DNA of 64,000 nucleotides, taken from positions 5,520,001 to 5,584,000 of the forward strand of contig NC_087245.1 of NCBI RefSeq assembly GCF_037042905.1, read 5' to 3'. Shown here piece after piece: positions 1-64,000 of the stretch; the first letter of the stretch is position 1; the number at the start of each line of letters is the position of its first letter. The stretch is from Lytechinus pictus (Eukaryota). A model generated the notes under the pieces. It was not told the DNA's origin. It worked only from the letters and a program-made list of their open reading frames with translations, and made no database searches. The translations under genes and the position numbers were made by a program.

Positions 1-120
1 GTCTAGTATTGTCTCAAGACAGTGGCTGCAAGATTGGGATGCATGCTGCAGGCTCATTGACCATTCATGTACTGAGAAACTATTGATGCCTGCTGCATGT
101 ACATTCGCATGCAATATATA

Positions 121-1104
121 TGGGGATGTCCCATACGTAACACATTGTCACATACGTAACATTATTTCATTTGCTAATTAAAAATGGGTCTAATTGTTAT
201 TTCTTTTCTTTCTAACCAGTATCTAACTTCTTAACACAATAAATTAGAACTTCCCAGAATAGCACTGCAATAACTTTTACAAATTCAGAAATAAACTAAA
301 AAAATGTCCTCAATTTGTTACGTATGGGACAATCGCTGATAGGACGCGACCTAATTTGCATAATTAATTGCGTCGTGCATAAATTTTCATACCAAATTAA
401 AATAGATGATGAACCTCTTAGGTCCACATATTAATAAAATTTCAATTGTGTTCCTTTAAAGGTGTAGATCAGTAGTGGTTTAGGAACTCGAAATGTATTT
501 GAAATCAGGTTAATGGGTATTTATATAAAGAAAACATCATTAAAGAACTATCGTGGAATTTTGGACACCTAATTTTACTTCTGTGTGATTTTATGAATGA
601 AAAAAGGTTGATCTTGTATCCATCGAAGAGCGAAAATTCGTTCGTAAAATTCAAATATCAATACACACGGCCGTTATCGACTTTTGTACGTGGGCCACGT
701 ACAAAAGTAAATATCTGTTTTCTTTGATATTTCAGCCATTTCTGAACCGATTTTGATCAAATAAACGTGACATTTGTTTAAAATTAATGATCTTACTTCA
801 GTATTTTTAGTTATTTTCATTCCAGCTCCCAAAATAGTTAAATGGTTCCAACGCCCTCTCGCCCACTACTGATCTTCCTCTTTAAATAATAATGATTTTT
901 TATATTTGTCCCATACGTAACACAGCATTTCTAATTTATGCAAATTAAGTCACTGAAATTTGCATAAATTTGCATGATACAATTTATTCCTTCACAGAAT
1001 TTTAAATTTCAACTATCATGCTTCAAAATGACACCAAACATTTCAATGTTGAGCAAAGATGAAATTTTGTCTTCTCAGGGGACCTTATCTTGGACTTGCC
1101 CTCC
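121..1104. mobile_element. Probable non-autonomous DNA transposon remnant (unclassified, TA-flanked), interrupted by the MITE at 460-881
   Basis: Motif TGTCCCATACGTAACA occurs near 127, 146 and 907, and inverted near 317. Boundaries are approximate and the TIRs are weak. Confidence 0.35.
460..881. mobile_element. MITE with TTAA TSD and RR...YY ends (Kolobok-like)
   Basis: TTAA at 456-459 and 882-885. Left TIR AGGTGTAGATCAGTAGTGG versus reverse complement of right end AGAGGAAGATCAGTAGTGG. Confidence 0.75.
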
Positions 1105-1382
1105 TATTGATTGCTACAATTTTAACACATTTGAATGAATCCTTTAAAATTTTCATTGAACATATTTAGCTAAGTAATTAAACATTATAAATGTACAAAG
1201 TCAATATATTTAGTTAGATAAGTATGCTAATTGCCATGTAAAATCTTACAAATCCTAATTCACAGTGAAACCTTGTTATTGGTCAAAATTAACTAAATCC
1301 TGTTATGACGAGGTAATTGCGCTGGTTCACATTCATAAACCATACTTTTTAACTAGTGTCCGATTTGTTATCATTCTGACAG

Positions 1383-1551
1383 AAAAAATCAAATGGACGT
1401 ACGGCAACGGGAAGTGGAACAAGTGGTGAGATAATTGACCTGAAAAAGCAGTTGGAGAAATCAAGGAGAGAGACTGAGGATCTGCAGGTGAAGCTGACTA
1501 AGGAGAAGGCAGTTAGGGAAAAGATACAGCAACAGCTGTTGTTTTTGCAAG
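1383..1551 (+). CDS. BEN-domain gene exon (coiled coil)
   Basis: ctgacag|AAAAAATCA...TTGCAAG|gtacag; KKSNGRTATG...QQQLLFLQ. Confidence 0.7.
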
Positions 1552-4500
1552 GTACAGTATTTCCTCCCATTATTTAGTATTCAAATGCTTGGACAATACC
1601 TCATAGTCATATACCTCACATATTCGTTAAACAAACCTTTAGTTTATGGTGCCCTTTTGAGCCCATTTAAATAATTCATGTTGAATAGTTGGTAAAAAAA
1701 AAAGTTGGAATGAGGGGACTTGTTCCATATGTTAACAACTCTGTATAAGCCTTCTGAACTTTGTGAAATTCATGGAGTGGCTTCTTTTTCTGAGGTATCC
1801 CAATCTCTCAAAGAAGTTTTCTACTTTTTTTTATCTGTGTCATGATCTTATGTTTGTATTAAATCTCCAGCTCTCTTCTCCATTCTAGAGTATTCAGCTT
1901 CGGTTTGGCAAATTTTTCTTCATATAATACCTTCATAGTTTTAAATAGTTCAATTTTTAGTGGTATGAATAAATATCTATGTTATTTTGTTTTTGTTCAA
2001 GGAGTGCCTAAATTCATTGAAACCTTTAAAGGGTTCATAGTGGATATGGAGGAGATGTCGAGACTCAAGGTATGTTGTGAATCTTAAGGGGTGGTCACAC
2101 TGGACATGACTATACCCACGAATTTGCTGTATGCATGTGGTACGAACTAGTGCTCTATGTCTACTGTTCACATATTTGCCAATGCCATGAGAAAGCAGTA
2201 AGAATCCGATAACACTTCCATCAAGAATGGAGAAGAACCAGTACGATGTCTTGCGAACTCAGTATGATTGCAGTAAGAATGGTGGACAATACCTATGACA
2301 TTCTTACTGCAATTGTACCAAGTGTGTAACCCTCGTACTGGTTCTTCTTTCTTGATGGAAGAGTATCGCATATTTACTGCTGTCTCACTGCATTCTTGTG
2401 GCATTCGCAAATATGCATACAGTATGCATTGAGCATATGTAGGTATGGTCGATACATGGCGAACTACGATCGTACAGGTTAATACCGCAGGCAAATGTGT
2501 ACAGCATTTGTGGGTATAGTCATGACTGTGTGATCACTCCTTTAGGCAAAGCGATTCCAGGCCAGCGTGCATTTGTGTTTATGATGAATTACTCTGGATG
2601 GATCGTTATATTGTATAGGTCTATGAAAACTGAATCAGTGGGAATTAGTAACTATTTAGAAGTCATTTTTTAGAGGAGGAAACATGCATGCAAATCTCTT
2701 ATGCTATTTGCTATTTTCTGTTTGCTTTTGTTTCCTTTGATTGCTTGACCTACTTTGCAGTAAAATCTTGGTAAATATTTGATGGTATGAAATATGGATT
2801 TTCGTTTTCATTGGCAGGCTGATCATGAAGAGATGCACTGTCCATCAGGAGGGTCATCTACATCATCCTCGCCCGCTCGTTCCTCCACCCAGTCCTCCAC
2901 CCAATCCTCGCCATCATCAGCACGACCACAGGTAATTACTTCATGTATAAATATTTTAGTTCGACTAAGTGGCCCAGATTCAAAAAGAAAATTTGTACAT
3001 AACCATGATTAACATTGATTACTGCTCGTATACAAGATAACAATTTCTAATTATATGATGGTTCGAGCTTGCAAATCGGCAAAATATTTCAGAAACATTT
3101 ATTTGTTGCATTAAGTGTGTACTGTCAATATTGTTAACAGTATTTAGTCCTCACCAGGCCAGGTTAGTCTATAGCCCGCACCCCCCCCCCCACAAGAAAT
3201 CTCGGCCGCAGAACGCGCCGCCGCCACGAAAGTTGGCACCATAACCTGCGACATAATCTACAAGATTGTAATATTTTTTTGAAAAAATCAGTATTGTTAA
3301 TTATGCAAAATTATGCGAAATCCCTTTTGTCTATAAATCTCGAAATATAATTGACAATATGCTCAATTTGTGCATCATCATATTTTATAACTTATAACAT
3401 GTTTTCAAAATTGCGACAGCCAAATAATTCCTGGTGTATTTCTTTGTTTTTGGAATTTCTTATGTTTTTTTTTTATTTTATTTTATTTTTTATTGTTTGT
3501 TTTTTCGATGGAAAAATTATTTACCATCAGTCAACAATTTTTAGCCCAAAATCAAAAGATAGTTTTGATTGAAAAAAAAATTAATGAAGCTTTTTTCTCT
3601 TATTGGAAAAAAAAATCAGTTTCCATAGGATTTGTACACAAATCACAAAATTTAGCGATTTCCGGGCTAGCAATCGCTTACAAAAGGGTATACACATGGT
3701 CGTTGCGAAATTTGGTCTCATACGATGCGGAAGACTTCGATGAAAAAACTCCTGAAGTCGCGCGGCAATACCTGCGTGCGTTGCAGAATTATCGTGCAAA
3801 AAGTGAGGGGGTGGAATCCAACCCCCGTCCTCCCCTTCCTGCGCACAGTCAAAAGATCCATCTATTTTATCCATCAGTTTACAAATGGTATTTCATAGAT
3901 GTGAACAATGGTTTGTATAAATCTTTGTTAATTTCAACCATTGCATTAAATATGTTACAGTAAATTTACCCTCATTTATGTTGGCCATGATTAAGTCAGT
4001 AGGGTATATCAGCATATAATCACTAACCATGTTGTATTTTCTTAAGTCCCAACAGATTGCCCTTGGATCGAAGGTCTCTCTTAGTCGAAACGTCCTCGAC
4101 AGGTGCAACGCTGGTGATTTTCGCAAGTACACCTGCGATTTGATGCTGGCGGTGTTCGGCAGGCCTACCCTACTGACCTCGTCACTGACTGGTGCGAAGA
4201 ATGTGGCAGGTCGCGCAAAGCCACCTCTGGACAGTGACAAGCTTCAGGGGATAATTAGTAAGTAACAAGACTTAGCTCATTATTGATTAAACATTTGTCA
4301 AGATGTACAATTTTGGTTTTTGTGTTTAAATTTGTCAGCTTTACAAATTTGGTGGGTGCAGATAATATTATGCAATGCCATTAATGTTTCATTTTAATCA
4401 TTAACCCTCCGCTAACAAAGTGGTTGGATTTTAAAATTTTAAAATTTGTACATGTGCACATGAAACCCCTTATAACGAGGTGTTTGGGACCATCGATTTT

Positions 4501-5595
4501 ACCTTGTCATAAGCGGTATCTCGTTATAAACGGCAGATTCAATAACACATATAGAAACACATTTACAATTGGGACCAAAGGATTCTCCTCGTTATAAGCG
4601 GTACAGGGAAACCCCGTTATAACGAACTCGCTTATAACGAGGGGAATCCTTTGGTCCCGATCGTAAATCTGTGTTTTATATGTATTATTAAATCTGCCGT
4701 TTATAACGAAGTACCGCTTAATATAACGAGGTAAATTTGATGGTCCCGACCACCTTGTTAAAACAGGGTTACCTGTACTTCATTATAAGCGAGCTCGTTA
4801 TAACAGGGTTTCCCAATATCATGATCACTTCTGACAGATGTACCCGTCCATTATGTAATTTTTACTCAGATTACAAAGCTACCAGCAATTTTGATTTGAT
4901 AATATTTTCTTCATTCATTGTTCGTTTATAGTGGAAAATGTGTGCCATCATGGACATTACATATTTGGGCAAATTATGTAATGGATCCTGATGGTACACA
5001 TTTTATGAAATAGCTGAACATTTGATGAGCCAAATGTTTGTAAACTTGTAGTGTATAAACTTGTTCATAGCTTTGTATTCAAAGTACAAGTTACATCCTT
5101 TAAATTGTGCGATAGCGGAAGCAGGATTTTTTATAGTTCGCAATCGAAGATCCATCTAGTTCATATTTGTAATGTCTTTGACTCTGGAATAGCCCGTATC
5201 AGCCTACTTATTATAAAAAGATATCACTGCCCAATCTATGCAGGGCTAGTGCTTAGCTTTTTATTTACAGGTGAACATAACACATTAAATATATTTGATC
5301 ATAGACTTGTGTGTTGTAGAACCTAACAAGTTTGTGGCTAATACAGAGCTTCTTTCTTATTTCTAGTGGCCAAATAAAATTTCAAGTGGCCATTGGCACC
5401 CAAGTCGTGCTATGATTCTCATTTACCTACCTTGACTATAATCTTTTTTTTTTGTTTTTTACGTGTTCCTTTGCAGGTCATGTCAAGTCAAAGTTCCCAG
5501 GAGTGTCATCATCGGAAATCCGCATCGTTATAACCGAAAGAGAACCAAGCCAAAGAAAACCAAGCCAAAGAATTAAACCAAGAACCACAAGATGA
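1383..5595 (+). CDS. Spliced coiled-coil + BEN-domain protein (BEND5/insensitive-like architecture), 5' end not identified; exons 1383-1551, 2002-2069, 2818-2931, 4056-4257, 5477-5595
   Basis: Five exons with AG/GT boundaries and compatible phases (1,0,0,1) splice into one open frame: coiled coil IIDLKKQLEKSRRETEDLQVKLTKEK, Ser-rich linker, then the BEN-like motif KYTCDLMLAVFGRPTLLTSSLTG...KPPLDSDKLQGIISHVKSKFP. Confidence 0.75.
2002..2069 (+). CDS. BEN-domain gene exon
   Basis: ttcaag|GAGTGCCT...CTCAAG|gtatgt; (G)VPKFIETFKGFIVDMEEMSRLK; phase matches neighbours. Confidence 0.7.
2087..2541. mobile_element. Palindromic MITE with TTA TSD (PIF/Harbinger-like)
   Basis: TTA at 2084-2086 and 2542-2544. 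About 50-bp TIR AGGGGTGGTCACAC..CATGACTATACCCAC. Inverted symmetry continues inwards (GAAGAACCAGTACGA / TCGTACTGGTTCTTC). Confidence 0.8.
2818..2931 (+). CDS. BEN-domain gene exon (Ser/Pro-rich linker)
   Basis: ttggcag|GCTGAT...CCACAG|gtaatt; ADHEEMHCPSGGSSTSSSPARSSTQSSTQSSPSSARPQ. Confidence 0.7.
3145..3850. mobile_element. Diverged relative of the piggyBac-like MITE at 38472-39199
   Basis: Shares ordered blocks GACATAATCTACAA.ATTGTA, TTTGTACACAAA and AAATTTGGTCTCA, with C-runs near both ends. Termini are degenerate. Confidence 0.5.
4056..4257 (+). CDS. BEN-domain gene exon (main part of BEN domain)
   Basis: caacag|ATTGCC...ATAATTA|gtaagt; IALGSKVSLSRNVLDRCNAGDFRKYTCDLMLAVFGRPTLLTSSLTGAKNVAGRAKPPLDSDKLQGII. 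Confidence 0.8.
4457..4814. mobile_element. Tc1/pogo(Tigger)-like MITE with an inverted copy of the same family nested at 4604-4775
   Basis: Inner copy CAGGGAAACCCCGTTATAAC...GTTAAAACAGGGTTACCTG has TA on both sides (4602-03, 4776-77). Removing it restores CTCGTTATAAGCGGTACTTCATTATAAGCG of the outer copy. Confidence 0.75.
5477..5595 (+). CDS. BEN-domain gene last exon (C-terminus possibly disrupted)
   Basis: ttgcag|GTCATGTC...; (S)HVKSKFPGVSSSEIRIVIT followed by repetitive EREPSQRKPSQRIKPRTTR*. Confidence 0.6.
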
Positions 5596-5627
5596 GACCA
5601 AATGAAGCACTTTGTCAAGATGACTAA

Positions 5628-5774
5628 TTAATTAATAATGAGCTAAGTCTTGTTACTTACTAATTATCCCCTGTTCACTGTCCAGAGGAGGCAAATTTGC
5701 GCGACCTGCCACATTCTTCGCACCATTCAGTGACGAGGTCAGTAACATGGGCCTGCCGAACACTGCCAGCATCA
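5628..5774 (-). pseudogene. Inverted partial duplicate of the BEN exon 3' half plus splice donor and intron start
   Basis: Reverse complement aligns to about 4141-4290: LMLAVFGRPMLLTSSLNGAKNVAGRANLPPLDSEQGII|gtaagtaacaagacttagctcattatt. Confidence 0.85.
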
Positions 5775-7160
5775 GAGGACTTAACAAGCACATGCATATT
5801 CTGTTCCAAATATAATTTAGTATGATCATCATGATGCGACCTATCCGAGTATGCCATGTTTGGTACGTTTCTGGCACTTCTGAATCGCCCGTCGCTCCTG
5901 TGTATTTTTTTGGTTGATTGGAATATGTTTTAGACCACAGGCATTGCTATAATGCTTGCTACAGACCAACATTAAAAAAAATAATAATAATGTTTTAATA
6001 GGGGCCAGAATTATCCTTATCTGATATATTAAAGGTGCTCCTGCATCGTTTATCATACACACAGTGCCATCTTGCGCACAAACTAGCCTAGTTCAAAATG
6101 GCGATCTGTAGCGTAGCATCCCAACGCTTGATGATCTTTAACATTTCACCTGTTTCTAAAGCTATTTTGATAAAAAGCTCTTCATGGGCCATCACATCAA
6201 TTCTAGGCATGTATTGTGTTTTCCGTCCAGCTGGTACTAATATATTAAATTTTATGTTTTGGCATGTGGATATCAAATGACAGTGCGCACGCATCAATCA
6301 GTGTTCTTTGTTGGCACCCTTCTAAACAAATAAGTGTCAAGAACTTTCTTGTTGAGTAAATTTTGATCTGATAAGGAAACAATTTGAGATTTTTTTGTGC
6401 AAAAAATGGCATTTATATATGATCTACGGATAAAAGCCCAAATTCACCTTGAAGAATGGAATCAAATCAGACTAACAAGAAACTACGTCTCTTGGAAGAC
6501 ATCAAAATTTATATGGGGAACCTAAATTGCCTCAAACATGCATTAAAATTTGAGACATTTGGTATTGTTAATCTGGTCTTTAAACAAAAGCGAATGGAAT
6601 TAAAATTGCTTTTGTTATGATTTTGAATGACGGGAATATACCAAATTATTTCATGTTCCTGATTGTTCCGTACTCTATTTGCCAAAGATATTGCTGAAAT
6701 GTATTCATTGTGTGCTGAAAAATAACTTTGATAATGTGTATGCGTTTGACGCCATTTATTTAAGTGGCAAATTTCCTCTCGTCCTTTAAAAACTTTGCCT
6801 TGTGCCAAATAACAAAGTATGCTCATGTAACATTTTAAAGGCATTGTCTTCTATATGTGTACACAATATATTTACCCTACTTATTTGTTGTGTAAGGTCA
6901 CATTGATAAAGTGCTGTAACAAATATTGTTATATTATTGATAGATTATCTGTAGTAGTTATAAAAAAGTACTAAAGTAGAGATGTTAGATATCTTCATGT
7001 TTTTGTTGCAACTCAGTACAGATGTTTTTAACTACAGTTTTGAGATATTATTGATAGATTATCTGCTACAATTTCTACATATATGATTCATTTATTTATT
7101 TATGATTCATTATTTTAAATAATCATATTTTACTTCTATTTACTTACCTTGTCAAAGATT

Positions 7161-7610
7161 TTCTTTGCTCTTCATTACCTATAATATATATTTATGTTCA
7201 GTTTAATTCTCCACTCAATTCAATCTTTATTTGGAAATAAAGATTGAATTGACTGTATTATTCGTGTTAATTATATATTCAAAAAGCTGCATCACTTCGC
7301 CGTGATCCCTCGCATAGGCCTATAAAGTTGATTCTATCCTTTGGGTTTATGTCAGGTTTCTATAGCTTCTGACCATACGAGCATTGAAAGTTAAGGGGTT
7401 TATGGGACGAATTATCGACTAGGGCCGTCCATAGCTCAGTCGGTAGAGCACCGGGCTAGCAATCCGGAGGTCTCGGGTTCGAATCCCGATGGAACCCCAT
7501 TTTCTTTGCTCTTTATTACCTATAATATATATTTATGGTCAGTTTAATTCTCCGCTCAATTCAATCTTTATTTGGAAATAAAGATTGAATTGACTGTATT
7601 ATTCGTGTTA
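7161..7610 (+). mobile_element. tRNA-containing insertion with 112-bp terminal direct repeats and 13-bp TSD
   Basis: Direct repeats 7158-7269 and 7499-7610 (3 mismatches seen). TSD CTTGTCAAAGATT at 7148-7160 and 7611-7623. The empty site is visible in the next tandem unit (~7975). Confidence 0.85.
7425..7497 (+). tRNA. tRNA-Ala(AGC)-like sequence, probably pseudo-tRNA / element-borne Pol III unit
   Basis: A box TAGCTCAGTCGG; anticodon arm CCGGG-CTAGCAA-TCCGG; T arm TCGGG-TTCGAAT-CCCGA; T4 terminator at 7500. Acceptor stem pairs only 4 of 7 (CCGTCCA/TGGAACC). Confidence 0.6.
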
Positions 7611-8407
7611 CTTGTCAAAGATTGGAAGGAACTTGATTGATGTATGTTTTTGTTCCAACTTGGATACAAGTACGTGTTTTACAACTCAACAGTTCTTGAA
7701 AATTTTATAGACTTTATATGAAGCGTAATCTCAACTTGCCTTTACCATAAACATTGTGCTCGAACCTAAAACTCGTTAGTCATAGTAGTTATAAAAAAGT
7801 ACTAAAGTAGAGATGTTAGATATCTACATGTTTTTGTTGCAACTCAGTAGAGATGTTTTTAACTACAGTTTTGAGATATTATTGATAGATTATCTGCTGC
7901 AATTTCTACATATATGATGCATGTGTTTAGTTTTAATGGTTTTAAATAATCATGTTTTACTTCTATTTACTTACCTTGTCAAAGATTGGAAGATTTATGT
8001 TTTTGTTGCAACTTTGATACAAGTACGTGGACAGTGTTTTACAACTCAACAGTTCTTGGAAATTGTATAGACTTTTTATATGAAGCGTAATCTCAACTTG
8101 CCTTCACCACAAACATTGTGCGTGAACCTAAAACTCGTTAGTCATAGTTGTTATAAAAGTACTAAAGTAGAGATGTTAGATATCTTTGTTTTTGTTGCAA
8201 CTCGAGTACAGATGATTTTCACTACAGTTTTTATCATGTAAAATATTAAGCATATAACTTTAACTTGCCTTTACTTCAACCAACCATTCAGCCATTGTGT
8301 GTGCTAAAACTTCAGGAATCCCGTTACCTCAACCAACCATTTAGCCATTGTGTGTGCCAAAACTTAGTCATGTTAGTAAGAAAGTACATGATTACAGATG
8401 TTAAAAC

Positions 8408-8439
<32 letters not shown>

Positions 8440-8537
8440 CTCAAAATAAACTTTTTATAATATTAATACTTTTGTAATTTTCTTATTACTGTGATTAAGC
8501 TAAATGAAATTGTGATCGTTTTCATAAAGGTGTGCAA

Positions 8538-9187
8538 GTACCGCAGTAGCACCAGGGTAGTACCATGGTACAGGTACCACGGTACTATCGCAGTACTATC
8601 GCAGTACAGGTTTACAGGTACAGCGGTACTACTGCGGTACTACCGCAGTACAGGTACCGCGGTACTACCGCAGTACAGGTACCGCGGTACTACCGCAGTA
8701 CCTGTACTGCGGTACTACCGCAGTATAGGTACCGCGGTACTACCGCAGTACAGGTACTGCGGTACTACGGCAGTACTACTGCGGTACTACCGCAGTATAG
8801 GTACCGCGGTACTACCGCAGTACAGGTACTGCGGTACTACCGCAGTACAGGTACTGCGGTAGTACCGCGGTACCTATACTGCGGTAGTACCGCAGTATAG
8901 GTACTGCGGTAGTACCGCGGTACCTATACTGCGGTAGTACCGCAGTATAGGTACCGCGGTACTACCGCAGTACAGGTACTGCGGTACTACCGCAGTACAG
9001 GGTACCTGTACTGCGGTACTACTGCAGTACTACCGCAGTATAGGTACCGTGGTACTACCGCAGTACAGATACTGCGGTACTACCGCGGTACTACCGCAGT
9101 AGTACCGACCAATTTACCACGAGTACTACCGCAGTACTTGTACTGCGGTAGTACTGCGGTACTTGTACCGCAGTACTACCGCAGTAC
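8538..9187. repeat. GC-rich quasi-palindromic minisatellite (about 25-bp unit GTAC(C/T)GCGGTACTACCGCAGTACAG) with internal orientation switches
   Basis: Visible reiteration of GTACTACCGCAGTAC; inverted units GTACTGCGGTAGTAC near 8850-8940 and 9140-9160. Confidence 0.95.
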
Positions 9188-9200
9188 TTTTTTACAAGGG
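9188..9200. mobile_element. Putative terminus of a CACTA/EnSpm-like transposon
   Basis: The array ends in TTTTTTTACAAGGG (reverse complement CCCTTGTAAAAAAA), resembling animal EnSpm/CACTA ends with subterminal repeats. No partner end found in the window. Confidence 0.45.
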
Positions 9201-11037
9201 CAACTATCTAAATTAACGCATGATCCAACTATATTATCATTACATGTACACTAAATATGAAATAGAAGAAACAATAGGTAGAGAGTGAGAGATTGACCCT
9301 CATTTTATGCTGTTGCCACCAATGAAAGTTCTTAATTTAAATTTGGAACTTCATGAGAGTCGAACTCATCCAACATTGCACAAAATGCGGTCAGAAGACA
9401 GGCGGAATGATACATGATGAAAGATTTACAGGAGAACATTTCAAGGAAATAAGAAAGATTGACTGCACAATGTAGCCCTACATGTATGTAATATAATCAC
9501 ATCTTATTACAATCATGATGAAAATCAAACAATCATACTTACACAGCTTACTGGCTTATCCAGTAGTTCCTCTCATCCAAAACAGATCAATCGGCAGCAA
9601 TTACATGTAGGGCCTATTTTATTTTCCACAATCAAATTGAAAAAAAAATCTACATTTAGATCTAACTTAGATAAGTTTGGTGCATCAATGATTATCTTGT
9701 CAACTAAGCACGTATTATCATTGGCTTTTGTAATTACTTAGTTATCACACCATACATATCAACAGAGTAGAGGTCTACATGTGCATGTATGCTAAATTAG
9801 GCCTTTAAAGTTTCTTTGAAAAACTACAAAGAATTGATTTTAATTCCAAACCATTTCAAATTACTTGGCCTAGTCGAAGAAATTTTTGGTCTAGATACCC
9901 AACCTGTCCGGACATGCACCTAGTGGTATGATAGGGGCACTTGTCCAATACTACAAGGTTGTGATAACATCCATGTGGTCTTAAACCACTTTTAAAAAAT
10001 GCAGTGCTAAGCTAACACCACTTTTATCACAAGGTTGTGATAACCTTGTCCACAGTTAGTAACCTGTGTGGTGAACAATTTTGACCATACAGTGAATTCA
10101 TCATCATAAAAAAATGCCTTGGCACAAAACTAAATTGAATTCTTGAAATTTATAAAAAAAAATTCTAATTAAAAAGAGATTAAAAAGAGAGTCTGTGGAG
10201 ATGAAGATCTGCATCAGTCACAGAGGGCCTCACAAAAATATGCTCAAAATTAAAAGTTTTTGAGCGCTCTTGTGAATAAAAAAAAAATTTCTAAGTCTAG
10301 AATGAAAACAAATAACTGAATGGATCTGTCTTTTTGAGTGTGCATTGTACATGAATGTTGCATATACTCAAGACAGAAAGAGTGGTTGGAGAGTGCAAGA
10401 GGATGGGGTGCTTCCACTCTTCCCGCAATTCGAGAAATTTTTACTTTTTCCAGGAAAGGTTCCAGAAATGAAAAAAATTCCAGGAAATTCAGGGAAATCC
10501 AAAAATTACAAGGGGGGCCCCTTGACTCTTGAGAAGCAAAATTTAAAATTGTAATGTAGAAATGCAGAAGTGTGCCCCCCCCCCCTTTGAACGTGAAGTC
10601 CCTTTTATTTTTGCATGTCAATTTTTTCCTCAGGAAAATGTGCCTCCCCTTTTGGAAAATCCTGGATCCGCCCATGATTACAATTAAATGACAATTTACC
10701 GTAGCAACTTTAAAATATTCATGTAATATTTTACAAAGATTTAGATCTAACATTAGATCTTCCTCCGGATCCAGACATAGGCTCCGTCGTCGGAGCTCAA
10801 AATTTTCTGCGCTCGTCATTTCGTAATTTTGTTCCTATTTTTCAAGAGGACATGATGAACAAAAATGTTTTATTTCTTGATTTTGGTCACTTCTTGGACC
10901 AAATTTAGGCTCACTGTATTAATTATTATTGCCAGATTTTCATTAAAAATCAAAATGGAAAATTCCAGGAATTGTCTATGAATTTCAGAAAATTTGGGAT
11001 TCATTTTCAGGAAATTTGTTTTGGATCTGTGGAACAT

Positions 11038-11345
11038 CGATGAGGGGTTTGGTGTCCGGACACTGAAAAATGAAGCCTTGTATTTGTAGAAGTTTAGGCT
11101 TGCTGTTGTTTATCTCACTGACTTTTTTTTTTTTTTTTTTATCTCACTTCTCAGCAAAATAAAGCAAAAAATATAGCTTGAATAATGCTTATCACCATCA
11201 TTAATTGTTCTTTATAATATTTTCTTACATTCTGAGCTTAAAAAAAATCAAAGACATTGCTTGTATTTTTTGTAAACTTTTCAAAATTAAAGGAGATGTC
11301 GTGAGTCCGGACACCCAACCCGTCAGGAAACACAACCACAGCGTA
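11038..11345 (-). mobile_element. Diverged inverted member of the GTGTCCGGACAC MITE family (see 17133-17368)
   Basis: Both ends are reverse-complement similar to the ends of 17133-17368. A further end remnant lies at about 9892-9929. Confidence 0.6.
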
Positions 11346-11707
11346 TATCGGGCTACTGAGCCAGCAGCACTGCCGGCTACAGTTGCCAGTCCCATACCGT
11401 ATCTTTACTGTCATGTTTACGCCTTGGAACTATTAAAAATTAGTAAAAAAGCATGTTAAAATTCAAAATTATTGCAAACCAATCATATCAAAATGAAGCA
11501 CATAAAATTATCTTTAAAAACTATCATTTTGTTTTTCTTAATAACAATTTCAATTACCTGAAATTTGCTGTCGAAAAATCTCCCCCATTGACTTTGTACA
11601 CAAACTTCGGTGAATTTGGAACTATTCAAAAGCTCCATGAGCAAATGACGGCTACTTCCGGTGTCGCAACCTTGTTTATATAGGGCCTTGACAAGCGTGT
11701 TGCTATA

Positions 11708-12831
11708 AGGAAGGTCAACTCGATACGCGCATGCAACTGAGCTGCGCGCGTATTTTATTGTTCATGCCAACGAAATCAAATGCCGATCAAATACAACAAC
11801 AAATTAGTAGTGATCAAAAAACGAATATGAAAGAATATGACTACAACAATATCAAATATAAATTAAAAAATATGTTGAGGAATATACATACATATAAAAA
11901 CATACTTTGATATTTAAAACTTTACAAATATAAGTTTCAGGAAACTAAAATCATTACCAAATCGGTGATTGTTGTTATCAGCGATTTCACCAGACGGCTG
12001 TATTAGGTGATTTGCGTCGAGACGATTTTGTGACCACTCGCAAAGCATTTCGGGATTGAATATAACCACCTTATTTTCTCTGAGCTCTTCGCTGAACCCA
12101 TCATCACAGCGCAGCCAATGCAATGCATCCGATGCATGGGTTGTTTTTTCGCCGTCCATGCCATGGTCTCGGACTCAGAGTTGAAATTTAGACCCGGATT
12201 TCGGGGATACAGCGCCTTTATTTCAGATTTATAGACTTAAAAGTCAAATGACATTTAAAATTTGAAATCTAACCTTGAACAATCATCGTTGATAAACATC
12301 AGCCCTGAAGCCATTACATTTCAAATCAGGCCAGGCAAATTAGACGTCATTGTCTAGGTTGCTAGATCTATGACGAGTCGCCTGAAGCCCCAGCGCATCA
12401 TCAACGTCACTAGCTAGCTGCGCGACCGGCCCAGACTCGGCGCACCCAGGCCACTGAACTAGAGATACGTATTTCTAGTTCAGTGACCCAGGCCAGAAAA
12501 TGACCTCGATTATTACGGTGGTTGTCTATGCATTTATTAGTGGTGCAGCGAAATTCAGCAGAAGAAAATAAGAGATATGAGGTATCCTCGTTACAGGCTT
12601 AATATTCCAAAATGAGGAAAAATGTCAAAATCATGATTATCTAAGCTAAATATTTTCTTTAAAAATAAAAGTAATATTCTTAATATTTATACTCAGAATA
12701 ACCGATCAAATAATTGTTCATTAAAAAATATTTGAAATTAACAAATGAAAAAAAATCAACTCGACAAATTTCCCAAAACCCCACCTTATTTTTTAAAGTG
12801 GTCACAAAATTCGAGCGGAGTTGACCTTCCT
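11708..12831. mobile_element. Non-autonomous DNA transposon, 14-bp TIR, TA TSD
   Basis: AGGAAGGTCAACTC at 11708-11721 and GAGTTGACCTTCCT at 12818-12831, each flanked by TA. Confidence 0.75.
12452..12485. mobile_element. 34-bp palindromic micro-element with 8-bp TSD
   Basis: ACCCAGGC-[CACTGAACTAGAGATACGTATTTCTAGTTCAGTG]-ACCCAGGC. Confidence 0.8.
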
Positions 12832-13309
12832 TAGAGGGTAGGCACTTATGATCCAAGTTTGAAAGGAGACTCGTAAAATGACGTCACTCTCGCCGATGAA
12901 TATTCATTAGATCGTGGTCGTGCGTTTTCAATACACACTGCGTGCAGGCATGCAGATAGTTATATGCGAGGAACTTTGGCTCCAGAGACAAGTTGTCAAA
13001 TAACGTGTGTGTGTGTGTGTGCGTGTGTGTATCATCGGCTGGTAGTATTCCATGCTGTCTAAGACTTCAAACGCGTCGGAGAGAGTGCATGGCAATTCGG
13101 TAAAACGAAGTTTCCGATATAAAGAGATAATAAAATAACACTATGTACAGTACGTTGAGAGGCAAATGTCAGATCAGGGGAGGCAGGAGTACAATCAGGT
13201 TTTTTAAGGGAAGAATAGTGTAGAATAAAAGGTATTATATATATAGCCAAATGATCTATAGGTGAGGGAAGTGAACAATGATGTTTTTAAAAAAAGAATG
13301 AATATACCT

Positions 13310-15212
13310 TACGGTGAAGCCAATTTAAAAGGAGGTGAGACAAGTTTCAATGGAGGTTTTAAAAAATAATAAACTGTATTATGGTGAAGCCAATTTAAAA
13401 GGAGGTGAGGCAAGTTTCAATGGAGGTTTTTAAAAAGAATAAACTGTACTACAAATTATGGTGAAGCCAATTTAAAAGGAGGTGAGGCAAGTTTCAATGG
13501 AAGTTTTTAAAAAAGAATAAACTGTACTACAAATTTAAAAGGAGGCGACGCAAGTGTCAATGGAGGTTTTTAAAAAGAATAAACTGTACTACAAATTTAA
13601 AAGGAGGCGAGGCAAGTTTCCTCAATGGAGGTTTTTAAAAAGAATAAACTGTACTACAAATTATGGTGAAGCCAATTTAAAAGGAGGTGAGGCAAGTTTC
13701 AATGGAGGTTTTTAAAAAGAATAAACTGTACTACAAATTATGGTGAAGCCAATTTAAAAGGAGGTGAGGCAAGTTTTAATGGAGGTTTTTAAAAAGAATA
13801 AACTGTATATGGTGAAGCCAATTTAAAAGGAGGTGAGGCAAGTTTCAATGGAGGTTTTTTAAAAGAATAAACTGTACTACAAATTATGGTGAAGCCAATT
13901 TAAAAGGAGGTGAGGCAAGTTTCAATGGAGGTTTTTAAAAAGAATAAACTGTATTATGGTGAAGCCAATTTAAAAGGAGGTGAGGCAAGTTTCAATGGAG
14001 GTTTTTAAAAAGAATAAACTGTATATGGTGAAGCCAATTTAAAAGGAGGTGAGGCAAGTTTCAATGGAGGTTTTTAAAAAGAATAAACTGTACTACAAAT
14101 TATGGTGAAGCCAATTTAAAAGGAGGTGAGGCAAGTTTTAATGGAGGTTTTTAAAAAGAATAAACTGTATATGGTGAAGCCAATTTAAAAGGAGGTGAGG
14201 CAAGTTTCAATGGAGGTTTTTAAAAAGAATAAACTGTACTACAAATTATGGTGAAGCCAATTTAAAAGCCGGAGGTGAGGCAAGTTTCAATGGATCGAGG
14301 TTTTTAAAAAGAATAAACTGTATTATGGTGAAGCCAATTTAAAAGGAGGTGAGGCAAGTTTTAATGGAGGTTTTTAAAAAGAATAAACTGTATATGGTGA
14401 AGCCAATTTAAAAGGAGGTGAGGCAAGTTTCAATGGAGGTTTTTTAAAAGAATAAACTGTACTACAAATTATGGTGAAGCCAATTTAAAAGGAGGTGAGG
14501 CAAGTTTCAATGGAGGTTTTTAAAAAGAATAAACTGTACTACAAATTATGGTGAAGCCAATTTAAAAGGAGGTGAGGCAAGTTTTAATGGAGGTTTTTAA
14601 AAAGAATAAACTGTATTATGGTGAAGCCAATTTAAAAGGAGGTGAGGCAAGTTTCAATGGAGGTTTTTAAAAAGAATAAACTGTATATGGTGAAGCCAAT
14701 TTAAAAGGAGGTGAGGCAAGTTTCAATGGAGGTTTTTAAAAAGAATAAACTGTACTACAAATTATGGTGAAGCCAATTTAAAAGGAGGTGAGGCAAGTTT
14801 CAATGGAAGTTTTTAAAAAAGAATAAACTGTACTACAAATTTAAAAGGAGGCGACGCAAGTGTCAATGGAGGTTTTTAAAAAGAATAAACTGTACTACAA
14901 ATTTAAAAGGAGGCGAGGCAAGTTTCAATGGAGGTTTTTAAAAAGAATAAACTGTACTACAAATTATGGTGAAGCCAATTTAAAAGGAGGTGAGGCAAGT
15001 TTCAATGGAGGTTTTTAAAAAGAACAAACTGTATTACAAATTATGGTGAAGCCAATTTAAAAGGAGGTGAGGCAATTAGTTAATGGAGGTTTTTAAAAAG
15101 AATAAACTGTATTACAAGTTATGGTGAAGGCAATTTGAGAGGAGGTGAGGCATGTCTACAATGATTTTTTTTAAAGAATGATAAGTGTAGAATATAATTC
15201 AAATGATGAAGC
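13310..15212 (+). repeat. Minisatellite array in left foldback arm (units 62/69/70/77 bp, about 26 copies)
   Basis: Unit TATGGTGAAGCCAATTTAAAAGGAGGTGAGGCAAGTTTCAATGGAGGTTTTTAAAAAGAATAAACTGTACTACAAAT. Confidence 0.95.
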
Positions 15213-15296
15213 CATCTTGAGAGGTGCATGAGGCAAGTCTACAATGAGGTTTCTAAAAACAATGAATAGTGAAGAAAAAGATCGCAATTGCTTTTA

Positions 15297-15799
15297 ATAA
15301 TCCACAAAATTGTGTAGTTATTTATTTCATGCAAATTGCTATTAATTGATTATGCTCATTTGTGCATAATTAGTATACTATACCTATTCCTCTAACTCCC
15401 TAAATAAAGCTCCAAATGTTCTAATTTTTGGTTTAGAAACTCTTTGTGGTGTTCTTCGATAATGTATTTCTTGTGTTTTTACCTTTGTATTGCATTGTTT
15501 TTTTTCAACGATGCTCGGACTCTCGTAACAGCATAAAATAAATCAGTTTAGTTCAACAAAACTAAAAACAATTAGGCATTCATGAATTTTGGTTGAAAAC
15601 GCATATTCCATTGACGTGGTACACAAATATCACAATTTTGAGCCATTTTTGTCTGATATGCACTTACAAATTGTTTGGTAATTTTCAGAACCCAGTACCC
15701 GGGCTTCGCAAAACTGGTCTCAAAACATGCAAAAGACTTTTTTTTTTAAATCGCAGAGCTCAGAGCCCCCCCCCCCCCCCCCCTGCGTAAATAGGTTAA
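15297..15799. mobile_element. 5'-truncated copy of the piggyBac-like MITE family
   Basis: Colinear with about 38596-39203 (CCTCTAACTCCC.AAATAAAGCTCCAAATGTTCTA; GTACCCGGG; C-run; ends TAGGTTAA). Confidence 0.7.
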
Positions 15800-16625
15800 G
15801 TTTGCATTAATTTTGAACTTTTCCATTCCCAAATACGTAATATCCCCTCCCCAAAAATGCAATTGTCACTGAAATGGAATATACATAATATATTTTTTAA
15901 TAAGCCATGTTTTGCAAAATAATCATCATGTCATCCTTTGTCAACAAGAAATCTGTACATGTCCTCCGGAAGAAAATAATACCTCGGCCGCCTATTAAAT
16001 TCTCAGTTTTGATTTTGTAAGTATTTTACTTAGCAATTTGGCTGGCTTATCAAAATGCTTAAACTTGTATGCAGATCAGATCTCAGAATTTACCTTATCC
16101 AAATTGAACTAAATACTAATACCCATTGTGATGTTATAAATTTTGAGCCAAATAGTGCCAAATGTGTGAATGTATTTCTGTGCGTATCATTTTTGTATAT
16201 GTAGACTTAAGTCTAGTAGATGGCTGACTTACATTTAAGCAAAATATTTAGCCCAAAAAAAATGCAATTGAATACCAAAGATGGATAAGTATTTTACTTT
16301 TGCAAAATACTGAGTAAAATATACTTGAAATTGTGGCTTTAAGAGTAGCATTGAATACCGGCCCTGTTCCTCATCATCATTATCATCCCACTACTTGACT
16401 GAACCATATAGTATTAAACAAAGTTAATTCCACATGTTCAGGGAGGAATTAATCGTTGTATCACTTGACATTAAGGAGAAACTTAGAATATTTCATGTTT
16501 CCTATAATAAAATACAAAAGAAATAGTGAGAGGATGACGTCATCAGTCTCCTCAGGTGCATACAGACCAGGATGTGCATATAACTGTTTTTTTTAATTAA
16601 GCAAAACTTTAAAATGTCATAACTT

Positions 16626-18447
16626 GCTTCATCATTTGAATTATATTCTACACTTATCATTCTTTAAAAAAAAATCATTGTAGACATGCCTCACCTCCTC
16701 TCAAATTGCCTTCACCATAATTTGTAGTACAGTTTATTCTTTTTAAGAACCTCCATCGAAACTTGCCTCGCCTCCTTTTAAATTTGTAGTACAGTTTCTT
16801 CTTTTTAAAAACCTCCATTGACACTTGCCTCACCTCCTTTTAAATTAGCTTCACCATAATTTGTAGTACAGTTTATTCTTTTTAAAAACCTCCATTGAAA
16901 CTTGCCTCGCCTCCTTTTAAATTTGTAGTACAGTTTATTCTTTTTAAAAACCTCCATTGACACTTGCGTCGCCTCCTTTTAAATTTGTAGTACAGTTTAT
17001 TCTTTTTTAAAAACCTCCATTGAAACTTGCCTCACCTCCTTTTAAATTGGCTTCACCATAATTTGTAGTACAGTTTATTCTTTTTAAAAACCTCTATTGA
17101 AACTTGCGTCGCCTCCTTTTAAATTTGTAGTATACCCAGTTGTTGTGTGTCCGGACAGGTTGTGTGTCCGGACGATCAATTTTAGAAAGTCATTTGGAAA
17201 AATTTACAAGCGAAGTTTCATCAATGTTTAGTGCAAAATGTAAGGAAATATTATAGAGAACAAAATGGAAGATGATTACAACTATTGAATTCATATTTTT
17301 AGTGTAATCCAAAGACAAAAAAGAAGGCTTCAAAAATATAAAGTGTCCGGACACCCGACCCCCCATCCTACAGTTTATTCTTTTTTAAAAACCTCCATTG
17401 AAACTTGCCTCACCTCCTTTTAAACTGGCTTCACCATAATACAGTTTATTCTTTTTAAAAACCTCCATTAAAACTTGCCTCACCTCCTTTTAAATTGGCT
17501 TCACCATATACAGTTTATTCTTTTTAAAAACCTCCAATGAAACTTGCCTCACCTCCTTTTAAATTGGCTTCACCATAATACAGTTTATTCTTTTTAAAAT
17601 CCTCCATTAAAACTTGCCTCACCTCCTTTTAAATTGGCTTCACCATAATTTGTAGTACAGTTTATTCTTTTTAAAAACCTATATTGAAACTTGCGTCGCC
17701 TCCTTTTAAATTTGTAGTACAGTTTATTCTTTTTAAAAACCTCCATTGAAACTTTCCTCACCTCCTTTTAAACTGGCTTCACCATAATACACTTTATTCT
17801 TTTTAAAAACCTCAATTGAAACTTGATCACCTCCTTTTAAATTGGCTTCACCATAATTACAGTTTATTTTTTTAAACCTCCATTGAAACTTGCCTCACCT
17901 CCTTTTGAATTGGCTTCACCATAATTTGTAGTACAGTTTATTCTTTTTTAAAAACCTCCATTGAAACTTGCCTCGCCTCCTTTTAAATTGGCTTCACCAT
18001 AATTTGTAGTACAGTTTATTCTTTTTAAAAACCTCCATTGAAACTTGCCTCACCTCCTTTTGAATTGGCTTCACCATAATTTGTAGTACAGTTTATTCTT
18101 TTTTAAAAACCTCCATTGAAACTTGCCTCGCCTCCTTTTAAATTTGTAGTACAGTTTATTCTTTTTAAAAACCTCAATTGAAACTTGCCTCACCTCCTTT
18201 TAAATTGGCTTCACCATAATTTGTAGTACAGTTTATTCTTTTTAAAAACCTCCATTGAAACATGCCTCACCTCCTTTTAAATTGGCTTCACCATAATTCT
18301 TAGTATAGTTTATTTTTTTTAAAAAAACCTCCATTGAATCTTGCCTCACCTCCTTTTAAATTGGCTTCACCATAATACAGTTTATTATTTTTTAAAACCT
18401 CCATTGAAACTTGTCTCACCTCCTTTTAAATTGGCTTCACCGTAAGG
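16626..18447 (-). repeat. Inverted minisatellite array in right foldback arm (about 21 copies)
   Basis: Reverse complement of the left-arm unit; interrupted at 17133-17368. Confidence 0.95.
17133..17368 (+). mobile_element. TA-targeted MITE with GTGTCCGGACAC subterminal motifs and non-matching tips
   Basis: Splits a minisatellite unit at GTAGTA|CAGTTT with TA duplicated (17131-32, 17369-70). Confidence 0.85.
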
Positions 18448-18690
18448 CAAGGCTCCACACTAACTTTTTTTCTTGGTGGCCCGATCGGTACACCAAAATC
18501 ATTAATTTCATATTTTTGGTGGCCCGCAGAGCAAATTTAGTGGCCCTAAAACAATAGAAAACATTACAATTCATCAAAATTCTGGTAGACAAACCGGGCC
18601 ACCAACTGTTGGCTTTTACAGAATTTTGGTGGTCCGACTCTCATTTTTGGTTGCCCTGGGCCACCGGGCCACTGCTAATGTCGAGCCCTG
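18448..18690. mobile_element. hAT-type MITE, 8-bp TSD
   Basis: TSD CCGTAAGG at 18440-47 and 18695-702 (4 extra nt CATG before the second copy). TIR CAAGGCTCCACACT / CAGGGCTCGACATT. Absent from the left arm, which shows the empty site. Confidence 0.85.
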
Positions 18691-19969
18691 CATGCCGTAA
18701 GGTATATATTTCATTCTTTTTTTAAAAACATCATTGTTCACTTCCCTCACCTATAGATCATTTGGCTATATATATAATACCTTTTATTCTACACTATTCT
18801 TCCCTTAAAAAAAAACCTGATTGTACTCCTGCCTCCCCTGATCTGACATTTGCCTCTCAACGTACTGTACATAGTGTTATTTTATTATCTCTTTATATCG
18901 GAAACTTCGTTTTACCGAATTGCCATGCACTCTCTCCGACGCGTTTGAAGTCTTAGAGTTAGACAGCATGGAATACTACCAGCCGATGATACACACACGC
19001 ACACACACACACGTTATTTGACAACTTGTCTCTGGAGCCAAAGTTCCTCGCATATAACTATCTGCATGCCTGCACGCAGTGTGTATTGAACACGCACGAC
19101 CACGATCTAATGAATATTCATCGGCGAGAGTGACGTCATTTTACGAGTCTCCTTTCAAACTTGGATCATAAGTGCCTACCTCCTTGGTACAACACGCTTG
19201 TGTGTTGCTGCCCTCTACGTTCGTTGATGTACACAAACGTAGACTCTTCACTAGTCGCTTTTTAGCTATATTTGCGGAGATTGCCTTCGCCAGGGTGTAA
19301 AACGGAAACGCGCCCCCCGGCCCCCTTCCCGAACATGTCCCGCCCATCCTCCGGCCTCCAGGGCAAGGCCCCCTCGCTTATGTTATGATCATGTGCAAGA
19401 TGACGCTTTGCATACCAACTCCCGAGTACGGTACCGTTCCTCAACAAGCTCAGCCGGAGCGCCGGTCGGGCGACTCGGTGTTGCCTGTTGGATCGACATG
19501 ATCGAAGCAATTAAGCAGCAACAATTAGCTTCGCGTCGAGTGAGCTGGCCTAAGTACGGTAATGATAATACTGCAAATGAAATGGGTATAACACTAAAGC
19601 ATTGAAACTCGACACACAGTTTCCAAACTTTTGTCCGTCATCCACATTTTCACCATTCTGAGAGAAATGAGATTAAGGGTGCAGCAAATATATTATTAAA
19701 ATTAGTCATTACCGAACCCTCGACGACCCTCTGGCTCTGCCATTTTTCTAAGCTTGATTAAAAGTTGGAAAGGAGTTTCATATCATTTTAAATATCAACT
19801 ATATACGATGTGTTTTTGTATTGAGATTACCACTACAATATAATTGAAAAATAACTAATAATATATTACATGTAGCAATATTATTTTAAACTAATGATAA
19901 TGTAATCAATAATTATAAGAATTAAAATTATATGGCCTTGGGCCCTTCCTCAATTCCATTGAGTGAGAA

Positions 19970-20112
19970 AGTCAGTGATTACGTCATTGTCAGACCTTTT
20001 GCGCATGCGCATTTCAAACAGTATACCCTTAATCATCTGATGTTGTGTCACAGTCATAGTCGAACGTGTATAAAAATCAAATTTTTATGATAAAGATTCG
20101 ATCATTTTCACG
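19970..20112 (+). promoter_or_regulatory. Probable STAM proximal promoter / 5' UTR
   Basis: CRE/ATF-like TTACGTCA (19979-86) and perfect NRF1-type TGCGCATGCGCA (20000-11), about 100 bp upstream of the ATG. Confidence 0.6.
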
Positions 20113-20152
20113 ATGCCGTTGTTTGGAGGAACACCGTTCGATACAGATGTTG
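20113..20152 (+). CDS. STAM: STAM exon 1
   Basis: ATGCCGTTGTTT...GATGTTG|gtgagg; [13 protein letters not shown]. Confidence 0.92.
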
Positions 20153-23100
20153 GTGAGGGTCATTTAGTTTAAGGGAGAGTGTGGGAATCGCGTTCGGCAG
20201 CCATAAATAAATCTTGCGAATGCGAGTGTGACTGAGCTGAGACTGAGATGAGAGAGTGGCCCCAGAGCCAGAGTGTGTTGTGCATTTGTACCTATTTGGT
20301 TTGTATTTATATTGATGACAGTGCAATGCAGTGCACCGACACTGCAGTCTGCACTGTCTGTGCACTGTGTGACTTCAAACTAACAACACTCACAGTACTA
20401 AGTGACTGAGTTAGAGTCATAGCTAGGCAGGGTCTAATCCTGGGTTCTCGGCACTCACACAACAAGCATGCGAGGTTACTTACTCAACGTTCTCGCCAGG
20501 TTCATTCTGACGCTTGGCGGCGCGGCGCGAAGCGACGAAGCCGCGCAGCGGCCTCGGTGCGTGCGAATCACGCACGGGGGGAGGGTTGCGGGAGGGGGGT
20601 GTCCCCCCTCCCGCGCGGAGCGCGGTAGCTATCGAAAATATCAATATCGACGAGCTTAGATTGCTGCTAAATGCACCACATTTTATGTCTATTTAATGCT
20701 TCTCCGGCCACACAGCCGTAACGGTTGCACGAATTGCGATTGAAACAGAAAGGCAAGTACTGATGAAAAAGGTCAAAAGAAAAGATTTAAATTCAATCTC
20801 ATTTTATACTTACAGTTTATAGATTGATTCACATCGATGACATCGATAATGTACTCCATACTTTCCAATGTCTAGATCGCTACGTCCGACGTCCTTAGAA
20901 AGTGCGATTCATTTTGTGAATGCGTATCAATGACCGACTACATCTACGGACCGCATGCGCGCCGCGCCACGCCCTTACTAAATCCAAAGATTGTTCCGAC
21001 TTTGTTTGGAAGCCTCGGAAGAAAACTTCCGAGGCTTCCAAATAATGGGCATCGGTATTCATGAGACGATATAATTTGCATGTTTGTTTTGTTTCCAGAT
21101 ACTCACTGAAACTATAACTCTCATAATTAAGACTTCTGTTGATGATGTTTATACTAATAATATCAAGATTCGCTTGTCACTGTCAATTATCGCTATGTTT
21201 ATTTGTATTGTTCTATACTCACCTATAAAATAATGAATGTGTCCATCACGAGCGGGAGAAATATTTTTAGTCATTCATCATACTTTAATATTACGATTTT
21301 GTTCTTATTATAATTAATTGCGATTTAAAATGTTTTGAAAGTAAAGCTTAATTGACAGGAAAGCAGATTTATACTCACTGTCAATTATTGCTATGTTCAT
21401 TTGTATTGTTCTATACTCGCCTATAAAATAATGAATGTGTCCATCACGAGCGGGAGAAATATTTTTAGTCATTCATCATACTTTAATATTACGATTTTGT
21501 TCTTATTATAATTAATTGCGATTTAAAATTTTTGAAAGTAAAGCTTAATTGACAGGAAAGCAGATTTGTATTTTTAAATTATGCACTATTTGTAGGCCTA
21601 CAAATACAGCGTGTGTGAAAGAGAGGAAGAGGGGGGGGGGGAGGGTTGTAGCTAGGATGGTCGAAGGGGGAGAGCGAAAGGGGAGGGGTCGTGGCGTGGG
21701 CAATGACAAGGGGATGTTGAGATCGTACGTGTGTGTGGGATTGGTGAAGAAGTCAATATTCGAAGCGAATGCATATTTATAGACATGTCTATACTACTAC
21801 TGATGACGGCTGAATAATCTTTCTTTACATGTATATTTTGGCGATTTAAAAATTTAAAAATATTTTCTTGCACCATGAGTGGGAAGATCGAGGTTCGTGA
21901 TTCAATAAATTGCATCAGTTTTTAAGTTACAGAAATTCACGAACAGATTTTTTAAATTGAAAAAAAAAAGAGTCAGAAAGATCTTAATTTTATAGCCCCC
22001 GTCCAGCGTAAACAACAAAGAATATTTGAGGTCACGAAACCAGCTGATTCGCATTCATACAACAGGTTAACAGGTCACGCACATGGTACACATTCCAAGG
22101 GCGGGAATTCGGGGAAACCCGTTTTCAAGCACAATGATTGGCTCAACCCAGAAAGTGAATACTAATTAGATCACGTGCCATCGGCTTTGGGGCGTCTCGT
22201 TCACATTCCAACTCATTTCATAAATATAATCCACTCGCAGTAATTAGGCTAACGACGTTGTAAAGATAACTCTATATAAAACACAATTCCGATATAAAAC
22301 ATATATAAAGACATAAGTGAAATTGAAAAATTCATCCAGCGATATTTAAATTATACTAGCGACTCATGTGGGCGTGGACAAACGAAATACATACCCTCTA
22401 AAACGTTCACACATATCAACTTCAATAATTCGTACTTGAAATGCAGGGGCCGCGGAAAGGTCTTGAAAGGGGGGGGGGGCTGACCAGCGTGCAAAAAACG
22501 CAATCAGGTGGTCCATTTTATGATTTTGTACACGGTTTTGGAAAAAAAAAGTGGGGGAGCTGAAGCCCACCCAGCCCCCCCCCCTGTTTCCGCGGCTCTG
22601 AAATGAATATCTGTGAATGAATTGTCCATTCCACTTTGTTGAATGTGTACTTCTATTGAAATCTATTGAATCACGTACCCCTCCCGACCAAGTCCAAGGG
22701 TTGATTTTCCACTCGCCATAAAGATTATGCAGCCACAATCACAGTAGACACATCCATAAAATAATATTAATTTAATTCGCTCCGAACATTGACTTCTTTT
22801 CGCCAATCCCCTCCCCCACAAAGTCACAAACATCCCATCATTTTCATTTACATTGCCCACGACCACCTCCCATTATTCTCTTTCTCCTTTACACAAATTA
22901 ATTTCAAATAATATTTTATTTTAAATCGTAGTTGTTACGCAATTGTACAACAAATTCATGAAGCATTCACTGTAATGACTAAAAACATTTCTCAGGACGG
23001 TGACAGGTGCGTTCATTATTTAATTGGCAGGCAAAGAGTAATAAAAGAACAATACAAATGAAAATACACTGTACGTATGCCTCATATTAAAAAATGAGTC

Positions 23101-26100
23101 GTAATATGATAAAAAGCGTGAATACAATTAATAAAGATTATTACTTATGAAAATTATAACAGATTCAATGAATATCTGAAAAAAAAACATAAAACATTCA
23201 AATCGGTTTTGGATCCCATCTAATTTTGGAAGACTCGGATCCCCGCGGATCAAGGATTTTGATGCCATGTGCGATTTGTATTCTGTATGTGGCCGTGGCG
23301 AGCGCGAGTGCAGTGACACAGAACTTGGTAGACACACCGTCGCGAAATTAATCAACACTTTCAAAAGATCGATGTAGAGATCAAGACTTTGGAAATTATG
23401 GAGTAAAATTGGAATATAAATGTGAATAATCATTTTGCTGTAAGTAAATGAGTTGGACATTATATCAATCCATTCCTGTGGCTTTGTCATTATTAACGTG
23501 ATCTTTTAATAATTTTCTCAATTCGCTCTACGGCAGTGTCATCAGAAATGCATTCAATGAATTCATGTAGATGTACCGGTAGCTATAATAAGGCTGGGGC
23601 CTGGGACGAGATGAAACTAAATTTCGATCGAATTTTTATATTATTTTTGACACACTTTACTTTTGACAAAATAAGTGACAATATCAACTGAAATTCGTAA
23701 CATCTAAATTACATTGCCCAACCCAGTAACCCACGGTACCCCTCTCTTCTCACTTTATTTTTGAGCGTATTTTACTACCATTTTAAAGACGTAAATAATG
23801 AGAGCAATGCGATACGCAAATGCGAGGTAAACACCTAATTCGCACTTCCTACATTTAGACAGTTAAATTGGGCTTCGAGTCGAGGTCGTATCGTATACAG
23901 CAGGGGTTCTCAAACTTTTTCTTTGAAGGGCCAGATGAGACTCCAAGTAAACCTGAAAGGGCCAGGGCAGGGTCAAGTGGATACTTAGAAAAAAAATGTG
24001 CGCGAAGCGCAAAGCCCCTTGCGACCGGGGTCCTAGATCCTCACTTGTGCAATCTGGCCCTTATTTTGGGAGCATTTAATCCAACAAATTTATAACAGTT
24101 TCATGTGGAGCACAGGCAAAATTAGAAAAGATTTCAAAATACAGCAAGAGTCAATAGTGATAATAAGAAAAAATGTGGTACTTTTAAAAAGGAATCTAAA
24201 TTGTACCTATACATACCTGGTATTGAGGAGACAGATAATGTCTTGAAGTATCAATATTTTTTTGTAGTAAAAGTAGATTGAAGAATAGAGTATATATATG
24301 TCTCTTGTAGACTCTAATAAGGGTGTCAGTCTCCTAGTCACTTTCAATGGGAAAAGTGACACTGTCTGTCAGCAACAAGTTGCTTGAACCTTGGCACAAA
24401 AGGTGTAATTGCCAGACGAAGGCATTGGTGCAAATGTTCACTGGTCAAGGTGCTTCGGTATGAGTTCTTTAAAATGTTCATTGTGGAAAATGCACTTTCG
24501 CACCTGTATGTAGATCCAAACATGGTGAGAACAGCGATAGACACTTTGTGCAATGTTGGAAATGATGTTGCTGGAACCATCTTTGTCCAGAAAGTCACAT
24601 GATCACACCTACTCTCCTTCAGAGCCAAATTCTCCTGGAGATCAATCATTTCTGTCTGCAGTTTCCCAGCGTTTGCCCATGGGAAGATGCGTGTGGTCTC
24701 TCTTGAAAGTTCCACAAGGTCCTTCACAAGGAATGGTGACCCGATGCAAAGCAGTACTTGCTTCCCTACACAAAAGTCACTGAAGCGAGATTTGAAATTG
24801 TCAGCCAATTTCTCCAGGAATGAAACATGGTCATGATGATGATTGCCATTAGTGTGACCCAGTAGAGTTGGAAAATGGAGATGTGCCTCTGTGATGTCAT
24901 TCTTGAAGAGCTCCAGTCGCCTCTCAAAAGAACGCACAGCTGTCATCAGGTCACACACAGTACTGCCCTGACCTTGGAGCTTGAGATTAAACTCATTCAA
25001 ATGAGATGTTATGTCCACCAGGAAAGCCACAAGTTCCATTTTGTTGTCATCACGGAGATAGTCCAGGAACTGCCTGGCTTTGGCAGTAGTCTGCTGTGAC
25101 AGAAACATTTCAAGGTCTTTCTTAATGGCCCAGAACCTTCCCAGGACCTGTCCCTTACTTAGCCACCTTACATTGTTATGAAGGAGTAAGTCATCATAGG
25201 ATGCATTGACCTGGTTAGAAAAAGGGAATGATAAGTTTAATAATTTGTGATGGACCATTCTTCATACAGGTGCTTATTCTATTTGTTGATAAAGTTTACA
25301 TTTCTTCCTCCCTGGCCTCTATCTACTTTTTCCTTCAATATTATTGGATTTTTTTTGGGTTTGAACATGTAACAAAAAAGATCTGGAGGTAATGTATCTC
25401 TTTATGTTCTTGTATTTTATGTGAATTTATTTCGCATATTCTGAGATGTTTTATAATAAATTGTACACAAATATTTTCGATTTATTCCACACCAGGTCCA
25501 GATATTTTTCATACTGAGATATACTTAAAGATAATACAAATAATGACGAATAACCAATGTCTTGAAATAGATAAGTATTCTCTTCACCTCATTCAGGAAT
25601 GATCTCAGGAGACGATGCTGAAGTGCAGAAGATGCTCTCAAGTAGTTCACTAGTTTCATAATGGTTTCCATTACATCTGCGTACTCATTCCCAAGACTGG
25701 CACATAATACTGACTGGTGTATGATACAGTGATAGGACAACATGTATGGTTGATGCTCTTTCAAACGGCTAACAACTCCCTTCTGTCTCCCAATCATGGC
25801 TGGCGCACCATCAGTTGCAACTGACACAACTTTCTTGATATCGATTCCTCTGTCTCGTAGCATCTCCATGATGGCTTCATAAATATCCTCTCCTCTTGTA
25901 CGACCAAGCGGGGGTATTAGGCCAAGTATGTCTTCGCAAATTTCAGCTTTGGCCTTACTGAAGTATCTGACGAAGGCACAAAGTTGTGCTTTATCTGTAT
26001 TATCAGTTGATTCATCCAATGCAAGGGCAATGTATTCTGCATTGTTCAAATCACCAGTCAGTTGCTGCAGAACATCATCCGCCAGTAGTTCTGTTCTCCG

Positions 26101-29100
26101 AGTAGAAGTGCTGTTGGATAGTGGAATTTGGTTGAATTTATCTGATAAATCCTGTCTTTCCTTCCCTGTAAACATGGAATCAACAACCTCATTCAAACAT
26201 TCCTTGACTAGTTCTGAATCGGAAAACGGTTTCTTGTTTTTACCCAGAACCCAGGCCACACGGAGGGAAGCTTCAGTTGCTTTTTGTTGTTGTGTCACAC
26301 ATCTAACAAACTGTCTGCTGGAAGATTCATAGGAAGATTTCAACTGATTTATTTTAGTATCCCTTATCTCTGTGTTCTGTGGGTATTGTTGCTCAAATCG
26401 GTTGTGCTTGGAATCGTAGTGACGCTTTAAATTAGCATTTTTAGAAACACTGACAGTTTCCGAGCAAATCAAACACATCGGCCTTGTGCTCGATTGCGGC
26501 AAAATGAATGCATACTTGTCTGTCCATTCTTCATTGAAAACACGATTTTCAGCATCCACCTTTCTTTTCTTTGCAGAATTTGATGCCATCTTGACCTGAC
26601 TAACAATTAATGATGACTAGCGTACCCCTGAGAAAATCCGCAGAACTCAACCAGCAATTTAAGTTTACGTTATAAAGCAAAATTGATCGCAAGCCATGTG
26701 CGAATGTGTGCGCACGTGTTTTCAAATGCAACGTGTTATCAACGTTTGATGTGAAACTACTTTTTCAATTTACCGCAGGTGATCAAATAAGAAAGTAGAA
26801 TAGACAGAAAAGACTCCACTAAACTTTTTTTAAAAGTCAAATTTATTTGACTGCCATTACTTTTATTACGGTTAGGTCTACATGGATACACAATGTAATC
26901 ATATTGAGCTATGAGCTATGTTTCATATTTTTACTTAAAAGTGATAAAAAAAAAAAAAACCAGCAGGGTCTCGCGGGCCGGATTGAGGAGCTCAGCGGGC
27001 CGGATCCGGCCCGCGGGCCGTAGTTTGAGAACCCCTGGTATACAGCATAGTAGCGAAGCAAAGAAATCCCGGGAAGAAATCGTGGAAGAAATAATCGACA
27101 AGTTTATTTTAGGATCTGAAAAGCAGATTGTTTTTCTTTTGAATATATTATTCAGTTTTTAGTGTGGATCTAGGCCTGTTTTACAGTTGTCGGCCACGGT
27201 TGTCGGGGAAGTTCACGGTTGGCGGATTTGCCCTGAACATTTTCAGGGTTGTCGGCGCCCGCCAACCGTGACGCGTGGTAGCGAGAACGTTGTACTTACT
27301 AACCTCGCACAACGCTAACCCAGGGAGCTTCCGCCCGCACAGCGGGCGGGAGCCCAGGAGCTTACCGTGTATTTGACCATAGTCACCGGACTAGGGTGAT
27401 TTATGGTCTAAATATTTCTCCAAATGAATTGTGAAAACAGAAAGTATACAATTACCACGATTATGTGGATGAAGGTCCAACGAGTGGCAGTTTCCTGAGA
27501 TCTGGGCACAGACTGGAACCTCAAAAAACCGAAACGTTATCTCCTTCTACCCCCGTTTCGATCGGCCATTTTTGTTAAAAATCGTAACAAAATGGCCGAT
27601 CGAGACTGGGGTAGAGGAGATAACTTTTCGTTTTTTTGAGGTTCCAGTCTGTGCCCAGATCTCAGAAAACTGCCACTCGTTAGACCTTCATCCATATAAT
27701 CGTGGTAATTGTATACTTTCTGTTTTCACAATTCATTTGGAGAAATATTTAGACCATAAATCACCCTAGTCCGGTGACTATGGTCAAATACATGGTAAGC
27801 CCCTGGGCTCCTGCCCGCTGCGCGGGCGGGAGCTCCCTGGGTTAGCACAACGCATGTCATTTCATAATGAATTTTGACGTTTTCATTCATCACATGAATG
27901 TGAGAGAATACCGTATTACTGTCTATGGGTACTAGTATTCAACCCGGCATAATTCAAAGATTTTGACATATTCCCCAAAATATTTAGAAATAGGGAATTT
28001 ATCTTAATTTCATACCTTTGTTATTTCCAGGGTAATCTGTTGTCGATATTTTCTTTGTCAATCTGTCGACTGTATGCGCGGAGGATCGAATTATGCGGCG
28101 ATGGCCTTTTGCACTGAATGGTACTAGTATTCAACCTAGTGAGGATTGATAGCAAATCTCAAAAGGGTTTAGATTGCTAAATTAGATCTAGATCTATGTA
28201 AGTCTCTGGCTTTGATTAATTCCCTGTTTGGTCCCATCTCAAATGGTCTAGTCCATAGTCGGATGGGACAAGGGCAGATTGAGAAACAGGGCCATCTTTC
28301 ATCGCCAGGTTGAATACTAGTACCGAAGGGTTCAATACTAGACTACTAGTACCAAAATCCGTCGCCGTATAATTCGATCGCCCGCGCACACAGTTAACTG
28401 GTTGAAGAAAAAAATAACGGAAAAAGAATAACCAGCATTTGCTCTTGGAAATAGACGGGTCTGAAATTCAGGTAAATTCTATATTTCTATATATTTGAGG
28501 AAACTCACCAAACGGGTTGAATACTAGTGCACTTACGGTAAGTATAGTGAGTGATTGTATTATTACCGACCGGCCTTGTATTACCGAACGCGTGCATCAT
28601 ACGCATCAGAAAATAATTTCATACGCTAAAAATTTTGCGACATCCTTCCAAAGAGAACTTGAATAGAAAGATGATGAAAAATGGTCAAAAACACATTTTC
28701 AAAGTCTTAATATTCTAAAAATAATAAAATATGGTCAAAATAGCTCATCATCAGTGATTTTGTAGTTTTCTCAACGTTTCCATAGAAAACACACGTTCGG
28801 TAATACGATACCTTTTTCAAGTGACCAAAATATTTCATATGCGGAGAGGGGTCCAATTGGAAGCTTATATTGTAAAAAGGAAAAACGATTTCGGCAAAAT
28901 TTTCATATATTTATATTTTGTAGGTAATTGTGTATTTATGGTGAAAGTTTGGTGAATTTCATGAGAATAATGTATTTGATATGATTGAATTCATGAAAAG
29001 TGTTTGGTATTACGATCCACTACCATATAACACACGCCAAAATCTTCACAATATACTAAATTTATTCATCTAAATCTGTTCATTGAATTAATTTTTAAAA

Positions 29101-32100
29101 TATGCTCCAAAATATTCATAAAAAGGGATTTTAAACGCTTACCTTCAAATCTCAGCCAAGATACTCCATCTGATCCTTAAATTAATACTGCGGTGGAAAT
29201 TACGCAAACAACAATCAAAATGCGAATTTTTCTTATCGAACAGTCTAGATTCAAGTCGCCGGCGCATAATAGGAAATTGTACCAAAAAAATCAACAGGCA
29301 TCTCACGTATAATCGCTGATGGCGCTACATCATAAAATAACGCTGAACAGCGAAAAAAATGCGGAGCGCCTAGAACGCAACCAGCAGTACAGCTGATCTG
29401 ACGTAAACAAGCAAGTTTATTAAATAATATCGCGCGCCCTCTCTGTGCGTATAGAGAAAACCAGCGAATTGGCCGCATGCCTGCTTCGACATCAAGTAAA
29501 ATCATCGATATAAAGTACCAGAAAGACAGAGAGGAATTGAAATTGGCTTCATATCGTTTGGTAAGTTTCATATCCAAAGCTTACTTCATGTAAAATGTAG
29601 ATAAATTTCTAATTTTTACAAAAGAATAAAAAAATTATTGCAAGTGCCGTGCCAGCGGTTATCCTGTGCACGGCGACGGTAATGCACCTATGGGTGGGTT
29701 CTCGGGGACTTAATTATTTGCATCCATAAGTGAATGCTAACTTCACAAAACATATCCAGACCCTAGACCAAAAGCTTCGGTCTCTGTTATGTTGGCTGTT
29801 CCGCTGAACTCCGTTGGCTCCACTCACCAAATACAGAGACCAAAGTTCTAGCTCGATCTGTACAGGGAATCAATGCAGTCTTGAGGACGCAATGATGATG
29901 ACTTTTAAAATCCTGTCATATACTTCATCAGTGACGTCTTGAACAGGCCTTCATAGACATGTAAGAGAACGAAGTAAACAAAGATGGATTTCCCTAGGAA
30001 ATCAATCTTTACATAACAGAATCGCGTGAAATATGTTTATTTTATTAATTTCTACACCTTCCTACGCCTAATGCGTAGGAAGGTTTTAAAAAATGTTAGA
30101 TAAAAATGTAAAAAATAAAGGTTTCTTACCTAACTGATGCTGCGTAGATCCCTCGATCCACATGTAACAACGGAAATACAATAGCGTCGACCCTTGAACC
30201 GCTTGTGTAAGACGTACTTCCGGCTAGCAATGCCGTTTTGAAGAACAATTTATAGATGAAAATTATTATTTCACAAATACTAAAATTTATTACGTAATTA
30301 TAAATAATTGGTATTATAATTACGTAATAAATTTTAGTATTTGTGAAATAATAATATTTATCTATATTTCTTCAAAACAACATTGCTAGCCGGAAGCACG
30401 TCATACATAAGCGGTTCAAGGGTCGACGCTATTGTATTTCCGTTGTTTACATGTGGATCGAGGGGTCTACGCAGCATCAGTTAGGTAAGAAACCTTTATT
30501 TTTTACATTTTTATCATCTCCCCAGTACCTTATTTCACTTATCAAAAGTTATACCCTTTCAAGATCCTTACGTTCCTCCTTTTCCAATTCTCTTGTTACC
30601 CCCAAAATTTCCAAAACCTGGGGTGAAAGATCATTTGTTTACTCATCCTCTAAGCTATGGAATAGCCTCCCTCAAAACATGAAACAGTGCTTGACTTCTG
30701 AAACTTTCAAACATTACCTCAAAACATTTCTGTTCAATTCTTCTTAATTTCTTTTATAATTTTCAAAAAGCGCCTTGAGCACTCTACAGAGTGGATTTGG
30801 CGCGATATAAGTCTAATTATTATTATTATTATTATCTAACATTTTTTAAAACCTTCCTACGCATTAGGCGTAGGAAGGTGTAGAAATTAAAAATTAAAAA
30901 TTAAAAAGCGCCTTGAGCACTCTACAGAGTGGATTTGGCGCGATATAAGTCTAATTATTATTATTATTATTATCTAACATTTTTTTAAACCTTCCTACGC
31001 ATTAGGCGTAGGAAGGTGTAGAAATTAATAAAATAAACGTATTTCACGCGATTCTGTTATGAAAAGATGGATTTCCTAGGGAAATCCATCTTTGTTTACT
31101 TCGTTCTCTTACATGTTTATGAAGGCCTGTTCAAGACGTCAATGATGAAGAAGTATATGATATTTTAAAAGTCATCATCATTGCGTCCTCAAGACTAGAA
31201 TCAATGGCCATATGTTTATGTATTAAGTTCGGATGAAACAGGGAAGTGAAGTTGCGCGACAGCCGAAGTAAGTCACTGTTTTTTCCCCTTTTATTAAAAG
31301 TTTTAGTTTATTTTTCCCCGTTCTGGTGCATTTCAGGCCAAAACGGAATAATAATCTTTATTTTGGTACAGTTCTTTTTATATATTTTATGAAATAAAGA
31401 CAAAAATCGATGAGCCCCGTTGGGGGGATTTTGCATTGTTAACTCCCTAATGGTGGCTGCACGATAGCGAGCCGTCTGTGTACATGTACAAAGAGAAATT
31501 TAAAAAAAAATGTTAAAAAAACTCCTCGAAACAGACGGCTGCCAGCTGTCTAATCCAGACCCAAGTCATGCCCATTCACACAGTGGTAAATCGTCCATAG
31601 ACTGTACAATGGATAGACCATCTCCGCACAGCGATTCGGAGACCGCTGATTGGTCAATCGCGCAGATCACATGACTACGTGGTCGCCAAAATAATTCCTT
31701 CGGACTGCGTGTGGAAGTATCGCAGGGCATAAATTAATCGACGGCCAGGCCGTCGATACCCCTAGCCCTATAACTGGCCGTGATGCCCATACAAAAAAAT
31801 CAATTCACGGCTAAAAAGGCCGTGCCCTTTTTTCAAAACTGGTCATGACCTTACTCAGTGTAAGATTAAGGTTTACAAAGTTCTCCCATATTTCACAAGC
31901 AAAAATACAGAAGAGAGAGAGAAAAAAAAAAGTTAACAACTTTCCTCAATTCAAACTGCAAGCCATTTTCCGTGATTTTCTTGGATCTACACAGACACAC
32001 ACACGCAAAGTCAGCATGCAGTGTACATGTACTAGCTGCTGCACATGGCCTGGCCTGCCTGCCTGTGTGGTGTGTGGCAGGCTTGCATTATCGGAGGAGA

Positions 32101-35100
32101 TTTGCAAACTCTGAGCAAAGTGAACAATCTCACATGATTAGCAGTTTTTCCAACAAAATAATCACAAAATCGGCAGGAAATATTTATAATTACATACAAT
32201 GGATTCTCAGATTAATGATTTGGTGATGTAATCAGAGGAGCAAGTTATTGAGTTTTCATTACTAGAGCGGTCTAGTTCAGCTTTTGTTTTGAGTCTTCTT
32301 CGCGCCGATAACAAGAAGACACGGCAATGGGAAGAGAGATGCCTAGCCTGTATAGGGGTGATGCCGCGATGTTTCACCTAATTTTTAAGTTTGACAATGT
32401 TTCACTTTGAAATTTTATTCGTTTCTAATACATTTCAGTTTTCTAACAATTTTTAAATAATATATTATAAAAAAAAACAAATATCAGTAAGATTTTTGTT
32501 AGATGATTACATTTGTTTTCTTTGCTTGAAGTTTGAATTTTTTTCCCTCTAATTCTTTCTTCATTTCTTTCTTTATTGCTTTCTTTTCATTTTTCTTTCT
32601 TTTCTATCCTTTTTTCTTCATCCTTTCTTCTATCCTTCCTGCTTGCTTTTTTTTGGTTCTATCTTATTGCAAATCTTTCCTAGCTTTCTTTCCTGATCCT
32701 TTCTGTTCATTTTTTGTTCTTTCCTTCCTTTTTTTACTTTCCTTCTTTTATTTCCTTTCTTCTTTCCCTAATTTTTTTGCTCCCTTCTCCTTTTTTCTTT
32801 TCATTCTTTCTTTCACTAGCTCACTCTTTCTTCTTTCCTACTTTCATTCATTTCTTGCTTTCACTCTCTCTTCGCTTCATTCTTTCCTTCCTTTCATTCC
32901 TTTTCTTTTCCTTTCCCTTATTCTTTCTTATCTTCCTGATTTTTTCTTTTTCTCTTTCTTTTGTCCATTCCTTCTCTCTTCGTCCTATCTTTTCTGAATT
33001 CCCTTTTCCATTCCATCTATCTTTATCATTATTTCCTAGCTTTCCTTCCCTTTTTTCTGTGTTCATTTATTTTCTTCATTCTTTCCTTTACATGTCCCTC
33101 ATTGTTTTTTTCTTTCTATCTTTCTTTCTTTCTTTCTTCTTTCTTTCTTTACTTTTTTCTCTTTGATACTTTCCTTCTCTTTTTAATTTCATTTTTTATA
33201 AATTTCCTTCATTCTTTTAAAATTTTCTTTGCTTCCTTTTCCCTTCCTCTCCCTTTTCTTTTTGTTCTTTCTCTCCTTCCATTCTTTTCTTCTCTTTTCA
33301 TTCTCTCCTTCCTCTCTTTTATCATTTATTCTTTCTTTATTTTCTTTTTTTTCCTTTTTGCTTTTCCCTTCCTTCCTGTCTTCTTTCTTTTTCTCAAAGA
33401 ATGAAGGAAACATTTTTCTTTCCTTCCTTCATTCCTTCATTCATCCTCAGTCTTTTTCTTACCTTCTTTTTTTCTTTCTCTTTATTTCTTTCAAACATTC
33501 ATTCATCATCCCTTCCTTTCTTTTTCTTTTTAAGAATGAAGGAACCTTTTTTTTCCTTTCCTTTATTATTTCTTTCATCCTTCTTTTATTCTAACTTTCT
33601 TTTCACTGTTTTTTTTCCCTTCATTTTCTTTACTTCATTATTCCCCTACATTTTTTCTTTCTTCTCCATTCATCTCTTTTCTTTCTCTCCTTCATTCTTT
33701 ATTTCACCCATTTGTTCACCCTCCCTTCCTTTCCTTTTCTTTCTTTATATTTTTATTTCTCTCTTCATTTCTTTTATAATTAATTTCAGTGATTCCTTTT
33801 TTATTTTGTGCCACGGTCACAAAAGTACATGAAAATATATGAGAGAGGAAATCATTCAAATGGCATATCAACACACTAATTTTGGTCATGGCCGGCAAGA
33901 TAAAATCACTTTGAAAAAAAAAATATAATTTTACAAATACAAGGTACATCAGTTCATGTTAAAAACAGGAAAAAGGCAATGGTACATGTCCATAGAAGAG
34001 CAATTCTTTCCTTTAAACGGTAATATCCTGTTTTGAAATATTTTTTGGGGGGCAAGTGAAATATATATTCGGGCAAGTATTGTCCAACTATTTAGAAATA
34101 AAAAGATGTTATGTAGCACCCTGTACAAGTTTTAATACATTTGACATCTAAAAAAAAGGATACCGAAAAAAAAAGGCCTTTGATGCCCTTCTTGGAAAAA
34201 GATTTTGGCCTTGGTGCCCTTTGAAGTGGCCTTGGTGCCCTAAAAAATATGAGGTATTTCAAGGCCAAACTGGCCTTGCCCTAAAAATGACAAAATTTAA
34301 GGCCTGGTATCGATAGCGATAACGATATCCGGTCACATTGTCTACGCGGGAAATGGTCTTGGTTCGTGATCGGATCACTCCAGTATCGATTGAAAATTAT
34401 CGAAACTCTGCAATTTCATGCATATTCACGCGACGCTCTGAAACCCGGAAATCCATTGACTTTGTGCACGTTGCGATAGACTGTACAGACTCCAACGAAC
34501 ACGATGCCATATCGACGCTGATTCGTAAGATTTTGACGGAAACGCAAGAAGTAATCGAAATTTGCTTACCTGTGCGGTATCGGTGAGAAAATAGATCCTC
34601 CGAGAATACCTTTCATAATTCATATAGAATATAGGAAAGTGAAATTCTAGGTCGATTTTGGTACGAAGTGATAGAGAATTGCACACTTGTTTTGGTGGAA
34701 TACTGTGTGGGGGAATGGAAGGATTGCACTGCGCATGCTTACTATATTTTCATTCATAAATTGTCTCTCGGCAGTGGTTGGATGACGTCATTTTATTAAT
34801 AAGCAAAATGTACGCGCCCGCTAGCGTTGAACGCTCCGCTATCCGTTTTACACAATTTGCCGATGTGACTCGTTAATGAACAAGGTTATAACTATGGGCT
34901 TGGCCTTGAAAAAAAATACTTGCGTCAGCTGATATCATGAGTCGTAAAATACTATGAAGTGATTTCACGATATTTATCGGCCGACGCAAGTATTCTTTTA
35001 AATCTAAGTTGGCACTGCTCATGATATTGTCACCCTCTATACGCGTCTAGTATCTTTGGCTACGATAGCAAAGATGGCAAGATGGCGACAATAACATATA

Positions 35101-38100
35101 TGTAAGTAAACGCTCCTCTACTTTTAATATTTTGATGTATTCAAGCGTTATCTTATGACAGGCGCGTAGCCAGGGGGGCAGTGGGGGCGGTCGCCCCCCC
35201 AAAAAAAAAAAAAAAGAAGAGGAAAAGGAAAAAAAGAAAAAGCAAAAGGAGAAAAGGGAAGAAAGGTATAGCTTTTGTTGTTTTTTCCTTCTTTTTTGGT
35301 CAAAAGAATAACCTAAACGAGACGTTCTCTCTTCATGCTATAAATTTGCTTCCGCGCTCCTCGCGGGAAAAATATCAAAATTGCCATTCCCTTTTGTTTC
35401 CCACACCTTTTCTCTACTCCGTTTTCCCCCTTCCCGGCCGTGGAAATCGTATATTATTGCCAGAAATTATAAGTATACATGGGTGTAGAGTATGAAAAGT
35501 ATTTTTTTTATATATTGCATTGATACAAAATTTTGGCTCTTCTGTTCGGAGCGGGTAAACATTACTGTCACTACCGAGTCCCCAAATGATTTTTTCTTCC
35601 GCTTTTCAGCAAGTAATTTTTGGCAAAGTGTCTGCTCCAAGGGAGAGGAAATAAATTCGTGCCGTGCTAGTTGCCATAGTATGAACGATATTAAGCTTTA
35701 TTCTATATCGCTGCACATCCGTCTCCTGCCTTGTTTTGCGTCATTGAATTGAAATTTTGAATATCACTGAACTTTCTTAATAAAAAAAAGGAGGCGCTTA
35801 ATACGAGCGAAATTTTTTTCTTCCAAAATAAATCACAGAGGTTTCCGTGCTTCGCGAGCATGGGAAAGGAAATGTCCCTCCTCTAGCTTGCATCATCCCT
35901 TTCACATTTTGAGCTCGTTTTTCTTCATAAATGAGCTATATATATAATCTAAGAAATATCAAAATTAGAACAGGTTAAAGTTTCAGATAAATTTCAAAAA
36001 ATCAAAGCGTTTGCCTTTAGCAGGAAGGAATAGGGCCTATTTTCTTCTGTATATACCCATTTTCTACTCTGTTTTGCGACTTGAGTTAACAAAATTTAAT
36101 GTTGATAAACCTTTTACACTCAAATCTGATGTGACCAAGATAGGCATATCATTTATGTTCTCTATTTTTATAAAACGTTTTAAGCTTCAAAGAGGAATTA
36201 TTTCAAATTCTCCAATCTTTCCCCATTTTGGGGGGAGCTCATAATTTCTTTCGAAAACAATTTTTTTTAATCACAGCAACTCTATTTGAGTTGATAAGGG
36301 TACTAGAGATGCAAGAGACGCCTTCTTTTGATTTGAATTTGATGAGATATCAAAAACTTCACGCTCCGCGCGGGAGGGGGGAAACTCCCCCTCCCTGCAC
36401 CCTCCCCCCTAGAGAGCGCACCACTTGGCATGCACTTACCACCCCCTCAAAATTTAAATCCTGGCTACGCGGTTGTCTTATGACAAAAACTGACAATTTT
36501 TTGTCAAAAGTTGCCAACCAATATTGTTGCCAATTTACATAAGTTGGGCTCAAACCCCTAAGGATAACTCGTATTTTGGCGCAACATTATTGTTGCCGAA
36601 TTCGTCGGTGCGTGTAGAGCAATGGCATGCCGTCCCAGGCTTCATGGAGAGTAAGCCTTCGTCAGTAAAATGACTTTTGCTCTCCTGGGGCTCGTTTCTC
36701 AACACCGTCATAAGTCTAACTTCTTGACTAAATCGGAGATAGTGAGCTACTTGTCCGCTAACCGTTTCACGAAGCCCTCTTTACCAAGATCGGGTACAAC
36801 AACCTCACTAAACACCTCCGAACTTGTCTTAACTTCTTTCTCAATGACGTAGTGGCATTACGTGGGTAGACTATGACATGCGAAAGTGCCTGGAAATTTT
36901 GAAATTATAATCTTACGTAATCAATCATAGTCATTGAATGCATTAACCCACTTGTTTTGTGATGTTATTTCAACCACTATGATAGTGGTTGAAATAACAT
37001 CACAAAACAAGTGGGTTAATGCATTCAATGATAATTGTAATACAAAGAAACTATAAAAACTGTTGGTAAACGCCACAAAACCATTCATTTTGAAATAGTA
37101 AAACGATTTAATCGATAAAGATTCTACCACGTCAGGCCATCCATAACTGAACTCGTATTTGTTGTTTTCAGACCCCTATTAACAATTGGATGAATTCTAT
37201 CTCTAATTTATGCATATAATTTGTCCAATTCATCATAATATTTGCAATTTTGTCATAATTTTTCTTTTTGAAAATTATGCTATTTTGTGACTAAGGCTAC
37301 GTCTCGTCTGCTCTTTTTACCGATAGTATCGATATCAAGGTATTCTAGTTAGAAGCCTTTCGAGAAACAGGTTTAGTAAGATTGGAACTAACTCCGTGGT
37401 TGGTGGATAAAGATATGACTAACTTGTCCATGTGTTGAGAAACGGGCCCCAGAAGCCTCCAGGCTACTTACTAGCCACAAAACACGATCTCACCCCCACT
37501 TCGCTATAATCATGACAATACAAACTGCATGACTTCACTTGACTTCATTTGATCGAATCAAGAACGCCACTAGCGCAAGCTTTATTTTAGCGAAGTACCA
37601 ACTAACGTAGAAGGCAGCACACGACTGTGTGTTGCTGCCCTCTACATTCGAAGATGTACAGCACGATATCAAAATGTCGGATAGGCGAAAGATGTTGACT
37701 GCTCAAAACGATGTCCAAAAAGCCCAAAACTTATCGATAAAACTTCATCCAACCCTAAAATAATGCAAATAACGTGAAAGGTGAGGATGTATTTATGCTA
37801 AATATGTTTGTGTAAAAATGTTATGTAACCATTTACATCCGAAGAATGCGGATTTTAAAGTGTTCTTGGTACAGTGGCAGATACAAATTTTGACCAACGC
37901 GAGTATGTGACATCGCTATAATGGATAAAAAATACGTATTGATTATTTTCTTTTGTCGATAGTTATCGATATCGGTAAGATATTTTTAGTGCGATATCGA
38001 CAGAGAATTTTCCTAATGATAACAGCCCTAATAAGCATATTATATTTGTTTATTGTCTTATTTCAGATAAAGTGACAAGTGAATCTAATACTGCAGAGGA

Positions 38101-41100
38101 CTGGGGACTTATTCTTGACATCTGTGACAGAATTAAGGCAAATTCTAATGCGTAAGTATTATCTAAAATCAAAGTATTAACAAATGTAATGACTGGATTG
38201 CTTATAGCACATTAATGAAATTTAAATGTTGAATTTGATATTATAGTGGCTTATTCCACCCAGGTGAAACCAAACAAACGTTATATTTATTCCTTTTCCC
38301 AAAGCTCTCCAAAGATGAAAATACCTGCAGCTGAGGTGGAAAATTGTCTTCAATGGTGTAGCGATTAAGTACTCGCGGCACACCTGGTTCAAGACATTTG
38401 TAGAAATTGATGTTAAAGGCTGAAAGTAATCCAATTTTGATTGACCTCAATGCCCCTCTTATTGGCCTTAACCCTATCTAGGCCGGGGTATTTTGGGAGT
38501 TCATATGGCCGGGGGGGCCTCCCAGGCCCCCCCTTGAGATCTTGGCTGTCGACCGCGCGATCGCACCGAAAATTGGCATGCGGGTTGTCTAGGACATAAT
38601 CTACAAAATTGTATAGTAATTTATTTCATGCGAATTATTATTAATGCGTAATTAGTATGCAAAATCTTACTTTTCCCTCTAACTCCCCAAATAAAGCTCC
38701 AAATGTTCTACTTTTTGGTATAGAAACTCTATGGTGTTCTGAGCAAGTGTACTTGAAAAAAATTGCGATATCAAATCATTTTCTTATGTATTATATTGTT
38801 TTTTGCAATTTCTTATGTATTTCTCTGTTTTTTTACCTTTTGTTTTTCATTGTTTTTTCAATGAAATTTGTTGGGGACTCTTCTGAGATCATAAAAGCAT
38901 AAAATAAATACATTTAGACCAGCAAAACTAATAACAATCATACATTTATGAATTTTGGTTGAAAACACAATTTGCATTGATTTTGTACACAAAACCACGT
39001 TTTTGAGCAATTTTTGGTCTGACATGCTCTTACATAATGTTGCGTAATTTCGGAACCACGTACCCGGGTGAAGCAAAATTGGTCTCAAAAGTTGCGCAAG
39101 ACTTGAAAGTAAAAAGTCAGTGAGCGGCACGTGAAAAAAATATCGCGCGATTCATTGAGGGGGGGGCCTCTGAGGCCCCCCCCCCCGGCCTAGATAGGGT
39201 TAAAGATTGTTGTGTCTTTTTTTCCCCTTTTTTTCTTTCTATTGTGCTGATATGTCATACTATACTTAAGTGGCCTTGCCCCCAAAATATTGAAAATTAA
39301 GGCCTGTGAGTTCACATATGATATACATGTAAGCCACTTTATTTTTCGTAAACTACATGTAAATGCAGTTATACAGTGGTTTTACATAGACATACATTTA
39401 GGCTAGAGATCATGTCTGCAAATCCATAAAGTAGAAAAAGTTTGATAAATTGACAAGAATACAAGAAGACTGACCTTAATTTGTATTGAGCAAAGCAAAA
39501 GTCTGTGCTTCATGTGTATTCAGGAGGAACATGCATAGCATCCTGGTTTCACAGTACAGTATTTTGTTTCTGCAGAATGAGGGGAGGGGGGTGGGGGAGA
39601 TAAGCAAGTGTAGGAGGGAGAGCAGTACTGGTATTTAGACTCCACTAAAGACGTATTTCAGATTGCAATAAAATAAGCATTAAATATCAGTGCATTACAT
39701 GTATGAAACCATGGAGAGTATTGATTTATGTTCACGTTTATGCTGTTAAAAAGAATTTAAACATAAATCTTTTATTCTCAGGCCAAAAGACGCTTTCAAG
39801 TCGATTATGAGGAGATTAAAGACCCCTAATCCACATGTCCAGTTGCAAAGTTTAGTGGTGAGTCAGTGTTCTATTCAGCACCTTTATGATTGAAGTTGAA
39901 AATGTCAAAATTAGAAACAAACAAATATCTACTTAACAACTGAATGTGAAAATAATCTTTTGATTATAATTCCACAGGGTGAAAATATGTTCGAAAAATT
40001 TATGAAATTCATCATAATTATACATTCATGTAAATTCTTCCTCTTACATCCCCAGTTATGGTAAGCTATTTTGGTATGTGGCTAGGAAGATTCTCTCAGG
40101 TCCCCTTAGCAAAATGGGGACACAAAATTAGGCTCCCATTGGTAGAAAATATAAGTTGTTACTTTGAGCGAAAAAATGTGGAAATGGAATACATATTTAT
40201 TACATAGATTGTTACGTGTTTACACAAAATATATAAAAAGGCATCAAGTTACCAGAAAATGATGGAGTAGAAAAAGAATAAAGATAAAAATAGTAAGATA
40301 AAATGAAAATGGAAAACAAACAAAAAGACAGAGAGGGGGGGGGAGGGGTCAAGGGATAAATACTAGAGAGTATAAGAAAGAAAGAATAGAAAAACATAAT
40401 TATAATTTAGTGTGTATGATACTAGCATGAATACCAGGAAGCCTATTTTGAAGTCAAAATATCAAAGGTCAAGGTCACAGTGACATGTTTTCATCTTACC
40501 CTTCTGAAGTCCTTGTAAATGCGATAACTTCATTTGAACTTAACCTAGGCTCATATAATTTAGTGTGTATGATACTAGTATGGATCCCAGGAAGCCTTTT
40601 GATTTTGAGATCAAAAGGTCAAGTTCACACTGACATGTTTTCATCTTACCCTTCTGGAGTCCTTGTAAACGCGATAACTTCATTTGAACTTAACCTAGGC
40701 TCATATAATTTAGTGTGTATGATACTAGTATGGATCCCAGGAAGCCTTTTGATTTTGAGATCAAAAGGTCAAAGGTCAAGTTCACACTGACATGTTTTCA
40801 TCTTACCCTTCTGCAGTCCTTGTAAACGCGATAACTTTAGTTGAACTTGACCTAGGCTCATATAATATGGTGTGTATGATACTAGCATAGATCCTCGCAA
40901 GTCTAGATTGATTTTGAGATGAGAAGGTCAAAGATGAAGTTGCCATCTTCCACTTCTCTTGCTTGACGAATGACTCCATTTTCCGTGTTACAGACAGGCG
41001 TATTATGTGCTCGCCTTAACGACACTCTTGTTTTAAATAAATTCACAACTTTTAATGTATAAGGGCCTATTTCTTGGACGTAATCAAGTATCACTGACCA

Positions 41101-44100
41101 TCTGGTATGAGTTTTGGGTCACATGATTGAGGTCAAGGGCCATTAAGGTCAATAATCTTTGACCATGTTGTGGTATCAGTATAGACAATATAAACAAGGT
41201 TAAGATTTGAATTTTCTGGATAATTTTGCAAGTATACCGTAAGTCCCTCTTAAGTGGACATAATTTTAGGTCACTTGACAAAGATCAAAGATCATTCGCG
41301 GTGAACAAACTAAGGCTTTCATTATCAAATGAATGTTTGTTTTTTCCCTATCTTTTTAAGAAATTGGTCATCAGAAATGCGTTGTTTTCAATGTCTGCAT
41401 TGCTGCTATATTTAATTGCGTAATGCAGGCAAGACTTCCTTAGGTGTTCCATTTGTTGAATGTTTATATCCCATTTCCCTTGCAGCTCCTTGGTGCTTGT
41501 GTGAGTAATTGTGGCAAGCCATTCCATCAGGAGGTAAGCTCAAGAGACTTCTGTGCCGATGCCAGGAATATTGTCAGTAAGGTGAGTGTGGCAAAAGAAA
41601 CGGGTATGGGATATACATGAAAAATGGTCTAAGAGACAAATAATACTGTATATACCGGTAATGAGTTGGACATATGAAAGAAGATACATCATTTACCTGC
41701 TGATAATGGCTAATTCGGTTGATAGCCTTATCATTTTACTTGTTCAGTGCACCGGTTCTGACAAAATTAAACCCAAATCCTATAAATGGAAACAATTAGA
41801 AACTAGGATGTTTTACCAATTCAACACCTACACAAATAAATAGCGTAACAACTAATATGACCTTTCACTAAAAAACAAACAACTTTACCAGCAGAACCTG
41901 ACCTTTCATAAAGAAAGAAATTGTTTGAAGTGGGCTGATGACTAACTGTACACAGTACGTGTATGGTCCACTATTGTAATTCATAAAATAAAGTAGTACC
42001 ACATAAGAATATTATTTAGTATTTCATCATAGTAAATTTCTTTCCCTCATTGGTATTATGCTTATATTCCTTGGAAGATTTACCTTTTTGTCTAGCCTGA
42101 ACGAAGTTTGGTAGAGACCTACATGTACATGTAGTTATCACTTTTCCTGTTGGTCCGTTGGTCTAGTGGTCTGTTACAAAAGTGTTATAGTTTTTGTTCA
42201 ACATGGTCTCATTTATTTATTTCTGCATCGATTGTTTTCATACTTGGTACAAATGATTCTTGAGTAGGACCACATGTGAGCTTATGAGAATGATGGGGTC
42301 AAAGGTGATCTAGGGGTCAAAACTCAAAAGGTCAAATGATATGAGGTAGTGTCCATCTTTTTTTCAAGTTTTTGTGCAACTTGCTCTCATTTTTTATTTC
42401 TGCATCAATTATGTTTATGCAATCATTGGGTAGTACATGTACCTTGAGGATGACAAGGTCATCTAGGGGTCAAAAGATCATATTAAATATTTTATTGATA
42501 GAAAAATCAGGTGAGGCTCATTGGTCATGGACCACCTTATAATGTCAGTCCTACATGTATAATACATTACATACATTTTGGAAGTTATGTAGTGCCTTTC
42601 CATAATCAAATGCTCAAAGCACTTTGCAATAACATACGGTATTAAAGATCTATTCTGCTCTCCTAGTGCTAATAATATTCATAGAGGACTACATTTATCA
42701 GAGAAAAATAGTGTTTTGAATATACATTTTTTTATACAAAGGACTCTTTGCAGTCGTGTGGGAATTCCCAAGACTGATACATGTATGACAACATCTATTT
42801 ACTCACGCGTGATGCCTTTGTAGTATGACTACATGTACGTGTACATGTAGTACCTCAGTGTGGTCTACACAGTAACATGCTGTGTGCCTCTGCAGTGTGT
42901 TCATAGTGTGAAATAATACAACATGCATGGCTTTTTTACATTCTGTGTAATGGGAAGACTACAAAGTTCATTAAACGTACAGGTATACATACGTGTACTT
43001 GTAATTTTGTATTGAATTGAATATTTTGATTTTTCTTTTCTGCCTCGACACAAATTCCCTGTAACTGGCACAAGTAAAATCTTTAAAAAAAAGATTTTTT
43101 TTTTTAATGTGATTGCACATTTTACATGGGTTATGCTGAATCTAAAAGAAGTCAAGGCAGACTTTACCTGCCAGTGTATTTAAACCTGATTAAAATAATT
43201 TATCATTCATTTTTAAGATATGCATGAATTTGTCATACTGTACTTTCTGCTAAATAATGTACAATTATGTTAAATGTACCTTGATTATTAGTGCTACTGG
43301 TAAGAAATATAAACATTTCTAAAGCCTTCCAAACTTAAATTTTCTCTCTTGCTTCATTGAACAGTTTTAATGTTAATTACCGGTAATCAGAAAAAGCTCT
43401 AGATTGATAGAGTATAGAAATTTAAAAAAAATAGCCAATTCACATGCAAATCAGCAACTTACTTACATGTAGATCATGTTTCCAATTCACTACCAAATGA
43501 GGGATTTTTTAAATCATTTATATTGTAGCGTGAAAGATTAGGCACTGATCAGATGCAATATAAAAAAAAGTGAGCACAGTACATTACATACATGTATTAC
43601 ACTGTACTATTGATTTTACGAACCAGTCTGAACCTACAGTAATTAAGGTCAAATTTTCAAAACTTTTTTTTACATATTCTAACAGCATGTCTTCAACTGC
43701 ATTGACTCACCCAATTTCAAATGTTATTATTTAAAGAATAAAAGAAGATTAAAATTTCGTTCGAACTGGACAACCCCAGTATCCCCCTCCTTTGATTTTA
43801 CAAACCATACTTTGCACACCATAGCAGTCTCCTGAATGGCAAGCAAAGGTCAAAACCATGACCTAAATATTGTGGGTATACATTGAAAAATTCTATGAAC
43901 TGACATAAACTATCTGCATAATACATGTTTTTTTTTTGTAAACATAAACAATTTCTGAAATGCCTATAAACTGCACTTCATTTCAAATATTGAACAAAAT
44001 AAATTTGAATTGAGAACAAATCTTGCACATGTATAAAATGATAAAATAGATGCTTTAAACTGGTATGAATAATTGATTTTCTTCAAAACATGAAGTAATG

Positions 44101-47100
44101 AGCGTCAGACAGAAAAACATCCAAACTATAAACAGATTATTGTAAAGTCGCGTTTTTTAGACCAGCCAAGGTTTAGGCAAACAATAAGTATACCTGTAAT
44201 GCACCGTGCATTTTAATATGCCCTCTGTACATGTATATATAAAAAAAAAAGTTATTGCCCCTGAGGCCAAACCACAGAATTTGGTCAGTGACTCACTTTG
44301 TCCTGAATCATTATTGTATCCTTACTGTAACTAGCTCTTCTGACACTTTGAAACAATATGGTTCAGTGCTCAAGTTCAATTTGCAAAATTTCATCATTCC
44401 TATAATTAAAAAATTTTCATACTATATTCTTTTATTCAAATTCACCAAGATGGGTTGGCTTTATTCCGTGAGCTGAATTTATCTTTTAGGTTTTAATTTT
44501 GAATATTATGAAATTAGGTTATTTCTATGCCCAGGTACATGTACGTGTATGTTTCCCGAGATTTATTCAGATAACTGGGTTCTCAAAATTTATCAAATAG
44601 TATGGATTTTTACCAGTCTTTGGCTCTCTTATAAAAAGTCTGTCCATTCACATGACACAATTGCAACTCCTACTTTCCGGTTCGTAATCACAGATATATC
44701 TATGTTGTCTTCTATAAAGGAGGCCAGCATACTTGTATTATACACTCTTTGTTGCTTTAGAGGGTGAGATTCTTGAAAATTCACATCACGATTGAGGATT
44801 GACGGCATAGAGATTGCATGCTTGGCAACCGCCTTTCATGGAAGACATCAAATCCAGACGAGAAAATTAAAGATTACTTTATCAATTCCGCTTCCATAAT
44901 TTTGTTGATTTAAGCTATGATTTTGAATGCCTTGAAAACTATCTAGATTGAAACAACATTGAAAATTACACAATTATTAGTGGGTATTCTTTGTACCTAG
45001 AGGAGGTGTTCTTGACTCATCGGCTATAGTGAAAATATATTCATTTTGATATTTTTGTAACAAGAGACATAGAGACTATTCACTGACTATATCAAGTTAA
45101 AGGAAAGATACACATTACATTGATAAGTGTACTGCATTTAGCTTGGTTTTGCATAAGATTCGGTTAAATGCTCCATCTGGGTGCTTGATTCTTTGACTCT
45201 CTAGACATAATAAATTTGTTCTTTTCAGGGCCATCCTAAGGTTTCTGAGAAGATGAGACTATTACTGAAGGACTGGTCAGAGAAAGAAATGAAGAATGAT
45301 CCCTCATGCAGGTATGGTCAGGTGACTGTGTGACAAGGTCGCTTGTTTGATAAATCTATTGTTTTTTTAATATATTTATTTATGGTTCCCAAGTTGTAAT
45401 ACATTTTGTGGTGCATTACATGTATGTGTACATGTACATTATTTGGTTTTATAAGAAATATTATCTCCAAACCACTTTACCCTATGATTCTCATTCAAAG
45501 TCCTTGTTATATGACAGATTATGCACATCTATATAAAATGACTTTGAGAGCCCCTTCAAAAGCAGAAATGAACCACCAGCATTAACAGCGCCACCTCAAG
45601 TCCTAGTTCCTCAGATCTGGCCAACATAGGGCAGCATTCTCGGCTGTGTAGTCTTGTAATATATGCCACTTGAGTAACACAATGATTCACTTCTCAATAC
45701 ATTCAAATCATACTAATTAAATGTATATATCAAGTCGCAAAATAAGAACTATCCTATAAAAAAACATTTTAGTTTCTCTGTATGAAAAGATTATAGGCTA
45801 ATTAATTCTCTGTATATTATTGATGGTTATCTCAAAATGTACATTTTTAAGACTAGTTATATATAACACACCGTTAGATATTACATTGCATGTTAGTCAG
45901 TTCACTCCCCCTTTAAAGGCTTGATGGGGAAGTTACATTATATTGTAAATAATTTATGGCTTTCAACCCAGTAAATGAGATTGCATATTTTGATCTGATA
46001 CATTGTAAATCTTGGAACCAGCAGGATTTGAACCTCTCATCCACCGGTCAGTGACTCTACCAACATAAAATACATCAATTGAATTTACAATGTAATGTAA
46101 CTTTACTCAGCAACCCTTTATCATTCAATTTCAGTGATGGCCTGGTGGTAGAGTTGTTGATTGCCAATCAGTAGATGAGAGGTTCAAATCCTGCTGGTTC
46201 CAAGAATTGTTCTGACTCATCAGATCGAAAAATATGATCTTATTTACTGGGTTGAAAGCTATGAATTGTATTTACAATATAATATCAGTTTTATCATCAT
46301 ATGGCCTGACTACTGATAAAGTTGTACTTTCACAATTCACTTACTATTTTCAAGTGCCCAGTTTAGTCATACATAGACTAGAACATGTGACAATTATTAA
46401 TTATCAATCCTCATGTTATCACAATTTATCGTTTTTCTTTTTATTTCTTATATCTAGTCTAATTACACAGCTGTATAACAGTCTTAAAACAGAAGGGTTT
46501 GGTTTCTCTTCATCAGATGATACACCTGTGAGTATTCCTCGTGTTATTATACAAATAATGCACTGTTGTATGAAGTGTGTTATAGCAGAAACAGTGTACA
46601 ATGTTTCATCATTGCAAGTGAAAGGACATGTACCAAAACAGATCAGTGCATGATTTGTTTTGTAAGAAAGATATCAGAAATGCCATCTGAACATATATAC
46701 AACAATCTTATCTAGACCCAAAGCCTAATGTGCATAAAATGTTTTCAAAATACATGCTTTAAAGAAAAAGTCTGTCAAACATATTATTCCAAATATGAAA
46801 AAGATCTTGTAGTGTTGATAGATGTTTGAAAGTCTCTTCTATCAGGTGATGCACACACACACAAAAATAATTCATTCTTGAGCAAACACTTTTTAGTGTG
46901 ACAAATGACCTTGCACCAAAACGAATGGTATAGGACAGTGGAAGCCACAGTCTGAATTAAGTACTTTTTCCTGCAGCAAGCTATTTTGCAGTATGCAAAT
47001 ATCATTCTGCATTATATAGAATACTAATTTTCTTAATTGTTTTAGGCAGAAATTAGGGGCGATTCAAGAAAATCTGGTTGCCCCAATGCATCTCATTTGG

Positions 47101-50100
47101 CTAATTTTAGGGGCACTTAGGGCTGTCATACAGGTGAAATAGTTGGATGCCCCCATGTGTTTCCCATGTTGCACTACAGGCACTCAAACACTCTAGAGAA
47201 ATATAATAGTTTTACAATTGTACTATATGATGAATGGAAGAAACTATGATACTATGATACAAACCCGCTTGCCCGGGGCAAGTGAAGATGAAGTGCAGGC
47301 GTCAGGCGAGCATTTCTCAAAGTCAATTGCCCGATCGGGCAAGTGGTTTTTTTGGAAATGAAAAATATCAAATGACAGTAAATTTCAATAAATTTTGGAT
47401 AGATCACAATTATTGACCAAATATCTCTCATATAATGTCAAACCAGTCACAATAACATGTAATCAGTAATCAGTGCCAATTTACCAAGAAATTATCGTAA
47501 GGTAACTTGTTCGAAGAACGGCTATGGGGGCTGCCATCTTACGCTCTAAAAAACACTGCGCATGCGCTACTATCTTGCGCAATTTGCTGCTGACGAAGGC
47601 TGAGGAAACCCATTATTTCGCCATGTTCTGCACTACGTTATGAGCGAGCCAGCTGATTCTCGAGCTCGCTGCAAACTTTGTGACTCGGCCTCAAGGTTTG
47701 TGATCATTCCCAACCAATTAAAGAATGAGTCATCAGACTAAAATATAGCTCCAAAGGTAGTGTGAGTGAAGCTACTAGCGAAACTTAGTAAGAATTAGCA
47801 GATCCATGTCTATGATGGCAATAAGAACTGATGTCATGAATTTGCTGAAAATAAACTTATAGACAGAGGCTACATGTATGTGTGTTTACTACATGATTTT
47901 CATTGTGTATTACCGTCATAAAAGAATAATTATATAAAAATTGAGCTAACAGTTTTTTCTATTGGGCAAGGAAATTCGGGCAAGTGATAAAAAAAAAGTT
48001 TTGAACATCCATGATCATCTAAATTGTTTGGCTTGGATTAATGCAATTTACAAATTGATGTCTTGGGAAAATTTACTGATTTATGTTTACTGTGTTTTTT
48101 GTTTTCTTTATTACAGCAAGAAATTTATTCATACAATGAACACAGTTGCAGGCCTGAAAGTGTTAGATTATTTATTTTTGTTCATTTATATTTTCATTAA
48201 GCTGTATACTTGCAATGCTTGTGTCATTATAGCAGCACATTTCATGCTTCCTAGATATATTATTTTACTAAATGCATCTACTTCTTTTCATTATTTTTGT
48301 ATTTTACAGAAGCCCACACAAACATTCAGCAAAGATCCCAATGTAGTCTCTTCACAACAAGAAGAAGATGATATCGCTAAAGGTAAGAAAGGAAGGGCAT
48401 TCACGCAAAACTCAAATAATACATGCTGGTGGTGTGATGACATTCTAATGTCTGTCATTCATCACATTGGATGAAGAGAAGTGGATGATCATTTCACTTA
48501 AATACAGGTCAAGTTTAAGATATAAAACTCAGTCAAAGGTCACAGCTCATAATGTTTATTTATTGGTTCTATGTGATTAGCTATGGCATTCAGATCATGT
48601 GGATACACAGAATGTCTAGATCTATCTTATTTTGATCTAAGGATTTTGTTTACCCTAATAGCTAGGAATGATGAGTTTTAGTTATTAATCCAATAATTAG
48701 TTTTTGTTTTGCAATCCAAACTCTAGCCTTTAATGCTTCTCCTTCATGATTTTAATATTCAGGATGTATTCAAAGGCCATGTCAAAGTGAAATGCAATGA
48801 TTATTTCACAATTGGTTTTATACTACTCTCAAGCTCTAACTAAAGCATGGGAGGTACCATAAAAGTGAAAGTTCTGATGCACTGATTGGAAGGGTGTATA
48901 CTATTACTGTCCATTATCTTTTTAACGATAAATTTTATTAGTTACACCTTGCTTCCCTTGCAGCCATTGCACTATCATTAGAGAATGATAAGAGTTCCAA
49001 TCGAAGTTCCAGCGGAGGTGGAGGCAATAGTGGAGGAGGGGGAAGTAGCTACCAGTCATCTAGTAGCTTATATCCCTCTACCAACACCCTTTATGCCTCA
49101 CCAATCCAGCATCAATCCAGAGAATCAAGAAAGGTCAAAGCACTTTATGATTTTGAAGCTGCAGAGGACAATGAACTTACATTCAAGGCAGGAGAGATAA
49201 TCAGTGTATTGGATGACAGGTAGGATTTCTATCTTAAAGGCTCCGTTTCACAAACTCTGTACAGTTTTAATTTTGCGTGTATAACATGCATTCGTCATAG
49301 GTTGCTAATTCATGTTGTCATGGTTTGATTCCACTTTTTTTTATATTAATCAGGAGTAGTTATTATGGACTCATTAGTTAAAATCTATGGACCCATGAAT
49401 GACCAAACCATAACAACACTCATAATATAGGGGTAGTTATATTGCGCACATATTCACCTTGTTAGGTGCTCAAGGCGCTCCTATATTACCCGGCTAAGCT
49501 AGGCGTTCATAGCACACACAGCTTTTTAAGGAATTACTTCCTACCGGTACCCATTTACCTCACCTGGGTTGAGTGCAGCACACTTTGGATCAGTTTCTTG
49601 CTGAAGGAAATTACGCCATGGCTGGGATTCGAACCCACGACCCTCTGTTTCAAAGTCCGAAGACTAATCCACTGGGCCACAACGCTCCACAAATCATGAA
49701 TTTAGCATTATGTGACCAAACATGCTATCAGTAATGGGCCCTGCTCAAAATATTTGCCAAATTAAGTGTTTTATTTTGTGAAATATGCATAATCTAAAGA
49801 TCAAACCACTTTTGTGAATTCGAGCAAAAGAGGGAGCCTGATATTTTGTGGAATTGTTTGCTTCTGTTAAGTATAATTATGTTTAAATTGTCAACTGTAG
49901 AATCATGAATATAAAAGGTGAAAGGAATGATGATGCTATCAGGATATCTATGACTGAATATTTGGGGAGAAGTTACATAAATTTTTGTCATCTAACATGC
50001 TGTCAACTCTGACTCTCCTCCAGATATTGATAACTTGTCAGTGCTGATAACTTTCATGAAACACCAATCTGCTTATATGATTATATTTACATTTTTGAAA

Positions 50101-53100
50101 AGCACATGATGAATATAAAACAGATTTTGTTTACTTCCTTCTGTTACTATACAGTGATAGCATATATTAGGGAAATGAAAATTTGTATTTGCAAAGTAAG
50201 TGAATCTCTTATTTGGACTAGAATTTACTCTCACTGGTAGTATATTTCTTTTGTGATTACACTTTCACTTACCCATAGTCCCTCTTCTTTTTCACCCATT
50301 GCATAGGGATGCAAACTGGTGGAAGGGTGAAAACTTCCGAGGTACAGGTCTCTTTCCATCTAACTTTGTAACAGCAGATCTCACAGCAGAAACAGAACCA
50401 GGTAATGTATTTACAATGTTTGTGGAAGCGTTTTGATGCAATTTTATTCATTCAATTAGTTTGATTGAAATACCAGAGCAACACATTCTTAGCACGTTGT
50501 TAATTGAAAATTCATACACCCCCCTGTTGTATAGAAGTAGTTAAATATTCGATTAACTCTCTCACTATATATTTTTATTCAACAAATTTTCTTTATATGA
50601 ATAGATTGGTAGATCCATATATTTTTTTTAATTTTACATGTCACCTGTTTGTTTTTATAGTTTGTAGTTCTAGTTTCCCTTCCTTTAAGGTGCAAAGATT
50701 GGCGGGAATACCTCAACATAGTATTCAACTTTCAATAATATTATTAGTTTATAATTAGTTTTAATGATATCAGCAGTTCCTTTATAAAAGTAATTTTAAG
50801 TCTTAATGCAGTTTCTAGAGCATTTTGAACATTAAACATATATATGAATCAACTTACCTTTGAAGAAGACCTATTTGTTTTGGGTTTCGATGTACCTTGA
50901 TTGAGAGAGATGTTGACTGTAGATATATTCAATGATCCAATGTCTGTTATTTTAGAAATCAAAGCACGAGAGAAGAAGGTATCATTTGATGAAGAAGTAG
51001 AGGTACGGACCATCGAACCACCCTCAGAGATCAAGATTAGTGCAGAGACAATGGACCAATGCTTAGACATGCTTCAGAATACTGATCCCACCATGGAAAG
51101 ACCTGATAATCCTGACATGCCACTTTTAGAAGGTATTTAGTCTGTGTTGTGCCAAAATGTCTTTGCTCACAGATAATAAACAAATAATGAATGTCTATGA
51201 GTGCAATGGACAGAATACTTCATGAGGTGAAAAATGAAATGATCCATTTAACGTGGCATAGCCAAATTGAATGGATCATTCATTTCATTTTTCACCTCAT
51301 AAAGTGTTCTGTCCATTGAATGAATGAAAAGAACATTATTTGTTTTATATGACACTTAAAAATAAGTCCTTGTCATTTTTTAATGCCAAAGTGCATTCAG
51401 TGTGAGTGCAGTCTGTTGTCAATTGTCGAAAAACATACAACACACGCACTACAAACACAAATGGTTTTATGTATAGCACCTGTGGTCTAGGCATGCGTGC
51501 AATGGACAAAATTGTATGGACCAAAATGGCACGAGGAATGAATCCCAAATTGCACAGATAATGACTCCATTGTAAAATGGGCAGAATGATCAATATCAAA
51601 CAACCAATCAAATGACAAGGATCTATCTAGGTGTCATATAATATCCTTTAATTGGTGCTAAATGGAGTTTGGTTTCACCTCATTGGCAATGTGTCAAAGT
51701 TAAGTCCTGCACAGGCCAAGACTATAGGATTAAAATTAATTATATGACACCTAGATAGATCCTTGTCATTTGATAGGTTGTTTAATATCGATCATTCAGC
51801 CCATTTTACAATGACGTCATCAACTGCAATTTTGGATCCATACGATTTTGTCAATTGCACGCGCGCACCGAGACTGCAGGCACTACAAGTATAACCACTC
51901 GTGTTTGCAGCTCGCAAATTTTGCATCGAAATTCATAAAATTCATATGAAAAAGAATTTTTTTTAGTTGTCATATAAACCAAATCCAAATAATGAATGTT
52001 ATTTCCATTCGTGCAATGGACAGAATACTTCATTTCAAAGATGAAATTAATGATCCATTCAACTCAGCTATGCCACGTTAAATGGATCATTTCATCTTTC
52101 ACCTCATGAAGTATTTTGTCCATTGCACTCATGAACATTCATTATTTTTATACTAGTCCATGGTCAGGGAACAACCTTACCTTGAGATGTATGAAAGTTC
52201 AGTTTCATTTGCTTCAAGTTAAACATTCTGAATCCAATGTGAGGACTATTCCCAGTTGCATTTGTTGAGTGCCTTTCTATGTTACTGCTAGTGCTGAATG
52301 ATTGGGCATGAAATGTACATGTATGCACGATCAGAGGGAATGTAGTTATTATATTCATACCAGCTTTCAGAAGTCTTCATGCATTGATTACTCAGTATCA
52401 TTATTTTAATGCTTTTGACCCAATTACAGCAACGTGCAATGGAATGGCTCCTCTCATTGACCAGGAGTTGGAGTCGATTGACCGTGATCATGCAGACCTG
52501 ACAGCTCTCAACCAACGGCTCATTGATGCCTTTCAGATGTACCATGATCTGATGAAAGAAGCACCCGTCTATGGCTACTCTCTGAAGGGAGTAGTTCCAG
52601 GTCAAGGCCCTTTTACAGGGCAGGGGCCTGTGCCTATCCCTGGTGGTTATGCCCCTCAGCAACCCATGCCTCCTCAACAGATGACTCAAGTAAGTCACCC
52701 TTGCCTCATTGTTCAAGAGCCTTTTAGTCAAGTGTTGCCTTTTTGATGGGCATCAGGCTTTCTGGTTACTATTCATTGTATTATGGACACAGACATTCAC
52801 AGATGCTTTATGCCTTAGGGCCAGTCATCACTTATTTATCATAGGTGTGATGTGTATGTTTTTCTTGTATGATTCATGCAAAACTGGACTTATTTGGTGA
52901 TCTAGATATTTTTTTTTCATTAACACCAATCTAGTATCATCTCCATGGTCCTCATTGCAGAATTGTCAACTGATAGAAAATATGACAGGAATATGAACGT
53001 ATGAAAGGGTATTAAAAAAGATTTGGTGTTTAAGAGTGGCAAAGAAAAAAAGGGGATGAAATAGCACCGCATGACACCTTGTAGTTGAAAATACTTATAC

Positions 53101-55949
53101 CTCCAAGATGCATCAGAACAGAAAAAATAGTAGTGATTTGAGAAAATAAAGCTTGATTGAACAATATACAAATGTTGATGGGAAAATACTTATTTTGAAG
53201 CTACAGAATATTAATTTACTCTTCCAAAGGTTGGCAGCTCTGTCATCACTCACTAGCCTATATCGGTCTCTGTCACTTAGATATTCATGACCTAGGTTCG
53301 CAAATGATTCATAGATTCTCTATCAACCAGATAATGTAAATTAAACAAAAATAATATCTGCATTTCCAGTGATGACAGCAGCTAAAGTTTAAATCCTTAG
53401 CCATGATTGTCCATCTTTATAACACAATGAGATGACAATCACTAGCAAGCCCAAATGCTTATCAGATATGATAACAGTGTAGCTTGAATGATGCCAAAGG
53501 AATGATCATATTATAAATAAAAAATCTTCATAGTGATATTGACCGTCTGGGGATGAGCTTATTCAATTCAAAACCATCTGTGACTTTTGCTCATACATCT
53601 ACACCAATTCCTTGGGCAGAGTACCCATGTTTAATTCCCATGCAATTCCTGCCATTGGCTTTGATTACATTCATGCTCCAGAAATTAAAATACCTTAATT
53701 GAACAGTGTCATTAGAATCACAATAAATGTTGCCAAAGACATTTTGTCTTGAGTAAATGTACAGTTTTGGAGAGAGATCATCTTGAGAGATATCTGCCAG
53801 AGAGATTAACCTTAGTGTTATTTTTCATGTTGATCCTGCCTTCTTCCTTCATATATAATATATCCACTATTTAGAAAGAAAAAAAAAGTGAATTTACAAA
53901 GTTCAAGCATCATTTCAAAATAATTGTGATATCAAATTACATGAATGTGCTTAGCCGTAGTATAGTAAAATTTATGATGAAACTCCTTTGAGTATAAAAG
54001 AGGTATAATATTATAAATCATTTATTTTGGTGTTCTTCAGTACAATGCCGGAGCACCCCCTCAGCAGCAATACATGGGTATTGGTCAACCTATAATGAAT
54101 CAAAGTATGAACATGCCCCCTTCCTCTCAATCTGTACCTGTATCAACTATGTCTATGAGTCAGCCAATCCCCTCTCAGTCAGCAGTAGGGCCAGCTTCAC
54201 AACAAACTTATTCATCAAGGTAAGGACATGTTCACACTTATTATCCATATTTATAACAAGATAATTTGGGCGACGCGCTATTTAAAATTTGATCAGTTTT
54301 ATTGACTGATATTGTCAATGTACTTTTACAAATTTGAATGTACCTCAAATATCAAATTACACACCATAATTTACTTTGCTTGTACATGTAGCCGTTTGAG
54401 CCATATTATACATGTAATTACATTGGCAGTGTTCATCCTGCTGCTCATCTGACTGGTTCTCTTCATCTTCCTTGCATTTCATTTGAAAAAAAATAATAAA
54501 TAGCATTAATTTTTTTTTCATGCTGTACTTACTATTCTTCTGCCTAGAGTAACTTATCTGCAATAATTTAATAAGGATGAATTAACATAGTCGACCAGTT
54601 TACCTCGTAGACTCACAGTTTGCTGTGAACAAGCAATTGCATAAATCTTTGTTTTTATTTGTGATGAATGTTGGCTAATCTGGCCTACTGACAGTGATAT
54701 TGGTCATTCCTTATATATCTAGTAGATATTGTCCTCTGGTTACTTGCTTACAAGCATTCATGCTTTCTTAGCAATCAGGTAAAAAATCCCCACCAATCAA
54801 TGACAGCTGCTCTCTTGTATACTATTTTCTACCAGTTCCATAAACTGCTGTTTTCTCCAGAAATTAATGGTTATCAATTTTATACTTTATTTTGACTTAA
54901 TAACAAAATATTTCATACACCCTGGTATGATAAAATATTCCTGATGATCCTGTTAAAAGACAGTTTATGGAATGCAAAGTACACAACAAAACAGAGTGCA
55001 GCACTGATTGTATGATGAGCCACAATACTGTTGAAAGAATACCTATGTTATGTGGATTTACATCAAACTCTCCTTTAAAAAGGTTTCATTTTATATCTGG
55101 AGTGATTAGAAACAAAGTTGACAGCAAGGAAGAATTCCCTCTACAACCTTATTATTTGATTGAATTATTTAGACATAACTTGATAGAAATCTTGACATGA
55201 AATGCACTTTTGCTGAAAAAAGGCATTTTTTTGCTAAATGACACAATAGAATTGTGCACTACCTATTTACTTCAACATTTAGATATTGCCCCATGCTCCC
55301 AAACAAATTACTTGTATATCAGTTTGTTTTGATTAATAGTCAAGGACCTGTCATATCGTTCCATGCAAGCGTTATGTGTGACTGGTGGGTAACTATTTTT
55401 GCTACCTACAGGTCACCCGCATTGACAGTATCTCTCACGCATCTCACATGCAGTTACCCGCAGAAGTGCATGCAACTCTGATTTGCACGCAGAAAAGTTT
55501 TGAACATGATCAAAACATTTTTTGAAGGTGAGTTGTGGGCAATCACCCGCAAAGCTTGCACGGAACGTTTTGACAGAGCCTTTAGTAACATATCTATTTA
55601 CTTTACATTTTATTTTTACATAAAATTTTGCTTGTTCTCTTTTTCTACCTTTATGACCTACAGTCCAGCATCATCTACCATGTACAATAACATCCCCCAG
55701 AATTCCTTGCCAGCCGCTAGTCAGTCAAGCCCCGGATCCACTCCCTTCCAATACAACTCTGCACCCGTTGGTACCGTGGCACCCACCAACACCTCCTACA
55801 GCCAGCCAGCCCCCATGGGTAGCATGCAGCCCCAAGGGGGAGTGCCCTCTACAGGTATGGAACAGGGGTATAGCATGGCACCCCCTACAGGTGACCAGGG
55901 GGTCATGATGGGACAGGGGATTCCCCCTCAGCAACAGCTTCTTTTATAG
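20113..55949 (+). CDS. STAM: Signal transducing adaptor molecule (STAM1/2 ortholog, ESCRT-0), 13 coding exons, 1776 nt, 591 aa
   Basis: All exons have GT-AG boundaries and consistent phases. [34 protein letters not shown] (VHS); [14 protein letters not shown] (UIM); [23 protein letters not shown]...[19 protein letters not shown] (SH3); [22 protein letters not shown] (GAT/coiled coil); P/Q-rich tail ending QQQLLL*. Confidence 0.96.
21177..21568. repeat. Tandem duplication, about 198-bp unit x2
   Basis: TCACTGTCAATTAT...GACAGGAAAGCAGATTT at about 21177-21370 and 21375-21568. Confidence 0.9.
22444..22600. mobile_element. MITE with CAG ends and apparent 5-bp TSD (hAT5-like)
   Basis: CAGGGGCCGCGGAAA ... 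TTTCCGCGGCTCTG, flanked by AAATG on both sides. Confidence 0.65.
24344..25210 (-). CDS. hAT transposase exon 2 (RW motif, catalytic E, dimerisation domain)
   Basis: ctaaccag|[26 protein letters not shown]...[16 protein letters not shown]...CHFSH*. Confidence 0.93.
   Translation of the reverse strand, partial: VNASYDDLLLHNNVRWLSKGQVLGRFWAIKKDLEMFLSQQTTAKARQFLDYLRDDNKMELVAFLVDITSHLNEFNLKLQGQGSTVCDLMTAVRSFERRLELFKNDITEAHLHFPTLLGHTNGNHHHDHVSFLEKLADNFKSRFSDFCVGKQVLLCIGSPFLVKDLVELSRETTRIFPWANAGKLQTEMIDLQENLALKESRCDHVTFWTKMVPATSFPTLHKVSIAVLTMFGSTYRCESAFSTMNILKNSYRSTLTSEHLHQCLRLAITPFVPRFKQLVADRQCHFSH
25588..26589 (-). CDS. hAT transposase exon 1 (BED-like Zn finger, two catalytic D, CxxH); spliced product 622 aa, GTF2IRD2/EPM2AIP1/ZBED-like family
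   Basis: CLIC...[30 protein letters not shown]; ends FLNE|gtgaag. The phase-0 intron 25587-25211 joins FLNE to VNASYDDLL. Confidence 0.93.
27316..27844. mobile_element. Fully palindromic MITE, 9-bp TSD, TA...TA ends (AcademH- or MULE-like)
   Basis: TSD GCACAACGC (27307-15, 27845-53); arms of about 260 bp, TAACCCAGGGAGC... / ...GCTCCCTGGGTTA, centred near 27580. Confidence 0.92.
27911..28542. mobile_element. Diverged palindromic MITE (Tc1/pogo-like, tentative)
   Basis: ACTAGTATTCAACC motifs near 27930 and 28123, with inverted counterparts near 28308 and 28515; imperfect symmetry throughout. Confidence 0.65.
28545..29025. mobile_element. TA-flanked MITE with TATTACCGA subterminal motifs
   Basis: Two TATTACCGA motifs at the left, inverted copies near 28797 and 29003; imperfect tips TAGTGAGTGATTGTA / TGGTAGTGGATCGTA. 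Confidence 0.5.
30516..30833 (+). mobile_element. 5'-truncated L2/CR1-group LINE 3' end
   Basis: Encodes [20 protein letters not shown]...[18 protein letters not shown]...[10 protein letters not shown], typical of the L2 ORF2 C-terminus; 3' stem-loop and (ATT)n tail. Confidence 0.88.
30765..31030. repeat. Tandem duplication (about 138 bp) spanning the L2 tail / host element junction
   Basis: AAAAAGCGCCTTGAGCAC...GTAGAAATTAA occurs twice (about 30766-30890 and 30904-31028). Confidence 0.9.
31723..34306. mobile_element. Non-autonomous hAT-like element with apparent 6-bp TSD, containing a polypyrimidine tract
   Basis: TIR CAGGGCATAAATT vs CAGGCCTTAAATT; GTATCG on both sides (31717-22, 34307-12); GGCC..TGCCC subterminal repeats at both ends. 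A solo end remnant lies near 39270-39306. Confidence 0.65.
32530..33790 (+). repeat. About 1.25-kb polypyrimidine (T/C) low-complexity tract
   Basis: Almost purine-free plus strand made of degenerate TTTC/TTCC units. Confidence 0.95.
35159..36475. mobile_element. hAT-type non-autonomous element, 8-bp TSD
   Basis: TSD TCTTATGA (35151-58, 36476-83); TIR CAGGCGCGTAGCCAGG vs CAACCGCGTAGCCAGG. Confidence 0.85.
36688..37449. mobile_element. PIF/Harbinger-like MITE (CWG-flanked)
   Basis: CTG-GGGCTCGTTTCTCAACAC ... GTGTTGAGAAACGGGCCC-CAG. Confidence 0.75.
36931..37031. repeat. Perfect 101-bp palindrome (50-bp arms, 1-nt spacer)
   Basis: TCATTGAATG...CAACCACTAT-G-ATAGTGGTTG...CATTCAATGA. Confidence 0.95.
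38067..38151 (+). CDS. STAM: STAM exon 2 (VHS)
   Basis: tttcag|ATAAAGTG...AATGC|gtaagt; (D)[27 protein letters not shown]. Confidence 0.95.
38472..39199. mobile_element. piggyBac-like MITE
   Basis: TTAA TSD (38468-71, 39200-03); perfect 17-bp TIR CCCTATCTAGGCCGGGG. Confidence 0.92.
39782..39857 (+). CDS. STAM: STAM exon 3 (VHS)
   Basis: ctcag|GCCAAAA...TTAGTG|gtgagt; [25 protein letters not shown]. Confidence 0.95.
40398..41034. mobile_element. Helentron-associated (HINE/DINE-1-like) element with about 3.5 internal tandem units of about 148-155 bp
   Basis: Repeats containing CAAAGGTCAAG(G/T)TCAC; end ATTATGTGCTCGCCTTAACGACACTCTTGTTTT (short hairpin, then T run). Similar degraded pieces near 41040-41455 and 42085-42540. 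Confidence 0.6.
41486..41581 (+). CDS. STAM: STAM exon 4 (VHS)
   Basis: tgcag|CTCCTT...AGTAAG|gtgagt; [32 protein letters not shown]. Confidence 0.95.
45229..45311 (+). CDS. STAM: STAM exon 5 (VHS)
   Basis: ttcag|GGCCAT...TGCAG|gtatgg; [27 protein letters not shown]. Confidence 0.95.
45931..46283. mobile_element. Degenerate tRNA-derived repeat present as an inverted pair
   Basis: 45937-46060 is the reverse complement of about 46150-46283; includes B-box-like GGTTCAAATCC and A-box-like TGGCCTGGTGG. Confidence 0.65.
46458..46527 (+). CDS. STAM: STAM exon 6 (end of VHS)
   Basis: atctag|TCTAATT...ACACCT|gtgagt; (S)[23 protein letters not shown]. Confidence 0.93.
48310..48382 (+). CDS. STAM: STAM exon 7 (start of UIM)
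   Basis: ttacag|AAGCCC...GCTAAAG|gtaaga; [24 protein letters not shown]. Confidence 0.95.
48964..49219 (+). CDS. STAM: STAM exon 8 (UIM, G/S linker, SH3 N-half)
   Basis: tgcag|CCATTGCA...GATGACAG|gtagga; (A)IALSLEND...[30 protein letters not shown]. Confidence 0.95.
49424..49689 (-). mobile_element. tRNA-derived SINE with L2-like 3' tail
   Basis: Minus strand: A box TGGCCCAGTGG, B box GGTTCGAATCC, central CAACCCAGGTGAGGTAAATGGGTACC, tail AGCGCCTTGAGCACC...GTGCGCAATATAA. Confidence 0.9.
50307..50401 (+). CDS. STAM: STAM exon 9 (SH3 C-half)
   Basis: catag|GGATGCA...GAACCAG|gtaatg; [31 protein letters not shown]. Confidence 0.95.
50956..51132 (+). CDS. STAM: STAM exon 10
   Basis: tttag|AAATCAAA...TTAGAAG|gtattt; (E)[16 protein letters not shown]...[14 protein letters not shown]...MPLLE. 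Confidence 0.95.
51185..52146. mobile_element. Inverted pair of a modular palindromic repeat (copies about 51185-51642 and 51738-52146)
   Basis: ATAATGAATG...GAGTGCAATGGACAGAATACTTCATGAGGTGAAA matches the reverse complement of the 52146 end; inner TATATGACACCTAGATAGATCCTTGTCATTTGA is inverted between copies. Confidence 0.8.
52430..52689 (+). CDS. STAM: STAM exon 11 (GAT/coiled coil)
   Basis: ttacag|CAACGTGC...ACTCAA|gtaagt; (A)[43 protein letters not shown]... Confidence 0.95.
54041..54219 (+). CDS. STAM: STAM exon 12 (P/Q/S-rich)
   Basis: cttcag|TACAAT...TCATCAAG|gtaagg; [17 protein letters not shown]...QQTYSS; phases fit exons 11 and 13. Confidence 0.88.
55342..55582. mobile_element. Harbinger-like MITE remnant
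   Basis: AAGGACCTGTCATATCGTTCCATGCAAGC vs reverse complement of right end AAGGCTCTGTCAAAACGTTCCGTGCAAGC. Confidence 0.65.
55664..55949 (+). CDS. STAM: STAM exon 13 (last coding exon)
   Basis: ctacag|TCCAGCA...; (S)[12 protein letters not shown]...[10 protein letters not shown]. Confidence 0.9.
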
Positions 55950-58900
55950 TGTCTGCTGTCGTCAGCATCTGAGGACAATGATCTCAACATATTTATCATT
56001 TCAATCATGGATGAAGGAAGAAAAAGAATATGAAGAATAAACTTCCTGTGATACATCGGCAATTGGTGCTGCAATGGGTAACATTTCCCCCCTCTATCAC
56101 CTCCGTTGATTCTGGGCTACTTTCTGGTGTTTCAAGAGGAGCTGCCATACAGATATGTATAATGTCTTAGTGAGAATGTTTACTTCTTGTTGGATCATTC
56201 TTGTGTCAGGTAAGGGAATAAAAATATTGATGGAACTCATAGTTCATGATGGACCATCATCACACGCTTCATCCGTTCTATGCTTTGTAAGAAATATATT
56301 TAGTCCTTTGTACATCATTAATTATTAATTAGTTGGCAACACAGTCGTAAGATGTTTTTTTAGAGTTTCCCCATTATTTAGAATTGTCTATTAAGTTCAT
56401 TTTAGAGCTTAACTAATATTCATATATCTAGATTGTCAAATGTTCAGGTTGAAATGAACATAGTAATACAGATATAACTGCATAATAAATTGCTTGTTGA
56501 AACATTTTCTATCAATGATTTTTTCCTTACAAAATGGAATCTGAATATGCTCTAATTGCTCCATATATGCACATGGTCAGTGGGAATAATCCATAGAGGC
56601 CAAGATAAATCCGCTTTCACTCTTCAAATTGGCAAGAAATGTACATACATTCTCATTCTGTGAAGAAATTAAATATGGATATAACATGAGTCAAATGAGT
56701 AGTGTTAAAAAAAAAGTTGCCAATTTGGATTTTATACAGTGATTATGTTTTTCCCATTTTTTATATTGCCAATTTAATGTGTGCAATGCTTATCTTAATT
56801 TAAAGAACTTTTATTCCGGAATGGTGTTGCATACTGGACTGAAAATGGTATCAAGTTCCCAGTACATTATTCTCTTTCCAGTCATAATTCATGTGTGATT
56901 GCTAGGATAGAGTTTAACTTTGAACATGAGTGTCTTCTTGAAACACATCTCTATGGGTTCAAAGGGACCCTCAAATAAATGATCTTAGACACTGGAGGCA
57001 TTTTTGTTTACTGATATGAAAAGAATTGTAGACCAATCAAATTCTAGAAAAATTGTGAAAAAATGAGATTGTCGCACAACTGTGGAAAAAATTTATTTGA
57101 GGTAGGATGCATATAATCGGTGTAATCTAACACTCAAGTTGTGAACACTTAACGATATTTTATGAACAATGCTTTAAGTTTATACCTTGTGAGCTTATAC
57201 CCTGTATCCACAGAATACAATTTCCTTTCTAAACTAGGAGATGAAGTTCAAGAGATAATATACCACATAATAGCATTGGTTAGTTTGACACAAGCTGGGT
57301 ATCAGTAATTGCTTTGGGTACCTCTTGATAAAAATTGTTATGAGAGCAAACTTTTAACTGTTTGTGGCTTTTAGATTGACCAATATTTTATCCAGATTCG
57401 AACTTGAGTTATTGTCAGTTGTCTCAATTTTATTCGTCTTTAGTTTTGTCATGGTCTAGGCATAGTCTTCAGTTTCACAAACTTCAGAGTCATATTCAGT
57501 ATAAATAGTGAGACACTTAAAATGAAAAATAAAAGTAAGAGCATGAAAATCCATATTAAAAATATCACAAACTTACACAAAGCAGGCATTGGCTTTGTTC
57601 CATTACACTTCTTTTGACATTTAAATCTCAACTGCTCATATATGAGCCCATTCATGGAAAGTGACTTTGTGGAACTTATATATATACAATGTAATGTGTG
57701 AAACTGCATTTACATGTAGTTTGCACGCTGTCATTTCATAGATTCTTTATTCGAAACATTACCGCAAATAGAAACCTAGTGTTACGTTGTTAATATAAGC
57801 GCACCTAGAAAGGTGGATATGTGCGCTATACAAATCCTGTATTTATTTTTTAAATTTTCAAACTTTGATTTGTGATGTTTATATATCAGAGGTGACAGTT
57901 TATCCTTGGTTTTACCTGAATCATGCATATTATCTTCTTAAACATTTGGCAATGATTGAACAGTTTGAATTAAGATGAAATCTTTCATTTTTATTTGAAA
58001 AGTGATTTAGCGCATCTGCATAATTTACATGTACTTCCTCATGAAATCAGCAGTTTTTCATAAGATATTGCATTTGTTTTTTGTGCAATGAAATAAGACA
58101 CAAGAACCCCTTAATGTCTAAGCAGAGTTCTGTTTTGACTTCATACTTATTATTGGTAGACATAGAGATGTGGATATAGTTAACCAAAACAAACACTGCT
58201 TACAGTTTAAACATGCAAAGGTTTTATGATTAATACCAATTTGCTTGATAAGCATTTTTGTTCAAAGCATATTAACTGATAAATAGATATTATTTACGAG
58301 TATTTGTGTGACATGTTACAGGTGTATGGTTTATATATAAACATTGAATGATTTGAAGCAAGTTCTGTAAAGGGATTCTTGGATTTGTCAAATAAATATC
58401 TATTATGCTTTTGTAAACTTGTATTTTGTTTATCAAACAAACCTGCTTTATATAATTCATAATATGTTGGACAATATTTGTATTTTTATCTATCAAATGG
58501 TTATCAATTTCTTTGTATCAAGCCAGCTTAATATTTTCTTTCTATTGCATAATTGCAAAATTTCATTTACTTACTTAGTACAATGTCAAGTCAAATGTTT
58601 CACTTTTATAGAGGTGTTGTGAATATATTAGACCCTTTTCGCTCCATTACGGAAACAGACTTTTACGACGCTAGTTGACTTTGGAAGAGCCTTTTAGCCC
58701 CGTCGTAAAAAACTGTCCTACAACTCAATTTGCATGACATGTAAAAATTTTGACTTTCGCAATTGCAGCGGGGGACATTAGATCTGCGGTTCGTGTGCAA
58801 AATTCTAATTGCTATTATGGTAACAAAAGACATCTCCGAATTGGGACAAGTTTTTAGAGCCACATGATAGAGAGTGCCTCTGTAATATGGAAGCAACAGT

Positions 58901-59674
58901 CAATTAGCGCGCCTCTAGATAAATTCTTATATTATTGCACTCTGTATAGGTAACCTATGGCCTAAAATAAATTCTTGATTTCCCCATCAAAACAAGGTTT
59001 TCATTGAAATAAAGGTCTGATGTGGATTCAGCTTTTAAAATCTCATAATCATCACCACCTCAGAATAATTTCTTCACAATGTAAAAATAATTTGAAACCT
59101 AATCCCTCATTTCGGGGGATAGTAAAACATAATGCACACTTGGCATATGTCATTAACTTTGTGCAAGATGGGGGGGGGGGGTGTTGTCGTTTGTGTAGGA
59201 GGAGCCAGCAAAAGAAAAAAAAATCCAGATGGATTTTGAGACAAATTTTGCTGTGTAGATATCAACGTTTGACTCATGGATTTACTTGCCAGCGATCCAC
59301 TAATAATACACGTTAGATGCATTTAATGATATATATCCAAGCCTTAATTCAGTAAGTTTTTTTCTCCCTTAATATGTACTTGATTTATTTGAAGAACCAC
59401 TTCTTATCAATGCCATGATACACCACTTCTCATGACATGTCTAGCCCAGTGGAGTGGCGGGATTGCTATGCTGATCAGTCCTACGTGAAAGCACAGGATT
59501 TTCTCATGTCACAACTTGCAAAAATGGTGTCGCATGCCGTGATCTAGACATGTCGCTGTTACCATACATATAGTATTAACAAGAATTTTGCACACGATCT
59601 ATAAATGTTGTGTTGTTGATGTGAAAACACCAGATTATGTCCATTTCAGAGGCTCATACAGAAGATTGTGCAAT

Positions 59675-59935
59675 GTTCAAACAAGTGGATCTGACTCACA
59701 CATTTGAAATTGAGGGTAGTCGGTTCATATCCCAGCCATGATTAAATTTCCGTCAGCAAGAAATTGATCCACAATTTGCTGCACTCAACCCAGGTTAGGT
59801 AATTGGGTATTGGCAGGAAGTAATTCCTCTAGAAGCTTCGAGCACTGGGAACGGCAGCTAGCTAGCTGGGGTAATACAGGAGTGCCTTGAGCACCTAAAA
59901 AGGTAGATGTGTGCCCAATGTGAATATTCTATTAT
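59675..59935 (+). mobile_element. Older copy of the tRNA-derived SINE family (see 49424-49689)
   Basis: Colinear: ATCCCAGCCATG, CAGCAAGAAA, TGCTGCACTCAACCCAGG, GGAAGTAATTCCT, GCCTTGAGCACCTAA. A tail-only remnant lies near 57797-57850. Confidence 0.85.
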
Positions 59936-62089
59936 TGATTCTTTTGAAATTTAGTAAAAATATATTATTTATGTGAAGTAGTACTTTCTGAAGCTGCAAA
60001 TGTATCAAAATTTTCAAACAAAGTGACAGCAGTCATTTCATTTGTCATTCTTATTCAGATTTTATAATTTGACATACCCTATTCTGGCATATAAAAGCAA
60101 TGCCACTACATAATCAATCTTCCTTAAATCATATACAGGTGAGTCTTTTTAATTTAAGTCTCTTAAGACAATGGAAATCTGTTTGACAGGCAAATTTGAC
60201 AGCTTTGCATAATCAGGGAGGTGTCTCAAAAAGATTTAAGGGTTACTGGAAGTTGCACTTATACTCCCAGCTGCATAGTATAAATCTCACTGCATTGGTC
60301 GTATCATGTGATGATACCGCATGGAGCCTTCCTCAGTGTTGTGACCTGATTTCACCTCAGTGATCAATAATTGGGCCAGAGATATAATTAGATATAATGA
60401 CCATATGAGGCACTTAGACTCGTAAGTCACACTGTACTCAATGTGAAACATCCCTTGTCTGAATACTTGGTCATTAGACTTCAAGAATATCAACTTTAGG
60501 AAGACTTGACAGTTTATTTCTTCTTTTTTTAGAAGTATATTTTTTATTGTTATATCATACTTTGTGAAATATCATTAAAATTTATGTTCTTATTGAAATA
60601 GTGATACCATGTGAAAAAGTATGTGGCAACGAATTTGAGGAGGAAAATGGGTGGTGGGGGGGGGGGGTGATCAGTTCATGTGTGTTCAGTTGGTACATCT
60701 TCAGTGAAATAAATACATAATTGCAGCAATGATGTGAAAGCTATTATATTGGAATCGTTCTGACTGGGGTTATTAAAGGTTAAGACAATTTAAATTTGTA
60801 ATGGAGTCTTGTAATCTATCTTGTACATAGTGAATAACAAAGAAAGTGTATCATAAGGTAGTAACTCCAGATTTTTTGTACATTGTGAAATTAAAGTATC
60901 ATCTAGTGTATTTATTCAAATTTATTTTTAAAGGGTTAACATTTGTTTGGTATCCTCTCTCCTTGTCAAGAGGTGAAGGACGGCAGCCAGTTAACTAATT
61001 TGTGTATTCTGAAAACATGTGCAAAAGTTTACTCTTGAAAATCTGGCTTTGTCTTATTTTACCGAGAACAATGAATCTGAATTCCAAAGCACAAGTACAT
61101 GCAGATGTAGTTTTGATGCAATGTATGCCTATATAGTTAAAAAAGATATGTCAGTTGGATTGTAATTTAATTCATATATGGAATAAATCTATAAAATGTT
61201 AAAACAAACATTTTCTCCCATTTGTGTTAATGATGCCTGCTATTTTCCATGCTATTTATACATACATACATACAAACCCTTGGGAGTGTTTTTTTTTAGG
61301 AGAAGGAGGAGGAGAGGGGGGGGGGGGGGAGAGGATCGAGGAAAAATAGAAAGATGAAGGAGAAAGGGAGGAGTATCCATTTCCTATTAATATCACCGTA
61401 TCTTCTCCCATTTTGCCACCTCATCAAAGAAATTAATTGGGAACAAATATTTCACCACATCCATGTACATTTATTGCCTTTTCTTACTTTTTTGCTAATC
61501 TTTCATAAAATTCACATATATATCAACTACTCATCTTTCACCAAATATACACATAAAACGACATAAATATGTAATCAGACTGTATTTATTGCACAAAATA
61601 ATGCATGCCCTCGTCTTCTTGAGAATAGTACAAGGAAATAAAAGGATTTGACCGTGTGATTTGGCACTCTTAATTTCGCGAAAACAGTTATTTATGCACA
61701 ACGCGGTAATATGCATATGAAAGAGACAATGATGTCATTCACTATATCTTTTTGTATTCTATTACATGAAATGTATTTTTTATTAAACATCTTGCAGATT
61801 TGATAACACTGAAGCATCTTCATTTATATTGAATCATGTTTGTTGTAACAATGGCATACAAAAGAAATAGTGACATCACAGTCTCTCTCATTGGTATGTG
61901 TTGTACACAGTCATGTAATGAGCCAAAAATTCGGGTGGCGGGCAGGCATGGCGTATGTGGGAAAAATTTCAATTTTTTTTTTTTTTATATCACAAAGAAT
62001 TAAACCGAACCCATCAAAAGGGCTGAAAGAATGACATTTACTTACGTTAACCAAAGAATTGAGGAAATTGCAATTTTAATCGTGAACTG

Positions 62090-62454
62090 TTATACTAATT
62101 TTGATAAACCAGAGTATGACAAATCCACATCTAAATATCCATTTTCGCGGAGTACTTTCGAAGTTGATTTCACATGCATGTCAATTATTGCTTTGTGTTT
62201 GTTCGTATAAGGGTCAAAAGTCCTATTACTTTCCACTTTCTGACGATGAAAATTTCCTTCTGGATGTGCCACCATGCAGTCTAGTCTGTGATCGTCGATG
62301 GGAACGTGTAAGAATTGGAGGATTCTCACTATCTCCTGACGGAGGTGGGATTGAAGTCGTTCGAAGTATACGACCATGACGTTGGTACGGGTAACCCAAG
62401 TTACGATGCGTTCTTCCCACGCGATGGATGCACTCTCGACAAATGCGTCCCAAT
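62090..62454 (-). CDS. WSCD-family (sialate O-sulfotransferase-like) protein, last exon
   Basis: aaaacag|ATTGGGAC; (D)WDAFVES...VVYFERLQSHLRQEIVRILQFL...RLDCMVAHPEGNFHR...FDPYT...*, resembling the WSCD1/2 C-terminal sulfotransferase domain. Confidence 0.85.
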
Positions 62455-63196
62455 CTGTTTTGGATGTGAAAGAAAGAGGGATGAAAAAATTAAGGATGGG
62501 GGGGGGGGTTGAAATGATGTAAGTTTGTGCATACGCGGATCCGGGGAGGGGTGGCGGTCCCCTATTGACTGCGCACAAAAAATAAGAACAAACTAAAACA
62601 AATTAAATGACAGGATAAAAAGAAAGAAAAAAAGATAAGAGGAATAAAATTAAGTGAATGAAATTAGGGAATTGGAATGATTGGAAAATATAAAAAACTT
62701 TAAGATAACTAAAAATATCACTCGTGCTTTTGGCTCCTATTACCCATAAAACATGTAGCCTATTCGCTGAATATATACGTGAATATATAGGCCTAACGTT
62801 TACAAGTCAAAGTACCAAAAATTGTCTGCTCGTGATTCGATATTTCATTTATCAAGCGAGATTCACATACTGTTCATGCGATTGCAGCGGTGCTGAATAA
62901 AATTATTTCAGCTCGCGCTTCGCGCTCGCATTATTTGATTAGATAGATACCTATCCTCTTCCTGATGAAATACAAGGGCGGTGCCTGAGTATTTTGACAT
63001 TGGACATGATCGATGAATTATAGTGTCTCTTTTTTTATTATTGTATTTATTCTTTCTCCTAGTTTACACCGTTTTTATATATTATTTTACATAGTATTTT
63101 GATTTCATATACTTAAAACATAACGAGGTATAGTTGTCCCCTGTCACACTCTCTTCGACCCTGTTATCAAATATCAAGTTCGTTTATTGTACTCAC

Positions 63197-63400
63197 CAGA
63201 AGAAAAGAAGTATTGATGAGATGCCAATCCCGTATGACCAGCGCTCACTAAGTTTGCGTAAGCAAGTAAAGTATCATATGGGTTTCGGACTATGAGAACT
63301 GCTCCCTCAAATAGATTCGTTGTCGGTGATGATCCCATATCATGTGTTTTAACTATGATTGTCTTCCCACTCGTATAACGCGCGTACTCTCCTTTAAAAC
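63197..63400 (-). CDS. WSCD-family sulfotransferase-like protein, penultimate exon; gene continues beyond the window
   Basis: cactag|GTTTTAAA...TCTTCTG|gtgagt; GFKGE...IIVKTH...AVLIVRNPYDTLLA (3'-phosphate-binding motif)...GHTG. Confidence 0.85.
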
Positions 63401-64000
63401 CTAGTGATATCACAAAAAATGAAATTGAAGCATGCAGTTTATATTTGGATAAAGGATAGTTAGAATGTTCATTTTTATGAAATTCATTTTTAAAATTCAA
63501 ATTCAATTAATGTATATGCAGTCAGTCACGACAAGACCTGGCAAGATCATAATTAAAGTCACATAATTATTTTGATAAAGTAGTTACACCATAAAGTTCT
63601 TTCTTCTTCTCTCGCTCAGCTCGCTTGCAAAATATACACATACATGTATGTATGTTTTTTAAGGTATGTGCATGCAGCGAGAAAGGTTAAATTATAGTAT
63701 AGGCGTACACCATGTACACACTTTGTTCGTTCTATGCTCTCGCTCGTATATAATCACAGAAAAAATAAAATCCATCTAGCGAGGTGATTAAAGAGTACAC
63801 GATAGTAATTCCATTTTATTTCATTGAATAATGTAGGCCTGTAGGCAGGGGTGTCGATCCATTTTTCAGATGGGGGGGGGGGGCAAAATCATGAATCAAC
63901 GTTCCAAAGGTGCTCGATCACACAAAACAAACAAACCCACCCACACACACACATCTCACCAACAAATTAATGCGAGCGCGAGCTGAAAACTGGAAAAACG

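Follow-up and report, generated by a model that had tools for sequence, protein, structure and literature searches.

The window analyzed here, a 64,000-nucleotide stretch of the Lytechinus pictus genome, carries at 7161–7610 a 450-bp insert that corresponds to one full 341-bp unit plus 109 bp (1.32 units; Table 1), as the first-pass annotation had proposed in describing a 450-bp insertion of about 1.3 units. Its direct repeats (7158–7269 and 7499–7610) align over 112 nt with three substitutions (97% identity), and, again as first described, each holds a perfect 18-bp hairpin; in 500 shuffles of the unit, the longest stem reached 10 bp. The insert is flanked by a 13-bp target site duplication (TSD), and the same 13-mer occurs exactly three times in the window, at 7148, at 7611, and at 7975, the last in a repeat unit that shares 94.6% identity with the filled unit; these three occurrences uphold the earlier claim of a 13-bp TSD with an empty site in the neighboring unit. 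The trinucleotide ATT is at once the first 3 nt of the left repeat copy and the last 3 nt of the TSD, and the left repeat starts 0 to 3 nt past the point that corresponds to the tRNA 3′ end, these 3 nt being microhomologous to the TSD. The insertion ends 111 nt downstream of the tRNA-like module and has no 3′ tail. In keeping with a sea urchin genome, a gene nearby shares 98% identity with a Lytechinus protein.

Table 1. Features of the insert and its surroundings (window coordinates)
Feature	Position	Strand	Remarks
Host DNA transposon, right part	1..9200	+	Begins 6,487 bases before the window; G000:C1:5513513-5529200
Left TSD, 13 bp, ends in ATT	7148..7160	+	Same on both sides in 20/21 genomic copies
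Left direct repeat (pseudo-LTR), 5′-truncated second unit	7161..7269	+	
Perfect 18-bp hairpin, AATAAA on each strand; subfamily-specific	7215..7252	.	
Core 5′ module, conserved, folding into a small hairpin (C(UUCG)G tetraloop in relatives)	7281..7315	+	
Masking segment (predicted) upstream of the tRNA	7379..7425	+	
tRNA-like module, Thr/Ala type, anticodon AGC, A and B boxes	7425..7499	+	ARAGORN, Rfam
T4 run plus 8 nt; relatives keep the sequence to exactly 7511	7500..7511	+	
Right direct repeat, second hairpin at 7556-7593	7500..7610	+	
Right TSD	7611..7623	+	
Empty site, single 13-mer in the adjoining ~360-bp host repeat unit	7975..7987	+	

The tRNA-like module occupies nt 265 to 339 of the insert and is called by ARAGORN as tRNA-Ala(AGC) at 7426–7499 and by Rfam as a match to RF00005 (55.8 bits, E 7.9e-11, model positions 4–67 of 71). 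The T4 that follows it at 7500–7503 is the sole run of at least four T on the + strand. Read off the sequence, the acceptor stem forms four of seven pairs and lacks the 7-bp stem of a functional tRNA gene, so the module is tRNA-like rather than chargeable; its assignment to Ala is incidental, with part of the depth in the relatives described below reading AGT. The tRNA-Ala(AGC)-like cloverleaf of the first-pass annotation stands as regards the two program calls and the T4 after it.

A genome search returned 21 full-length copies of the insert, 16 of them identical, four with one substitution and one with a one-base insertion. The flanks are the same in 21/21 copies and the intact TSD in 20/21, and the sequence common to all copies extends into an ~14-kb element with TIRs. 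This host element measures 13,972 to 16,134 bp at eight loci, has 21-bp TIRs beginning CCC and 25-bp subterminal repeats (window 8568–9187), and is bordered by a 2-bp TSD at six of the eight loci with both ends in view. EnSpm/CACTA elements are recognized by a short TIR starting CCC or CAC, subterminal repeats, and a 2- to 3-bp TSD, and on these grounds we take the host to be EnSpm/CACTA-like. It contains a BEN-domain exon at 4020–4262 (Pfam); the four ORF pieces scanned with Pfam, from a gene with short exons, gave BEN only and no transposase. All 21 host copies are filled by the insert, and 40 of 40 exact TIR matches were located at the 21 host loci. Because the copies have common flanks inside this transposon, they reflect one insertion event: the 21 inserts are a single retro-insertion multiplied as DNA transposon cargo. 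The two repeats of the insert have diverged by 2.7% (3/112) versus an average of 0.17% among host copies, which makes the insertion older than the spread of the host.

With all 21 copies riding at one transposon site, the mobile mini-element family first proposed for this genome does not materialize. Neither DNA search nor sequence patterns revealed a free copy of the insert in this genome, and its core, tRNA, hairpin, junction, and 3′ end are found nowhere else in it except for one relic (L022:1501-1573; 79% identity) comprising the tRNA 3′ half and the junction, from which it follows that the insert's family once existed outside the host element. The candidate free copies that were checked from patterns with two to three mismatches resolved into nine chance loci and six loci that are ordinary SINEs or a tRNA-His array.

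The host family itself appears young, with 21 copies, 0.17% divergence, and a spliced, transcribed BEN-domain gene. The genome yielded no older subfamily of the host element, which may have arrived recently from another species. An inverted partial duplicate of the BEN exon lies on the minus strand at 5656–5800 and could form a long hairpin with it in the host pre-mRNA, and a segment of ~1.26 kb that includes the BEN exon (3208–4465) occurs in a minority of host copies, that of the window among them.

Close relatives of the insert's core are found in three other organisms and are very abundant in one of them. Twenty public runs contain part of it, and for four of the 12 small-share runs (X9, X10, X13, and X16) contigs were compared with the insert. 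X10 (organism C) contributes 1481 matching contigs with a summed depth of up to 9e5, X13 (organism D) 31, and X16 (organism E) 13. The relatives in these three organisms cover 7280–7511, colinear with the insert, and likeness ends sharply at 7511 in 138, 9, and 3 contigs, respectively. At 80% likeness, the 18-bp hairpin is left uncovered, and the hairpin cannot be kept as a defining part of the element, the role that it had been given at first. A 2-nt deletion at 7300 accounts for 97,363 of 98,542 depth in X10, and the two missing bases turn the + strand loop into a C(UUCG)G tetraloop. X10 depth declines from the tRNA 3′ side toward the 5′ module (7495, 625k; 7426, 177k; 7312, 98k), a gradient that is consistent with 5′ truncation of a tRNA-sense RNA and that divergence could equally give; contig depth here is no measure of copy number.

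Other matches in the public runs are of a different kind. X9 (organism B) holds mostly generic tRNA pieces and two low-depth pieces of the host repeat (window 7113–7680), one of the filled and one of the empty-site type, which may come from either a related species or contamination. One 4,347-nt contig of X10 (record 8) matches 7432–7531 near its end; it may represent one locus or an element of greater length that includes the module. Matches in metagenomes (52/52) and prokaryotes (34/34), considered as readable relatives, were all attributable to chance, and further searches for readable relative loci gave 0 matches.

The region conserved in the relatives includes a segment predicted to mask the tRNA-like module. 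In the recurring predicted fold, 7379–7401 pairs with 7492–7511, a stretch made up of the 3′ acceptor strand, the T4, and the 8 nt beyond, and the D arm is paired with 7413–7425; position 7511 is both the last paired base of the masking helix and the point at which likeness to the relatives ends. The gain in masking with 50 nt upstream included has a z of −5.8, with 0/300 shuffles as good; with 100 nt upstream it is weaker (z −3.3), and the duplex is matched in 19/300 shuffles. The controls, a pair of SINE heads (L256 and L262) and a pair of tRNA-His genes, gave z values of −1.7 to +0.6. Common changes in the relatives at 7388 and 7390 swap A-U and G-U with the pairs kept, though these represent few events. 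Modeling thus predicts that the 50 nt before the tRNA would pair with and hide it in RNA. Folded as circles, the + strand scores a z of −5.3 versus −2.8 for the − strand, and this better fold, the UUCG tetraloop of the relatives, and the depth gradient in X10 together favor the + strand as sense. A rod model, in which the sequence upstream of the tRNA pairs with the downstream repeat, was rejected, as 462/500 shuffles were as good.

The same genome harbors a second tRNA-carrying family, with a 406-bp unit and a TCA-tRNA, for which we found 2,338 exact marker matches. Its ends were mapped at 55 loci drawn from the first 100 matches listed, one overlapping locus being dropped. Among these matches, two fixed sites account for the ends of 80 of 91 arms (36 + 44), the 5′ ends are scattered over the 55 loci, 27/55 loci are arranged head-to-head, and 18/55 are longer than one unit. 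Fixed 3′ ends, scattered 5′ ends, and inversions clearly mark the insertions of this family as Penelope-type. Like the insert, it carries its tRNA in the sense orientation, with masking predicted from the 50 nt before it (z −6.2) and a T-run after it, forms partial tandems, and has its 3′ end some 100 to 110 nt downstream of the tRNA; the inner 3′ end, whose position is made imprecise by TA repeats, lies 102 to 109 nt after the tRNA, as against 111 nt in the insert. Unlike the insert, which is one cargo insertion with a clean TSD, the 406-bp family is abundant and targets TA microsatellites. Among the matches listed, 63 of 80 fixed ends fall inside such microsatellites, which renders the TSD lengths of this family unreadable. 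Outside the tRNA, the two families have no detectable sequence homology (best z 1.5), so what is transferred from one to the other is a mechanism by design and not by descent.

RNA data for the locus are sparse. In three rRNA-depleted runs from organism A, sampled at ~6%, 66 reads fall on 5400–8399; most have the direction of the host transcript, with a small rise over 7200–7700, and the host transcript explains them. None contains a back-joint of the kind expected from an RNA circle, a form in which non-LTR retrozymes are abundant, so that, at the very low coverage of the three runs, the circular RNA template proposed in the first-pass annotation is not supported; the 66 reads neither show nor exclude a Pol III transcript or a circle. 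A spliced host-transcript contig (X1) runs into the left repeat, which places the insert in the 3′ part of the host transcript. Contig depth in X1 is 63 in the host transcript (to 7243) and 8 over 7214–7584, past which there is none. The positions of the breaks are graph artefacts, but the drop in depth hints that the insert's AATAAA (7236–7241) now terminates the host BEN transcript.

We consider it about two-thirds probable (0.68) that the insert goes back to one old event, in which a Penelope-like element (PLE) enzyme wrote a gene-less masked-tRNA element as a partial tandem, and that it was then carried as transposon cargo to 21 copies. The insert itself contributes to this reading a pseudo-LTR partial tandem and, in one event, a long TSD that ends in ATT and has an empty site. 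Fixed 3′ ends, tails, and inversions come into the case by analogy with the 406-bp family, which makes PLE writing of the insert likely; the Penelope- or retrozyme-like partial-tandem architecture suggested at first is supported in this same, largely analogical way. Two further features were looked for. The 112-bp repeat, which the first-pass annotation suggested seeking at the ends of Penelope-like RT/GIY-YIG elements, has with its 3′ end no other occurrence in this genome, on such an autonomous element or elsewhere. Nor did a ribozyme emerge in the insert: motif scans for hammerhead, HDV-like, and twister ribozymes were negative, Rfam gave no ribozyme family at E ≤ 1, and CUGANGA, which we take to be the hammerhead core motif, is absent from both strands. 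Our best reading is that the insert is a ribozyme-free, nonautonomous, Penelope-type element that is retrozyme-like, with a masked tRNA in place of the hammerhead.

This reading draws on what has been described for PLEs. Their insertions include partial tandems, tails, and inversions (PMC8557442), their pseudo-LTRs come with 8- to 10-bp TSDs, 18/38-bp palindromes, and 5′ microhomology (PMC3846280), and the enzyme is reported to have a cleavage preference for ATT and two internal RT starts, with the ribozyme dispensable in vitro (PMC11167929); tails and inversions are the PLE signature because of the two internal RT starts after the ATT cut (PMC8557442, PMC11167929). The insert resembles nonautonomous PLEs (MRC1/Chlamys) and the units of EN+ PLEs in its pseudo-LTR partial tandem, long TSD, ATT cut, palindrome in the repeat, and 5′ microhomology (PMC8557442, PMC3846280, PMC11167929). 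It differs from them, as described there, in its internal tRNA-like module, and no autonomous element found in this genome has a 3′ end in common with it. With the animal non-LTR retrozymes, it shares a noncoding, low-GC unit of ~300 bp, more than one unit per insertion, a TSD above 4 bp, structured RNA, and attribution to PLEs (PMC7229834; bioRxiv 10.64898/2026.07.22.740005), its 341-bp unit lying within the 150 to 450 bp of low-GC tandem units of retrozymes; it departs from them in that the masked tRNA-like module replaces the type I hammerhead present in each retrozyme unit (PMC7229834). The main text of the preprint on retrozymes mentions neither tRNA nor Pol III (bioRxiv 10.64898/2026.07.22.740005). 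In the SINE-like hammerhead tandems of schistosomes, the Pol III promoter likewise sits near the 3′ end of the unit, so that a full-unit transcript can arise only from tandems, but there multimers are cut by the hammerhead that the insert lacks (PMC6765202). Helenus, Ajax, and Cassandra (TRIMp3) are similarly short and gene-less, with direct repeats and a promoter derived from a small RNA, and differ in having the tRNA inside the LTR, a PBS, a PPT, and 4- to 5-bp TSDs (PMC10886601).

The proposed route to the insert has five steps. A tandem master would be transcribed in the tRNA sense into an RNA that exceeds one unit in length, probably from the A and B boxes of the tRNA of an upstream unit with read-through of the weak T4, or else from an outside promoter. 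Each tRNA in this RNA is predicted to have its D arm and acceptor strand, along with the T4, paired to the preceding 50 nt, an arrangement that is kept in the relatives and would hide the cloverleaf. A PLE enzyme would then cut the target with a 13-nt stagger and start cDNA internally, from a fixed position ~110 nt past the tRNA. Judging from the structure of the insert, synthesis would have proceeded for 1.32 units before the cDNA joined the target at the 3′ boundary of the next tRNA, using 3 nt of microhomology and leaving the pseudo-LTRs. The target was a repeat unit in the EnSpm/CACTA-like element, which later spread; the insert has not been seen moving since.

The template might instead have been a unit-length circle or a processed multimer, generated by host tRNA-processing enzymes, with the 5′ end at the tRNA 3′ boundary marking an RNase Z-type cut. 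We regard this as fairly unlikely, and it is a variant compatible with PLE writing rather than an exclusive alternative. Retrozymes are described as circularizing via RtcB (PMC7229834), and the 5′ junction of the insert lies 0 to 3 nt from the tRNA 3′ end, but the 3-nt microhomology suffices to explain that junction, and masking would impede recognition as a tRNA. In the 406-bp family, six of the 31 5′ ends at positions 40 to 120 fall at 70 to 76 where 2.7 are expected (p 0.047); this window was picked post hoc, however, and one of 72 to 76 gives three versus 1.9 (p 0.30). The failure to find a back-joint in three RNA runs, at low depth, also weighs against a circle.

The remaining alternatives dispense with a PLE. 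A head-to-tail dimer of a tRNA-headed SINE, of which a LINE enzyme copied and truncated the read-through RNA, seems to us improbable. LINE-type priming is compatible with a 13-bp TSD and 5′ microhomology, both seen here, and SINEs L256 and L262 of this genome also have a short T-run after the tRNA head. The insert, however, has no 5′ tRNA head and no A, LINE-like, or simple-repeat tail, its 3′ end falls mid-unit, and the sequence before its tRNA is conserved, colinear, and complementary to the tRNA, which is not so in L256 or L262. We think it very improbable that the insert is a piece of a tandem tRNA-gene array caught where DNA had broken with staggered ends. A tRNA-His tandem of similar period exists in this genome (L263, G000:C20:9812096-9815125; 358-bp spacing), and unassembled arrays are possible; against this stand a broken acceptor stem, an assembly without an array or other gene of this sequence, and a spacer that, unlike the His spacer, is structured, tRNA-masking, and conserved across organisms. 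We give least credence, and very little, to a minus-strand TRIM-like LTR element primed by its own tRNA from the TGG directly after the first repeat. On that strand the complement of the tRNA 3′ end does directly follow the repeat, but the TSD is 13 bp and not 4 to 6 bp, the ends are not TG..CA, no polypurine tract is present, and the structural signals favor the + strand; moreover, the tRNA lies outside the repeats, unlike in Helenus as described (PMC10886601). That the insert is neither a standard SINE nor a TRIM, on account of its internal tRNA, missing tail, 13-bp TSD, and ends without TG..CA, agrees with what was first proposed.

The masked-tRNA, PLE-written element that we favor would add a second, sequence-unrelated family to a design in which a masked tRNA replaces the ribozyme of a PLE-type nonautonomous element. 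That two families show the same masking, and that relatives in three other organisms preserve it, suggests selection acting on RNA structure. A broader and more doubtful proposal is that an undescribed class of retrozymes without a ribozyme is widespread among marine invertebrates. In this class, the tRNA would provide a Pol III promoter and a boundary at which host tRNA-processing enzymes cut the multimer, and the upstream antisense strand would switch the RNA between a cloverleaf open to processing and a protected rod copied by a Penelope enzyme; the insert's family and the 406-bp family would then be either independent inventions or very old branches of this tRNA-for-hammerhead design. We found no published description of the insert's family or class, in line with the poorly described class suspected initially, and no motif matches in the supplements of PMC5786205 and PMC8557442; Repbase or Dfam may hold the family as SINE2 or as unclassified. 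Masked-tRNA elements inflate tRNA gene counts and are easily misfiled as SINEs, TRIMs, or satellites, and copy number is misleading in this instance, since a DNA transposon has turned one retro-insertion into 21 near-identical copies. The insert goes back to a single old event and is a weak test object; the abundant relatives in organism C are suited to tests of mechanism. Finally, elsewhere in the window, two ORF pieces of a hAT (Spin/Buster-like) transposase lie on the minus strand at 24344–26616, and long inverted arrays of 62- to 77-bp repeats are found near or around this transposase at 13309–15152 and 16687–18446.
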